Shown here piece by piece: positions 1 through 64,000 of a stretch of 64,000 nucleotides of DNA (the first letter of the stretch is position 1; every line of letters begins with the position of its first letter). Origin of the DNA: Mustelus asterias (lineage: Eukaryota). The stretch covers positions 18,104,001 to 18,168,000 of the forward strand of contig NC_135816.1 in NCBI RefSeq assembly GCF_964213995.1, read 5' to 3'. Below the pieces are notes generated by a model. That model was not told the DNA's origin, ran no database searches, and saw only the letters and a program-made list of their open reading frames with translations. Position numbers and translations under genes: made by a program.

Positions 1-130
1 ATTCGGCCCATCGAGTCTGCACCGACCACAATCCCACACAGGCCCTATTCCCGTAACCCCTTATATTTACCCTGCTAACCCCCCTGACACTAGAGTCAAT
101 TTATCATGGCCAATCAACCCAACCCTCACA
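1..130 (-). mobile_element. HE1-type V-SINE, 3' part (cut by window edge)
   Basis: Reverse complement matches the 3' half of the full copy at 13372-13709 (GGGATTGTGGTCGGTGCAGACTCGATGGGCCGAAT). Confidence 0.8.
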
Positions 131-136
131 TATGAG

Positions 137-345
137 GCCTGAGAGATGGTGTAGAAGAGGTTTACCAGAGTGATACCAAGGATGAGGAACCTTAAGTATA
201 AGGAGAGTGTGGAAGAGGCAAGGTTGTCACCCTTAGAGCAGAGACGTTTAAGAGGAGATTTGATTGAGGTGCTCAAAGAATGACTGGTTTTGATAGAGTA
301 AATAAAGGGAAACTGTTTCCAATGGCAGAGGCTAACAATCAAACA
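137..345 (+). mobile_element. Degenerate CR1 LINE ORF2 C-terminal fragment
   Basis: Reads as RFTRVIPRMRNLKYKE...RRLRGDLIEVLK, the CR1 C-terminal motif also seen in the intact copies in this window. Confidence 0.7.
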
Positions 346-765
346 GGGGACTGAGTATTCTCAATGCTCAATTGAACTGGTAAAATATTATCAGGGTTTT
401 AAAAAAAATATCTTTGGATTTTTTTAAGGTCATGTGAGGAATGTTTATGTTAAAATAATGGTAGCTGACTGTTTATGAAAAGATTGGAAAGTTGACTGCA
501 GTTGAGGTATTTGCAAGATTGTACCAGGATAGGAACAGCAGAGAATTATAGTGGGTCCTCTTCTGGCAAACTTCCACAGGAGCTCGAGGAACAACAAGGC
601 AGGGCCATCTCAGTCCAACTTACACTCACTAAGTTACATCAGCATTCTTGATGGGATTTGATCTTAAAGTGCTTCAAAGCAATTTTTTCAGATTGAAGTG
701 ATACAAGATAAGATAAAAGATGCCAATTAGCATTTATATGAAAGAATGATCTGCATTTATACAGT

Positions 766-998
766 TAAAAGCAAAATGCTGCGGATGCTGGAATCTGAAA
801 CAAAAACAGAAAATGCTGGAAAATCTCAGCAGGTCTGACAGCATCTGTGGAGAGAGAATAGAGCCAACGTTTCGAGTCTGGATGACCCCTCGCCAGAAGT
901 CTGATGAAGGGTCATCCAGACTCGAAACATTGACTCTATTCTCTCTCCACAGATACTGTCAGACCTACTGAGATTTTCCAGCATTTTCAGTTTTTGTT
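766..998. mobile_element. Palindromic Penelope-like (PLE) terminal-repeat insertion with hammerhead cores
   Basis: Arms of about 100 bp (798-897 and 900-999) are inverted copies. CTGATGA...GAAA core at 901-928. Flanked by TGCATTTATA(C/T)AGT at 752-765 and 999-1012. Confidence 0.75.
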
Positions 999-999
999 T

Positions 1000-1712
1000 G
1001 CATTTATATAGTGCCTTTCACAACCTCAGGACATCTCAAAGCACTTCACAGCCACCGAGGTGTAGTCACAGTTGTGATGTAGGAAACAGCAGCCAATTTG
1101 CATACAGCAAATGAGCAATGAGACCATGGAGGGGGGGCGGTGGGGGGGGGGGGGCGGGGGGCGGAACGGATGTAAGAAACGACAAAGTGACAATGACCAG
1201 AGAATCTGTTTTTATGATGTCAGTTGAGGGATAAAATATTATAACCCTGATAATAAAATATTATCAGGGTTTTAAAAAAAAATCTTTGGATTTTTTTAAG
1301 GTCATGTGAGGAATGTTTATGTTAAAATAATGGTAGCTGACTGTTTATGAAAAGGCTGAGGTTAACTCCCCTCCTCTTATCCAAAATAGTGCCATGGGAC
1401 ATGAGGGCCGGAGTTTTCTTGTTGTTCATGCCAGTGGGATTTTTCTGGTCCCACTGCACTGAATGGAGATTGGGCTGAACACCAAATTCTCCGTACTCGC
1501 TGGGAGCGGCAACGGGACGTGAACGGCTGGAAAATGTCCGGCCATGATGTCCACCAAGAGGACAAATGATGCCTACGTTTAATGTTTCACCTCCAACAGT
1601 GCAGAACCATCTCAATACTACACCCGAGTGCAAGCCTTGATGTATTTTTGGCTGAAGTGGGATGTGAACCCATACGTCCGACTCAGAAATGACAGTGCTA
1701 CCAACTGAGCCG
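1000..1712 (-). mobile_element. Deu-domain (AmnSINE/SacSINE-like) SINE, interrupted by insertions
   Basis: Reverse-strand Deu-like blocks (GAGGGATAAAATATT, AATAGTGCCATGGGA, TTTAATGTTTCA) and a tRNA-like head near 1660-1712. Confidence 0.6.
1404..1543. mobile_element. MITE with GGCCGGA terminal inverted repeats
   Basis: Begins GGGCCGGAGTTTTC and ends GAAAATGTCCGGCC, with ATGA on both sides. Inserted in the Deu-SINE. Confidence 0.55.
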
Positions 1713-1714
1713 TA

Positions 1715-2125
1715 GCTGACTGCAATCCAGTTTGTGGCACATGTCTCTGAGTCTGAAGGCAGTGATTTAAGTTCCAAACTGAGACAGAAGCACAAAAACT
1801 TGGGATGACATTCCAATGCAATCGTAGTGGGAGGGTGTTACTGCACTGTTGGAGTGCTGCCTTTCAGATGAGACATTAAACCAAGGTTCTGTCTGCTCTC
1901 ACAAGCAGCTGTACAATTTCCCAAGGCACTATGTCAACCACCAAGAGTGGTGGAGTTATCCCTAATGTCCCGGCCATGATTTATCAATCAACATCATCAA
2001 AGCAGGTTTTCTAGTCATATTGCAGCTTGTGGGAGTTTGCTGAATGCAGTTCAGCTGACTACCTTACAACATTTCAAAGACACTTCATTGGTCATAAAAT
2101 ATTTCTTCATGAAAGGTGCCACCTG
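1715..2125 (+). mobile_element. Deu-domain SINE
   Basis: Core CTGCACTGTTGGAGTGCTGCCTTTCAGATGAGACATTAAACCAAGG and downstream Deu-like blocks. Head-to-head with the minus-strand copy. Confidence 0.65.
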
Positions 2126-2664
2126 AATGCGAATCTCTTTCTTTGTACCCACGATTACGCCACCAACCGTGGTTCTGACGCATGTACCTAGTGATAATTG
2201 AGAACAAGTGCCTTGTTGCCAAGGCATGCCATCTGCCACAAGGCAACCTGTGGCAAACCTGCACTACAGGCACCACTGGGGCTGTCAAGGTCACCACAGG
2301 GCACAATAGGGATCTTCTGCAGTGTGAGCCAATGTTCTGCCCACACAATTATCGAACATGCAGTTGATACTTCTGTCAGCATGACTGGTGTATTCCTTTC
2401 CATTCTCTCGAACAGCAGTGCCACCATAAAGCTGTACTTCTCATAGTGTAGGTGCAGGGAGCATTGAGGCAGCCATTTTGATCCCTTGGTCCTTTCCCTC
2501 TGCTGCTGATACTGTTTAAACATCCTATAAATGTATTATTTGCTTGAGTCTTAAAGATTGTGACACATTTTTTCATTTTCCCCTATACTTGTTTGAGAAT
2601 TTTTGTCCCCTCCTCTCCTCTCCTGAAGCAGTTATCTCAACAGCAACAACCTACATTTATATAG

Positions 2665-3786
2665 TGCGGGCAATTCTCCCAAAAAAATCTAAGTGTCGAA
2701 TTCACATAAAAATTGGAGTAAATCCCGCTGATTTTTCTAGCGGGAGTTTCAAAATGAATCTCCCACATTCCGTGCACAGCAAAGTGCCTCAGAGCTGAGA
2801 TTCAGGGAGCGGGGCCCATTCCCACTGGAGAGGCCGGCAGCATAGCGCTGAGCGAGCCACTGCACATGCTCCGGTCTGTCAGCACTGAGATCAGTGCATG
2901 CGCAGTGGCCCCGCACTGCCAGCCTCCTGATCGCCGGCCAGTCCTGTGACCCCTCGTTGCTGGCCCTTTGCCCACCCAAGGGCCGATGACTGCCCCTCCC
3001 CCACAACCGAACATGCCCGGGCCAGCCTCGATCCATCCCCATACCCAGCCCACCTCGATGTTCCCCCCGACGCCCGGAGCCCCAATCTCCCGATCACCCC
3101 CACTGGGCAGCCCTGACCATCCCCCTGGCAGTCCCATCAACCCCCCCACAGCCCCTCTCCCCTTGCCACCCCAGCAGACTGACCTTCCCCCCACCCCGAT
3201 GGCCAACCCCAATCACTGGCCTCCCTCCCGCTTTCACTCAGCCCAGTGACAGCAGAACCCCTCATCCCCATCGATCTCCCCCCCAGAGGCCTCGCCCCCA
3301 TTAGGCCACATCCCCTTGGCACTGCCCAATGCCCCTTGGACATTGCCAGTTTGCTCCTTGGGCAGTGCCAGGGAACTCAGGCTGGCATTGCCGAGGTGGT
3401 AATGTCCAGGGGGCAACACCCCCCCGGCGCTCGACCCTCTGGGGGCCCTTGATAGCCTCCCTTCACTCCAGCTCCCAGCAAGTGGAGCGCTATGCTAAAT
3501 CCCGCTGGAGTGAAAGACTCCTGGCAGTGGGGGAGATGCTAGCAGGCCTGGAGATTTCAGTCCCGAGCCCACGAATGATATTTAAAATAGATTGAAATGA
3601 GAATTTAAATTATTTACGCAGCTCCATGCCAAATCCTGGTGCAGAGCTGACAGTGCCAGAAATACGGTTTCCAGAGACACACGACGACTGTGGCGCCCAG
3701 CGGGGAGCCCACAAAATGGCCTCTGCTTGAGTTTCCTGGCCCACTGCGCTACAAAAGCAGTGCAGCGCTCTGGGAGAATAGCCTCC
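2665..3786. mobile_element. Non-autonomous TIR DNA transposon, probably PIF/Harbinger type
   Basis: Ends GGGCAATTCTCCCA / TGGGAGAATAGCC. It interrupts an L2 tail (CATTTATATAG | TGCCTTTAAT). The first ~200 bp are homologous to the element at 14019. Confidence 0.6.
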
Positions 3787-4261
3787 AATGCCTTTAATGT
3801 TGTAAAATGTTTCAAGGCAGCTCACAGGAGTATTATCAATCAAAACTTGTCACTGAGTCACAAGAGGTGATTTTGAGGCAGGGGACCAAAAGTTGAGTCA
3901 AAGAGGTAGCATTTAAGGAGTGCCCTAAAGGTGGAGAGGGAGGTACCGAGGTGGACAGGTTTAGGGAAGGAATTCTGCTGAGGGCAGAGTTGCAACTAGT
4001 GGAGTAATTAAAATCGGAGGATGCTCATGAACTCCGATGTGGAGGAAATCAGATATCTTGGCAAGTTTTGGTGCTTGAGGAGAATAATGGAACAATGAGC
4101 AGTGAGACCATGGCGGGGGGCGGGGGGGGGGGGGGCATATGGGGGGGCTGGGGAGGGGTGGGGGAACAGATGTCAAAGCAGGGATGAGAATTTTTGAATC
4201 AGGGTATTGCTTAACCAAGAGCCAATGGAGGGCAGTGAGCACAGGGATGATGGGTGAATGG

Positions 4262-4361
4262 AAACCAAAAGAGAAAACGCTGGAAAATCTCAGCAGATCT
4301 GGCAGCATCTGTAAGGAGAGAAAAGAGCTGACGTTTCGAGTCCAGCTGACCCTTTGTCAAA
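4262..4361 (-). mobile_element. PLE terminal-repeat fragment
   Basis: Same sequence as the 798-897 arm. Flanked by ATGG(G/A)TGAATGGAA on both sides. Confidence 0.7.
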
Positions 4362-5199
4362 TTATATTACATGGATGAATGGAACTTGGTGTGCACATAA
4401 TGATTCGAGCGGCAGAGTTTTAGATGACCTCAAGTTGATGGAGGGTGCAAGATCAGAGGGGAGGGTGGATATGAGGAGGCCAGTTGATCAATGCAATTGC
4501 AAAATCTCAAGGTAACAATGGGAGATGTCGTAATGTCACTGGAACTAATAATCTAGCAGCCCCGGAGGCACAGGTTCAAATCCCTCTACGGCAGTTGTTG
4601 GAATTTAAATTACATTAATTAGTAAGCAAATTAAATCTAGAATTGCAAGTTAGTTTCAGTAACTGTGTCATAAAACTATCATCAATTGTTACGTGAATGT
4701 TTTCCAGATATTTTCTTAGAACAGCATGTTCACAAGCCAGCCAGAGAGCAGGCTATACTCGACCTACTATTGTGCAATGAGACAAGCAATAACCTCATAG
4801 TGAAGGCTCCAGGTAGCAGCAATCATATGATATAGCTTTACAGAGGCAGAGTGCATCCACAACTAATGTTTTAAACTTCAATAAGGGCATTTATGAGGGC
4901 ATGAAATTAGAGCTAGCTAATCTGAACTGCCAAATGTGCTCAAGAGATAGACCAAGAGATGTTCAGTGGTGGACATTGAAAGGGATATTTCAGAACACAG
5001 AGAATAGACACATTCCAATGAGAATGAAAAATTCCAAGGGAAGTAGCCTAGGAAGTAGTTCCTACTTCCTAGGAACTTCCTCGGAAGTTAGGAAGTAGCC
5101 CATCATCCGTGGTTAACTAAAAAAAATTAGAGACAGCGGGTGGGATTTTCCACCCATTTTTTACGGTGGCTTGCCACTGGCCAGCGGTGGGTTCTTTGC

Positions 5200-5755
5200 T
5201 CTTGTCAGAGAATCTAGAACTAGGGGTCACTGTTTAAAAATAAAGGGTTGTTTATTTAAGACAGAGATGAGGAGAAATGTTTTCTGAGTGTCACGAGTCT
5301 CTGAACTCTCTTCCGCAAAAGGCAATGGAAGCAGAAACTTTGAATATTTTTAAGGTTGTCAGTGGAGATGTGCGAGGGAAGTTTTTTACACAGAGGGTGG
5401 TGGGGGCCTGGAGTGCACTGCCAAATGAGGTGGTTGAGGCAGACACGTTAGCGACATTTAAGACTTATCTGGATAGGCACATGGACAGGCGGGGTTTAGA
5501 GGGATACAGGCGGTTGGTCTAGGTAGGACATCATGATCGGCGAAGGCTTGGTGGGCCGAAGAGCCTCTTCCTGTGCTGAAACGTTCTTTGTTCTAGAAAG
5601 ATTCTTGATTAACAAGGGAGTGAAAGGTTATCAGGAGTAGGCAGGAATGTGGGGTTGAAGTTACAAACAGATCAGCCATGATCTTATGAAATGGCAGAAC
5701 AGGTTTGAGGAGCTGAATGGCCTACTCATGCTCCTAATTCATATGTTCGTATGTT
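5200..5755 (+). mobile_element. Two nested CR1 3' ends
   Basis: RTRGH...F...LNSLPQKAMEAETLNIFK is interrupted at ~5357 by a second CR1 3' end (FFTQRVVGAWSALP...TTCTTTGTTCT). The first copy resumes to a TATGT tail. Confidence 0.75.
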
Positions 5756-7186
5756 AAAATGCATTTGGTTGAATAATATCTCTTTCAGGAAGGAAAGCTG
5801 CCATCCTTACCTGGTCTGGCCTACATGTGGATAATTTTTAACTGACCTCTGAAATGGCCTAGCAAGCCATTCAGTTCAAAGGCAATTAGGGGTGGCCAGT
5901 GATGCCCACACCATGAAAGAACAAAAACATGAATAAGGTTTGTAGCAACAGATGAGCTGAGGCAGGGGTTGGGCAATGTTATGGAAGTAGAAATTGGTAA
6001 CGGCAAAGAGGTCAGGATCTCATCGTGTGTTCAAATATAATATCATTATTATGAAAGCTTTGGTTTAGCCTCCATTAAGCTGCCAGGAAGAAAATTGGGG
6101 TGGGATTTTCCAACCCCCACACTAGTGGGTATTGTTGCGGGCAGAATGAGAAAACTTGGAGAGCCGTTGACTTTCAGTGGCTGCCTGCAACAATTCTCAC
6201 TGGTGTCGGAGCCAGAAAATTCCCCCCAATGGAGCAGGTGTCCAGGGAACAGAATTTGTGAAGGAGTCCAAATACAATGGCTTCCCAATATTTAGCTCAT
6301 CCTGTGCTGGATTTTGGATAAGCAACCTGACAGCTGAGTGATAATGAAGGAGTGCAGAGAGGCAGTGCTGAGATAGAGCTGGGTAACTTCAGTGTACATG
6401 TGGACACCGAAGCTTTGTTTGCAGTGATGTTGCTGAGGGGCAGCCTGTAGATAAGAAACAGGAGAAGGACAAGGATTGACCCTTGGGGGACTTCAGAGTG
6501 GTGCAGAAATAGAAAGTAAAATCAGAGGCAGGTGGTTCTCTGGCGATGATTGGAGGGATAGGAATGGAACCAGGAGAGGGCATTCCCACCCAGCCAGACA
6601 ATGGTGGAAGGATGTTGCAGGAAGATGATGTGGTGATACCACAATGCCAAAGACTACAGACAGGCCAAAAAGGATGAGGAGGAGTAGTTTACCACTCTCA
6701 CACTCACCAGGGATAATATTCATGACTTTGCTAAAATAGATTTCAGTGCTGTAGCAAGGGCAGCGGTATGTTTGGAGGGATTCAATTGTGGAATTCTAAG
6801 AATAATGGGCCCCGTGTGGGACATTTCAAGGATGCTAGAGAGGAAATGGAAGTTTTGGATGGGCCAGTTTTTTGCAAGGATGGAGGGTTCAAGATTTGTC
6901 CTTCTGAGGAGAGGATTGAAGAGAGCAGGTTTGAAGGAGATGGGCAGAGTCAGGTAGGAAAGCACTGTGACAAGCAGCTTGGTGGCAATGGGATTGAGAA
7001 GGCTGCAGGAGATGGGTCTCAGGGACAAGATAACCTGGAGAGGATGCGAGGGGATATAGGAGAGAATCTCGAGTATAATGCAAATTCAGAGCTAGGACGG
7101 GGAAAATCTGAGAGGATGTTTGGCCCAGTGGACTAGAGAAGAGAGGGAAGTGGCAGAAATAGCTCAAGCTTAGTGACAAACAAACA

Positions 7187-7710
7187 CATAGAATCTCTAC
7201 AGTGCAGAAGGAGGCCATTTGGCCTATCGAGCTTGCAACAACAACAATCCCACCCAGGCCCTATCCCCATAACCCCACTTACCCCAGGGACTCCTCGTAC
7301 CTATTGTTGGAAATGAGAGCAGTTTAGACAATAGACATCTTGCAGGGCCCAAACAACCTCCGCTATCTTACCTAAGTGTCCATTATTTGTGGACAAACCG
7401 TGAAGGTGACTCTGGGAGGGAACTGGAACACAGTGCAGGAGGAGGCCAATCAGCCCATCAAATCTGCACCGACTCTCCGTCAGAGCATCTTACCCAAGCC
7501 CTCCCCTCCGCCCTATTCCCGTAACTCCATGTAACTAAGCATGGCCAATCCACCTAACCTGCACATCTTTGGACTGTGGGAGGAAACCAGGGCACTCGGA
7601 GGCAGACACGGGGAGAACATGCAAACTCCACACAGTCACCCAAGGCCAGAATTAACCCAGGTCTCTGGACATGTGAGGCAGCAGTGCTAACCACTGTGCC
7701 TCTGTACCAC
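7187..7710 (-). mobile_element. HE1-type V-SINE pieces
   Basis: tRNA-like head (GGCACAGTGGTTAGCACTGCTGCCTCAC), V-domain and CR1-type tail on the reverse strand. Confidence 0.75.
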
Positions 7711-7995
7711 CAGTGCACACTGCGGACTGTCTGATGTGACTGTTGGGGCACTGGACCAGAACTCCAAGTTACATCAGGAACGAGAATTTGACTCCAACAT
7801 TTTTTGGCATAAATGTGAGTATAAGATATTTCTCTCCAGGAGAAATCCCAGTGACAAAGTGTGGATGTTTTGTAATGAAACCTTCCCCCTACATTACTCA
7901 CCCAGCCAGGATCACTAATTGCAGCTTTTTCACTGCGGAACCCTTGCTGAGAAACATTCACTTTTCACAGATTTAGAATCAAACTCTGGATACAC

Positions 7996-8484
7996 AGAAA
8001 CATAGAAGATTGGAGCAGGAGGAGGCCATTCGGCCCTTCGAGCCTGCTCCACCATTTATTACGATCATGGCTGATCATCCAACTCAATAGCCTAATCCTG
8101 CGTTCTCCCCATAACCTTTGACCCCATTCGCCCCAAGTGCTGTATCCAGCCGCCTCTTGGGTACATTCAATGTTTCGGCATCAGTTACTTTCTGTGGTAA
8201 TGAATTCCACAGGTTCACCACTCTCTGGGTGAAGAAATGTCTCCTCACCTCCGTCCTAAATGGTCTACCCTGAATCCTCAGACTGTGACCCCTGGTTCTG
8301 GACACACCCACCATCAGGAACATCCTCCCTGCACCTTGTCTAGTCCTGTTAGAATTTTATAAGTCTCTATGAGATCCCCCCCCCCCTCATTCGTCTGAAC
8401 TCCAGCGATAACAATCCTAACCCAGTCAATCTCTCCTCATACATCAGTCCCGCCATCCCCGGAATCAGCCTGGTAAACCTTCGA
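7996..8484 (-). mobile_element. CR1 LINE 3' end
   Basis: ORF 8084-8323 reads SRTRGHSLRI...FFTQRVVNLWNSLP, followed by a CR1 3' UTR hairpin and TTCTATG tail. Confidence 0.85.
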
Positions 8485-8711
8485 ACTGATGGAAACATGG
8501 AACTCATATTGTTTGTCTAATCACTGTGCCTTGGAAGAGCTCATAAAGATATTTTGAAAGTGACAGATGTAGAAATTCTATTCTGAAAATTTCTGAGTTT
8601 TTAAACCTGTGGCTTTGCAGCAGCTGGAACAGCAGGTCTGCACTGCCCCCTTAAGGCTACAGGTAAAAACAGCAACTGATGATCGGAAACATGTTTGGAG
8701 CTGTAAAAATG

Positions 8712-8822
8712 ATGTGGAGATGCCGGCGTTGGACTGGGGTAAACACAGTAAGAGTTTTAACAACACCAGGTTAAAGTCCAAATAAACCTGTTGGACTTTA
8801 GCCTGGTGTTGTTAAAACTCTT
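8712..8822. mobile_element. PLE terminal fragment with inverted duplication
   Basis: Matches 50575-50659 in both orientations. Flanked by GCTGTAAAAATG at 8700-8711 and 8823-8834. Confidence 0.75.
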
Positions 8823-9782
8823 GCTGTAAAAATGCACATGGGATTGGCAAATTATAAAGATGGGAACTGAGACATTAGGGTGAGCAAGTGCTAAAGCTTT
8901 GTGCAATCCTTTGAGAGGCCCTCATTAAAATGTTGTGCGCAGTTCAGTGTCCCTAAATTTAAGAAGGGTGCCAAGGTCATAGGGGTGTACAGACAAGATG
9001 ATGCCAGGGCTGAGAGATTTTAATTGTGAAGGAAAATGAGAGAAATTTGCTCCTTTTCAGTACAGTGGAGAAGTGTCAAAGGAGTTCCAAATAATAAGAG
9101 TTAAACTTTGGTGATTCACTGACACATCATCATCGAAAGGCAAATTTATTTGTAGCATAAGGTGTGCGGGTTAGGTGGATTGGCCAAGTGAAATTGCCCC
9201 TTAGTGTCAGGGGGACTAGCTAGGGTAAATGCATGGGGTTATGGGGATAGGTCCTGGGTGGGATTGTGGTCAGTGCAGTCTCGATGGGCCGAATGGCCTC
9301 CTTCTGCACTGTCGGATTCTATGATTCTATATGGAATGCCAGTCCTGTGACGGTTTTGCCAATTTGTCTTGCCGGTTTTAAAAATTAAGACAAAAGGGGT
9401 GAGAATTGGAATTTATTTTCAGAGTTCTGACAGCGCTGGTTTCAAAAGAAAAAGTTGAACTTCATAGAATTCACAGAATCACAAAATTGTTACAGCACAG
9501 TAGGAGGCCTTTCAGCCCATCTTGTCTGAACTGGCTCTCTGAATGAGCAATATACTTAGTGTCATCCTCCCACCTGCTTCTCATAACCCTGCAAACTGTT
9601 CCTTTGCAAATAAAAGCCTAATTCTCTCTTGAACCTACCTCCACCACACTCTCATCAGTGCGATCCAGCCAATAACCACTTGCTCTGTGAAATAATATTT
9701 TTCTCAAATCGCTTTTGCTTCTTACCATTAATCTGCGCCCCCCCGCCCCCACCCCCGCCCCGCCCTTGTTCTCGATCCTTTA

Positions 9783-10083
9783 AGACCATAAGACATAGAA
9801 GCAGAATTAGGCCACTCGGCCCATCGAGTCTGCGCCGCCATTCAATCATGGCTGATATTTTTCTCATCCCCATTCTCCTGCCTTTTCCACATAACCCCAT
9901 ATCCCCTTATTAATCAAGAACCTATCTATCTCTGTCTTAAAGATACTCAATGACCTGGCCTCCACAGCCTTCTGCGGCAAAGACTTCCACAGATTCACCA
10001 CTCTCTGGCTGAAGAAATTCCTCTTCATCTCTGTTTTAAAGGATCGCCCCTTTAGCCTGAGGTTGTGCCCCCTGGTTCTAGTT
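9783..10083 (-). mobile_element. CR1 LINE 3' end
   Basis: Near-identical to 21861-22165 and 44102-44390 (TEMKRNFFSQRVVNLW). Confidence 0.85.
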
Positions 10084-10398
10084 TTAAGTTTTTAAAGTTT
10101 ATTTATCAGAGTCACAAGTAGGTTTACATTAACACTGCAATGAAGTTACTGTGAAAATTGCCTTGTTGCCACACTCCGGCACCTGTTCAGGTACACTGAG
10201 GGAGAATTTAGCATGGACAATGCACCTAACCAGCACATCTTTCAGGCTGTGGAAGGAAACCAGAGCATCAGGAGGAAACCCACACAGACACAGGGAGATC
10301 ATGCAGACTCCGCATGGACAGTGACCCAAGCCAGGAATCGAACCCAGGTCCCTGGCGCTATGAAGCAGCAGTGCAAACCACAATGCCACTGTGCCGCC
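10084..10398 (-). mobile_element. V-SINE, second tail type ending (TTTAAAAC)n
   Basis: Same head and V-domain as HE1, but the 3' tail is TTTTCACAGTAACTTCATTGCAGTGTTAATGTAA...AATAAACTTTAAAAC. Confidence 0.8.
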
Positions 10399-10799
10399 CT
10401 CGTGAGGGGGATCAGTTTCTCCCTATCATTTCCATTCTCGGCCTTCTTTTCTCCAAGGAAACTAGTCCCAACTTCTCTTGGATCTTTCCTAGTCCAGTAT
10501 CATCTTGAAATTTTATTGTCCTCATCACATATTTTATAGATCCCTTTTCTTAGATCTTGATGTGTTCTTGTGTTTATGCACCTTCAGCATTTGAGAAATC
10601 TATCGTGTCACATGCCTTAATTGTGTGGCCTTTCTTGGGTTGGCAAGATGTAACTAGTTGTGTGCCACATGGTTCATTCCTTGGGCCCTAACTATTTACA
10701 ATCTATAAAACAAAGAACAGTACAGCAGAGCAACAGGCCCTTCGGCCCACTAAGTCTACGCTGACACAGATGCCTCTCTAATCTAATATTTTCTTGCCT

Positions 10800-11780
10800 C
10801 TAGTTTCTATATTTATTTTCTCTACTTCAACTTCTTGTAGAAAGTGCCCCACCTGAGCACAGCTTTGGCGTGCTTGAATCTTAAGAGATTCCTTCCTGTT
10901 GATTCCCATCTTGTGTATTTTGGCTTCAATTCCATTTTGGGAAGCTTCTTTTGCGGCCAATTCTGTGGACACCATGTTTTAAACAGCAAGTTTTAGTGTT
11001 AAAGAGTGTTCAGTGAGCAATCATCTTTGAATTGCTTCATTTTGAAGTCCACAAACATGTCTGTCTTGCAGACTATCTTTGAGGGTTGAGACAAACTCGC
11101 AGTTCTTTGCTAATCTTCTCAGCATTTCAATGAACTGTGATATATTTTTGTCCACTTCTCGGTTCCGATGATGGACTCAGGATCTCTCAGCCATTATTAG
11201 TGGCTGAGGGGGAAATTAATTTCGAGAATTTTGGTCAGTCCCTCATATAGGTTTTTTTGACGACACGTATCAGGATGGACGAGGCTCTGCTGAAATGTAA
11301 AAGCTTTACACCTTATTATGCCTAGGAAAGTAACAACTATAGGTTCATAGAATCCTACAGTGCAAAAGAGGCCATTCGGCCCATTGAGTCAGCACCGACC
11401 ACAATCCCACCCAGGTCCCAACCCATAACCCCATGCAGTTTACCCTAGCTAGTCTCCCCCCCTCCCCCAACACTAAGGGGCAATCTAGCATGGTCAATTC
11501 ACCTAACCTGCACATCTTTGGGCTGTGGGAGGAAACCGGAGCGCCCAGAGGAAACCCACGCACACATGGGGAGAATGTGCAAACTCCACACAAACGGTGA
11601 CCCAAGACGAGAATTGAACCCGGGTCCCTGGCGCTGTGAGGCAGCAGTACTAACCATTGTGCCACCGTGCCACCCCTACCTTGTTCATAGCCAGATAACA
11701 TTGAAATCTCCCTTTGTAAGTATTCCGTGTTTCCACATTTTCTTCGAACGCCTCTACAGTGCCACCTTTGCCCAACATTG
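10800..11780 (-). mobile_element. Decayed Gypsy-type gag (K02A2.6-like group), split by a SINE
   Basis: Frameshifted minus-strand reading: GTVEAFEENVETRNTYKGRFQCYL...TFLGII...PQPLIMAER...ISQFIEMLRRLAKNCEF...LQDRHVCGLQNEAIQR*LLTEHSLTL...VSTELAAKEAS. Confidence 0.7.
11345..11675 (-). mobile_element. HE1-type V-SINE, full length
   Basis: tRNA-like A/B boxes, V-domain and GATTCTATGA tail. Confidence 0.85.
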
Positions 11781-12029
11781 CAGTTATCGATTATTAAATC
11801 GTAGTACTTTCTTTAACTTTTCCTCCCCTCTTATTTCTTTTTCTCGTCCTTATTAATTTGTATTATTTATTGTTCTGTTTTGTTTTAGTTGGATCTGTAG
11901 TTTTGGAACAAAAAATTCAAACAACTTCTTGGTAGGCATTCACACTTTTATTCCCGAAACAAGAATTCCCTCTCGTTTTTTTAAATTGGAGTAGTAGCTT
12001 CCCCTTTTCCAATTCCAATTCAAATGGGA

Positions 12030-12763
12030 GCTATAAAATAAATGGCAGAACCATCAGGAGCATAAACACACAGAGAGATCTGAGAGCACAGGTCCACAGA
12101 TCCTTAAAAGTGGCAGCACAGGTGGAAAAGGTGGTGAAGAAAGCATATGACACACTTGACTTCATCGGCCGGGGCATTGAGTATAAAAGTTGGCAAATTA
12201 TGTTACTGTTGTATAAAACGTTGGTTAGGCCACATTTGGAATACTGTGTCCAATTCTGGTCCCCACACTACCAGAAGGACGTGGAGACTTTGGAAGGAGT
12301 ACAGGAAAGGTTTACCAGGATGTTGCCTGGCATGGAGGGTATTAACTATGAGGAGAGATTGAATAAACTGGGATTGTTCTCCCTGGCAAGACAGAGGCTG
12401 AGGGGCGACCTGATAGATGTTTATAAAATTATTAAGTGCATAGATAAGGTGAAGGGTGAAAGTTTTTTTCCCAGGGCAGAAATGACAATTACAAGGAGAC
12501 ACAAGTTCAAGATAAGGGGGGAAAGGTTCAGTAGAGATGTGCGGAGGACGTTTTTTACACAGAAGGTGGTGGGGGCCTGGAATGCACTGTCAAGTGAAGT
12601 GGTTGAGGCAGACATGTTAGTGACATTTAAGACTTATCTGGATAGACACATGAACAGGCGGGGAATAGAGGGATACAGGTGGTTGGTCTAGATAGGACAA
12701 TGTGATTGGTACAGGTGTGGTGGGCTGAAGGGCCAGTTCCTGTGCTGTACTGTTCTTTGTTCT
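12030..12763 (+). mobile_element. CR1 (HER1-like) LINE 3' portion
   Basis: ORF 12110-12691 contains LYKTLVRPHLEYCVQFWSP...RLRGDLI...FFTQKVVGAWNAL and ends in a TGTTCTT tail. Confidence 0.9.
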
Positions 12764-13073
12764 TACAATGTACAGGCTCTCTCTATCTCTGAGTGTGAGG
12801 ATCGCATTGCTGCAGTCCCCGCATGTGAGGTCCCACCATTCGGAAGTCTACCCAGCCTTTACAGAAGGTAAACTCTCCTTTCCCAAGGCTACTCGCAGTT
12901 TTTCTTGCAGTGGAGGGTATTTCAACCTGCTTCCGAGTCGAGGAGCTGAATCTTCTTTTCTTTCATCGTCCTGATGGCGAGACTCCGTTTCGCACCAAAG
13001 TCGCAGTTGAAAAGAATAACTTCAGAATCCGGCCAGTTTCGGCATAAAACCAATTTCATCCCGAGATTTTCCT

Positions 13074-13285
13074 TGTTGTGTGTGCAATTAATTGACAACA
13101 AGGAAAATGGATCTCTGCGGTGCCGCACCAGGGGTTACTCAAACAAACTAAGTGCAACTTTATTTCCAATGTGCTGCCTCACTGAAATCCAACACGGAAG
13201 AGAAGTAAAAGCCCGCGAATGCCTCTGGTGAGATCATGTCATGTGACTAATCACACAGCGATGCATTGTTTTACAACACATGACA
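13074..13285 (-). mobile_element. Probable short 5' LTR of the decayed Gypsy element
   Basis: On the minus strand it starts TGTCATG, contains AATAAA and ends ACAACA. It lies upstream of and co-oriented with the gag remnant, with a sharp junction to CR1 sequence at 13286. Confidence 0.45.
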
Positions 13286-13371
13286 AGAGGCGACTTGGCC
13301 AAGGTAGATTGGGAAACTACATTAAAAGAAACAATGATGGACAAGTAATGGCTTGCATTAAAGAACTACCG

Positions 13372-13709
13372 TGGGTGGCACGGTAGCACAGTGGTTAGCA
13401 CTGCTGCTTCACAGCTCCAGGGTCCCGGGTTCGATTCCCGGCTCGGGTCACTGTCTGTGTGGAGTTTGCACATTCTCCTCGTGTCTGCGTGGGTTTCCTC
13501 CGGGTGCTCCGGTTTCCTCCCACAGTCCAAAGATGTGTGGGTTAGGTTGATTGGCCAGGTTAAAAAATTGCCCCTTAGAGTCCTGGGATGTGTAGGTTAG
13601 AGGGATTAGCGGGTAAATATGTGGGGGTAGGGCCTGGGTGCGATTGTGGTCGGTGCAGACTCGATGGGCTGAATGGCCTCCTTCTGCACTGTAGGGTTTC
13701 TATGTTTCT
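13372..13709 (+). mobile_element. HE1-type V-SINE, full length
   Basis: GGGTGGCACGGTAGCACAGTGGTTAGC head, GGTTCGATTCC B box, V-domain GTGGAGTTTGCACATTCTCC and CR1-like tail TTTCTATGTTTCTA. Confidence 0.9.
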
Positions 13710-14018
13710 AATACATAATTTATACCAAACCTATACGTCCTGAAGCCACAGACGTTCGACAGACAAAATGGCCCAACTGTTGCCAGCGAGAGAAGTTAAC
13801 AATGGTATTCGCTAAAGAATGTAATAACCCCGAGGGTTGGGAAAAATTTAGAATTCAGCAAAGGGGCATCTCAGAAATTCACAAGGAAACAGAGTTAGAA
13901 TAAATGGGTCTTTTTCCAATTGGCAGGCAGTGACTAGTGGGGTTCCGCAGGGATCTGTGCTAGGACCCCAACTGTTCACATTGTATTTTAATGATTTGGA
14001 TGAGGGAACTAAATGTAT

Positions 14019-16165
14019 TGGGTGCGACGCTCCCAAAAAATTCTAAGTGTCTAGTTTGCATAAAAACTGGAGCAAATTACACTGCTTTTATCAGTGGGAA
14101 TTTCAAAATGAATCTCCCACACTCTGTACACTGCAGAGGGCACTAGTGTGAATCACGCGAAAAATCCAGGGGCGGGGCCTTTTCCCACTGAAGAGGCTGA
14201 AATCAGCTTGCTGAGCGGGCCCCCGCGCATGCGCGATCTCTGAGCGATCGCTAAACAAGTCGTCCCAGTATAGACATCGCTGGCCTCAACCCCCACAGAC
14301 ATTGCTGGCCTCATCGCTGGCCTCTCAACCACCCCCCCCCCCCCCCACCACCCCCCCAACCCCTCTACAAGAAAATTGCTGGCCACCCAGCCTCCCCATC
14401 CCCCACTGATCTGGACATCGCTGGCCTCCCCACAGCTCACTGACCCGGACACATCTCTGGCCTTCCCATCCCCCACTGACCCGGACATCGCTGGTCTCCT
14501 GGTCTCCCCATCCCTCCCCCTTCCCCCTCCTCACACACAGCCCTGTGCTGCCGTGCACACCCCTGCCTGAGCATTCCCCCTCATTGGGTGAGAGCCTTGA
14601 GCATTGCACCCCTTGGACATAATACCTTGTTGAGTTCACTCAATCAGCACATTTGGAGATGGCTCACCCTCTATTGAAACCAGGGTCCCTGTACGTTATT
14701 CACAATGAAATTTAACTAACGGGCCCATGACTGGCCCAATCTGACTGCACCTGGACTCCCTTAACAAGCCAGAGCTGTATATAAGCTGCAATGATGGACA
14801 CACAGGCAGTCACGCCAGGAAAATGGCCCCAAAAAAAAGTGCTCCCAGATTTTCGGAGACTGAGCAGGTACACCTGCTGGACGCAGTGGAGGAGAGGCGC
14901 CATCTGCTGGACTCCGCTCAGGGCCAAGGGGTTGCGTAACAAGTGCATTATGGGAGGCAGTGACAGCCGCATTGACTGCCAGGACTCTGACCCCTCGGTC
15001 CGGAGAATGAACAAGAAAATGAACGACCTTCTTCGGGCGGCAAGGGTGAATGTGCATCCCAATTCTGAAACCTGTACATGTGCTGGCTGCTCCTGGAGTG
15101 GCCTACCTACAGCTCTAAATTAATGAGACCGAGATCCATTCTGCACAGTGGGGGTTAGAGAGAGAGAGAGAGAGATTGACAGATACATGAGTTTGCTTGC
15201 AACTACTCCAGCAGTGTGCCACCCCCCCCCTCTCTCCACCCCCCCCCCCCGCCCCCACCTCCCCCCCCCCCCCCACCCCTCCCACCCCCCAATCCCATCC
15301 ACCACTTGAGGATGCTGGCAAGACAACACAATCTGTGGTGCCATGCGTCACCTGATTAGGTTGCCTGCATTGGCATCGTGAACATGGCAGGCAGGGAGAG
15401 CATGCAATCACTTGAGCCATTGCCATGAGTGCATTCCCTTCCAGGCATGTGTTGCAGGTCAGGCGCACAGGGCAGGGACAGACTCCTTATTATCACAATA
15501 TGGTTCCCATTCACTGCAGAGTACATGCAGTATAAGTGTCCGTGTTAATCTGAGCACCCCTGCTTGGAGAACCAGCTGCTTCAACTGATGAGCTTTCAAG
15601 CAGCACATGGTGCACTCCCCCCCTCCCTAAAACCCCAGCACTCGGTCCAGTCCCTCACCACACCCCACAGCCAGAACAATGGAACAGCTCAGTGGCTCCA
15701 GACAGCAGCCTGACCAGCAACCAGTAAAGGACCCCACCCCACAGAGACCACATGGAACATCCCTGGGCTTGGGGACAGCGCTCCAGGAACCTCCCCACAC
15801 CAGGCAGAAATTTTCCAAGCCCTGCCTCCAACTTCCCCTGCAGTCCCGGGGCTGCAGCTCCATAACACTTACCTCCATATTCCTGTTCAACGCTGCCATG
15901 CCAGGTCCCGACTTTTATAGAGCAGTTGTAAACCCCACCAGCATGACATCATGCCATAGAGGTGGGAGACGCTAGAGGGGGTGGAGATTCTTTTCGCGGA
16001 CCTGCTCATGGCATGCTGAGGTATGTTAATGAATGCAAATTGCTGTTACACTGATTTTCAGTGTGGATCAATCGACGTGAAAAAGTTTAGGCTAGGAGAC
16101 ACACAGAGGCCCGGACGCCCAGTGCGAATCCCGCAGATCGGCCGCTGCTGACATCTCCTGGCAAA
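14019..16165. mobile_element. PIF/Harbinger-derived element with a Myb/SANT-like ORF remnant
   Basis: Left end is homologous to 2668-2900. At ~14822-15045 it reads MAPKKSAPRFSETEQVHLLDAVEERRHLL and, after a frame change, KKMNDLLRAAR. It splits the CR1 RT. The right boundary is uncertain. Confidence 0.6.
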
Positions 16166-16499
16166 TTATTTACAGATGATACAAAGTTGGGTGGGAGGGT
16201 GAGCTGTGAGGGGGATGTAGTGATGCTTCAGCATGATTTGGACAGGTTGAGTGAGTGGGCATCTGCACGGCAGATGCAGTATCATGTAGATAAATGTAAG
16301 ATTATCCACTTCGATAGTAAAAATAGAAAGGCAGATTATTATTTCAATGGGTATAAATTGAGAGAGGCGGATACTCAGTGAGACCTTGGAGTTCTCATGC
16401 ATCAATCGCTGAAAGTAAGTGCGCAAGTACAGCAGGGAATAAAGAAAGCAAATGGTATGTTGGCCTTCATAGCAAGAGGATTTGAGTATTGGAATAAAA

Positions 16500-16798
16500 T
16501 TAAAGTTTATTTACTTATTAGTCACAAGTAGTCTTACATTAACACTGCAATGAAGTTACTTTGAAAATCCCCTAGACACCACACTCTGGCACCTGTTCGG
16601 GTACTCTGAGGGAGAATTTGGCATGGCCAATTCACCTAACCTGTACATCTTTAGACAGTGGGAGGAAACCAGAGCACCCGGAGGAAACCCATGCAGACAT
16701 GGGGAGAATGTGCAAACTCCACAAAGACAGTGACCCAAGCCAGAAATCGAACCAGGGTCCCTGGCATTGTGAGGCAGCAGTGCGAACCACTGTGCCAC
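16500..16798 (-). mobile_element. V-SINE, second tail type
   Basis: Matches 10084-10398. Inserted in the CR1. Confidence 0.85.
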
Positions 16799-19700
16799 TG
16801 AGTGTTTTACTGCAATTGTATAGGGCATTGGTGAGGCCACACCTGGAGCATTGTGTGCAGTTTTGGTGTCCTTATCTGAGGAAGGATGTTTTTGCTATAG
16901 AGGGAGTGCAGCAAAGGTTTACCAGGCTGATTCCTGGCTTGGCAGATCTGTCATATAAGGAGAGACTAAGTCGATTCGGATTATATTCACTGGAGTTTAG
17001 AAGAGTGAGAGAGGATCTCATAGAAACTTATAAAATTCTAACACGGTTAGACAGGGTAGATTCAGAAAGAATATTCCCAATGGTGGGGGAGGCCAGAACT
17101 AGGGGTCATAACTTGAGGATAAGGGATAAATCTTTTAGAACTGAGGTGAGGAGAAATTTCTTCACTCAGAGAATGGTCAATCTGTGTAATTCACTACCAT
17201 AAATAGTAGTTGAGGCCAAAACGTTGTGTGATTTCAAGAAGGAATTAGATACAGCTCTTGGGGCTAAAGGGGTCAAGGGATATGGAGGGGGAAGGTGGGA
17301 TCAGGATATTGAATTTGATGGTCAGCCATGATCATAATGAATGGTGCAGCAGGCTCGAAGGGCTGAATGGCCTACTCCTGTTTCCATTTTCTACGTATGT
17401 TTCTTGTAAAAGAGAATTGAGTAGCAGGAGATATAAAAACAGATTGCAAACGTTTCTCTCGGTATGTCAATAAGATGGGAGAACGTGAACTAAACTTGGA
17501 TGGAACAGACTGGATTATCAGAGGGCCTATTCCTGTCGGTCATTGCTTGCATGCTCATATCTCTTTGCTTTGCCATTGTACCTAATCTTTGTTACTTCCT
17601 GCTTTGGATTTGCCTCTTAAGCAGACGAATTGACATTGAGTATGTGTGTGTGTGTATAGGAGTATAGGTATGGGTGGGGTGAGGGGGAATGGGGTTGGGG
17701 AGTGGGGTAGGAGCACTCTGCTGGGCCAGTTCCTTTCCTCACTCGAGATCCATGAATGGCTCATTTTCCAACAGGAATCGATCAACAGGAAGGAATTTGG
17801 TTAATTTTTATTGCAGCTGAAAGCAAGGAAATTGAGTTCTGACTGCAGATTTGACGAAGGTAAATGAACTCAGTGTGGACTATGGGACATCCCTGATCTA
17901 CTTGGTTCAGCAGCACCCCAGGAAAGACAGATTTCTATAGGTTTCACAGGGGTGAGTGAGTTCCTTTATTGCAGTGATCCCCAATGGCAACTTAAATGGA
18001 AATTAAAAGTGGCAAGCCGCTTCATCAATGAGTCCATCTACTTCAAACAGTTCCCAACACAAGGTGCAGGTAATGTAAGTGAGAGGATTAAAGTCTCCCA
18101 TTAAAGCATTGCACAGATTCTATCTCTCTTAGCTTCAGGGTGGGATGGGAGCAGACATGTCCAAGTCACTGTAGCTGGAGGCAGCTCTGTATCTGGTTCA
18201 GTAAGAATGATGTGGCCAAAACAGAAAATATTATTTCCATTTTTCATTTTCCTAATTCATAAGAGGTAACATAAAGGGTGCCGATTGAGAATATAGCTAA
18301 GCTACATTACTAACCATGTTGGGATCAATGGCTAATGCTATTCTGAGGGACGTGCTGGTTAGGTGCATTGGCCATGCTAAATTCTCCCTCAATGTACCCG
18401 AACAGGCGCCGGAGTGTGGCGACTGGGGGATTTTCACAGTAACTTCATTGCAGTGTTAATGTAAACTGACACTAATAAATAAACTTTAAAACTTTATAAA
18501 TCACAAGTAGAATCTCTCAATGACAGCAGAGGTGAACAGTTGCGAAAATGAATGCACACGAATGGTCATTCCCCACTGAACATTTGTCTGAACTTGTCTA
18601 GCGATGTGTTGACAACTGTGACAATTATATAGAGAACAAAAGAATGTTCTCAGCCCTAAGCTGAACAAACCAGTCTGTCAGGATCACTGAAGTATTTGCA
18701 ACAGCCAGGATTTTCTTGATTCTATCGCTGTGAATGAAAGCTCAGGCGGGTGGGGGGAGCGGGTGTGTGTGTGTGTGTGTTGGGGGTTGGGGGGGGGGTT
18801 GCTGTAGTGCAATCCGCATTGGAACCAGGGCCACCTTCTGGGGACGGTTACCAGTTAAGTGGCTGGGCCTATTAAAGATGCCCTCCTGCTCCCACGAGCA
18901 GCCAACCCAATCAGAGTTCCAGCAGTTTAGCAGCACCACTGCTTGGTCTGCAGCTGGAGGGAGGGAGCACACCTGTTATCATGTACCTTTTACTTTGTTA
19001 AAAAAACAAACTCTTTTTGACACAGAGGTTTTGGGGAATTTCTCTGCTAATCCCACAACTGTCCTTTGTTTTTCTCCCATTCCTCATCTGATTGAATCAT
19101 TTACCTCATGTTGGAGCTTGTTTTATTCCATTGTCTTGTGTTGGACTCCTTAGCGTCCAATCTCTGAACCAAAAGCCAAGTAAGGTAAATTGCTCCATTT
19201 TACCTGCTGCATTAAGTGGAGATTATATTGCTTTGTTGATTCGTACAGATAATTAGCAGTTGTAGTTAATTACAGCAAATGAGAAACGAGCGACTTTCTA
19301 ATCCTTTATTTGCACACATAGTCCACCAATCATAACGTAGCTTTTTGCACTTTCTTATCCACTAGAAATCCGTCTCCTTCATTAGCATAATATGTCAACA
19401 TATCTTGTTTTTTTGGTATTTGTCATGGTAGCTTGTCTTTGTTTCATCCTATGGCCAAGGCTGGGATGCAGTGTTTATGAAACTGATGCAAAGCTAGATT
19501 AGTCTCTTTCCTGAACACACGACCGCTGACCTCAATGAGGCCTTGTTTCCATTTTTGCTGACAGAGTTGCCTTGTTGTTGTAACTTAATTTCCAAATACC
19601 CTCTGTGAAGCATCTTGGGACATTTTATTACATTAAAGTTACTTTAAGAATACAAGTTATTGCTGTTGTTGTTTTACTAAATGCCCTTTAGGGAAGGAAA

Positions 19701-21237
19701 TCTGCTGTCCTTGAGCAATCTGGATTATATGTGATTCCAGACCCACTCTTGAATCTTAACTATCCGCTGAAATGGCCCAGCTAGCCACTCAGATATACAG
19801 GGATAGGCAATGAATGCTGGCCTTGCCAACAGCCCGTGAAGGAATAAAAACTAACTACCTCCATGTGGCAGCAAGTTCAATTTTCTAACCATTCTCCGGA
19901 CAAAGATGTTTCTCTGAATTCTTTATTGAATTGATTAGTCTTACATTCCATAGTTTTAAACTTGCCCTAAGTAGCACCTTCATTATATCTACCCTATTAA
20001 GAGTATAAATAATTATTTAAAAATATCTGCCTGGCAGTCCGTATCTAGAGAGTTAAACTCTTCATGTTTTATGCTGTTGCTAATTGTCAGATATTTGTTC
20101 TGATTTATGGCAAACATTCCGTTGAGATTGCTGAATGGAGACTTTATTAACGTGACCTGTCTTTTTGTAACTCAGATTTAATAACCTTCATAAATCTGTC
20201 ACCTCATTCATTCTCTGTACTGACACAAACCTCAAGGGCTGAATTGCTTGGGTCACATCCAATGGGGAAAAGAAAGTAACAACTTGCATTCATATAGTGT
20301 CTTTCACATCCCCCAGGATGTCCCCAAGCATTTCCAAAGCAATGAACTGATAATTGCTGTTGCTACGTAGACAAACGTGCCAGTCAATTTGTGCACAACA
20401 AGATCCCACAAACAGTAGTGGGATAAACTTCCAGTTAGTCTGCTTTGGGTGAGGGTTAAGGGGTAGATATTGGCTGGGACACACCAGGAGAAATCCTCTG
20501 GTTTCTTTGAGTGATGCCAATGGATTAATTTACATCAATCAGAACATGCAAACAGGTCCTTGGGCTGAGATCTTATCACTGCGCCACATCAACCTGCACT
20601 GTGTGTTAAATTGATCCTTAGTGTGAGGGGGATTAGCAAGGTAAATACATGGGGTTACGGGGATAGGGCCTCAGTGGGATTGTTGTCAGTGCAGGCTTGA
20701 TGGGCCGAATGGCCTCCTTCTGCACTGTAGGGATTGTATGATTCCATTCTAAGTGTATGTTCTGTCACTGAGCCAATCAATAGCAGACACAAACTCTTAT
20801 TGTTCATCAACTCATTACAGAAAACAAACTTAAAACAAAGGAAGCCTGGCAGGCGTCTTCCCCATTTCAAGGAAGTGTCGATGAAGATGACAACAGGAAG
20901 CAATCTGAGCAATTCTTCCCTGTTCCCCTAATCCTTCCCTCCCCACCAATCCCTGGGGGGATGTTAACAAGGAAAGGCACAATAATGGAAAAGCTAAAGC
21001 AAAGAATAGCAAGTGAAAGGTAGAAAAAGCTTCCGGTTCATTTCAAATTTCACTGAATTTCTCACGAGTGTGGACAGGAATCAGCTTTGGACAATCGAAT
21101 TAAATCAGTGTGGCCCCATTTCAATGTCAGGATGCGCAGATTCCTTGTGGAGAAGAATCGTTTTGCCCTTGTCCTGGATCCACAGAAGTCAGAGTATATT
21201 AAGCATGAAGAAACTGACCTGTGACAGTGGGCAGAAG

Positions 21238-21552
21238 GAGGAGGCGGTGGTGTAGTGGTATTGTCGCTGGACTAGTAATCCAGACTCCAAGGCTAATGCT
21301 TTAGGAACCCGGCTTCGAAATCAATAGAAACCTGGAATTAAAAGTCTAATGATGACCATGAAACCATTGTCGAGAGTTGTAAAAACCCATCTGGTTCAGT
21401 AATGTCCTTTCGGGAAGGAAACCTGCCTTAGTCTGGCCTACACGTGACTCCAGATCCATAGCAACATAGTGGACTCTTAAATGCCCTTTGAAATGGTCTG
21501 GCCATTAATTAGGGAGGGGCAATAAGTTCTGGCCCAGCCAACGATTAAAAAT
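21238..21552 (+). mobile_element. tRNA-headed SINE of a second family
   Basis: GGTGGTGTAGTGGTA head and body GATGACCATGAAACCATTGTCG...GGAAGGAAACCTGCC...GGCCTACACGTGACTCC. Same family as 60828-61180. Confidence 0.7.
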
Positions 21553-21860
21553 AATCGAATACCCTCCCCCAAGGTGAATTTAGAAATGGGAGGAACATTT
21601 AATCAGGTGGGGTTTCCCCCCATTGCCCCACTACTACTTCCCCGCCTTTGCCCATATCTCCCTCCATTAAATCTGGGATGAGAAGGTTTGTGGACAGCCT
21701 TCCCACAATTCTGTTGGGATTGCTTGCTTCTGAGGGGTAGGGGACAAGGGAAGGTCACATGTTGTCAGGCACTCAGTGCCTGATCAAGAGATCCAGGAAG
21801 GTGGGGACCCTGCTGTGAGAAGCCTTGTGCCCCTGGGCGGTGCAGGGGACAGTGGTTAGT

Positions 21861-22332
21861 CATAAGACCATAAGACATAGTAGCAAAATGAGGCCACTCG
21901 GCCCATCGAGTCTGCTCTGCCATTTAATCATGGCTGATATTTTTCTCATCCCCATTCTCCTGCCTTTTCCCCATAATCCCTGATCCCCTTATTAATCAAG
22001 AACTTATCTATCTCTGTCTTAAAGACACTCAATGACCCGGCCTCCACAGCCTTCTGCGGCAAAGAGTTCCTCAGTTTCACCACTCTCTGGCTGAAGAAAT
22101 TCCTCCTCATCTCTGTTTTAAAGGATTGTTCTTTTAGCCTGAGGTTGTGCACTCTGGTTCTATTTTTAGTTTTGGTGGAAACACCCTCTCCACGTCCACT
22201 CTATCCAGGTCTCGCAGTATCCTGCAAGTTTCAGTAAGATCCCCCCTCATCCTTCTAAACTCCAACGAGTACAGACCCAGAGTCCTCAACCTTTCCTCAT
22301 ACGACAAGCTCTTCATTCCAGGGATCATTCTT
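21861..22332 (-). mobile_element. CR1 LINE 3' end
   Basis: RMIPGMKSLSYEERLRTLGLYSLEFRRMRGDL and FFSQRVVKLRNSLP in minus-strand ORFs. Confidence 0.9.
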
Positions 22333-23789
22333 GTTAGCGCCGCTGCCTCAAAATGCCAGGGACCCGGGTTCAATTCCCGGCTTGGGTCTGTGTGGAGTTT
22401 GCACATTCTCCCCATGTCTGTGTGGGTTTCCTGTGGGTGACTCGGGTTTCCTGTGAGGCAGCAGTGCTAACCACTGTGCCACCATACTGCCCATGCCTGG
22501 ATTCTTCATGACTGATCACATTCCCCATGTTAGGTTACTCTGGAACTCCATTTTGGAACACTTTGGGACATGTGAGAGGCACAAAGCAGCCACAACATAA
22601 AACAGATCATTTAATCCAATAAGTCCTCATCCAATAAACTGGTCAGACCTTTGGAACGCGTTTCACCTCCAAGATCATTGGTAAATATTATCAACCATGC
22701 CTCCAAGTTTGTTCTGTTGACAATCTAATCTTATTAGTTATCGCTGTATGGTTTTAACATTGCAGCAATGAATCTCCCACTTAAATCTATACACACATGA
22801 AGAGTGAAGTTCAACATGTCGTTTCCTGCAAGGTCAAATATGAGTCAAAGGAATGATTGACAGAAAAATAATCTACTGCTTGTTCTGAGATTTGGGTCCT
22901 TCTGTCTTGGACTCTTAGCGTGGGATTTAGTTTGTAGACTTCAGACATGCTCTGGTATCTGTTTAACACTTGCTTATTAGCACGACATCTAAACAGGTTA
23001 CAGAGTCAAATCAAAGCAAAGTACTGCAAATGCTGGAAATCTGAAGTATAGAATCATAGAATCCCTACAGTGCAGGGGGAGGCCATTTGGCCCATCGAGA
23101 CTGCACCGACTCTCCGACAGAGCAAAGTAAAAGCAGAAAATGCTGGATAAACACAGCGGGTCTGGCAGCATCTTTGGAGTGAGAAACAGAGTTAACATTT
23201 TGAGTCCGTATGACCCTTCGACTGAACTTGGGGGGGGGGGTGGTGGGGGGGTAGGCACATTGCTCTTAGGCACGATTCCAACCTCTCTCTCTAACACATG
23301 ACTCACAGATCTCAGTGCCTCGTCATCATCCCTGGCATCTTTGAGCATAACCTATCTTGTTAACCCTTTATACCGCAGTGGTTGCCTCTCCTATGTCACT
23401 GGTCCTGACTCTGAGATTTGTGATGGAGTCAGAGGTCAGTGTGGATTGGCCGATAGAAATGTTGCCCAGATGCACTTCTCATGCCAGGTGTTGGAGGGAA
23501 TAAACAAACTAAGTGTTTTGAGACTGTATCGAACTTCAACTAAAACGGCTTTTATTCAACATGCATGAGGGAGGGCAGATCTCAGAGCTGTAATTCCAGC
23601 TTGCTTCCAAGCTATTCTACCCCTCAAAGGTTCTTACACATTCTTATACCCTTTTTTGTGTTACAAAGCGTTACATTTACATTAGGTCATCATATTGTTA
23701 CTTTGAATTTATTACAGTTCTGTTTTGATCGCATTATGCAGATCCATTGTCCTGTGTGCTTTAACTTTAATCATTTTCTGGACATTTTC

Positions 23790-23992
23790 TGGTCCAAAGA
23801 TGTGCGGGTTAGGTTGATTGGCCATGCTAAAAAAATTGCCCCTTAGTGTCCTGGGATGCGTAGATTAGAGGGATTAGCGGGTAAAATATGTAGGGATATG
23901 GGGGTGGGGCCTGGGTGGGATTGTGGTCGGTGCAGACTCGATGGGCCGAATGACCTCTTTCTGTACTGTAGGGTTTCTATGATTTCTATGAT
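23790..23992 (+). mobile_element. 5'-truncated HE1-type SINE
   Basis: Matches 13525-13709. Confidence 0.8.
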
Positions 23993-24810
23993 ATCCTATG
24001 TACTTGTTTAGAATATCAAAGCGTTGTGGTTGTCAAGTCGATTTCGATAGTGTCTTATTGTCCCCATCTCCCTGATACCTGATTAGTTTCCAGGGGCACA
24101 ATGGCTCCTCTAGACATCGTTGCTGTAACCTCGGAAAGATCTCACCTGGGCTGCAATTGTGTTAGTGCTGCCTGGGATGTGGTCATGTCTGTCCACAGTG
24201 AGTGTGAATGCCACAGTCAGGCTGTCTGTTTAACCCTTTCCATTCATGCCTCTCCTGCTGCAGCCCACACTCCCTGGGTTTGCCCTATTACAACAGGTAC
24301 AACCTCGAGGCTGCAACAGAAAGAATCCCATCGCATATCAGACAGTTGCTGTTTAGTAAGAATGTTTGCAGCCATTGCCACTGATCTCATGTGGCTCTCT
24401 CCACCAACAGATGAATGCCTTCACTCTGGCTCACATGTTTTCCTGGAGCAGCGGGAGGTACATTCACTGCTCGCCCCAAGCTTTTCTGCTCTGCACTCTC
24501 TTAATGGACCATGAGGTTGTGATGTAGGAAGCGGCTGGTGTTCCAACTTTGCATTGAGGATCATGCTGGGAATATGGGGATAAAATAAGATGAAATAATT
24601 GCTGAGACTACTGAGGGACATTTTATTCACCTACATGTCATTTATTTTGCTAACTAGACAAAAAATACCTTCTTGGTGGATTACATGTTTTTTTTATTCG
24701 ATGTGGTTTTTTTCGTTATAATTAATTATCCAAACCAGACAGCTTCAGATTTGTAATGCAAAACCACCGATGGAAACAAAGTCCCATGCCAACACCGAGG
24801 AAATAATTGA

Positions 24811-25139
24811 ATCATAGAATCCCTACAGTGCAGAAGAAGGCCATTTGGCCCATCAAGTCTGCACCGACCACAATCCCACCCAGGCCCTATTCCCGTAACC
24901 CAACTAATCACTAATTACCCTGCTAATCCCCATGACACTCGGGTCAATTTAGCAGGCCCAATCAACCTAACCCACACATCTTTGGGCTGTGGGAGGAAAC
25001 CGGAGCACCCAGAGGAAAACCACGTAGGCACGGGGAGAACGTGCAAACTTCACACAGAGAGTGACCCGAGGCCGGAATTGAACCTGGGTCTCTGGCGCTG
25101 TGAGGCAGCAGTGCTAACCACTGCGCCACCATGCTGCCC
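24811..25139 (-). mobile_element. HE1-type V-SINE, full length
   Basis: Head, V-domain and GATTCTATGATTC tail. Confidence 0.85.
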
Positions 25140-25154
25140 GAGGACTCGCCATAC

Positions 25155-25930
25155 AAATACAAGAGCAGGTCAGAGGCTAGGAATCCTGCAGTGATTAGCT
25201 TACTCCCTGATGCCCCAAAAACTGCCCACTATCTACAAAGTACAATTTTGTCTTTTAAAAAGCATTTAGACAGTTACATGGGTAAGATGGGTATAGAGGG
25301 ATGTGGGCCAAATGCGGGCAATTGGGACGAGCTTCGGAGTTTAAAAAAAGGGCAGCATAGACAAGTTGGGCCGAAGGGCCTGGTTCCATGCTGTAAACCT
25401 CTATGACTCAATGACTCTATGACTCTAAGCCGGAGTGTGATGGAATGCTCTCCATTTGCCTGGATGAGTGCAGCTTCAACAACACTCAAGAAGCTCAAAA
25501 TCATCCAGGACAAAGCAGCCCGTTAGATTGGCACCCCTTCCACAAACATGCACTCTCTCCAACCACCAATGCACATTGGCAGCTGTGTGTACCATTTCCA
25601 AGATGCACCGCAAGAACTCAGCAGGCTTCCTTCGACAGCACTTTTCAAACCCACGACACTATCATCTAGAAGTTCAAAAGTAGCAGATATATGGGCATAC
25701 CATCACCTGGATGTTCCCCTCCGAGCCACTCCCCATCCTGACTTGGAAAGATATCGCCGTTCCTTCACTGTCGCTGGGTCAAAATCCTAAAACTGCCTCT
25801 CTCTAACAGCACAGTGGGTGTACCTACACCACAGAGACTGCAGGTTCAAGAAGGCAGCTCACCACCACCTTCTGAAGGGAAATTAGTGTTGGAGAATAAA
25901 TGCTTGCCCGCATCCCTTGAATGAATTTTA
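25155..25930 (+). mobile_element. Non-LTR retrotransposon 3' end (clade unresolved), interrupted by a CR1 tail at ~25245-25425
   Basis: AGQRLGILQ...IYKVQ | RSVMECSPFAWMSAASTTLKKL..IQDKAARLIG...AAVCTISKMH, ending TGAATGAA. Confidence 0.6.
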
Positions 25931-26213
25931 AAAACCCTGAGGTCACAGTGATTTATTGGGACCTCTTGAGCGAGAGGCTTTTGAAGTATTGCAGTCTCGA
26001 TCAGCTGTAGCAGAATTGGCAGAATGCATGCAGGCACTGCATCACTGAGGGGATATAAGCAACACTGAGTGAAGGGCAGCCAGGGCCAGAGGCACACACT
26101 GACAGGAAGATCAAGAACAACAACAATTTGCTCTGAAGAGGTCTTACAGACTCAAAACGTTAACTCTGCTTCTCTCTGCACAGACGCTGCCAGAGTTTTT
26201 CCAACGTTTTCTG

Positions 26214-26510
26214 TTTTTAAAGTTTAAAGTTTATTTATTAGTCACAAGTAAGGCTTACGTTAACACTGCAATGAGGTTATTGTGAAAATCAGCGAGTCGC
26301 CACACTCCAGCCCCTGTTCGGGTATACTAAGGGAGAATTTAGCATGGCCAATGCACCCTAACCAGCACGTCTTTCGGACTGTGGGAGGAAACCGGAGCAC
26401 CCGGAGGAAACCAACGCAGACACGGGGAGAACATGCAGACTCTGCACAGACCCAAGCCGGGAATCGAACACGGGTCCCTGGCGCTGTGAGGTAGCAGTGC
26501 TAACCACTGT
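26214..26510 (-). mobile_element. V-SINE, second tail type
   Basis: Matches 10084-10398. Confidence 0.85.
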
Positions 26511-27284
26511 TTATTTGCATCTATATAGCAACTTTAGCATAGTAAAACATCCCAAGGTGATTCACAGGGACATTATCATCAACATTTGAAACCAAGTCAC
26601 ATAAGGAAATATTCGCTAAATAAAAGGTTCATCAAAGTGGTAGGATTCAAGGCACATCTTAAAGAGAAGTGGAGAGGTGTTGGGAGGGAATTCCAGAGCT
26701 CTGGGCCCCGGCAGCTGAAGGCACAGCTACCAGTGGAGGAGTGATGGGAATTTGCAAATGGCTGTAACTGAAGGAGCGTGTCGGCTGCTGGAGGTTACAG
26801 AGTTAAAGAAGGTGAGGTCATGGAGGGATTTGCAAATGAGGATCTTAAATTCCTGGAGCAGGAACTGGTGTAGTTTACCAAGAACTGCACTGCTGGATGG
26901 AACTTAGTGTGAGTTAGGTACTTGAAAATGTTGGCATGGATCGAGGGTTTCAACAGCAAATGAGCTGAGGCAGTGGTGGAGATGGGGTGATGTTACTGAG
27001 GTGGATATCGATGGGTCTTGATGATGGGGAGAATATGGAGTCAAGCTCAGTTTTTGGTCGAATAGGACTGAAAGCTTCTGATGCAACAAGACCATCTGTA
27101 ATAGGAAAATATAGATATCACTTTGGATTCAGAAACTAGAATTAAATAGCGTGCTTACTTTGCAGTTTCTAATTCAAAGGATCATGAAACATTAACAGCT
27201 CATTAAACTAGTTTATTGCTCACTTGACATCAGCTTTGATACTGGATAAAAATGCTGCCAATTTCACAGCCCCCTGACCTGGAG

Positions 27285-28185
27285 CAAAGGCTCTCCTAGC
27301 GGCCGCTCCAAGTACTCCAGCCCGAGTATAGCTCGCGGGCTCCCCGAGTGGCAAATTGGTGAATCACAGCCATAGTGCAACCCGCGGGCTCCTCTAGCGG
27401 CCGGATTCTAAATAACAGCCCGGATACGGCCCGCGGGCCCTCCCCTAGCGGCAGATTAGTAAGTTACAGCCTGGGTGCGGCCCGCGGGCTCCCCTTGCGG
27501 CTGATTAATGAATTACCCTGTGTGCGGCCCCGGGCTCTCCCTGTGGTCGGATGGTGAATTACAGGCTGGGTGCAGCCCGCGGGCTCCCCTCTGTGGCCGG
27601 ATGCTGAATGACAGCCTGGGTGCGGCCCGCGGGCTCCCCCTCTGGCCGGATGGTGAATTACAGGCTGGGTGTAGCCCGCGGGCTTCCCCGTGGCCGGTTG
27701 ATGAATGACAGGCTGGGTGTAGCCCGCCGGCTCCCCCTGTGGCCGGATGGTGAATTACAATCTGTATGCGGCCCGCGGGCTCCCCCTGTGGCCAGATGGT
27801 GAATTACAGGCTGGGTGTCGCCCGCGGGCTTCCCCGTGGCCGGTTGATGAATGACAGGCTGGGTGTAGCCCGCGGGCTCCCCCTGTGGCCGGATGGTGAA
27901 TTACAGGCTGGGTGTCGCCCGCGGGCTTCCCCGTGGCCGGTTGATGAATGACAGGCTGGGTGTAGCCCGCCGGCTCCCCCTGTGGCCGGATGGTGAATTA
28001 CACTCTGTATGCGGCCCGCGGGCTCCCCCTGTGGCCAGATGGTGAATTACAGGCTAGGTGCGGCCCGCGGGCTCCCCCTGTGGCCGGATGATGAATGACA
28101 GCCTGGGTGAGGCCCGCGGGCTCCCCCTGTGGCCGGATGATGAATGACAGCCTGGGTGGGGCCCGCGGGCTCCCCCTGTGGTCGG
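27285..28185. repeat. GC-rich minisatellite, ~48-49-bp unit, ~18 copies
   Basis: Consensus is about GGCCCGCGGGCTCCCCCTGTGGCCGGATGGTGAATTACAGGCTGGGTGC. Copies are more divergent at the 5' end. Confidence 0.95.
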
Positions 28186-28460
28186 GCAGATCAGTGTGAG
28201 GGAGCTCGGCGCACGCGCGGAGTGGTGGGCCGGGGCATTGTTGTTGTGGCAGAGCGGGGGACCGGCTGCGGGTCCAGGGAGGCAGCATGACGGTGAGGCA
28301 GGGCCCGGGGTCCGCTGGAGGAACCGCGCGGGTTGCGAGAAGCCGCTCGGGAGGGTGCAGAGGCGGTAGCGGGCTTCCCGGCATCATATCCCGGGGGTCT
28401 GGATAGGCCCCCCCCCCCCGGGACTGGCTATTCGGCCACAGGAGGCGGCATTGACTCAGG
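28186..28460 (+). promoter_or_regulatory. CpG-island promoter / first exon region of ATOX1 with an NRF1-like motif
   Basis: Dense CpG in an otherwise CpG-depleted window. GCGCACGCGC at 28209-28218. No TATA box seen. The region contains the ATG. Confidence 0.7.
28287..28292 (+). CDS. ATOX1: Copper chaperone ATOX1, coding exon 1 (Met-Thr)
   Basis: GGCAGC-ATG-ACG|GTGAGG in the CpG island. A 6-nt coding first exon gives the phase needed for exon 2 and a 68-aa product, as in human ATOX1. Confidence 0.8.
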
Positions 28461-28686
28461 CCTCTCCCCTGCTGCAGACAAGCTGCAGAAAGGTCTGGAA
28501 AAGGCACAGCTGAAGCTGTCGATGTTTCAGGGTCAGAATCCCCTCTGTGAGGCCCACAACAAACAGGCAGCTTTCTGTACAATGGAGACTGAGGCTCGGG
28601 GATTGCTGCAGCCTGGCCCGCGGCTCCCGCTCCCTCAGCCCCTGGCGGTGCTTTCCAGCCCCACTGCACAGACACTACCTGAACTG

Positions 28687-29330
28687 GGCACTGAGGGAGG
28701 AGGGGGCACTGAGGGAGGAGGGGGCACTGAGGGAGGAGGGGGCACTGAGGGAGGAGGGGGCACTGAGGGAGGAGGGGGCCCTGAGGGAGGGGCTGTGGGA
28801 TGGTGAGGGAGGGGCTGGGGGGACGGTGAGGGAGGGGCCGGGGGGACGGTGAGGGAGGGGCCGGGGGGACGGTGAGGGAGGGGCCGGGGGGACGGTGAGG
28901 GAGGGGCCGGGGGGACGGTGAGGGAGGGGCCGGGGGGACGGTGAGGGAGGGGCCGGGGGGACGGTGAGGGAGGGGCCGGGGGGACGGTGAGGGAGGGGCC
29001 GGGGGGACGGTGAGGGAGGGGCCGGGGGGACGGTGAGGGAGGGGCCGGGGGGGACGGTGAGGGAGGGGCCGGGGGGGACGGTGAGGGAGGGGCCGGGGGG
29101 GACGGTGAGGGAGGGGCCGGGGGGGAGGTGAGGGAGGGGCCGGGGGGGCGGTGAGGGAGGGGCCGGGGGGGCGGTGAGGGAGGGACCGGGGGGACGGTGA
29201 GGGAGGGGCCGGGGGACGGTGAGGGAGGGGCCGGGGGACGGTGAGGGAGGGGCCACAGGGAATGGTGAGGGAGGGGCCGGAATTGAGGCAATGGCGAGGG
29301 AGGGGCCGAGGCAATGGCGAGGGAGGGGCA
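28687..29330 (+). repeat. G-rich compound minisatellite in ATOX1 intron 1 (18-bp unit x~5, then 23-bp unit x~20)
   Basis: GGCACTGAGGGAGGAGGG repeats are followed by GACGGTGAGGGAGGGGCCGGGGG repeats. The array runs into Deu-SINE core sequence at ~29325-29450. Confidence 0.95.
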
Positions 29331-29814
29331 GCATTGTTGGCGGTGCTGACTTTCAGATGAGGTTAAACCCAAGCGTACTTGGCTCCCTGGCACTATTTGA
29401 AAAAGAGGAGACTAATTTCTCTGACTATTCAGGTCAATAACCAACATCTAAAAGCACTGATTTGGTCAATTTAATTTCAGTTTTGTCTTATAAACAGCAA
29501 GGTAATTATGACCAGATGATCAGCATTTGTGCTGTAGACCAGGGGATATATAATTCTCAGTAATAGTGGCATGGGATCTTTTACACCGAGCTGAGAAGGC
29601 AGAGGAGGCCTCGATTTAATGTCTCAAGAAGGTGATGGCATTTCCAATCCCTTGTGTTTATATTGCACATTTTAATATAGTGAAACCGGAGCATTATTAA
29701 TTAAAATTTTAACACTGATTCACATAAGGACATATTAAGGCAGACAATCCAAAGCTTTGTCAAAGTGGCAGGTTTTAAGACACTTTTTAAAGGAAGAATG
29801 CGGGAGAGGTGGTG

Positions 29815-29915
29815 GAACCAACAGAGAAAATACTGGAACATCTCAGCAGGTCTGGCAGCATCAGTAAGGAGAGAAAAGAGCTGACGTTTTGAGTCCTGAC
29901 GACCCTTCCTCAAAG
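29815..29915 (-). mobile_element. PLE terminal-repeat fragment within an L2 tail
   Basis: Homologous to 4262-4361. Confidence 0.65.
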
Positions 29916-31164
29916 TTAATTGCTAGTCAAAGCTTGGTTTCAAATTCCAGCTTCCGCAATAATTTGCTTTTCGAGGTGGTGAAGTTTAGGAATGGATTTC
30001 CAGAGCTTACTGCTGAGGCAGCTGAAAGTGCAGCCAGCAATGATGGAGTAATTAACACGGCAACGTACAAGGGGGCAGAATTGGAGGAGTGGTGAGATCT
30101 CGGAGTGTTATACAACTAGAGGGTGTGACATAATGTGAGACCATGGAACAATTTATGAACTGTATCTCTGATTCAATTATACTTTTCATGTGACATTATT
30201 CGATTTTTAAAAAGCAGCTGCGATGACGGTTGAACCCTGTGTCTAAATTGATTTTGAAATTTATTCAGAAATCATCAATTTTTTTCATAAAACCTGCTCT
30301 TTATTCCAAGTTGTCTGATTTGAATGAACTCATTCAACCTTTTGAGCAAAAAGGTTTCATATAAATTACTCTAATTCGTTTTTTTGTATGAAAAACCTTT
30401 TGAATTAAAAGTAGATTGTGTGCTGCATCTGAAGAATAGTTGCTGTGTGACAGAATGTAAGCTCAAAGGAGATGCAGAGTTTTTCAGGTTGGACAAGTTT
30501 GGTATTTAATTTTAGAAAGGGAGTTTTGATCTGGTAGGGGATGGAGATTTTTGGGAGACAGGAAGAGATTAAGTTGAGTGTTAGTGGGGCGTGAAAGTGC
30601 ATTCTTGCGGAAAGTGGGATTAAAGTACAAGTTTAACAACGGTCTGATTGAATGGTGGAGCTGGCTGAAGAGGCTGTCTGACCAGCTCCTATTTCTTACA
30701 ATCATCTTATCTTCTTACGGTCGATTAGATGATCCAAATTATGTAATTTAGAATTAAGAGGAGAATGTAATTCACCTTCTAAAATTTGATTTCAGAATCG
30801 ATTTCACAAGGAATGATGCAGCGGCAACAACGGATAGCTGGCACAAAATGGGGAGGATTGGAGATGTAATATTCCTGAGTATTAAGTTATACAGGAATGA
30901 AAAGGAAGGATAAAAGGAGAAGTAGCAGATTTGAATAGGGACAATACTGCAGTGCTGGAAAAAAATGTCCTTGAGGGGGTCAAAGATCAAATTTATTTGG
31001 TTGGAGTAATGAACAATGAAGGAGCTGTTATGCTACATGTTCTGTTTTATAGTTCACCAAGTAACGGAGATTGAGAGGTGCAAGAACTGGAATAACAACC
31101 ATGCAAAACTATTGTCCCAATAGGGAAGATTGTATTCAGGACAGAATTATGGCGAAGGACAAAA

Positions 31165-31968
31165 GGATTTGATTTATTATTGCCACATATATTAGTATAC
31201 GGTGAAAAGCATTGTTTCTTGCACGCTATACAGACAAAACATGGAGAGGGGAACGCAGATTTCATAGAATCCCTACAGTGCAGAAGGAGGCCATTTGGCT
31301 CATCGATTCTGCACCGACCACAATCCCACTCGGGCCCTATCCCTGTAACCCCACATATTTACCCTACTAATCCCTTGACAAGAGGGTCAATTTAGCATGG
31401 CCAATCAACCTAACCCACACATTTTTGGACAGTGGGAGGAAACTGGAGCACCCGGAGGAAACCCACACAGACACGGGAAGAATGTGCAAACTTCACGCAG
31501 ACAGTGACCTGAGGCCAGAATTGAACCCAGGTCCCTGGCTCTGTGAGGCAGCAGTGCTAACCACTGTGCCATAGTGCAGCCCAACGAGAAAGTGCAGAAT
31601 GTGGTGTTACAGTCATAGCTAGGATATAGAGAAAGATCAATTTAATACGAGGTAGGTCCATTCCAAAAGTCTGACAGCAGCAGGGAAGAAGCTGTTCTTG
31701 AGTTGGTTGGTACGTGACCTCAGACTTTTGTAACTTTTACCCGATGGAAGAGAGAATGTCCGGGGTATGTGGGGTCCTTAATAATGCTGGCTGCTTTGCC
31801 GAGGCAGCGGGAAGTGTAGACAGAGTCAATGGCTGGAAGGCTGGTTTGCGTGATGGATTGGGCTACATTCATGACCTTTTATAGTTCCTTGTGGTCTTGG
31901 GCAGAGCAGGAGCCATACCAAGCTGTGATACAACCAGAAAGAATGCTTTCTATGGTGCATCTGTAAAA
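31165..31968 (-). mobile_element. Rex1/Babar-like LINE 3' end interrupted by an HE1 SINE (31262-31582)
   Basis: Reverse complement matches 55985-56487 (YRCTIESILSGCITAWYG...RLKNSFFP) with an ATCAA-type tail. Confidence 0.8.
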
Positions 31969-32187
31969 GTCTTGTAAAAGAGTAATCTAAAACAGAAGTA
32001 CTTATCCAGGGGAGGGCTAATTTGTAGCCTGGATATATTGGAGTTGAAGATTAGCAGATAGGAATGTAATGAAGCAATGGGCAGGATTTTAAAGAGGGGA
32101 TGGTTTGGTTATTGTCTAGATACATTCTCTCAAGGGTGAAAAGCAGGGCACCAGAAGCTAGAGCTCCCTGGATTGCAAAAGAATTAG

Positions 32188-32314
32188 AGGCTGGAACTTT
32201 ACTGCCCCGCTCGCCACGGGAATTGGAGCAGGCGAGGGGTGAACAATGAGAAGGTCCATTGACCTTGGGCAGATTTTACGATTTCAGGACGAGTGAAGCC
32301 ATAAAATCCTGCCC
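32188..32314. mobile_element. ~130-bp MITE (related copies at ~56605-56735 and ~57100-57230)
   Basis: GGCTGGAACTTTAC...TAAAATCCTGCCC ends. The internal sequence is shared among the three copies. Confidence 0.6.
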
Positions 32315-32329
32315 AGAGAGTGGGATGAA

Positions 32330-34125
32330 GTATAAAAAGTGGGTGTGCGGCAAAGAGAGCCAGCACACAATTAGATTGCAGACTAACATAAAAGGGGAAT
32401 CCCAGGGTCATCTATAGGCACATTACATATTTTAGGCATATTAACAGTAAAAGAGTTGCCAGAGAGATGGTGGCTGATTAAGAATCAAAAAGGAGATTTA
32501 TTGGGAGCGGCAGAAGGCGTGACTGAGGCACTTGGCGTGTACGTTGTATCAGTGTTTCCCAAGGAAGAGGACGTTTGCCAAAGCTCCAGTAAATGAGGAA
32601 GTTGCCGGGATACTGGGTAAAATAAAGCACACAGAAAGGTCGAGGTGGTACCAGAAAGACTGTTGGTGTTTAAAGTGGATCAACCATAAAGTCTGGATGG
32701 GATACTCCTGAGGTAAGTGAGGAATGTAAAGGTAGAGTGTGGTGGGCACCATCTTCCAATCCTGTTTATATGAAAGGACTGGAGCATTGCAAATGTTACA
32801 CCCTTGTTCAAAACAAAGCGAGCAATTACAGGCCAGTCAGATTAAAGTCAGCAATGAGGAAGCCTTTAGAACAATGATCCGTGAGAAAATTAATAACTGC
32901 TTGGCATATTGACTAACAAATGAGAGACAGTGCAGCTTTCTGAAGGACAAATTGCGTTGGACTATCTTGAGTTTTCTTTAAATGAGGTAAGAGGGTGGAC
33001 AAGGGCAGTGGAGTTGATGATGTGGATATGGACTTCGGAAAGGTATTTGATAACATTGCACACGAAAGATGATTAACAAAATTGAAGCCCATTGGATAGA
33101 CGGGGCTGTAGCAGCATGGATACAAAATTGAGTAAAGGATAGATGAATTGCACTTTTTGTTTTGGTCTGGAGACAGTAAACAATGGTGATCCCCAGGGTT
33201 CAAGACTCGACTCTCTGCTGTTTTTGATGTAGCTTAGTGACTTGGGGGTAGACATCATTATTTTGAAATTGGTGGATGAAATGCAACTTGGAAGTATAGT
33301 AACCAGGAAGATACTCATGTGTTTTATGACAACATTGACATTCAGTGGAATACACAGACACATGGCAGATGAAGTTCAATGCAAGGAAGTGTGTTGAAAT
33401 AGATTTTGGTAGGGTGAATGAGGAGAGGTAATGCACACTAAATGGTTCCATTTTAAAGGGGATGCAAGAAGAGACAGATTTGGGGTTACAACTGCACAAA
33501 TCTTTGAAGGTGGCAGCACGGGTTCACAAAGCAGTTGATATATATTACATGCTGGTCTTTATAAATAGAGACATTGGATACAAAGGTTGTGCAAAACCTA
33601 TATTTAAGCAGAAGCACCAGTTTGACTCCGGCTGGTACATTATGTCCAATTTTAGATACCATACTTATGGAGGGACCCAAAAGGTTGTGAGGGGTACAGG
33701 AGATACCAAATAGAATAGTTCCCAGAAAGAGGGATTATAATTCTATGGCTAGACTGAGATGCTGGTGGTGTTCTCCTTGGAGCAGAAAAGGCGAAATGTG
33801 TTTTATTAGAGGTGTTTAAAATCATGGAGGGTTTATCTAGATAGAGTAAATGGAGAAATGGTTTTCAGTGGTTGAGGGATTGATGATGAGAGGACACAGC
33901 TTTGTAGTCATTGTGTAAAAGAACCAGGGAAGATGTTTTACAGGTTTGGAATGCACTGCCTGATGAGACTAATGGATATAGATTTGATTGTAAACTTCCA
34001 GTAGGGAACTGAATAGATACTTGAAGGAAAAATGAAATTGCATAGGTATGAGGAAAGAGGGACTCTTAAAGAACTGCATACTGCATGTGACAAATGGCCT
34101 TCTTTAGTGCTTTACTACGATTCAA
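32330..34125 (+). mobile_element. Old, heavily decayed CR1 LINE in ATOX1 intron 1
   Basis: Remnants ANVTPLFK..NYRPV, YMDFGKVFD, EETDLGLQLHKSLKV and a CR1 3' UTR. Confidence 0.75.
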
Positions 34126-34636
34126 TGTTGATCCCCTTCAGGCTCGCTAGTGTTTTGTGTACATGAAACCACATATTTTGTTTAATGTTCTTATCTCGTG
34201 CATAATTTGAGAGTTAATGAGGCAAAAAGATTCCAACAACAATTTGTATTTCCATAGAATCTTTAACATCCCAAGGTGCTCAACGGGAGCATTGTAATAC
34301 AAAATTTGACATGGAGCTACATATTAGGACAGATGGCCAGAAGCTTGGTTAAATACGTATGTTGTAATAAGTGTTTTAAAGGAGGGAAGAGGAATCGAGA
34401 TGCAGAGTTAGTAAGTTGAGGAATTCCAGAATTTAGGGTCTAGGCCAACAATGACGGAGCGATTAAAATTGGGGTATTCAAGGGACCCGAATTGGAGGAA
34501 CGCACATATATCTTGAGCATTGTAGGGCTGGAGGAAATTATAGTGAGCATGAGGGGCATGGCCATGGCTACATTTGAAAATAAGGATGAGGATTTAAAAA
34601 TGAGAATTTTTCAATAATTTTAAGTATCTTTTGCAG

Positions 34637-34712
34637 AAACACGAGTTCTTTGTTGATATGACCTGTGAAGGCTGCTCTAACGCTGTGGCCAGAGTGCTGA
34701 ACAAACTCGGAG
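34637..34712 (+). CDS. ATOX1: ATOX1 coding exon 2 (KHEFFVDMTCEGCSNAVARVLNKLG)
   Basis: TTTTGCAG acceptor, G|GTGAGT donor, 76 nt. Carries the MxCxxC copper-binding motif and is collinear with human KHEFSVDMTCGGCAEAVSRVLNKLG. Confidence 0.97.
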
Positions 34713-37079
34713 GTGAGTGTTAACGTTTTGTATGAGAGCTTCTCTGATTTTGCTCTCCCTCCCACGTTTTACTCAAACTAATAGGAAATTAAACAGGTGT
34801 TCAAAATGACTGCACTTTGTAACTTTATTTTCTGGTCTTCTTTATAGTCAAGATATGAGGAAGGCCATTTGACCCATTTTAATTCATCCATCCTGCTTGA
34901 CCTCAAAGTCTCTCCAACTATAGCAACCATTCTTTAAAGATTCCAATATTTTTACTTCCAGTTTAATCAGTCACTGGTTCTTAACATGAGGAAGACATTG
35001 TAATATCAGAATGATCTTTTACCAGTTTGAGTCTGTAGTCCCCAGTTCTACTCTTGGAATTTAATTTTCCAGATTTACTTTTTATTGTTTGTGCGGTTGC
35101 CTCTTGAGATGTTTCTTTTCAGGGCTGGAAGAAACAATGTTTTCATAATTCAAGCCTCTTAACAATAGGGATGAGGGTTAGCCTTCCTGCACTGCCTCCA
35201 GGCATCGAATGCTTGATGTTTTATCTCAGCTTCTCTTTCACACCCTATCTCCCTGTCCCTTGCTTCCCTGATGGCCAAAGATCTATCAGCCACTGTCTTG
35301 AATTAAGACAGTAACTGAGTAACCGTAGCCCTCTGGTGTAGCAAATACCAAAGATTCACAATCCTTTGAGTTAAGATGTTTCTACTCGTTCTTACATAGC
35401 TGTTTCTTTATCGTAATAGCATGATCCCTAGTTCAAGATCTCCAGACAGGAAAATAATCTCTCTTCATCTAAAACAACGTCTTGGCATCTAAAACATTGT
35501 GACAAAGGCGAGCGAAATAAACATGTTAAGCTTTTGTTCGCTTCCATAGGCAAGGTAATAGGCCGAGATGTCAAAGGGCAAAGTGTCAGTGGACTAACTG
35601 AACTATTGATTGAGCTGGAAGTGCAAAGAGCATGGCTGCACTGATGTGGAGGGTCAGTGAATATGAAAACATTGACAAAAGCTTTACCGAAATTATCTGT
35701 GTGGATAAATGTGTGTGTGTGTTTCTGGCTAAGAGCCTAGTTTGAAAAAAATCTCACAAGCAGACCTTTGTTTCCAGCTAGTAATTGCTAACTGCAAAGG
35801 ATTTGATGGTTGAAGAAAGCTTTACTAGTTCTGATATCCGTTGTCCTTGAATGCTGTGCAGGAGGCAGGTGAAAGGATGTAGCTGGGAAATGGATGACTT
35901 TGGCCCCACGATCAAGAATGACTCTGGGGATTGTGAGGAACTGAAAGATTGACCTTTTGTTAGCTAATTTCATTTTGGTTCAGTGATAACAGTCCTCCCT
36001 CTGAGAGAGTCTGGATTTAAGAGCCTTGCCCTTTTTCAGCAGCCAAGGGCACAGAGGTCGATTGTGGTGCCTCCATTGTCAGCCTCATTGAGTTTGCCTT
36101 TCATCATCACTCTTATCAAAAACTCTGCTGCCTGTATTGTAACTCGCATCGAGTATTGTTCATCTGTCACCCCTCACTTGCTGACCTACATGGGCTGTCA
36201 ATGTGGCAGTGCCTAGATTTAAAAATTCTCAATCCTTCCCGACCTTGCCCCTCTTTATTTCCGTTTATCTTCCAAGATTTTTCTGTTTCTCCAATTCTGA
36301 CCACTTGCTCATCCCTGGTATTTATCACTTATTGGTGTTTCTGCCATCATTGCCTTGGACCTGGTCTCTGGAATTCCTTCTCTAAGCCCCTTTGCTCCTC
36401 TGGCTTTTAAGACACTTTTTAAAACTTACTGCTTGAATCAACCTTTTGATCAGCTAATATCTCTTGCGGTTCATTGTCAATGTTTGTTTGATAACACTTC
36501 AATGCAATGCTTTGTAAATGCAAGTTATTTAGTCAGCTCAGACCAGGCTATGGTGGAGTGTCACACTGAAAAATACAATTATCCTCGAGCCTTTAAGAAA
36601 ACCCAAATAGGTTTCTACTAAATAGCAATGCATTTTACTTTTGTTGTTGTGCCTGTCTTGTGCTTAATTCTTTTAATATTCTTTTGGACCAGTTTAAGTC
36701 CTTCATTGCTCTTTAATGTTGAAAATGCTGAAGGCAGTCAGTTATAAAAATAATTATCTCAGATTTAAGTTGCAGAACTATTTGCCACTTATCAGGTACA
36801 AGGTTCAATCATGTGATGGAGCCTGTCTATAGTGCGGTGTCATTACCAAAGTGTATTAATTTTTTAAAAAAGGGGTCGGTGGGAATGGGGATGAGTATTT
36901 GAGCCTCTAATGGATCAATCTTCACATGTGAATCCACACACTGACTACCATCCAGTCATTGGGCACAATCTTCATACAAAGATGAAACACACAGAGTCAG
37001 AGGAGCAGGAGTTTCTCCTCCTTCACTCAAGGTTTAACATAGGCCAGTAATTGAAGTCCCTGGTCTATATATCATTGTA

Positions 37080-37421
37080 AGAAGTTTAACAACACCAGGT
37101 TAAAGTCCAACAGGTTTATTTGGTAGCAAAAGCCACACAAGCTTTCGAAGCTCTAAGCCCCTTCTTCAGGTGAGTGGGAATTCTGTTCACAAACAGAGTT
37201 TATAAAGACACAGACTCAATTTACATGAATAATGGTTGGAATGCGAATACTTACAACTAATCAAGTCTTTAAGAAACAAAACAATGGGAGTGGAGAGAGC
37301 ATCAAGACAGGCTAAAAAGATGTGTATTGTCTCCAGACAAGACAGCCAGTGAAACTCTGCAGGTCCACGCAACTGTGGGCGTTACAAATAGTGTGACATG
37401 AACCCAATATCCCGGTTGAGG
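37080..37421 (-). mobile_element. PLE 3' fragment in ATOX1 intron 2
   Basis: Reverse complement of 50277-50618 (GLNRDIGFMSHY plus pLTR). ATCATTGTA is duplicated at 37071-37079 and 37422-37430. Confidence 0.85.
37136..37172 (-). ncRNA. Minimal type I hammerhead ribozyme motif (PLE-borne)
   Basis: CAC-CUGAAGA-A-GGGGCUUAGAGCUUC-GAA-AGCU-U-GUG: conserved core, stem II, palindromic stem III, CUU triplet and CAC/GUG stem I. Confidence 0.6.
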
Positions 37422-37562
37422 ATCATTGTACAGTACATTATGGTTCACTTGCCCCCCTAAGCCAATAGGAAAATTAGTACATACCACTTACACAATGCTG
37501 ATTTCTGCTTTTTGATTATTATATCGGTAGTATAAAATGATCTACCCTGTTTTTATTTGCAG

Positions 37563-37687
37563 ATGTGCAATTTGACATTGACCTTCCAAACAAAAAAATT
37601 TTAATTGAATGTAAGCACAGTGTGGAGACACTTACAGAATGCCTGAAAAAGACCGGAAAAGATGTACAATACGTTGGAGAAAAGTAG
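37563..37687 (+). CDS. ATOX1: ATOX1 coding exon 3 (DVQFDIDLPNKKILIECKHSVETLTECLKKTGKDVQYVGEK*)
   Basis: TTTATTTGCAG acceptor in phase 1, matching exon 2. DIDLPNKK and LKKTGK motifs, TAG at 37685-37687. Total CDS 6+76+125=207 nt. Confidence 0.97.
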
Positions 37688-40600
37688 AACACATCTGGTA
37701 ATCGGTGTAAACAGAAAAGGTAACTACATACCACTGGAAGAATTCTGCAACGCACAGAACCTATGCTCTGCCAATGTTTCTGCACAAATACTCAGTGCTT
37801 AGAATATCTATCCAGCTGTCTTTGGACTTTGAAACCAGTATTTTCACATCTTGTGTCTTTAAAAGCTATTGTTACAATCTCCAAAAAGAGATTGATAAGA
37901 TTTAAGAATAAATCAGAACTTCCAGTGTAACAAATGATTAAAAGCACTATCGACTAAACACTAATTATGCTTTAAACTACAGAGCAGAGCAATCCCCCTT
38001 TTATATGTATCATGTATCACACACTCAACCGAATTACAATCCTTAAAGCAAGCAGCCCACAGTTCCCCTCAGCTTCCAATGGGTTCCTGTAGTTTTGCTG
38101 AGTAGTAACTTAAAGTGACAGTCTCCGTGTCTCCAGCCACTTGCCTCAGTTTTCAGTTTTTCTTAAATCCACCTCCAGCATAAAACCTGGTCCAATGATT
38201 CTTCCTCTCCCAATCATGCTAGAACAAATCTCAGGGAATCTTTAGAAGGCTGGGGGCAGCTCCCGACTACGTTCAGCTGTGGTAGCTCGCAAAGCCAAGC
38301 AGCCTTTCTCTGTCTATGATATTCATTAATTTGTAGGGTAGCCTGTAACCTGATCTCAAAAATGGCTTCCTCTGCCACCCTCCCCATGGCAATGTGAAAC
38401 ACGTTAACTTTGCTTATATCTAGGTAAAATGGTAATTAGCTATCTTTGACCCCCCCCAAGCTCCCTCTCATCTTGGAAGTAAATGGACGATTTACATCCT
38501 GACCTATAACATTTTCCTTGGACTTTGGAAGACTCGTTGCAAAATCAGACTGCTGTCATTTTCTCCAAGCGTAAATACCTTGCACCATCTTCTCAGTAAA
38601 ACAATCTAATCCTTCCTTTGATCGCTTACAATCAAACCATCCAGCCTTTCTGTCAGGCATACTTCAGAACAGGTCACGTTAAACCTTCTTTTAACCTAAA
38701 CTTAAAGTTACAGTCCCAAAATATAATCTTATAACCCTTATAGTTATAATTCCATGCCTTTTATAGGAGTTCTTTAGTGAAACATTGAAAGTGGGGAAAG
38801 CAGAATTGGGTTCATTGATAAGTAAATAAAATGACGTATACTTTTGCAAAACAAAAGTGACTTGGATCAAGTATGAGATCAAGTGTAATACCTGCTTTTG
38901 TCAGCTGGGATCTAGTGTGTCTCTTGCAGGGACCATGAATTGGATTCAATTTGAATATGAATTGTTTTTGGTGGATTTAAGAGCTTGCCCTGTCCACTCT
39001 GCATTGGTTTTGTAATTCTGAGAAAGGAATAACATTTTAAAAGAAGCTAGAAGGAGGTTTAAAGCAGTGTGAATTTCTAGCTTTCAAGTGTCTGTAGGGA
39101 GTTATTTATATTGTATGATTAACTCCAGGGCAGAACTTTGTGAGGTGAAACACTTGCTCAAATCAGCATCACTATCAAGAGCATACATCACGTAATCTTT
39201 CCAGATAATGCTCACTCACAAAAGCCTCTGTTATCTCAACTTGCTTGTATAAACTCTAGGTCACATTTCAAATGATAGTGCTGCTGTTGATGACAACTGC
39301 TTTCGCTCTTGTTTTGTTTTAACCTACCATTCTGCATAAAGGTAACCACTGTTTAAGAGTCAATCTTGTGGGTGAAGTTTGGAAGCTTGTTTAATATTGT
39401 GCAGTCTCCTGGCTCAGCTCAGTCTTGTCTGTGGTGTTTATCATTCTTATTCTACCTAGCCTAGGGCTCCTAATGCTTTTGCACTGCTCACCTAATTTAG
39501 CGAGCAAGTGAATTTTTTTAAATGTGAAAAGAGTTGAGATTTCTGCTGCTTTTTATTTTAAAACTCAAGCTTGTGGTTGTTCAAGGTCTGTACAATGTGG
39601 ATGTTACCTGGTTATTTAACTGATAGTGAAGGGAGAGCTTACCTAAAGATTATAAGAATCTTTTTTCCCAGTTACGTAAGTGCTTGAGACAGACTCTTAT
39701 CACAAGTGGCTAATTCCAAGTTCATTAATTGCGATAAACTGTTGCATTAGGTTAATAGCCTGGAATTTTTTAATTTGTTTGTCTTGGATCTGTTACACAT
39801 TGTGTTTGACTTTAGGGATGAAGTTCAGGACAATCTGTCACAGTGCAGTTCTATTTGGGCTCTTAGAAGGAGTGAACAAATGGAGGCTTCCCTTCTGTGG
39901 AAAGACCCTGAAGGTGACCGCATGCCTGACACTGTATGTCAAATTCAAACAGCTGAACTAAACTATATCACTTAATCATAGGTAGCCTTACCACATTCCA
40001 TACTGACTGAGCCCATGACATTTAGCAGAGTGTTAATTAATGTGTGTTCTTCAATAAGGAGCTGTATCTGGTTCATGAAATCAAATGTTATAAAGATGTT
40101 ATCAGGCAAGGCATTGCATGTGGGCAGATGGCCACAACTGATACTTTAGCCCAACAAACCTGGAAATGTTAAGTGCTTCGCCTTATGCAAACTTTTGCTA
40201 ATTATTGCCTGTGTGTGTTTTTGACTTGTACGTGTTTTCTTGCACAAGTATTTCTTATATTACGCACCAGTCTTGGAGAAATAAATGGTCCTTGTAGTGC
40301 AGGAGGGGAATAGAATACTATGGAACCCAACCAGTCTGTGGCTATGACTGCTCCTACCCCAGTTCATCACATTATTCTTCTCGTTTTAATTTCCTTCCAC
40401 CCATTAACTCTGCACTCCCAAACCATTCTCCAACCGAAAACCCATTGCAGGCTTAAATTCAATGCCAGGAGGCACAGCAGAATGAAGAACTGAAAGTCCA
40501 TCTCTGATTTCCTTTTGCCTCTGGGCCTTCATTGCTGTTAACTGGTAAGGAAATCTGTTCTGTGCCACGAAATGAGCTCCTGCGAAATAAGGTTTTTTGA

Positions 40601-40861
40601 AAGATAAGGGCAGGAAATATTGTTGCAAATCGTGTAAACATAATTGCGGTTTTTAAGGTCCAGTTCACCTGAAGAATTATATCTCGCTTTCAGAAAGATT
40701 AGGACACGTTATACTGTGTGTTACATTGAGAATTTCTCGATTTCTAATTCTTTTGGAAGTTGCAGAGGTGTGGGACACCACGAGGACATCTAACCCTGTA
40801 ACATCAAATTATGCAACTTCGTCAGGCATTGGATAGACCACAAACTGTTTGTGCTTGAGAA

Positions 40862-41038
40862 CAGTAAGAAGTCTCACAACACCAGGTTAAAGTCCAACAG
40901 GTTTATTTGGTAGCAAATACCATAAGCTTTCGGAGCGCTGCCCCTTCGTCAGATGGAGTGGTTATCTGTTCTCAAACAGTGCAAACAGACACAGAAATCA
41001 AATTACAGAATACTGATTAGAATACTGATTCCACATCA
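40862..41038 (-). mobile_element. PLE terminal fragment
   Basis: Shares AACACCAGGTTAAAGTCCAACAGGTTTATTTGGTAGCAAA with the other PLE copies. TGTGCTTGAGAA is duplicated at 40850-40861 and 41039-41050. Confidence 0.8.
40920..40956 (-). ncRNA. Minimal type I hammerhead ribozyme motif (PLE-borne)
   Basis: CCAU-CUGACGA-A-GGGGCAGCGCUCC-GAA-AGCU-U-AUGG: intact core with a 4-bp stem I. Confidence 0.65.
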
Positions 41039-42529
41039 TGTGCTTGAGAATGCCATATAGAAAGCAAAATTTTGAATTCAATGTTGATGTTTCCAGGTCA
41101 AATACAGCTTCTTCTGCACTGCCGTGGCGAGGTATTTAATTGCAGCCTCAGATAGACTGCACCATCTTTGTTCCCCACAAACCATCCCTGCAGCGCCCCC
41201 CCACCACCACACTCTCAAACACTTTCAAACACCCGTCAGAAGCTGACATCCGAGGTGAAAGCGTTTGCAAATGTAAGTGGTGAAAGATTATTTTCATTGG
41301 TGAATTCTGAGAAACAACAATAACTTGCATTTATATAGCATCTATGCCACAGCAAAATGTCTAATGCACTTGATACTGTTATCAAATAAAATTTGACACT
41401 AAAGCATCTAAGCATTAATCAAGACAAGTGCCCAAAGCTTGGCCAGTGCTAGTTTTTAATGAGCATCATAAGAAGCAAAGAGAGAGGTTTGGGGAGGGAA
41501 TTCCAGAGTTTTGAGCTTGAGCAGCCAAAGTTGCAAATGGTCTGGTTCAACTTCAGACAGTTGAAAGAGAGAGGGACCACAGAATTGTTTCAGCCTGTTG
41601 TGTCTGCCTTGGCTTTCAGATGAGCAACCCATCTACTGCCCTTCTCTCCATAAACATTTTCAAATAATAATCCAACTTCCTCTCGAATGCCTCAGTTGAC
41701 TCTGCTTCCTCCACACACTCCGGCAGCGCATTCCAGATTCTAACCATTCTTTGCGTGAAACAATTCATTCTCTTGACTCCATTGCTTCTTTTGCCAATTA
41801 TCTTAAATCTGTGTCCTCTCGTTCTCAATCCTTCCACCACTTCTTTCCCTGCCCACTCTGTCCTGACCCTCCATGATTTTGAATTTCTCTATCAAACCTC
41901 CTGTCCTCGGAAAACAGTCCCAACGTTGCCAAGTCAGTGGCAGAGTTGGTCACAGGGATTGAGGACAATGGCTTCAGTATTTAGTTAGAGCAAATGTAAG
42001 AAAAGCAGCATGACAAATCTGAGGCGTTGAATTGGTCAAGAGAGGTTGTGGTGAGGTGGAGCTGGCTATCATCATGTGTGGGCATTTATTTCATACAAGA
42101 GTATGATATTTTTTAATTAATCCGCTGGATGCACAATGCTAGGTAGAGCACTTTAATTGTTTGTTCTTTGTTGCCATGGGAAAGTAATAGGCCATCATTG
42201 TGATTTGTTGGATGCCTGAAAATCTTGCTAGGTCGCATAGTGCGGGCAGGACTGGTTAGGTTTCCTTCCTGAAGGGTAATAATTAACCAGTGAGGTATTT
42301 TTGAAGGCACTCTGGCAACTTTAATGGTCTCTTTTGTTTTTGTTATTAGTCTGCCTATTTACTGGATTTCATAAATTTAGTTTCACGGTTTCCCTTGGCG
42401 AAGTTTGAGCTTGTAACCTGAGATGCTAACTCACTGCAGTACCACACGTGCTATTGAAAGCAAGTCAAACGTAACATTTCAGAGGGGGTTAGATGAGTAA
42501 TTAAAGAAAAATATGTCAAGAGGTGGAGC

Positions 42530-42848
42530 AAAAGTAGCACAATGGTGAGCACGGCTGCCTCACAACGCCAGGGACCCGGGTTCAATTCCGGCCTTGGGCA
42601 CTGTCTGTATGCAGTTTGCACATTCTCCCCGTGTCTGCATAGATATTGTCCGGTTTGCTCCAGTTTCCTCCCACACTCCAAAGATGTGCAGGTTAGATGG
42701 ATTGGCCATGCTAAATTGCCCCTTAGTGTCAGGGGGACTAGCAGGGTAAATATTTGGGGTTATGTGGATAAGGACTGGGTGGGAATGTGGTTGGTGAAGG
42801 AAGACTCGATGGGCCAAATGGTCTCCTTCTGCACTGTAGGGATTCTAT
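42530..42848 (+). mobile_element. HE1-type V-SINE
   Basis: Head, V-domain and GGGATTCTAT tail. Confidence 0.85.
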
Positions 42849-43117
42849 CAAAAGCAAAGATTTGGATCAGGACAGACAGCGATGTGTGAATTTGCAGTGG
42901 GGTTGGCAGAACTGGCTGAAGCATCTCCTGTGCTGAAATTCTGCTGAATTCAGCCCCATATTAAAGGACAATAATGCCGCCTGGATCCCCTTTCAGATCA
43001 AAGTGCCTGACTGCACAGCTGTAAGGTGCTTCTGCTCACTTGCTGCTTTCTCAGTCGTTTTAAATCACACTGTTCAAATACACTTTGTAATAGCGATGAA
43101 ATTTCCTTCCCTTTCAG

Positions 43118-43395
43118 AATCAGCAACCTGATGGGTGAATTCAAAGAGCTATTTTGACAGTCGAATCAATGGAACCAAATTACAGAGCAGTAACAGCTGG
43201 ATTTTTTTGTGAAGATAATGAAAAGTTTTAACTCCAATAATTATTAGCCACTCTTTGAATGGGGGACACAAGTGCTTTTCATGTCGTTGTTTGGATGGCT
43301 GCCTCCATGCAAATGCCTTCATTTATAAATGTTTAAAATGTATCTATAATTATGTGCATTTACACAATAAATAAATGTCTGTCTTAATGACTCCA
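43118..43395 (+). other. ATOX1: Probable non-coding terminal exon (3' UTR) of ATOX1
   Basis: Donor AAAG|GTAACT at 37719/37720, acceptor TTTCCTTCCCTTTCAG ending at 43117, and overlapping AATAAATAAA at 43366-43375. Human ATOX1 also has a non-coding last exon. Confidence 0.5.
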
Positions 43396-44101
43396 TAAGC
43401 AGTTGCTTTCAGCCTTTTCCCTCCTTGCATTAGTTACATATTTAATTAGTAAGGTTGCTGCAGTTCTGAGTGTTCTGTAACTAGAGACATGGCAACATGT
43501 TGATTCTGTGTTGCCCACCCGATGACCTGATCAACAAGTTTATACTTGAAATCGGTTCTGATGACATGTTAAACTCTTTACAGATGCTGACTGAACTGTG
43601 TATTTTGGTTTTCGATAAATTTTCTATGATTTTTTTTTAAAAATTGACTAGAATAGTGTACACTACAAATTTGATAATGCCTAGAAAACTCACTAGAATT
43701 CTCTGGGTTGACTAAACAGCACTGCTGAAGCAGGGGACGAATGAATGTGTATTCACTTTGATGGAGAGTTATTAACTGCTGGGTGGGGTAAGGATCACGA
43801 AGTGCACTCGTGTGGTATTTGGGATGATGTAGTCATCACAAACTGCACCCCTGCAGACGATGGGAACCTGGAGTTTCCCCTGCATTTGCACATGGATGCA
43901 CATGTAAACTGGGTATAATCAAATGGTGATGTAAAAATTTGGGGAAGAGAAAGTTGTGTGCATAACTTTTATACGCAAAATTCTCCTCTCAGTTTGCACT
44001 GAACATGCCTTGCGCTTCAGCTTCCTTGCGTTTTTGTCTGGTTTAGCCAAATTTGGTGAATTCTCTACCCCATTTTATTTAACCCTATGCTGATAAATTG
44101 A

Positions 44102-45865
44102 CCATAAGACTTCGGAGATGAATTAGGCCACTTGGCCCATTGAGTCTGCTCCACCATTCAATCATGGCTGATACTTTTCTCATCCTCATTCTGCCTTTCC
44201 CCACATCCTGATCCCCTTATTAATCAAGGATCTATCTCTGTCTTAAAGACACTCAATGACCTGGCCTCCACAGCCTTCTGCGACAAAGATTTCCACAGAT
44301 TCACCACTCTCTGGCTGAAGAAATTCCTCCTCATCTCTGTTTTAAATGATTGTCCTTTTAGCCCGAGGTTGTGCTCTCTGGTTCTAGTTTTTCCTACCAG
44401 TGGAAATATCCTCTCCAAGTCCACTCTATCCAGGCCCTTGCAGTATCTTGTAAGTTTCTATAAGATCCCCCCTCATCCTTCTAAACTCCCAACGAGTACA
44501 GACCCAGAGTCAACCATTCCTCATACAACAAGCAGCAGCAACCGCAGTAACTATTTAGTTCCTCTGCCATTTCTTTGTTTCCTGTTATTAATTCTCCAGC
44601 CTCTCTTTCTAATGGTCCAATGTCTATTTTTGCTTCTCTTACCTTCTATATATTGAAAAAAACTCTTCCTATCTTCTTTAATATTACTAGTTAGCTTACA
44701 CTCATATTTCATCTCCCCCCTTATTGCTTTTTTAGTTGTCCTCTGCTCGCTTTTAAAGGCTTCCCAATCCTCTGGCTTCCCACAAATCCTCACCACTTTG
44801 TGTGCTTTTTCTTTTGCTTTTATGCTGTCCTTGACTTCCCTCGTCACCCATGGATGCCTCGTCCTCCCCTCAGCATGTTTCTTCCTCTTTGGGATGAATT
44901 TCTGGTGTGCCTGCTGAATAATCCCCCAAAACTCCTGCCATTGCTGTTCCACTGTCTTCCCTGCTAGGCTCCCTTTCCAATCAACTCTGGCCAGCTCCTC
45001 CCTCCTGTCTTTGTAGTTACCTTTATTTAATTCTAATACCGTTACATCTGATTCCAGCTTCTCCTCCTCAAACTGCAGGGTAAATTCTATCATATTGTGG
45101 TCACCGCTCCCTAAGGGTTCCTTCACCTTAAATTCCCTACTCACGTCTGCCTCATTACACATCACCAAATCCAGAATTGCCTGTTCCCTACCAGTAGGCT
45201 CTGTCACAAGCTGCTCTAAAAAAACATCTCTTAGACATTCCACAAATTCCTTTTCTTGGGATTCACTACCTACCTGATTTTCCCAGTCCACCTGCATATT
45301 GAAGTCCCCCAATATTATTGTAATATTGCCTTTTTTATGTGCTTTTTCTATCTCTTGATTAATTTTCTGCCCTACATCCTGACTACTGCTAGGGGGCCTG
45401 TACATAACTCCCATCAGGATCTTTTTCGATCCTTTGCGATTCCTCAACTTCAGCCACAGAGATTCTATGCCTTCTGATCCTATATCGCTTGCTATCGAGT
45501 TAACTTAATTCCTTACTAACAATGCAACCCTACCCTCTTTGCCAATCTGCCTGTCCTTTTGACAGGACACATATCCTTGGATATTTAGATCTCAGCCCTG
45601 ATCCCCTTGCAGCCACGTTTCTGTGATGCCCACAACATCTTACTGGCCAATTTCAATGTGCGCAACAAGCTCATTTACCTTGTTCTGTATACTGTGCCAT
45701 TTAGGTACAACACCCTCAGTCCTGCATTGACCACCTCCCTTCTCATACTTATCACCTTTTTCGCTCTGCTTGAGGTTAGATTTCTGCCACCTTCTATACT
45801 CTCTGTTCTATTACGTGGTCTGGAAACTTTACTAACCTTTCCTGAGCCCTCGGCTCCTTTAACCT
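44102..45865 (-). mobile_element. CR1 LINE with AP-endonuclease region joined to the 3' end (RT deleted)
   Basis: ORF 44551-45447 contains GVMYRPP, ILGDFN, ILDLV and GSGDHNMIEF. Junction to the 3' terminal segment at ~44530-44550. Confidence 0.85.
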
Positions 45866-47545
45866 AAATTGGTTTCCTTGCAGACCATACTTGTGTAATT
45901 ATGTGAAATCTGTGTGTAATGTGGAGGAACTGTACTGTAATTCTCCAACTGTTTATAATGTGGGCATTTATGGTTAAAATCAAAAAATATATAAAACATC
46001 AGAAAAGAATTGTAGTCTGCATCATTTTCTCTCTACCAAATATTTTTGTAATAATAGTTACCAAAAGTGTAATGTTTAAATTCAGTTCTCTCAAGAATAT
46101 CCCTGCAAACGTGAACAATCTTTCTAGAATGTGATACAGTTTATGATGCTCTTTTGATATTTGTGTATTAAAAAAGATAAATGCAGCCAGCGTATTATTT
46201 AAAATACACGAGAATAAGAAGAACCACTTTTGAGTAATTGCCACCGAGTCTTGAGAAGAATGGGCCTGTGTTCTCTGGAATTTGGAAGAATGTGAGGTAA
46301 TCTCATTGAAATGTACGACTTGCTTAGAGGGCTTAACAGGATACATGCCGAAAAGCTGTTTCTATTTCCCCTCCATTGGAGAGCCTGGAACCCAGGATCA
46401 TAGTCTCAGAATAAGGGATCAGTCATTTAGGACCCAAGTCAGAAATTTCTTCATCGTCTTGTGACTCTTTGGAATTCTCTCCCAGAGGGCTAAGCTTGAT
46501 GGTCACTAACGGAATCATCGGATATGCAAATTGGATGGAAGATTTGGCCCAAAACAAATCGGATATGATCTATTGAATGGTGACAGATCAGAGTTGAGGT
46601 GCCATGCGTCCTACTACTACTAGTGTGTCTTTACACACTATTCCCTTCAGCTGTATCAATTCATTTTACTTGCAGACTGTGGTCATAGGGGTATACAACC
46701 TGCTTGCTTTTGAAGTTGGCTGAAAGAAAAGTGCTTCACCTTGTTCTGATTCTTTTCACAAAAGAAATTTTTTTTACTATCCATGGTTTTCCCTTGAGTT
46801 TACGTTTTTGATAACTTTCGGTTGAGATTGTAAGCGGCCAGTTCATGGCATGCTCATGAATGGTCAGTTTTGCTGCTCGTAACAAAATGAAATTAGTCTC
46901 TTTTGGAAGCCACAGCATGCTAGCCGGTGAGGCTTTTCAGCTAATAGTGATGCCTTTAAAAACTTGAAGGCTGGGTTTCTCGAAACCTTCTCATGGAAAT
47001 ACATTGCTGCAGCTGTTTCGAATACAGAAATGCTGTTTTATAACTTAATTTTTAGAAATGTAACAGCCTGCAAATTTCAAGCTTCCGCACGTCATAACTG
47101 GTGAACCCCAATGATGCCCTGAGGCACACGCCCAGAGAATCTGCAGGTAAGGGTTGCTAGTGCAGTTGGAACCTTCCAAAAGTCTGATTTAAGTTGCAAA
47201 CTTCGAATGGTTCCTCCTGACCATAAGAAATAGGAACAGGGATAGGCCTTTGAGCCTGTTCTGGCATTCAATAAGATCACGCTGAGTGTTAGTGACCTAA
47301 CACCATGTCCACTTTTCTGCCTAATCTCCATAACCCTTAATTCCCCTACCGATTAAAAACCTATTGATCTCAACATTGGAAATATTCAAAGATTCAGCCT
47401 CCAAAACTTCCTGGAATAAAGAATTCCAAAGATTCACACTCTTACTCCAATCCATCTTAAATGGGCATATCCTTATTACGTGACTATGTCCTCTGGTCCT
47501 ACACCCTCCCATGAGTGGAAATGTCCAACATTTACCCTGTTTAAC

Positions 47546-48207
47546 TGTGATGTTACTGTACCTTTGAGTTTTTAAGTTTATGCTCACAACCTTAGGTGAT
47601 GTCATTGTTGGGAGGAGAAAAAAACTGGGCAGGTCAGGTGATAGGAGTTCAGTTTCAGTTTTGGGAGTTGGCGTGTTAGCAGCATCAAGCTGGAAGAGAA
47701 GTCTCTCCCTGATTTTTTTTTTCCTTTGGAAATTCTGTTGTTTTCCTGAAGGGTGAAAATCTGCTGGACCAGAGTTTCTCTTGTGTTTTGGGAAGCTGTC
47801 CTATCTTCAAACTGTTCCGAATGAATCCAGGAACCGCAGACTTCACCCAAAGGACTCAATTTCCATTATCACGTGAGCAGTAGTCTTTGCTGTAGGTAAT
47901 CTGTTTGAAGGGTCGTTTATGGAGGTTGGTTTGATTGGAACACATTAGATATCTTTGTTAAGGGTTATACATTATAGTGGTTGTTTCGTTTCTTTGTAAT
48001 TAATAAATGTTCATGTTAATTTTCTTACTTATTATACATGTTGACTATATTCTTAAATAAACTTTGATAAAAGCTCCCTCGTGGGTCATTTGACTCATAC
48101 CTGAAGTGAAGCCTGTCATGCTTGTCCTAGCCAAATTCAAGATGCAAAACTTATGATCTGGATGGGCTCCATAAAATACTTAGGAGTTTTTGACCTGAAC
48201 CATAACA
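47546..48207 (+). repeat. LTR copy 1
   Basis: TGTGATG...CATAACA with AATAAA. Followed by TGAGGGCTTGTCCAGGAT, a 15/18 match to the tRNA-Pro PBS TGGGGGCTCGTCCGGGAT. Confidence 0.9.
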
Positions 48208-48789
48208 ACTGAGGGCTTGTCCAGGATTAAAATCCATATTTCTTGATTGATTTGGGATTATTGAACTCAGACAGTGAGCGGTGAGCATATTGGTGTTTTC
48301 TTTTCATGTGTTGTACTCAGATTTAAATAGGGAGTGCCTTGTGGAATAATGGTTCTTTCAGAGTCTAAGAAGTTCTTGGGAGGTGGAAGAGATCACGCAA
48401 GGCAGTTTACAAAAGGGGACTAAGATTTTGGAATTGGCAAAACAGTGCAGTTGACATTGCCTGACAGTGTATGGAAAGGGAAGGTATTTGTGGTGATCGC
48501 TCAGCATTTAAAATTGCCAGAAACACAGTCAGAATCACTCAAAATGGTTAGAATTCAATTACAATTGAAACAGTTTGAATTACAACAAGATAAAATAAGT
48601 GAAACTGCTTGAGCTACAGATCAGGGAAAAAGAAAGGATAGCCCGAGCAGAACAAAAAGAGAAAGAAAGGATAACCCTAGCAGAACAAAAAGAAAGGAAA
48701 GAGAAAAATACAGAGATTTTGGATTTCAGAAACTGGCCATAAAATGGGAGCATCAGTTAAAATTGCCGGAGGTAAAGGGAAAAGTACAG

Positions 48790-49011
48790 TGTTATGGTTC
48801 AGTCAGAAACTCAAGTGTTTTATGAAGCCCGCCTGAATCATAAGTTTTGTATCCTGAATTTGGCTAGGATAAGCATGAGATGTTTCACTTCAGGTATGAT
48901 TCAAGTGACCCTTTAGGGAGCTTTCATCAAACCAAGTTTATTTAAGAATATAGTTAACATGTATAATATGAAAATTAGCAAGAACTTTTATCAATTACAA
49001 ACAAGAAACAA
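48790..49011 (-). repeat. Inverted 3' end of a third LTR copy
   Basis: Starts TGTTATGGTTCA, the reverse complement of the LTR terminus, and is homologous to the last ~220 bp of both LTRs. Confidence 0.85.
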
Positions 49012-51480
49012 TCTGATTTTTGATCAGATGGTTGAAAAAGAACAAGATCAGGTGGAGGATGAGGTGGATACTTTTAGTTTGGGAAGGTTGGCAGAGTTGC
49101 AACAGAAAGATATAGAAATAAAACAAATGTATCAGAAAGCATACACGGAAGAGGAATCTGAGTGTATTGTGGTCTAAGTGGTATTGCCGGTAGGGTGTAG
49201 AAAGGAGGTTGCAAGTAAAACATGAGGTACCAATGGGAGGACATTTGGGAGTAAGGAAAACTCGAGCTAAAATACAGAAACATTTTTATTGGCCTGGACT
49301 GCATTAAGATGTAGTTAAATTTTGTCGATCATGTCACACGTATCAAGTGATAGGGAAACCTCAAGCGGTGATAAAACCAGCACCCTAATACCCTTTCCAA
49401 CATTTGAGAAATGTTTTATAAGGGTCTTAATTGATTGCGTAGGATCCCTCCCGAAAACAAAAAGTAGAAATCAATATCTATTGACTACATTGTGTGCATC
49501 TCGGTTTCCAGGGGTCATTCCATTACGCAATATTACAGCTAACAGGATTGTAGAGGAGTTACTTCAATTTTTTACTAGGTATGGACTACCCACAGAAATA
49601 CAATCAGACCAAGGATCTAATTTTACCTCAAAGTTATTTAAGGAGGTTATGGATAGCTTAGGAATAAAACAATTTAAATCAACTGTGTACCATCCATCGT
49701 CGTCCAGTACTTCCCCGGAGCAGAGAAGCTACGGCATCTCCTCCGGAGCCTTCAACATGAAGACGAACATCTCGCCAAGGCCATCCCCACACCCCCACTT
49801 CTTGCCTTCAAACAAGCGCACAACCTCAAACAGACCATTGTCCGCAGCAAACTCCCCAGCCTTCAGGAGAACAGTGACCATGACACCACACAACCCTGCC
49901 ACAGCAACCTCTGCAAGACGTGCCGGATCATCGACACAGGTGCCATCATCTCACGTGAGAACACCATCCACCAGGTACACGGTACATACTCTTGCAACTC
50001 GGCCAACGTTGTCTACCTGATATGCTGCAGGAAAGGATGTCCCGAGGCATGGTACATTGGGGAAACCATGCAGACGCTGAGACAACGGATGAATGAACAC
50101 CGCTCGACAATCACCAGGCAAGACTGTTTTCTTCCTGTTGGGGAGCACTTCAGCGGTCATGGGTATTCGGCCTCTGATATTCGGGTAAGCGTTCTCCAAG
50201 GCGGCCTTCACGACACACGATGGTGCAGAGTCGCTGAGCAGAAACTGATAGCCAAGTTCTGCACACATGAGGACGGCCTCAACCGGGATATTGGGTTCAT
50301 GTCACACTATTTGTAATCCCCACAGCTTGCCTGGACCTGCAGAGTTTCACTGGCTGTCTTGTCTGGAGACAATACACATCTTTTTAGCCTGTCTCGATGC
50401 TCTCTCCACTCACATTGTTGGTATCTTAAAGACTTGATTAGCTGTAAGTATTCGCATTCCAACCATTATTCATGTAAATTGAGTCTGTGTCTTTATGTGC
50501 CCTGTTTGTGAACAGAATTTCCACTCACCTGAAGAAGGAGCTTGGAGCTCCAAAAGCTTGTGTGGCTTTTGCTACCAAATAAACCTGTTGGACTTTAACC
50601 TGGTGTTGTTAAACTTCTTACTGTGTTTACCCCAGTCCAACGCCGGCATCTCCACATCATACCATCCAGAATCACAGGGTGCTTTAGAACGGGGGCATCA
50701 AACTTTAAAGACAATGTTGAGGGCTTATTGTCAAGATTATCCAGAGGATTGGGATAAAGGAATTCCATTTGTACTCTTTGCAATTAGGGATGCACCAAAT
50801 GAATCAACCAAATCCAGTCCATTTGAATTGATTTTTAGTTATGAGGTAAGAGGGAGAAATTGGTGAGTGAGCGTTCTGAGACCACATTATTGGACTGTGT
50901 GTCAAATTTTAGGGAAAGGTTGAATAGAGCAGGTGAATTGGCGAGGCAACATTTAAAAATATCAGCACATGATGAAACAGGAAGCAGATAAGAAATCAAA
51001 AATTTGTAGTTTTGCTAGTGGGACAAAGTCTTAGTACTGCAACCTTTAAAAGCAAAGCTTATTCGGCCAAACTGAAAGGAAATTGAGTGAGGTGAATCAT
51101 TTGATAAAAATGCCAAATAAAAGGAAAACTCTCAAAGTGTGTCATGTGAATATGCTTAAAAGGTATTTTGATAGGGAAGGAAAGCAAAGGAAGGATGTTT
51201 TTGTGGTAATACCACAGAGTGTAGAACCAAATTCAGATGACTTTGAATTTGACATTCCTCAAATTAAATTGGATAACGAGGGTGTTATTAAAAATTGGGA
51301 TAAATTACTGAGTTATCTTCCAGAGGAAAATCGAATTGGCCTGATAGAGTTATTAATATTACATGGACAAGCATGTGAGAATACACTGGGAAGTACTAAG
51401 GTAATTGGGAGTGAGATAGTTGTAGAGAGTGCTGTTCTAATTAAACAACATCCTGGCAAATATTCCCTTTCCAAGTTGGC
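49012..51480 (+). pseudogene. Disrupted Gypsy integrase followed by the RT N-terminal region
   Basis: H..H/C..C zinc region (GGHLGVRKT, HFYWPGL, CRSCHT), rve core and C-terminal CHVNMLK, then LLSYLPEE...LIKQHP. Multiple stops and frameshifts. Confidence 0.8.
49697..50659 (+). mobile_element. 5'-truncated Penelope-like element with GIY-YIG endonuclease
   Basis: TCNSANVVYLICCRKGCPEAWYIGETMQTLRQRMNEHR...VGEHF...GLNRD. The pLTR has a CTGAAGA core at 50530. TACCATCCA is duplicated at 49688-49696 and 50660-50668. Confidence 0.92.
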
Positions 51481-51989
51481 ACAGGTTCGGGTGGAAAAAC
51501 TGATGCTTACTCAGTCTGAGATGCAGCGGCCAAAAGTCTCAGTCAATCACACAAAACTGGTGGAGAACGCAACCAGTAGTTGGACAATGATGTGAATAAA
51601 GAAAGTGGGCAGGTGTGGAGACAGATACAAGTCAAGTTGACTGGTTTGGAACATGTTCCTGAGTTGTTCAAATTGTCTGAACATAAATTGCTGGACTGTC
51701 AAAAACAGACCATCATCGATGCAAAGAGACGTGTGGATGAAGCAACAGTCATATGTGATCTCAAAAAGGAGTTTGAGGAGCGGAAGTATCGTACTAATGT
51801 GGATCAAAGGAAAGGACAACGTGAGATCAGACTGTTTGCCAAAATTGTACCATCATCTAAAATGAATTTCTGGCATAATGATTCTGTGCAGTGTACAGAG
51901 ATGCGGGTGCCCAGTGAAACAGCACTGTATGCAGCTGGTGTTTGAATAAATTATGGTGGTTTTTGCAGCAGCGTAACTGACACTGTTAT

Positions 51990-52306
51990 TTGTTTTTTTA
52001 TACTTTTCCAATTCAATCAAATCAAATCCAATTCAGAGTCTCAACAAGTTGAGACATTTCCGATCCAGGCTGACAAGACAGGGCATGCAATCCTCTACCC
52101 TGTCTTGGGCCTGATCTACATGAGCCAAGCTGATTGGAGTAGGCGGACATCTCCGCCCCCCCCAGGCTTGATCTCATTTGCATCTTAGCCAAAAGGCCAA
52201 GACACCGCTTTTAAAAATTGCTTCATATGAATCATATGAAGCTTAAATGCAACCCAATGGCCACTACCAAGTGCAGCATCACCAGACCACACTTGATCTT
52301 AGCCAA
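51990..52306 (-). mobile_element. Candidate U2-snRNA-derived retroposon
   Basis: Two 20/21-nt matches to the 5' region of U2 snRNA (52182-52202 and 52286-52306) and a GATTT-repeat/A-rich 3' end. Confidence 0.5.
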
Positions 52307-52633
52307 GTAACCATGGTCGAAATAGGTTCCGACACCAAGAAAGACAATCTGCTGTGTGTCTTTGCCAAAGAGTGTGCAGAAATTGATGGTGAAGATCGAG
52401 AGCAAACAAAGGAGTCAAATTGTTTAGCAGAGGAGGAGCTAAGGCCAATGAACAAGAAAGCGGACAAGATAAAATGACCTTCCTGAATGGCCCTGACTAC
52501 ACACATGTAATGTGTTATCCTGCTGATTCTGCTTCGTTCTCTGAGGACATTGCCAGAGCTAATTTATCATTGCAACAACAAACTGAGTTTGGATTTGGAA
52601 TCAAAGCAGGATTAAAGACTGAAGGAGAATATT

Positions 52634-53038
52634 TTGATTTGATTTAATTTGATTTATTGTCACATGTATTGGGATACAGTGAGAAGTATTGCTTCTTGCA
52701 TGCTATACAGACAAAGCATACTGTTCATAGAGAAGGAAATGAGAGAGTGCAGAATGTAGTGTTACAGTCATAGTTAGGGTGTAGAGAAAGATCAACTTAG
52801 TGCGGGATAGGTCCATTCAAAAGTCTGATGGTAACAGGGAAGAAGCTGATCTTGGGTCAGTTGGTATGTGACCTCAGACTTTTGTGTCTTTTTCCCGACG
52901 GAAGAAAGTGGAAGAGAGAATGTCCGGGGTGCGTGGGGCCCTTAATTATGCAGGCTGCTTTTCCGAGGCAGCTGGGAGGCTGGTTTGTGTGATGGACTGG
53001 GCTTCATTCACGACCTTTTGTAGTTTCTTGCGGTCTTG
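52634..53038 (-). mobile_element. Rex1/Babar-like LINE 3' end
   Basis: Reverse complement of 56056-56487 with an (ATCAA)n tail. Confidence 0.8.
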
Positions 53039-53276
53039 GAGAATTATTGCGGTATTGAAGAGGAAGCTGTTTGTCACAAATGTGATAAAAGAAGGAGTGT
53101 TCGATGGTGGAAGACAAGGACTGAAAGGGACTACATTAGTATTATATTTGCATGTTTTGATTTTGTAACAATGTAAGTATATTTATTGTAGAGTCCTAGT
53201 ACTGTGAAACTGAAAGATTTGAAAAATGATACCATCTTTGAAAGTTGATGGTTCATTTTATTCTTAAGAGGGGAGG

Positions 53277-53959
53277 TGTGATGTTAGTGTACCTTTAAGA
53301 GTGTTTTCTTTTAATTCATGCTCACAGCCTTAGGTGATGTCATTGTTGGGAGGAGGAAAAAACTGTGGGCAGGTCAAGTGACAGGAGTTCAGTTTCAGTT
53401 TTGGGAGTTGGCATGTTAGCAGCATCAAGCTGGAAGAGAAATCTCTTTCTCTCTCCCTGTTTTTTTTCCTTTGGAAATTCTGTTCTTTTCCTGAATCTGC
53501 TGTTGTTGGGGGCTGGACCAGAGTCTCTCTGGGGTTTTGGGAAGCTGTCTTGTCTTCAAACCGTTTGGAGTGAATCCAGAGAACTGCAGACTTCAACCAA
53601 AGGACTCAATTTCCATTATCACGTGAGCAGTAGACTTTGCTGTAGACAACCTGTTTAAAAGGTTGTTTAAGGAGGCTGGTTGATTGGAACACATTATATA
53701 TCTTTGTTAAGGGTTATACATTATAGTGGTTGTTTTGTTTCTTGTTTGTAATTGATAAAAGTTCTTGCTAATTTTCTTACTATACATATTGACTATATTC
53801 TTAAATAAACTTTGTTTGATAAAAGCTCCCTTGTGGGTCATTTGAATCATACCTGAAGTGAAGCCTATTGTGCTTATCCTAGCCAAATTCATGATGTAAA
53901 ACTTATGATCTGAGCGGACTCCACAAAATACTTTGGAGTTTCTGACTTGAACCATAACA
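53277..53959 (+). repeat. LTR copy 2
   Basis: Preceded by the PPT. TGTGATG...CATAACA, alignable to copy 1 along its length. Confidence 0.9.
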
Positions 53960-55711
53960 ATTGGGGGGCTTGTCTGGGATTAAAATCTATATTTCTTGAT
54001 TGATTTGGGATTACTGAACTCAAAGACAGTGAGTGGTGAGCGTATTGGTGTTTTCTTTTAGGTCTTGTACTCAGGTTTAAATAGGGAGTGCCTTGTGGAA
54101 TAATGGCTCTTTCAGAGGCTAAGAAGTTCTTGAGGGGGACCCTTTGTCAAAGCTGCTCATTTATCAGGCAATTATTGGTTTGTCATTTTGTTATATCCAG
54201 CTTGATACTTTGTGTGTACATGAATTCTATTGCTAATCAGCATGATCCGTATTACTTCACATTATAGACATTAGCTTATAATCTATTCTGTACATGCAAT
54301 AATTACTGTTCTATTTTTCAGTTCTTTAATGAATGTATTTATATTGACTTAAGATGAAATTTAATAAAATCATGTATATTTTGTCCTATCTGTTAACATG
54401 CTGCTTATAAGCTTTACTTGCAGCAAAGTTTAATTGGAATCCTGTTAATGAAATGCTAACATTAACGTTACCAGGGAATCATGCCTGTGCACAATGTGAA
54501 TGCTGACTGACCTCTTCTGTTCAGACTAATTAGAATCACCTTCAGCTATCATTTGAAGCTGTGTTACGTTTACAAATAGCATCCTTCAGAGACACTGCAC
54601 TTTTGCTGTTTCTCATGCATCCGTTTGTCAGAAAGGAATCCTTTACAGATAACCTTAGAAATCTAACTCCAAGTTTGAAAAAAAGAAAGTTAACAGCTGA
54701 GACTCTCAGCCGAGCTTTGACTAAACTCACTTTCATGTCCTTTTTAAATTCATTATCCAGAATACGGCATTCTCTCGTTTCCTTCTCTATGAACGGTATG
54801 CTTTGTCTGTATAGCGCGCAAGAAACATGTGACAAATCAAATTAAATCAACAGAATAAATAGAACTTGATATTTAAATGCCTCAATAGTGTGTGCCATTA
54901 AATGGGAATGATGTGTCTGTGAATGTACCCTTCAGTAGGAAACAGAAGACCAGGAGAGCAAGCATTAATCACTTGGAACGTAAAATGGTGTGAAAGGAAT
55001 CATACATTGCTTACAGCACACAAGGAGGCCATTCAGCCCTGTCAGTGCTGGCGCTTTGTGAGAACAACTCAACTAGTCCCACTCTTCTGCATCTTCTCCA
55101 TTGTCCAGCAAATCTTTACTCTTCAGGTAATTTTCCGATACTCTTTTGCGAGCCCCAATTGAATCTGCTCCCACCACACTCCAGGGTAGGTCATTTAAAT
55201 CCTAACCACTCCCTGCATAAAAAAGTGTTTCCTCATGTCACCTCTGGTTCCTTTGCCAATCGCTTTAAACCTTTGCTTAATGGTTCTCAATCCTTCCACC
55301 AATGCAAAAGGTTTCTCCCTCTCTGTCCAGATTCTTCATGATTTTGAACACATCTTCAAATCTTCTCCAAGGAGAACAGTCCCCATGCAACTGAAGTTCC
55401 CAAGGTCAAGAAAGGTACTGAAAACTCCTTTTGTTGGATTAGCAGGAAATTAACTTGTGTTTATGTGGCACCTTCGCATTGTTGCAAAGCTGTGCTTTAT
55501 GGAAAATGATGGAAAATCACATTGAGAGACTGAAGCAACATTCCAGTGGCCAGGAAGCATGGTTGGAAGATGGCTGAACATTTGCATAACTGTACATGAC
55601 AATGTCTAAAACTATCAAGTGTAGCCCAGTAAAACTCCATCAGAGATAATTACCCTGAAGACATTTCAATGGGCAATTCCTGAACCCTTCACAGGACTTT
55701 CAGACTCGATG

Positions 55712-56487
55712 GCCTGGGGATGGTCTGGTGCGGCAACAATAATCTCTCCCTCGATGTCAACAAAACGAAGGAGATTGTCATCGACTTCAGGAAGCGTAAA
55801 GGAGAACATGCCCCTGTCTACATCAATGGGGACAAAGTTAGAAAGGGTCAAGAGCTTCAAGTTTTTAGGTGTTCAGATCACCAACAACCTGTCCTGGTCC
55901 CCCCTTGCCGACACTATAGTTAAGAAAGCCCACCAACACCTCTATTTTCTCAGAGGACTAAGGAAATTTGGCGACTCTCACCAACCTTAACAGATGCACC
56001 ATAGAAAGCATTTTTTCTGGTTGTATCACAGCTTGGTGCGGCTTCTGCTCTGCCCAAGACAGCAAGGAACTACAAAAGGTCATGAATGTAGCCCAATCCA
56101 TCATGCAAACCAGCTTCCCATCCATTGACTCTGTCTACACTTTCCGCTGCCTTGGCAAAGCAACCAGCATAATTAAGGACCCCACGCACCCCAGACATTC
56201 TCTCTCCCACCTTCTTCTGTTGGGAAAAAGATACAAATGTCTGAGGTCACGTACCAACCGACTCAAGAACATCTTCTTCCCTGCTGCTGTCAGACTTTTG
56301 AATGGACCGACCTCACATTAAGTTGATCTTTCTCTGCACCCTAGCTACGACTTTAACACTACATTCTGCACTCTCTCATTTCCTTCTCTATGAACGGTAT
56401 GTTTTGTCTGTATAGCGCGCAAGAAACAATACTTTTCACTGTATGTTGAAACTTGTGATAATAAATCAAATAAATCAAATCAAATCG
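55712..56487 (+). mobile_element. Rex1/Babar-like LINE 3' portion
   Basis: WCGNNNLSLDVNKTKEIVIDFRK, FKFLGVQITNNLSW, LYFLR and RCTIESIFSGCITAW, ending AATAAATCAAATAAATCAAATCAAATC. Confidence 0.85.
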
Positions 56488-57235
56488 AGGAATAAGCTAT
56501 TAGGTGTATTTAACTCAGACACCAGACCCTGGCTGAGAGAGGAATTCACTCAGCGATAATCCAATCAAATTGAAGCCATGCATTTTAAATCCAATTGCCA
56601 CCACATTGGCGGGATTATACGGCCTTGCTTGTCCCGAAACCATAAAATCCCCACCAAGTTCAATAGACCTTTCTAATGTCCGCCTCTCATCCGCTCCGAT
56701 TCCTGTGGCGGGCAGAACGATAAAATTCCAGCCCATATTTGGGTCATTGGGCAGTTCAAAGAGCATCGTATGACAAGCTAACTCTCATTTGTTTTTCTCC
56801 AGGATACAAGACAGAAGCAGAAAAGGTGCCAGAATGCAAGACTCCTATATAGCACCCCCCTCTTTTTGTCCCCATCCAACTTGCAAATTTGAGCCTTGTC
56901 TATTGTTTGATTATCGATGCACTGCAGGCAAAGGTTTTAAAAAAAAAATCAACCAGCAGTTGTTGTCTCTGAAGGAAAATATAAAGAATGCATCAATATT
57001 TTCACAGTAACTTCATTGCAATGTTAATGTAAGCCTACTTGTGACACTAATAAATAAACTTAAAACTTTAAAACACATTTGAATCATTTTAACGCCGGAT
57101 ACAGTGTGGAATTTTACGGCCTCACTCGATCTGAGACCAGAAAATCCCGCCTGAGGTCAACGGACCTTCCCATTGTCCACCCCTCGCCCGCTCTGATTCC
57201 CGTGGCAGGCGGGGCAATAGAATTCTGGCGACAAA

Positions 57236-57538
57236 GGTTTAAAGTTTATTTCTTAGTGTCACGAGTAGGATTACATGAACACTGCAATGAAGTTACTGTG
57301 AAAATCCCCTTGTTGCCACACTCTGGCGCCTGTTCGGGTACACTGAGGGCGAATTTAGCACGGCCAATGCACCTAACCAGCATGTCTTTCGGACTGTGGG
57401 AGGAAACCGGAGCACCCGGAGGAAACCCACGCAGACACGGGGAGAATGTGCAGACTCCGCACTGACAGTGATCCAAGCCGGAAATCGAACCCAGATCCCT
57501 GGTGCTGTGAGGCAGCACTGTTAACCACTGTGCCACCG
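57236..57538 (-). mobile_element. V-SINE, second tail type
   Basis: Full-length match to 10084-10398. Confidence 0.85.
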
Positions 57539-59174
57539 TTCGACCGTTATCAATATATAAGATTCATACGTCTATAACTTTTATTGGACTTTAAAAAAAA
57601 CCTATGTAAGCCATCTTCACACTCTGTCGCTTATTAATGTGTGTGTTCTTGAAAATTGGAGCATTTTTATTATAAGACCAGGTTAAGTACAATAAATGCC
57701 ATCCCCGTTTTTGAAATAGTCCAGGAAACCTGTCTGTGTGTGTCCTTTGCAGGCACAGCACTTAAACAGTTAAACAGTCACCGAATTGACAAAAACCTAT
57801 TGCGGTCAAATGAGGAGTGGGAAAAGAGGGGAAGCATTACATCACTCCTCACCGAATCTGAACAGCATAATAAAACATTCCAAGGTGCTTTACAGCAGCG
57901 TTATAGAGAAACATGTGACTCGGAGCCACTTAAGACACCATTAGGGCAGATGTCCAAAATCTTGATAAAAGAGGCAGGTAGTAATTGAGTGAAAGGAAAC
58001 GCTTCAAGTACCTTAAGCAATAATGAAAGCATATATTCTTGCCAAAGACCTTAGCTCTCCATGACTCAACGTCTATGAAGTTTCTCCCCTACCGTTATTT
58101 TCCTTTCTTGTTTCCTCTGTAAAATTACGCTGCAACCTAATGTCTGGGCCTTTGATTTCTACTGGTGTTAGCTGACACCAGTCTTCGACTATCCATTTCT
58201 GATTTATTTTACAGATTGCTATTGCATCTTTTCTGTCACATTTTTCACAAATCACTGATTTTAGCTGAAATACCAGGGGCTGAATTGAAGCATTAACACC
58301 AATCGTCTCAATCGGCTGAGTGTTTAAATCACAGCTACTTGTTAACAGCTGCACCACACATGGAGTTTTGGAGCAGTTTTGAAGTCCACAATCTGTCTAA
58401 TAAGAGTGACAAGTTTATTATGATCTTGTGCAGTGTTATATATTGAAATGTACACAAATTAGTAAAGTTTATTTAATAGTCACAAGTAGGCTTACATTAA
58501 CACCACGCTGGAATCAATTCTTTCAGGTCACCCCTCACAAACTCTGTACTCTCGCCATGAACTTCATCCCCCTCATCTTTAAAGTTTATTTAGGCTTACA
58601 TTAACACTGCAGTGAGGTTACTGTGAAATTCCCCAAGTCGCCACACTCCGGCACCTGTTCAGGAGAACGTGCAAACTCCACACAGACAGTGACCCAAGCC
58701 AGGAGTTGAACCCGGGTCCCTGGCGCTGTGAGGCAGCAGTGCTAACCACTGTGCCACCGTGCTGCTCATCTTCTCAAGCTAAACAAACTGACTCCGAACT
58801 TGGTGTCCCACTTGTCACTGAGCTGAGCTTCCAACACCAGATCTTCTCCATTGAGGACCATCTAATTCCACCTCTCTAACATCAATTGCCTGTGTTTAGC
58901 TTAGTCCATTTACCACTAAACTCCTCATCCATGCTGTTGTCACCTCCATGATTTGTCCAATCAATTGGCCTTTTTGCTCGTCTACCTCGGTCTCTAGTTC
59001 TCCAACACCTGAAATTTATGATTCTCATCTGTGTGAATAAATTCCTCAATGACCTCACCCTTTCTGAACTCTAACCTTCCCCAGCGGCGGCACCTCCACA
59101 CGAGAATTCTCAGTTCCTCTGACTCTGACCCCTTGCTGAGCTCCTCCCTCCTCTTATATCTCACCTCTGGTGGT

Positions 59175-60797
59175 ATAGAACATAGAACATAGAACAGTAC
59201 AGCACAGAACAGGCCCTTCAGCCCACGATGTTGTGCCGAGCTTTATCTGAAACCAAGATCAAGCTATCCCACTCCCTATCATCCTGGTGTGCTCCATGTG
59301 CCTATCCAATAACCGTTTAAATGTTCCTAAAGTGTCTGACTCCACTATCACTGCAGGCAGTCCATTCCACACCCCAACCACTCTCTGCGTAAAGAACCTA
59401 CCTCTGATTTCCTTCCTGTATCTCCCACCACGAACCCTATAGTTATGCCCCCTTGTAATAGCTCCATCCACCCGAGGAAATAGTCTTTGAACGCTCACTC
59501 TATCTATCCCCTTCATCATTTTATAAACCTCTATTAAGTCTCCCCTCAGCCTCCTCCGCTCCAGAGAGAACAGCCCGAGCTCCCGCAACTTTTCCTCATA
59601 AGACCTACCCTCCAAACCAGGCAGCATCCTGGTAAATCTCCTCTGCACTCTTTCCAACGCTTCCACATCCTTCCTATAGTGAGGTGACCAGAACTGCACA
59701 CAATACTCCAAATGTGGTCTCACCAAGGTCCTGTACAGTTGCAGCATAACCCCATGGCTCTTAAACTCCAACCCCCTGTTAATAAAAGCTAACACACTAT
59801 AGGCCTTCTTCACAGCTCTATCCACTTGAGTGGCAACCTTTAGAGATCTGTGGATATGAACCCCAAGATCTCTCTGTTCCTCCACAGTCTTCAGAACCCT
59901 ACCTTTGACCCTGTAATCCACATTTAAATTAGTCCTACCAAAATAATCACCTCACATTTATCAGGGTTAAACTCCATCTGCCATTTTTCAGCCCAGCTTT
60001 GCATCCTATCTATGTCTCTTTGCAGCCTACAACAGCCCTCCACCTCAGACACTACTCCACCAATCTTGGTGTCATCAGCAAATTTACTGATCCACCCTTC
60101 AGCCCCCTCCTCTAAGTCATTAATAAAAATCACAAAGAGCAGAGGACCAAGCACTGATCCCTCCGGCACTCCGCTAGCAACCTGCCTCCATTCCGAAAAT
60201 TTTCCATCCACCACCACCCTCTGTCTTCGATCAGACAGCCAGTTACCTATCCAATCGGCCAACTTTCCCTCTATCCCACACCTCCTCACTTTCATCATAA
60301 GCCGACCATGGGGGACCTTATCAAACGCCTTACTAAAATCCATGTATATGACATCAACTGCCCTACCTTCATCAACACACTTAGTTACCTCCTCAAAAAA
60401 TTCTATCAAATTTGTGAGGCACGACTTGCCCTTCACGAATCCATGCTGACTATCCTGGATTAATCCGCATCTTTCTAAATGGTCGTAAATCCCATCTCTA
60501 AGGACCTTTTCCATCAATTTACCAACCACCGAAGTAAGACTAACCGGTCTATAATTACCAGGGTCATTTCTATTCCCTTTCTTAAACAGAGGAACAACAT
60601 TCGCCATTCTCCAGTCCTCTGGCACCATCCCCGTGGACAGCGAGGACCCAAAGATCAAAGCCAAAGGCTCTGCAATCTCATCCCTTGCCTCCCAAAGAAT
60701 CCTAGGATACATTTCATCAGGCCCAGGGACTTATCGACCTTCAGTTTATTCAAAACTGCCAGGACATCCTCCCTCCGAGCATCTATTTCCTCCAGGT
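59175..60797 (-). mobile_element. Young 5'-truncated CR1 (HER1-like) LINE with a near-intact RT
   Basis: ORFs 59924-60712 and 59259-59921 contain NYRPVSLTS, YMDFSKAFDKV, GVPEGSVLGP and FADDTK. One frameshift near 59945 and a (TTCTATG)n tail. Confidence 0.95.
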
Positions 60798-60827
60798 ATC
60801 TAGATTCCAACGTAGTGTTGGTTAGAG

Positions 60828-61180
60828 ATGGGGAGGTGCTGGCCTAGTGGTATTATCTCTAGACTCTCAATCCAGAAACTCAGCTAATGCTCTGGGGACC
60901 CAGGTTCGAATCCTGCCACACCAGATGGTGGAATTTGAATTATAAAATAAATCAGGAATTAATAATCTAATGATGACCATGAAACCATTGTCGGAAAAAC
61001 CCATCTAGTTCTTTATGGAAGGAAACCTGCCGTCCTTACTGGTCTGGCCTACATGTGACTCCATAGTCATAGCAATGTGGTTGACTCTCAACTGCCTTCC
61101 TCTGAACAAGGGTAACTAGGGATGGACACTAAATGCTGGCCAGCCAGCAACGCCCATGTCCCACAAATGAATAAACAAAA
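60828..61180 (+). mobile_element. tRNA-headed SINE of a second family
   Basis: TGGCCTAGTGG A box and GGTTCGAATCC B box, with the same body as 21238-21552. Confidence 0.75.
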
Positions 61181-61269
61181 AGTAGCAAGTCTTTCTGGAA
61201 GATATCCGAGCCAAACTACACAACTTGATATAGGAATGGTAGGTTATGGATGGGACAAAAGAGTGGAGA

Positions 61270-61567
61270 ACAAGAGGTCACAGGTATAGGTTGACAGGTG
61301 GTAGATTTGAAACTGAGATGAGGAGGAACTACTTCCCACAGAGGGTGGTGAATTTGTGGAACTCGCGGTGGAGTCTGAATTGTTGAATGGTTTCAAGAGA
61401 GAGAGATAGACATATTTCTAATAACAAAAAGGAAAGAGGGATATGGAGAACAGGAGGGGAGGTGGATTTGAGATCAGGGAGAGATCAGCCATAATTGGAT
61501 TGAATGACGGAGCAGGCTCAAAGGGTTGAATTTACCTACTTCTGCTCCTAATTGTTATGTTCCTATA
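61270..61567 (+). mobile_element. CR1 LINE 3' end
   Basis: TRGHRYRL...EMRRNYFPQRVVNLWNS followed by a 3' UTR. Confidence 0.75.
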
Positions 61568-61826
61568 TCTGAATACAACGCAAGAGTCACTGGTTTGGGC
61601 TGGCTGTTAATAACTGGATTCATTGCAGGGCAATTGCCATGTAAACAACACAGGCATCAGAGATCGTCACCACTCAGTAAAATAAACTCTGACAGCTGCC
61701 AGTAACCGGATACATTAAAGACTAGCAGCTCTGTGAAGTAAATACAATAAACACCAGAATTTCTGTAAGTAATCAGGAAGTGTCTGGATAATGAACACTG
61801 CAATCCTTGCCGGTGAAGATTTCCCT

Positions 61827-61840
61827 CCACTAGATGGCGC
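61827..61840 (+). promoter_or_regulatory. CTCF-type motif
   Basis: CCACTAGATGGCGC fits the CTCF core consensus at all positions and lies in non-repetitive sequence. Confidence 0.55.
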
Positions 61841-62426
61841 GTCACTCTATGATCAAAGTCAAAGCATTCTGTACTGACAGACATTCAGTTTGTTTGATGG
61901 ACATTATGCTTTAATATTCGATCAGCATCAGTGCTGACTTAAGAAACAGGCTGTTCTAAGAAGCAGTCTGGTAGCTTTAACCTGTGGAATTCCAAAAGCT
62001 TAAGGAAAAACTTTAGCCAAAACAAAGCTTAATGTCTCAGTAATAAAACACCTCAGTGCCAAGAGTCGTTTTATTTGCATATTTCTCGCCCTATAAACCT
62101 GAAATGAACAGTGAGGAAATTGTTCAAATTAGAAGTTAGGAATGATTCACTTTATTTCTATTCCCCCATGCATTCCGTTTTTATTCCCCAGCCACTTTTC
62201 TTGCCAAATAGCCCTTTCCCAGTAAAAATTTACTTGTATTTTTCTATCTTCTCTTGCCCAATTCACTACCTCTTTCTCTGGTTTTAAATATGGCCTGCCT
62301 GCTTTTCCCGTCTATCCTCTTCTGCTATGACCTTTTGAGGCCAGAAACATTGGATTCTGCTCAGCTGGACACTAGTTGTCAACGGCAACAGTAACTGGCA
62401 GCTTACACAGCAGCTTAATGTTAGTA

Positions 62427-62736
62427 AAGTTAAAAGTTTATTTTATTAGTCGCAAGTAGGCTTACATTAGCACTGCAATGAAGTTACTGTGAAAATCCTC
62501 CTCGTCGCCACACTCCGGCGCCTGTTCGGGTACTCTGAGGGAGAATTTAACATGGCCAATGTACCTAACCAGCACGTCTTTCGGACTGTGGGAGGAAACT
62601 GGAGCACCCGGAGGAAACCCACGCAGACACGGGAGAATGCTCAAAACCCACATACACAGTGACCCAGCCAGGAATTGAACCCAGGTCCCTGGCGCTGGAA
62701 GGCAGCAGTGCTAACCACTGTGCCACCGTGCCGCCC
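62427..62736 (-). mobile_element. V-SINE, second tail type
   Basis: Full-length match to the other copies. Confidence 0.85.
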
Positions 62737-62889
62737 ATAAAAGCCCCAAGGTGTTTTCAAGGATGAGTTAAAGATGTGTTTACGCATATCTGATAATTAT
62801 ATGTTCATTCAATAAATGTGATTAGGATACTTTGCAATTGGTCATTGGTCCATGCTCGTGTGTTGAACTCTTTCCCACAGCGTTACCTC

Positions 62890-63795
62890 TGATCATGTCC
62901 CTCCAAGGCTCTATCATTGGCCCCTCCTATTTCTCAGCAACATCATTTGAACAGTACTAGTTTCCTCTGACAAACATGAGCTCATCCACACCACCATTTC
63001 TCCACCTCGCCGCTGTCTCCAAACATTGTTTTTCTGACTTCTGATATCTGGATGAACAGAAATGCCCTCCAAGTGAATATTGGGAAGATTGAATCCACTC
63101 AGTTCAATCCCCATCACAAACTTTGTTCTCTAGCCACCCCACTCCATCCCTCTCCCTGGCAACTGTCTGAGGTTGATCTAGGCTGTTTGCCCCGCTGGTG
63201 TCATACTTACTCTCTAAATGAGCTCGTAACCATATATCTCACATCCATGCACTTGTTACATCTAAACTCGACGGTTTCATTGCACTCCTGGCTGGCTAGC
63301 CATCTTCTGCCTTCCATAGACTTGAGATCAACCAAAACTGCTGCTTGTGTCCTAATTGCACTAAGTTCGATTCATTCATCACCCCTGTGCTCACTAACCA
63401 ATATTGGATCCTGATTAAGCAGCACCTCAATTTTAAAATTCTCATTCTTGTCCCTATTTATGTCTATAATCTCATTCAGTCCTACAACCTTCTGTGATAT
63501 ATGAACTTCTCTAATTCTGGACTTTTACACATGCCCGATTTTGATTTCTCCACCATTGGTGGTCCTGCCTTTAGCTGCCATGGTCTTAAGCTCTGGAATT
63601 CATTCCCTAAAGCTTCCCATCCCCATACATCTCTTTTCTCCTTTTAACGCATTCCTTAAAAGCTACCATTCTGGCCACACCTTTGGTCACTTTAATGGCC
63701 CTTTACATGGCTCAATGTCAAATTTTGCTCTTGTGGAACGCCTTGGGGTGTTTTATTATATTATGTGCACTATCCAAATACCAGTTGTTCTTGTT
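62890..63795 (+). mobile_element. Old L2 LINE 3' portion
   Basis: VPPRLYHWPLLF (PQGS.LGPLLF remnant), WMNRNALQVNIGKIE, AACVL..SSIHSSPL, LWNS and an L2-type tail. Confidence 0.65.
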
Positions 63796-64000
63796 AAAGC
63801 AAGAGCTAATTTTAGCCAGGGAAGAAATCATCTCTTACAAAAGTGCTGCACAGAATTATCAGGGCTGGAGTAGGTCGATCACCTAAGGGGGAGGAGAGGA
63901 ATTTACTGGAATGTTTTTCCTCCAAATTGGTCTAGGTTTTCAATCTGGTTTTCTCTCCTCTCCTAGAAGATGACGTTATTTTGAATGGGGTATATATTGT

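Follow-up and report, generated by a model that had tools for sequence, protein, structure and literature searches.

A young retroposon family built from pieces of U2 snRNA in Mustelus asterias, with copies inside U2 genes and a likely source in them

On the minus strand of contig NC_135816.1 of Mustelus asterias, a short A-tailed sequence begins with a piece of U2 snRNA, carries a second U2 piece in its interior and lies within a larger retroelement. The window, by which is meant the whole stretch of 64,000 nt that was analysed, thus raises a double question: what kind of element is this and, if it is mobile, how can it be transcribed and copied? [quoted passage not shown]

The features of the element are collected in Table 1. 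Its ends were fixed by comparison with other copies and with nine empty sites. The sequence features listed by the first-pass annotation were all recovered on the minus strand: a first 21-mer matching U2 at 20 of 21 positions (52306-52286, host U2 nt 17-37), a second U2 piece announced about 85 nt further on and located 83 nt later (52202-52182, host U2 nt 7-27, again 20/21), the octamer, with the repeated AGATCAAG beginning 3' of it at 52174, a small hairpin at 52055-52038 and the A-rich end, whose A tail stops at 51993. Full copies consist, from 5' to 3', of U2 nt 1-35/40, an antisense arm, a short hairpin, a T/A linker, U2 nt 4-27, two long hairpins and a last third. Nucleotides 1-37 of the consensus are identical to host U2. 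The first pass had also noticed that the first 16 or so nucleotides of U2 are missing; this is a 5' truncation of the copy at hand, since among 36 unselected loci 27 have their start at nt 1-13. Rfam gave no match at the gathering score in the window, a local search retrieved only U2 7-26 (E 0.41), and weak non-U2 Rfam matches were taken as chance. The signal of the element itself is not due to chance, since two exact markers, one from its middle and one from its tail, match 5,200 and 5,121 places of the genome, respectively, and the reversed controls none.

Table 1. Features of the retroposon copy and of its host element (window coordinates)
Feature	Position	Strand	Basis or remark
Older Gypsy-like LTR element, host of the insertion	47550..53800	+	LTR-like repeats 47550-48052 and from 53281, 85% alike
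Whole element: ~330-bp U2-headed retroposon copy, 5'-truncated, A-tailed	51993..52306	-	98.1% to subfamily consensus (consensus includes the window copy)
U2 head, U2 nt 17-37, one change in the branch-point-pairing region	52286..52306	-	20/21 to host U2
Antisense arm; predicted pairing partner of the U2 head, branch-point-pairing bases included	52258..52277	-	Predicted folds of this copy and all 6 subfamily consensuses
Short palindromic hairpin, its length variable; then T-run/A-run linker	52220..52242	-	
Second U2 piece, in the interior (U2 nt 4/7-27); predicted extended U2 stem I	52180..52205	-	20/21 to host U2 7-27; Rfam U2 7-26; fold
Octamer-matching 8-mer, likely incidental: four stem bases and A-rich linker	52176..52183	-	
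Two long predicted hairpins	52066..52177	-	Stems constant, loops subfamily-specific
Stretch from U2 nt 39 to about 115, likely decayed; GATTT repeats at its end	52000..52081	-	
3' end: short motif resembling the last bases of the LINE, then A tail	51993..52009	-	

The marker counts dispose of the idea, raised in the first-pass annotation, of a single-copy rearranged U2 pseudogene. In a genome search that returned 2,001 candidates, the 40 that were scored gave 53 matches, most of them with the same two ends, and the 12 tail-marker loci inspected were all element copies or truncated copies. The copy number is estimated at about 7,500 (more than 5,100 by the markers), an estimate drawn from the first 100 places of both marker lists, which span an identical 66-Mb stretch of contig C1 and have 68 places in common; the 135,653 U2 candidates of a first look were not taken as a copy number. 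The family is young: of 101 distinct full copies, 89 fall into six clusters, at 2.7-3.6% from their own consensus, while 12, several of them older, remain unclustered. Target duplications of at least 9 nt flank 16 of 36 unselected loci (a sample of 40, from which four were dropped as second matches in one array) versus 0.2 expected from shuffled pairs; the other 20 of the 36 have none of that length. In the set of the 30 closest loci, 11 have such duplications. Moreover, 26 of 132 copies stand in same-strand pairs less than 600 nt apart, where about 0.2 would be expected. Between such tandem copies lies a target duplication, and their subfamilies differ, a pattern expected if one site is hit repeatedly. 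The family is therefore short, U2-headed, non-coding and A-tailed, with thousands of dispersed copies, mostly with common ends, and target duplications at many loci. The two readings offered in the first pass, an snRNA-derived SINE and a non-autonomous U2-targeting element, both hold, as descriptions of one SINE-like family. At L011, L081/L082 and L257, a copy of the element in the opposite orientation has entered the head of another or abuts it.

The window copy was inserted, without a duplication, into an older LTR element that contains an integrase core domain (49319-50017) and that, as in the first-pass annotation, is taken to be of the Gypsy type. All nine other copies of its flank are empty, so the retroposon is no part of the LTR element, another of the alternatives considered in the first pass. 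Comparison with these nine empty sites leaves 0-1 nt duplicated, which bears out the earlier remark that no target duplication was to be seen. The same LTR element also houses other nested retroelement fragments, at 49678-50316 and about 52640-53060, presumably Penelope-like and Rex1-like. Elsewhere in the window, the stretch 38898-38964 (+) weakly matches the last third of one subfamily (73%, E 1e-4) and may be a very old fragment, and adjoining GC-rich tandem arrays with units of 49, 18 and 23 bp occupy 27334-29280.

How much of the element beyond its two evident U2 pieces derives from U2? The last third aligns to U2 from nt 38 onward in a constant register; the direct match is weak, its score being reached by 2-64 of 300 shuffles for the main U2 type. 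An old relative (L055:5937-6028, minus strand) matches both U2 and the last third of the element, a score that none of 1,000 shuffles reaches in either comparison. Standing between the two, this relative makes it likely that the last third is decayed U2, from nt 39 to about nt 115; it also points to an earlier U2-derived family. A U2 origin of the segment behind the head and of the middle hairpin was tried as well and found unsupported, as 32-175 of 300 shuffles reach the score. The roughly 150 nt that the first-pass annotation took for a non-U2 body are thus likely in part decayed U2. By eye, 10 nt of the body resembled the region upstream of the C24 U2 genes; this was dropped, because the stretch aligns to U2 and lies in a stem.

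The first pass had pointed to the octamer as the Oct-1 site of snRNA enhancers; a promoter role for it is not supported. In the predicted fold its first four bases supply the 3' side of the stem-I hairpin in the internal U2 piece; no exact octamer lies within 1.5 kb of the host U2 genes at any of the four loci, the nearest similar site, with one mismatch, being at -355; and the window alone contains ten octamers. It is kept in 95 of 101 copies, a sample partly selected by a marker that contains the octamer, and 24 of 276 8-mers are kept equally well or better. The octamer looks incidental.

The first-pass annotation had proposed to look for copies at U2 loci, and these exist. In a U2 array on C24, the element is inserted at U2 nt 38|39 inside a real U2 gene, behind native upstream DNA, with 99.3% identity to the neighbouring unit over 1.5 kb. 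A C21 array of 449-bp units likewise has the element inside U2 genes, preceded by native upstream DNA. In the copies within both arrays the head of the element merges with the gene's own 5' end. Exact junctions between the element's tail and U2 nt 39 number six (control, 0): two in arrays, three in orphan array pieces (C1, C14) and one on C12, which has U2 on both sides and lies within a new 13-nt duplication. Since there are only six exact junctions among more than 5,100 tails, targeting of U2 is weak. DNA of the C21 upstream type followed by a U2 head was met in 16 places, of which nine continue as the element, three as the LINE described below and four as intact U2.

Furthermore, such C21-type upstream DNA is carried by dispersed copies, together with a 5' piece of U2; the upstream DNA amounts to 93 nt in L196, 36 in L198, 13 in L209 and 7 in L241, and new target duplications of 16, 13, 18 and 12 nt, respectively, enclose these copies. 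L210 repeats L209, and L208 has 6-9 nt of upstream DNA and no duplication. Upstream DNA cannot come from a jump onto U2 snRNA, so the RNAs of those copies came from U2-gene loci. Extra 5' pieces of U2 before the head are known from 48 matches, 17 of which represent one amplified LINE junction. They end at nt 43-58 only, in a search pattern that allowed later ends, and this is the span given by a duplication at the U2 38|39 site. All 25 of the 26 extension loci that were read continue as the element, 15 of them with new duplications of at least 10 nt. Only tens of element copies carry such U2 extensions, and no other common 5' extension was seen in 66 loci. The in-gene copies examined fall into two clusters other than the subfamily of the window copy, or into no cluster; only L208 and L258, both U2-extended and about 94% alike, tie that subfamily to U2 loci.

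A candidate for the enzyme that copies the element is found in the same genes. The U2 array on C24 contains an 8,035-bp unit with a LINE in it. The tail of this LINE is joined to U2 at nt 38|39, and the LINE's domains, according to Pfam, are ZCCHC3-like, zinc-knuckle, AP-type endonuclease and reverse transcriptase; a copy in L120 has an open frame of 1,144 aa. This LINE is abundant and young, with 5,566 candidates genome-wide and 94-100% amino-acid identity in the 150 scored. Most of these 150 are dispersed, with unrelated flanks, so that the LINE is not specific to U2 genes. Of 16 dispersed copies retrieved, four extend to the 5' end, and all four have a U2 head at their start. In six of 29 distinct LINE loci the element directly follows the LINE tail, with a target duplication between the two, and across the genome a U2 head (of the element, the LINE or U2) comes after 75 LINE tails: the two are inserted together. 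From its domains and insertion site the LINE may be called Tx1/Keno-like, and none of 26 homologues bears the name Tx1 or Keno. It is likely, judging from these sequences, that the element was pasted by this U2-headed, U2-targeting LINE. The first-pass annotation had suggested looking for a LINE sharing the 3' end of the element; what was found in common is about 10 terminal nucleotides. No LINE with a long 3' tail shared with the element was found, and the tail-marker count (5,121) matches the internal-marker count (5,200). The element is without the AATAAA of the LINE, and the short LINE-like 3' motif is missing from its oldest copies. The element was also considered as an internal deletion of the LINE, and this was rejected, given that local scores of its body against the LINE were no higher than against unrelated flank and that a profile search gave E 0.8.

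Put together, these data suggest the following cycle. The LINE enzyme would nick a U2 gene at nt 38|39 and reverse-transcribe the element RNA from its A tail; the U2 head would then merge with the gene's own 5' end, or leave nt 39 to 43-58 duplicated; RNA polymerase II would read head and body from the U2 promoter; and most new copies would land elsewhere, as promoterless dead ends. The dispersed copies with U2-gene upstream DNA make it likely that the element is read from the U2 promoter, which would explain how promoterless elements come to be transcribed. In another explanation, following the model of Kojima (2015) for SINEU elements, the sources would lie outside U2 genes and depend on flanking host promoters, the U2 heads and extensions would arise by template jumps, and the in-gene copies would be dead by-products. 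The published account of SINEU argues for such jumps and flanking promoters in the parts that concern them (PMC4494074), and a jump of this kind did take place in L122, where U2 nt 11-29 were added to a truncated LINE, presumably by a template jump onto U2 RNA, so that extra U2 pieces alone are no proof of a U2-gene source. The lack of the window's subfamily among the in-gene copies examined also fits outside sources. They would, however, not place DNA from upstream of U2 +1 inside new duplications, as in L196, L198, L209 and L241; nor do they sit well with the ends of the U2 extensions, which stop at nt 58, or with 66 loci that offer no other common 5' extension. We hold outside sources to be unlikely.

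Two further alternatives concern the promoter and the helper. The element could have an snRNA-type promoter of its own, as is reported of newt satellite 2, so that in tandem arrays each copy would be driven by the octamer and a downstream motif of the copy before it. The excess of close same-strand pairs would agree with this, as would the conserved octamer, which stands about 200 nt before the next head. The tandem copies, however, are separated by target duplications and differ in subfamily, these tandems include the LINE as well, the octamer lies partly in an RNA stem and is absent in exact form from the host U2 genes, and no group of copies has the tail of an upstream copy as its 5' extension (L085 is one possible case); a promoter of this type seems to us highly improbable. 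It is also conceivable, and in our view quite improbable, that transcription from U2 genes is correct and that another LINE priming on A tails was the main helper, at least for the older subfamilies. The missing long tail in common, the different ends of the oldest copies, the 20 of 36 loci that are without a duplication of at least 9 nt and the presence of more divergent LINE relatives (71-85%) near U2 genes would all suit a different helper, against which stand the LINE's identical U2 site, its co-insertion with the element, duplications of similar length and a similar youth.

The RNA of the element is predicted to fold strongly, the six subfamily consensuses having z scores of -5.9 to -10.7, and in each of the six predicted folds the U2 head, including its branch-point-pairing bases, is paired away. 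The pairs between antisense arm and U2 head are kept across 41 copies, mostly via one-sided changes. With a structure derived from the consensuses of the same copies, inherited variants (those in at least five copies) keep the pairing in 26 of 36 cases and private variants in 39 of 147; inherited variation affects 45 of 190 paired columns versus 55 of 115 unpaired ones, and changes on both sides occur in only 3 of 68 pairs. A fold that hides the branch-point-pairing bases would be predicted to keep the element RNA from acting as U2. A bolder reading, to which we assign even chances, is that of an obligate parasite of U2 genes: a promoterless SINE, almost wholly made of U2 pieces, that reproduces only through its in-gene copies, whose head rejoins the promoter in each round and which is selected to fold the branch-point-pairing bases away, sparing splicing. 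If true, it would be the counterpart, for snRNA genes and polymerase II, of the parasites of rDNA, and would directly answer how snRNA-headed SINEs are transcribed. A separate observation on the RNA concerns rare A-to-G changes (sense strand), of which four to seven each are present in four of 129 full copies (L213:1225-1549, L238, L210 and L252); no copy has more than two rare T-to-C changes, the totals being equal (45 A-to-G, 44 T-to-C). Editing of the folded RNA from A to I before copying is a possible cause of the A-to-G-rich copies.

The closest known elements are SINEU-1, -2 and -3, found only in crocodilians, where they target Mariner-N4_AMi, according to the relevant parts of their description (Kojima, 2015; PMC4494074). 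As U1 and U2 promoters lie outside the RNA, the same account leaves open how snRNA-headed SINEs are transcribed (PMC4494074). The present family resembles SINEU, as characterised there, in its U2-derived head, its length of less than 500 bp, its A tail, the repeated 5' addition of U2 pieces, the tandem copies that sandwich a duplication and a likely partner that is a LINE with an snRNA head itself (PMC4494074). No internal promoter is reported for SINEU (PMC4494074), and in the present family the octamer looks incidental. Unlike what these parts describe, it inserts in U2 genes and carries DNA from upstream of them; its copies, about 7,500 in number, lie within 3-4% of their consensuses. The family is likely independent of the crocodilian SINEU and would extend a SINEU-like way of life beyond crocodilians by a likely independent origin. 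No U2-headed SINE outside crocodilians was found in the titles and beginnings of abstracts searched, which cover few subscription journals, and the family may already be catalogued in repeat collections.

The insertion site is that of the U2-specific LINEs Utopia and Keno, the latter of the Tx1 clade: in the passages concerned, nt 39 is the first downstream U2 base of Utopia and the flank of Keno is identical (PMC4640811), and here too U2 resumes at nt 39. The candidate helper has an AP-type endonuclease and a reverse transcriptase like Keno, and its weakened specificity recalls reptile Utopia, for which the same passages report weakened target specificity (PMC4640811). Unlike Keno and Utopia as portrayed there, the element codes for nothing and its likely helper is mostly dispersed; the word "non-autonomous" is absent from PMC4640811. 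A further parallel is offered by R2 and the R2/R1 SIDEs of Drosophila rDNA, where, in the sections on these elements, a short non-autonomous partner occupies the site of its LINE in a multicopy RNA gene and depends on transcription of the host gene (PMC3414825). SIDEs are described in those sections as internal LINE deletions with a 5' ribozyme (PMC3414825); the present element is built from U2, gave no Rfam ribozyme match and no hammerhead core by eye, has no similarity to the LINE beyond the head and the last bases, and has thousands of copies outside its target gene.

This genome has copies that are young, copies that lie in U2 genes with the upstream DNA intact, and dispersed ones still carrying such DNA; it makes the transcription of these SINEs directly testable, and a 330-nt RNA placed by a LINE at a fixed site in a multicopy gene would be a compact model for site-directed insertion. 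Moreover, the pair of retroposons disrupts and reshapes essential arrays of U2 genes. At C24:44.81-44.94 Mb (L051, L175), about 16 near-identical 8,035-bp units each contain an intact U2 gene and an interrupted LINE copy, from which it follows that the LINE has multiplied there with the array and not by retrotransposition. At C21:28.05-28.08 Mb (L107, L162, L163, L244) lies a second type of U2 gene. It is 90% identical to the C24 type; its units measure 449 bp and have an upstream region of another kind, and many of them have received the LINE or the element. Orphan pieces of arrays of this C21 type, with full upstream DNA and an inserted element, are present at L245 (C14), L246 (C8) and L247 (C1) and are possible new source loci. 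Lastly, the 1,833-bp U2 array at C24:43.02-43.05 Mb (L171, L172) includes several units, at least six, with rearranged U2, in which a repeat of the head replaces the target site of the LINE; these could be scars of insertion or target-less variants spreading in the array.
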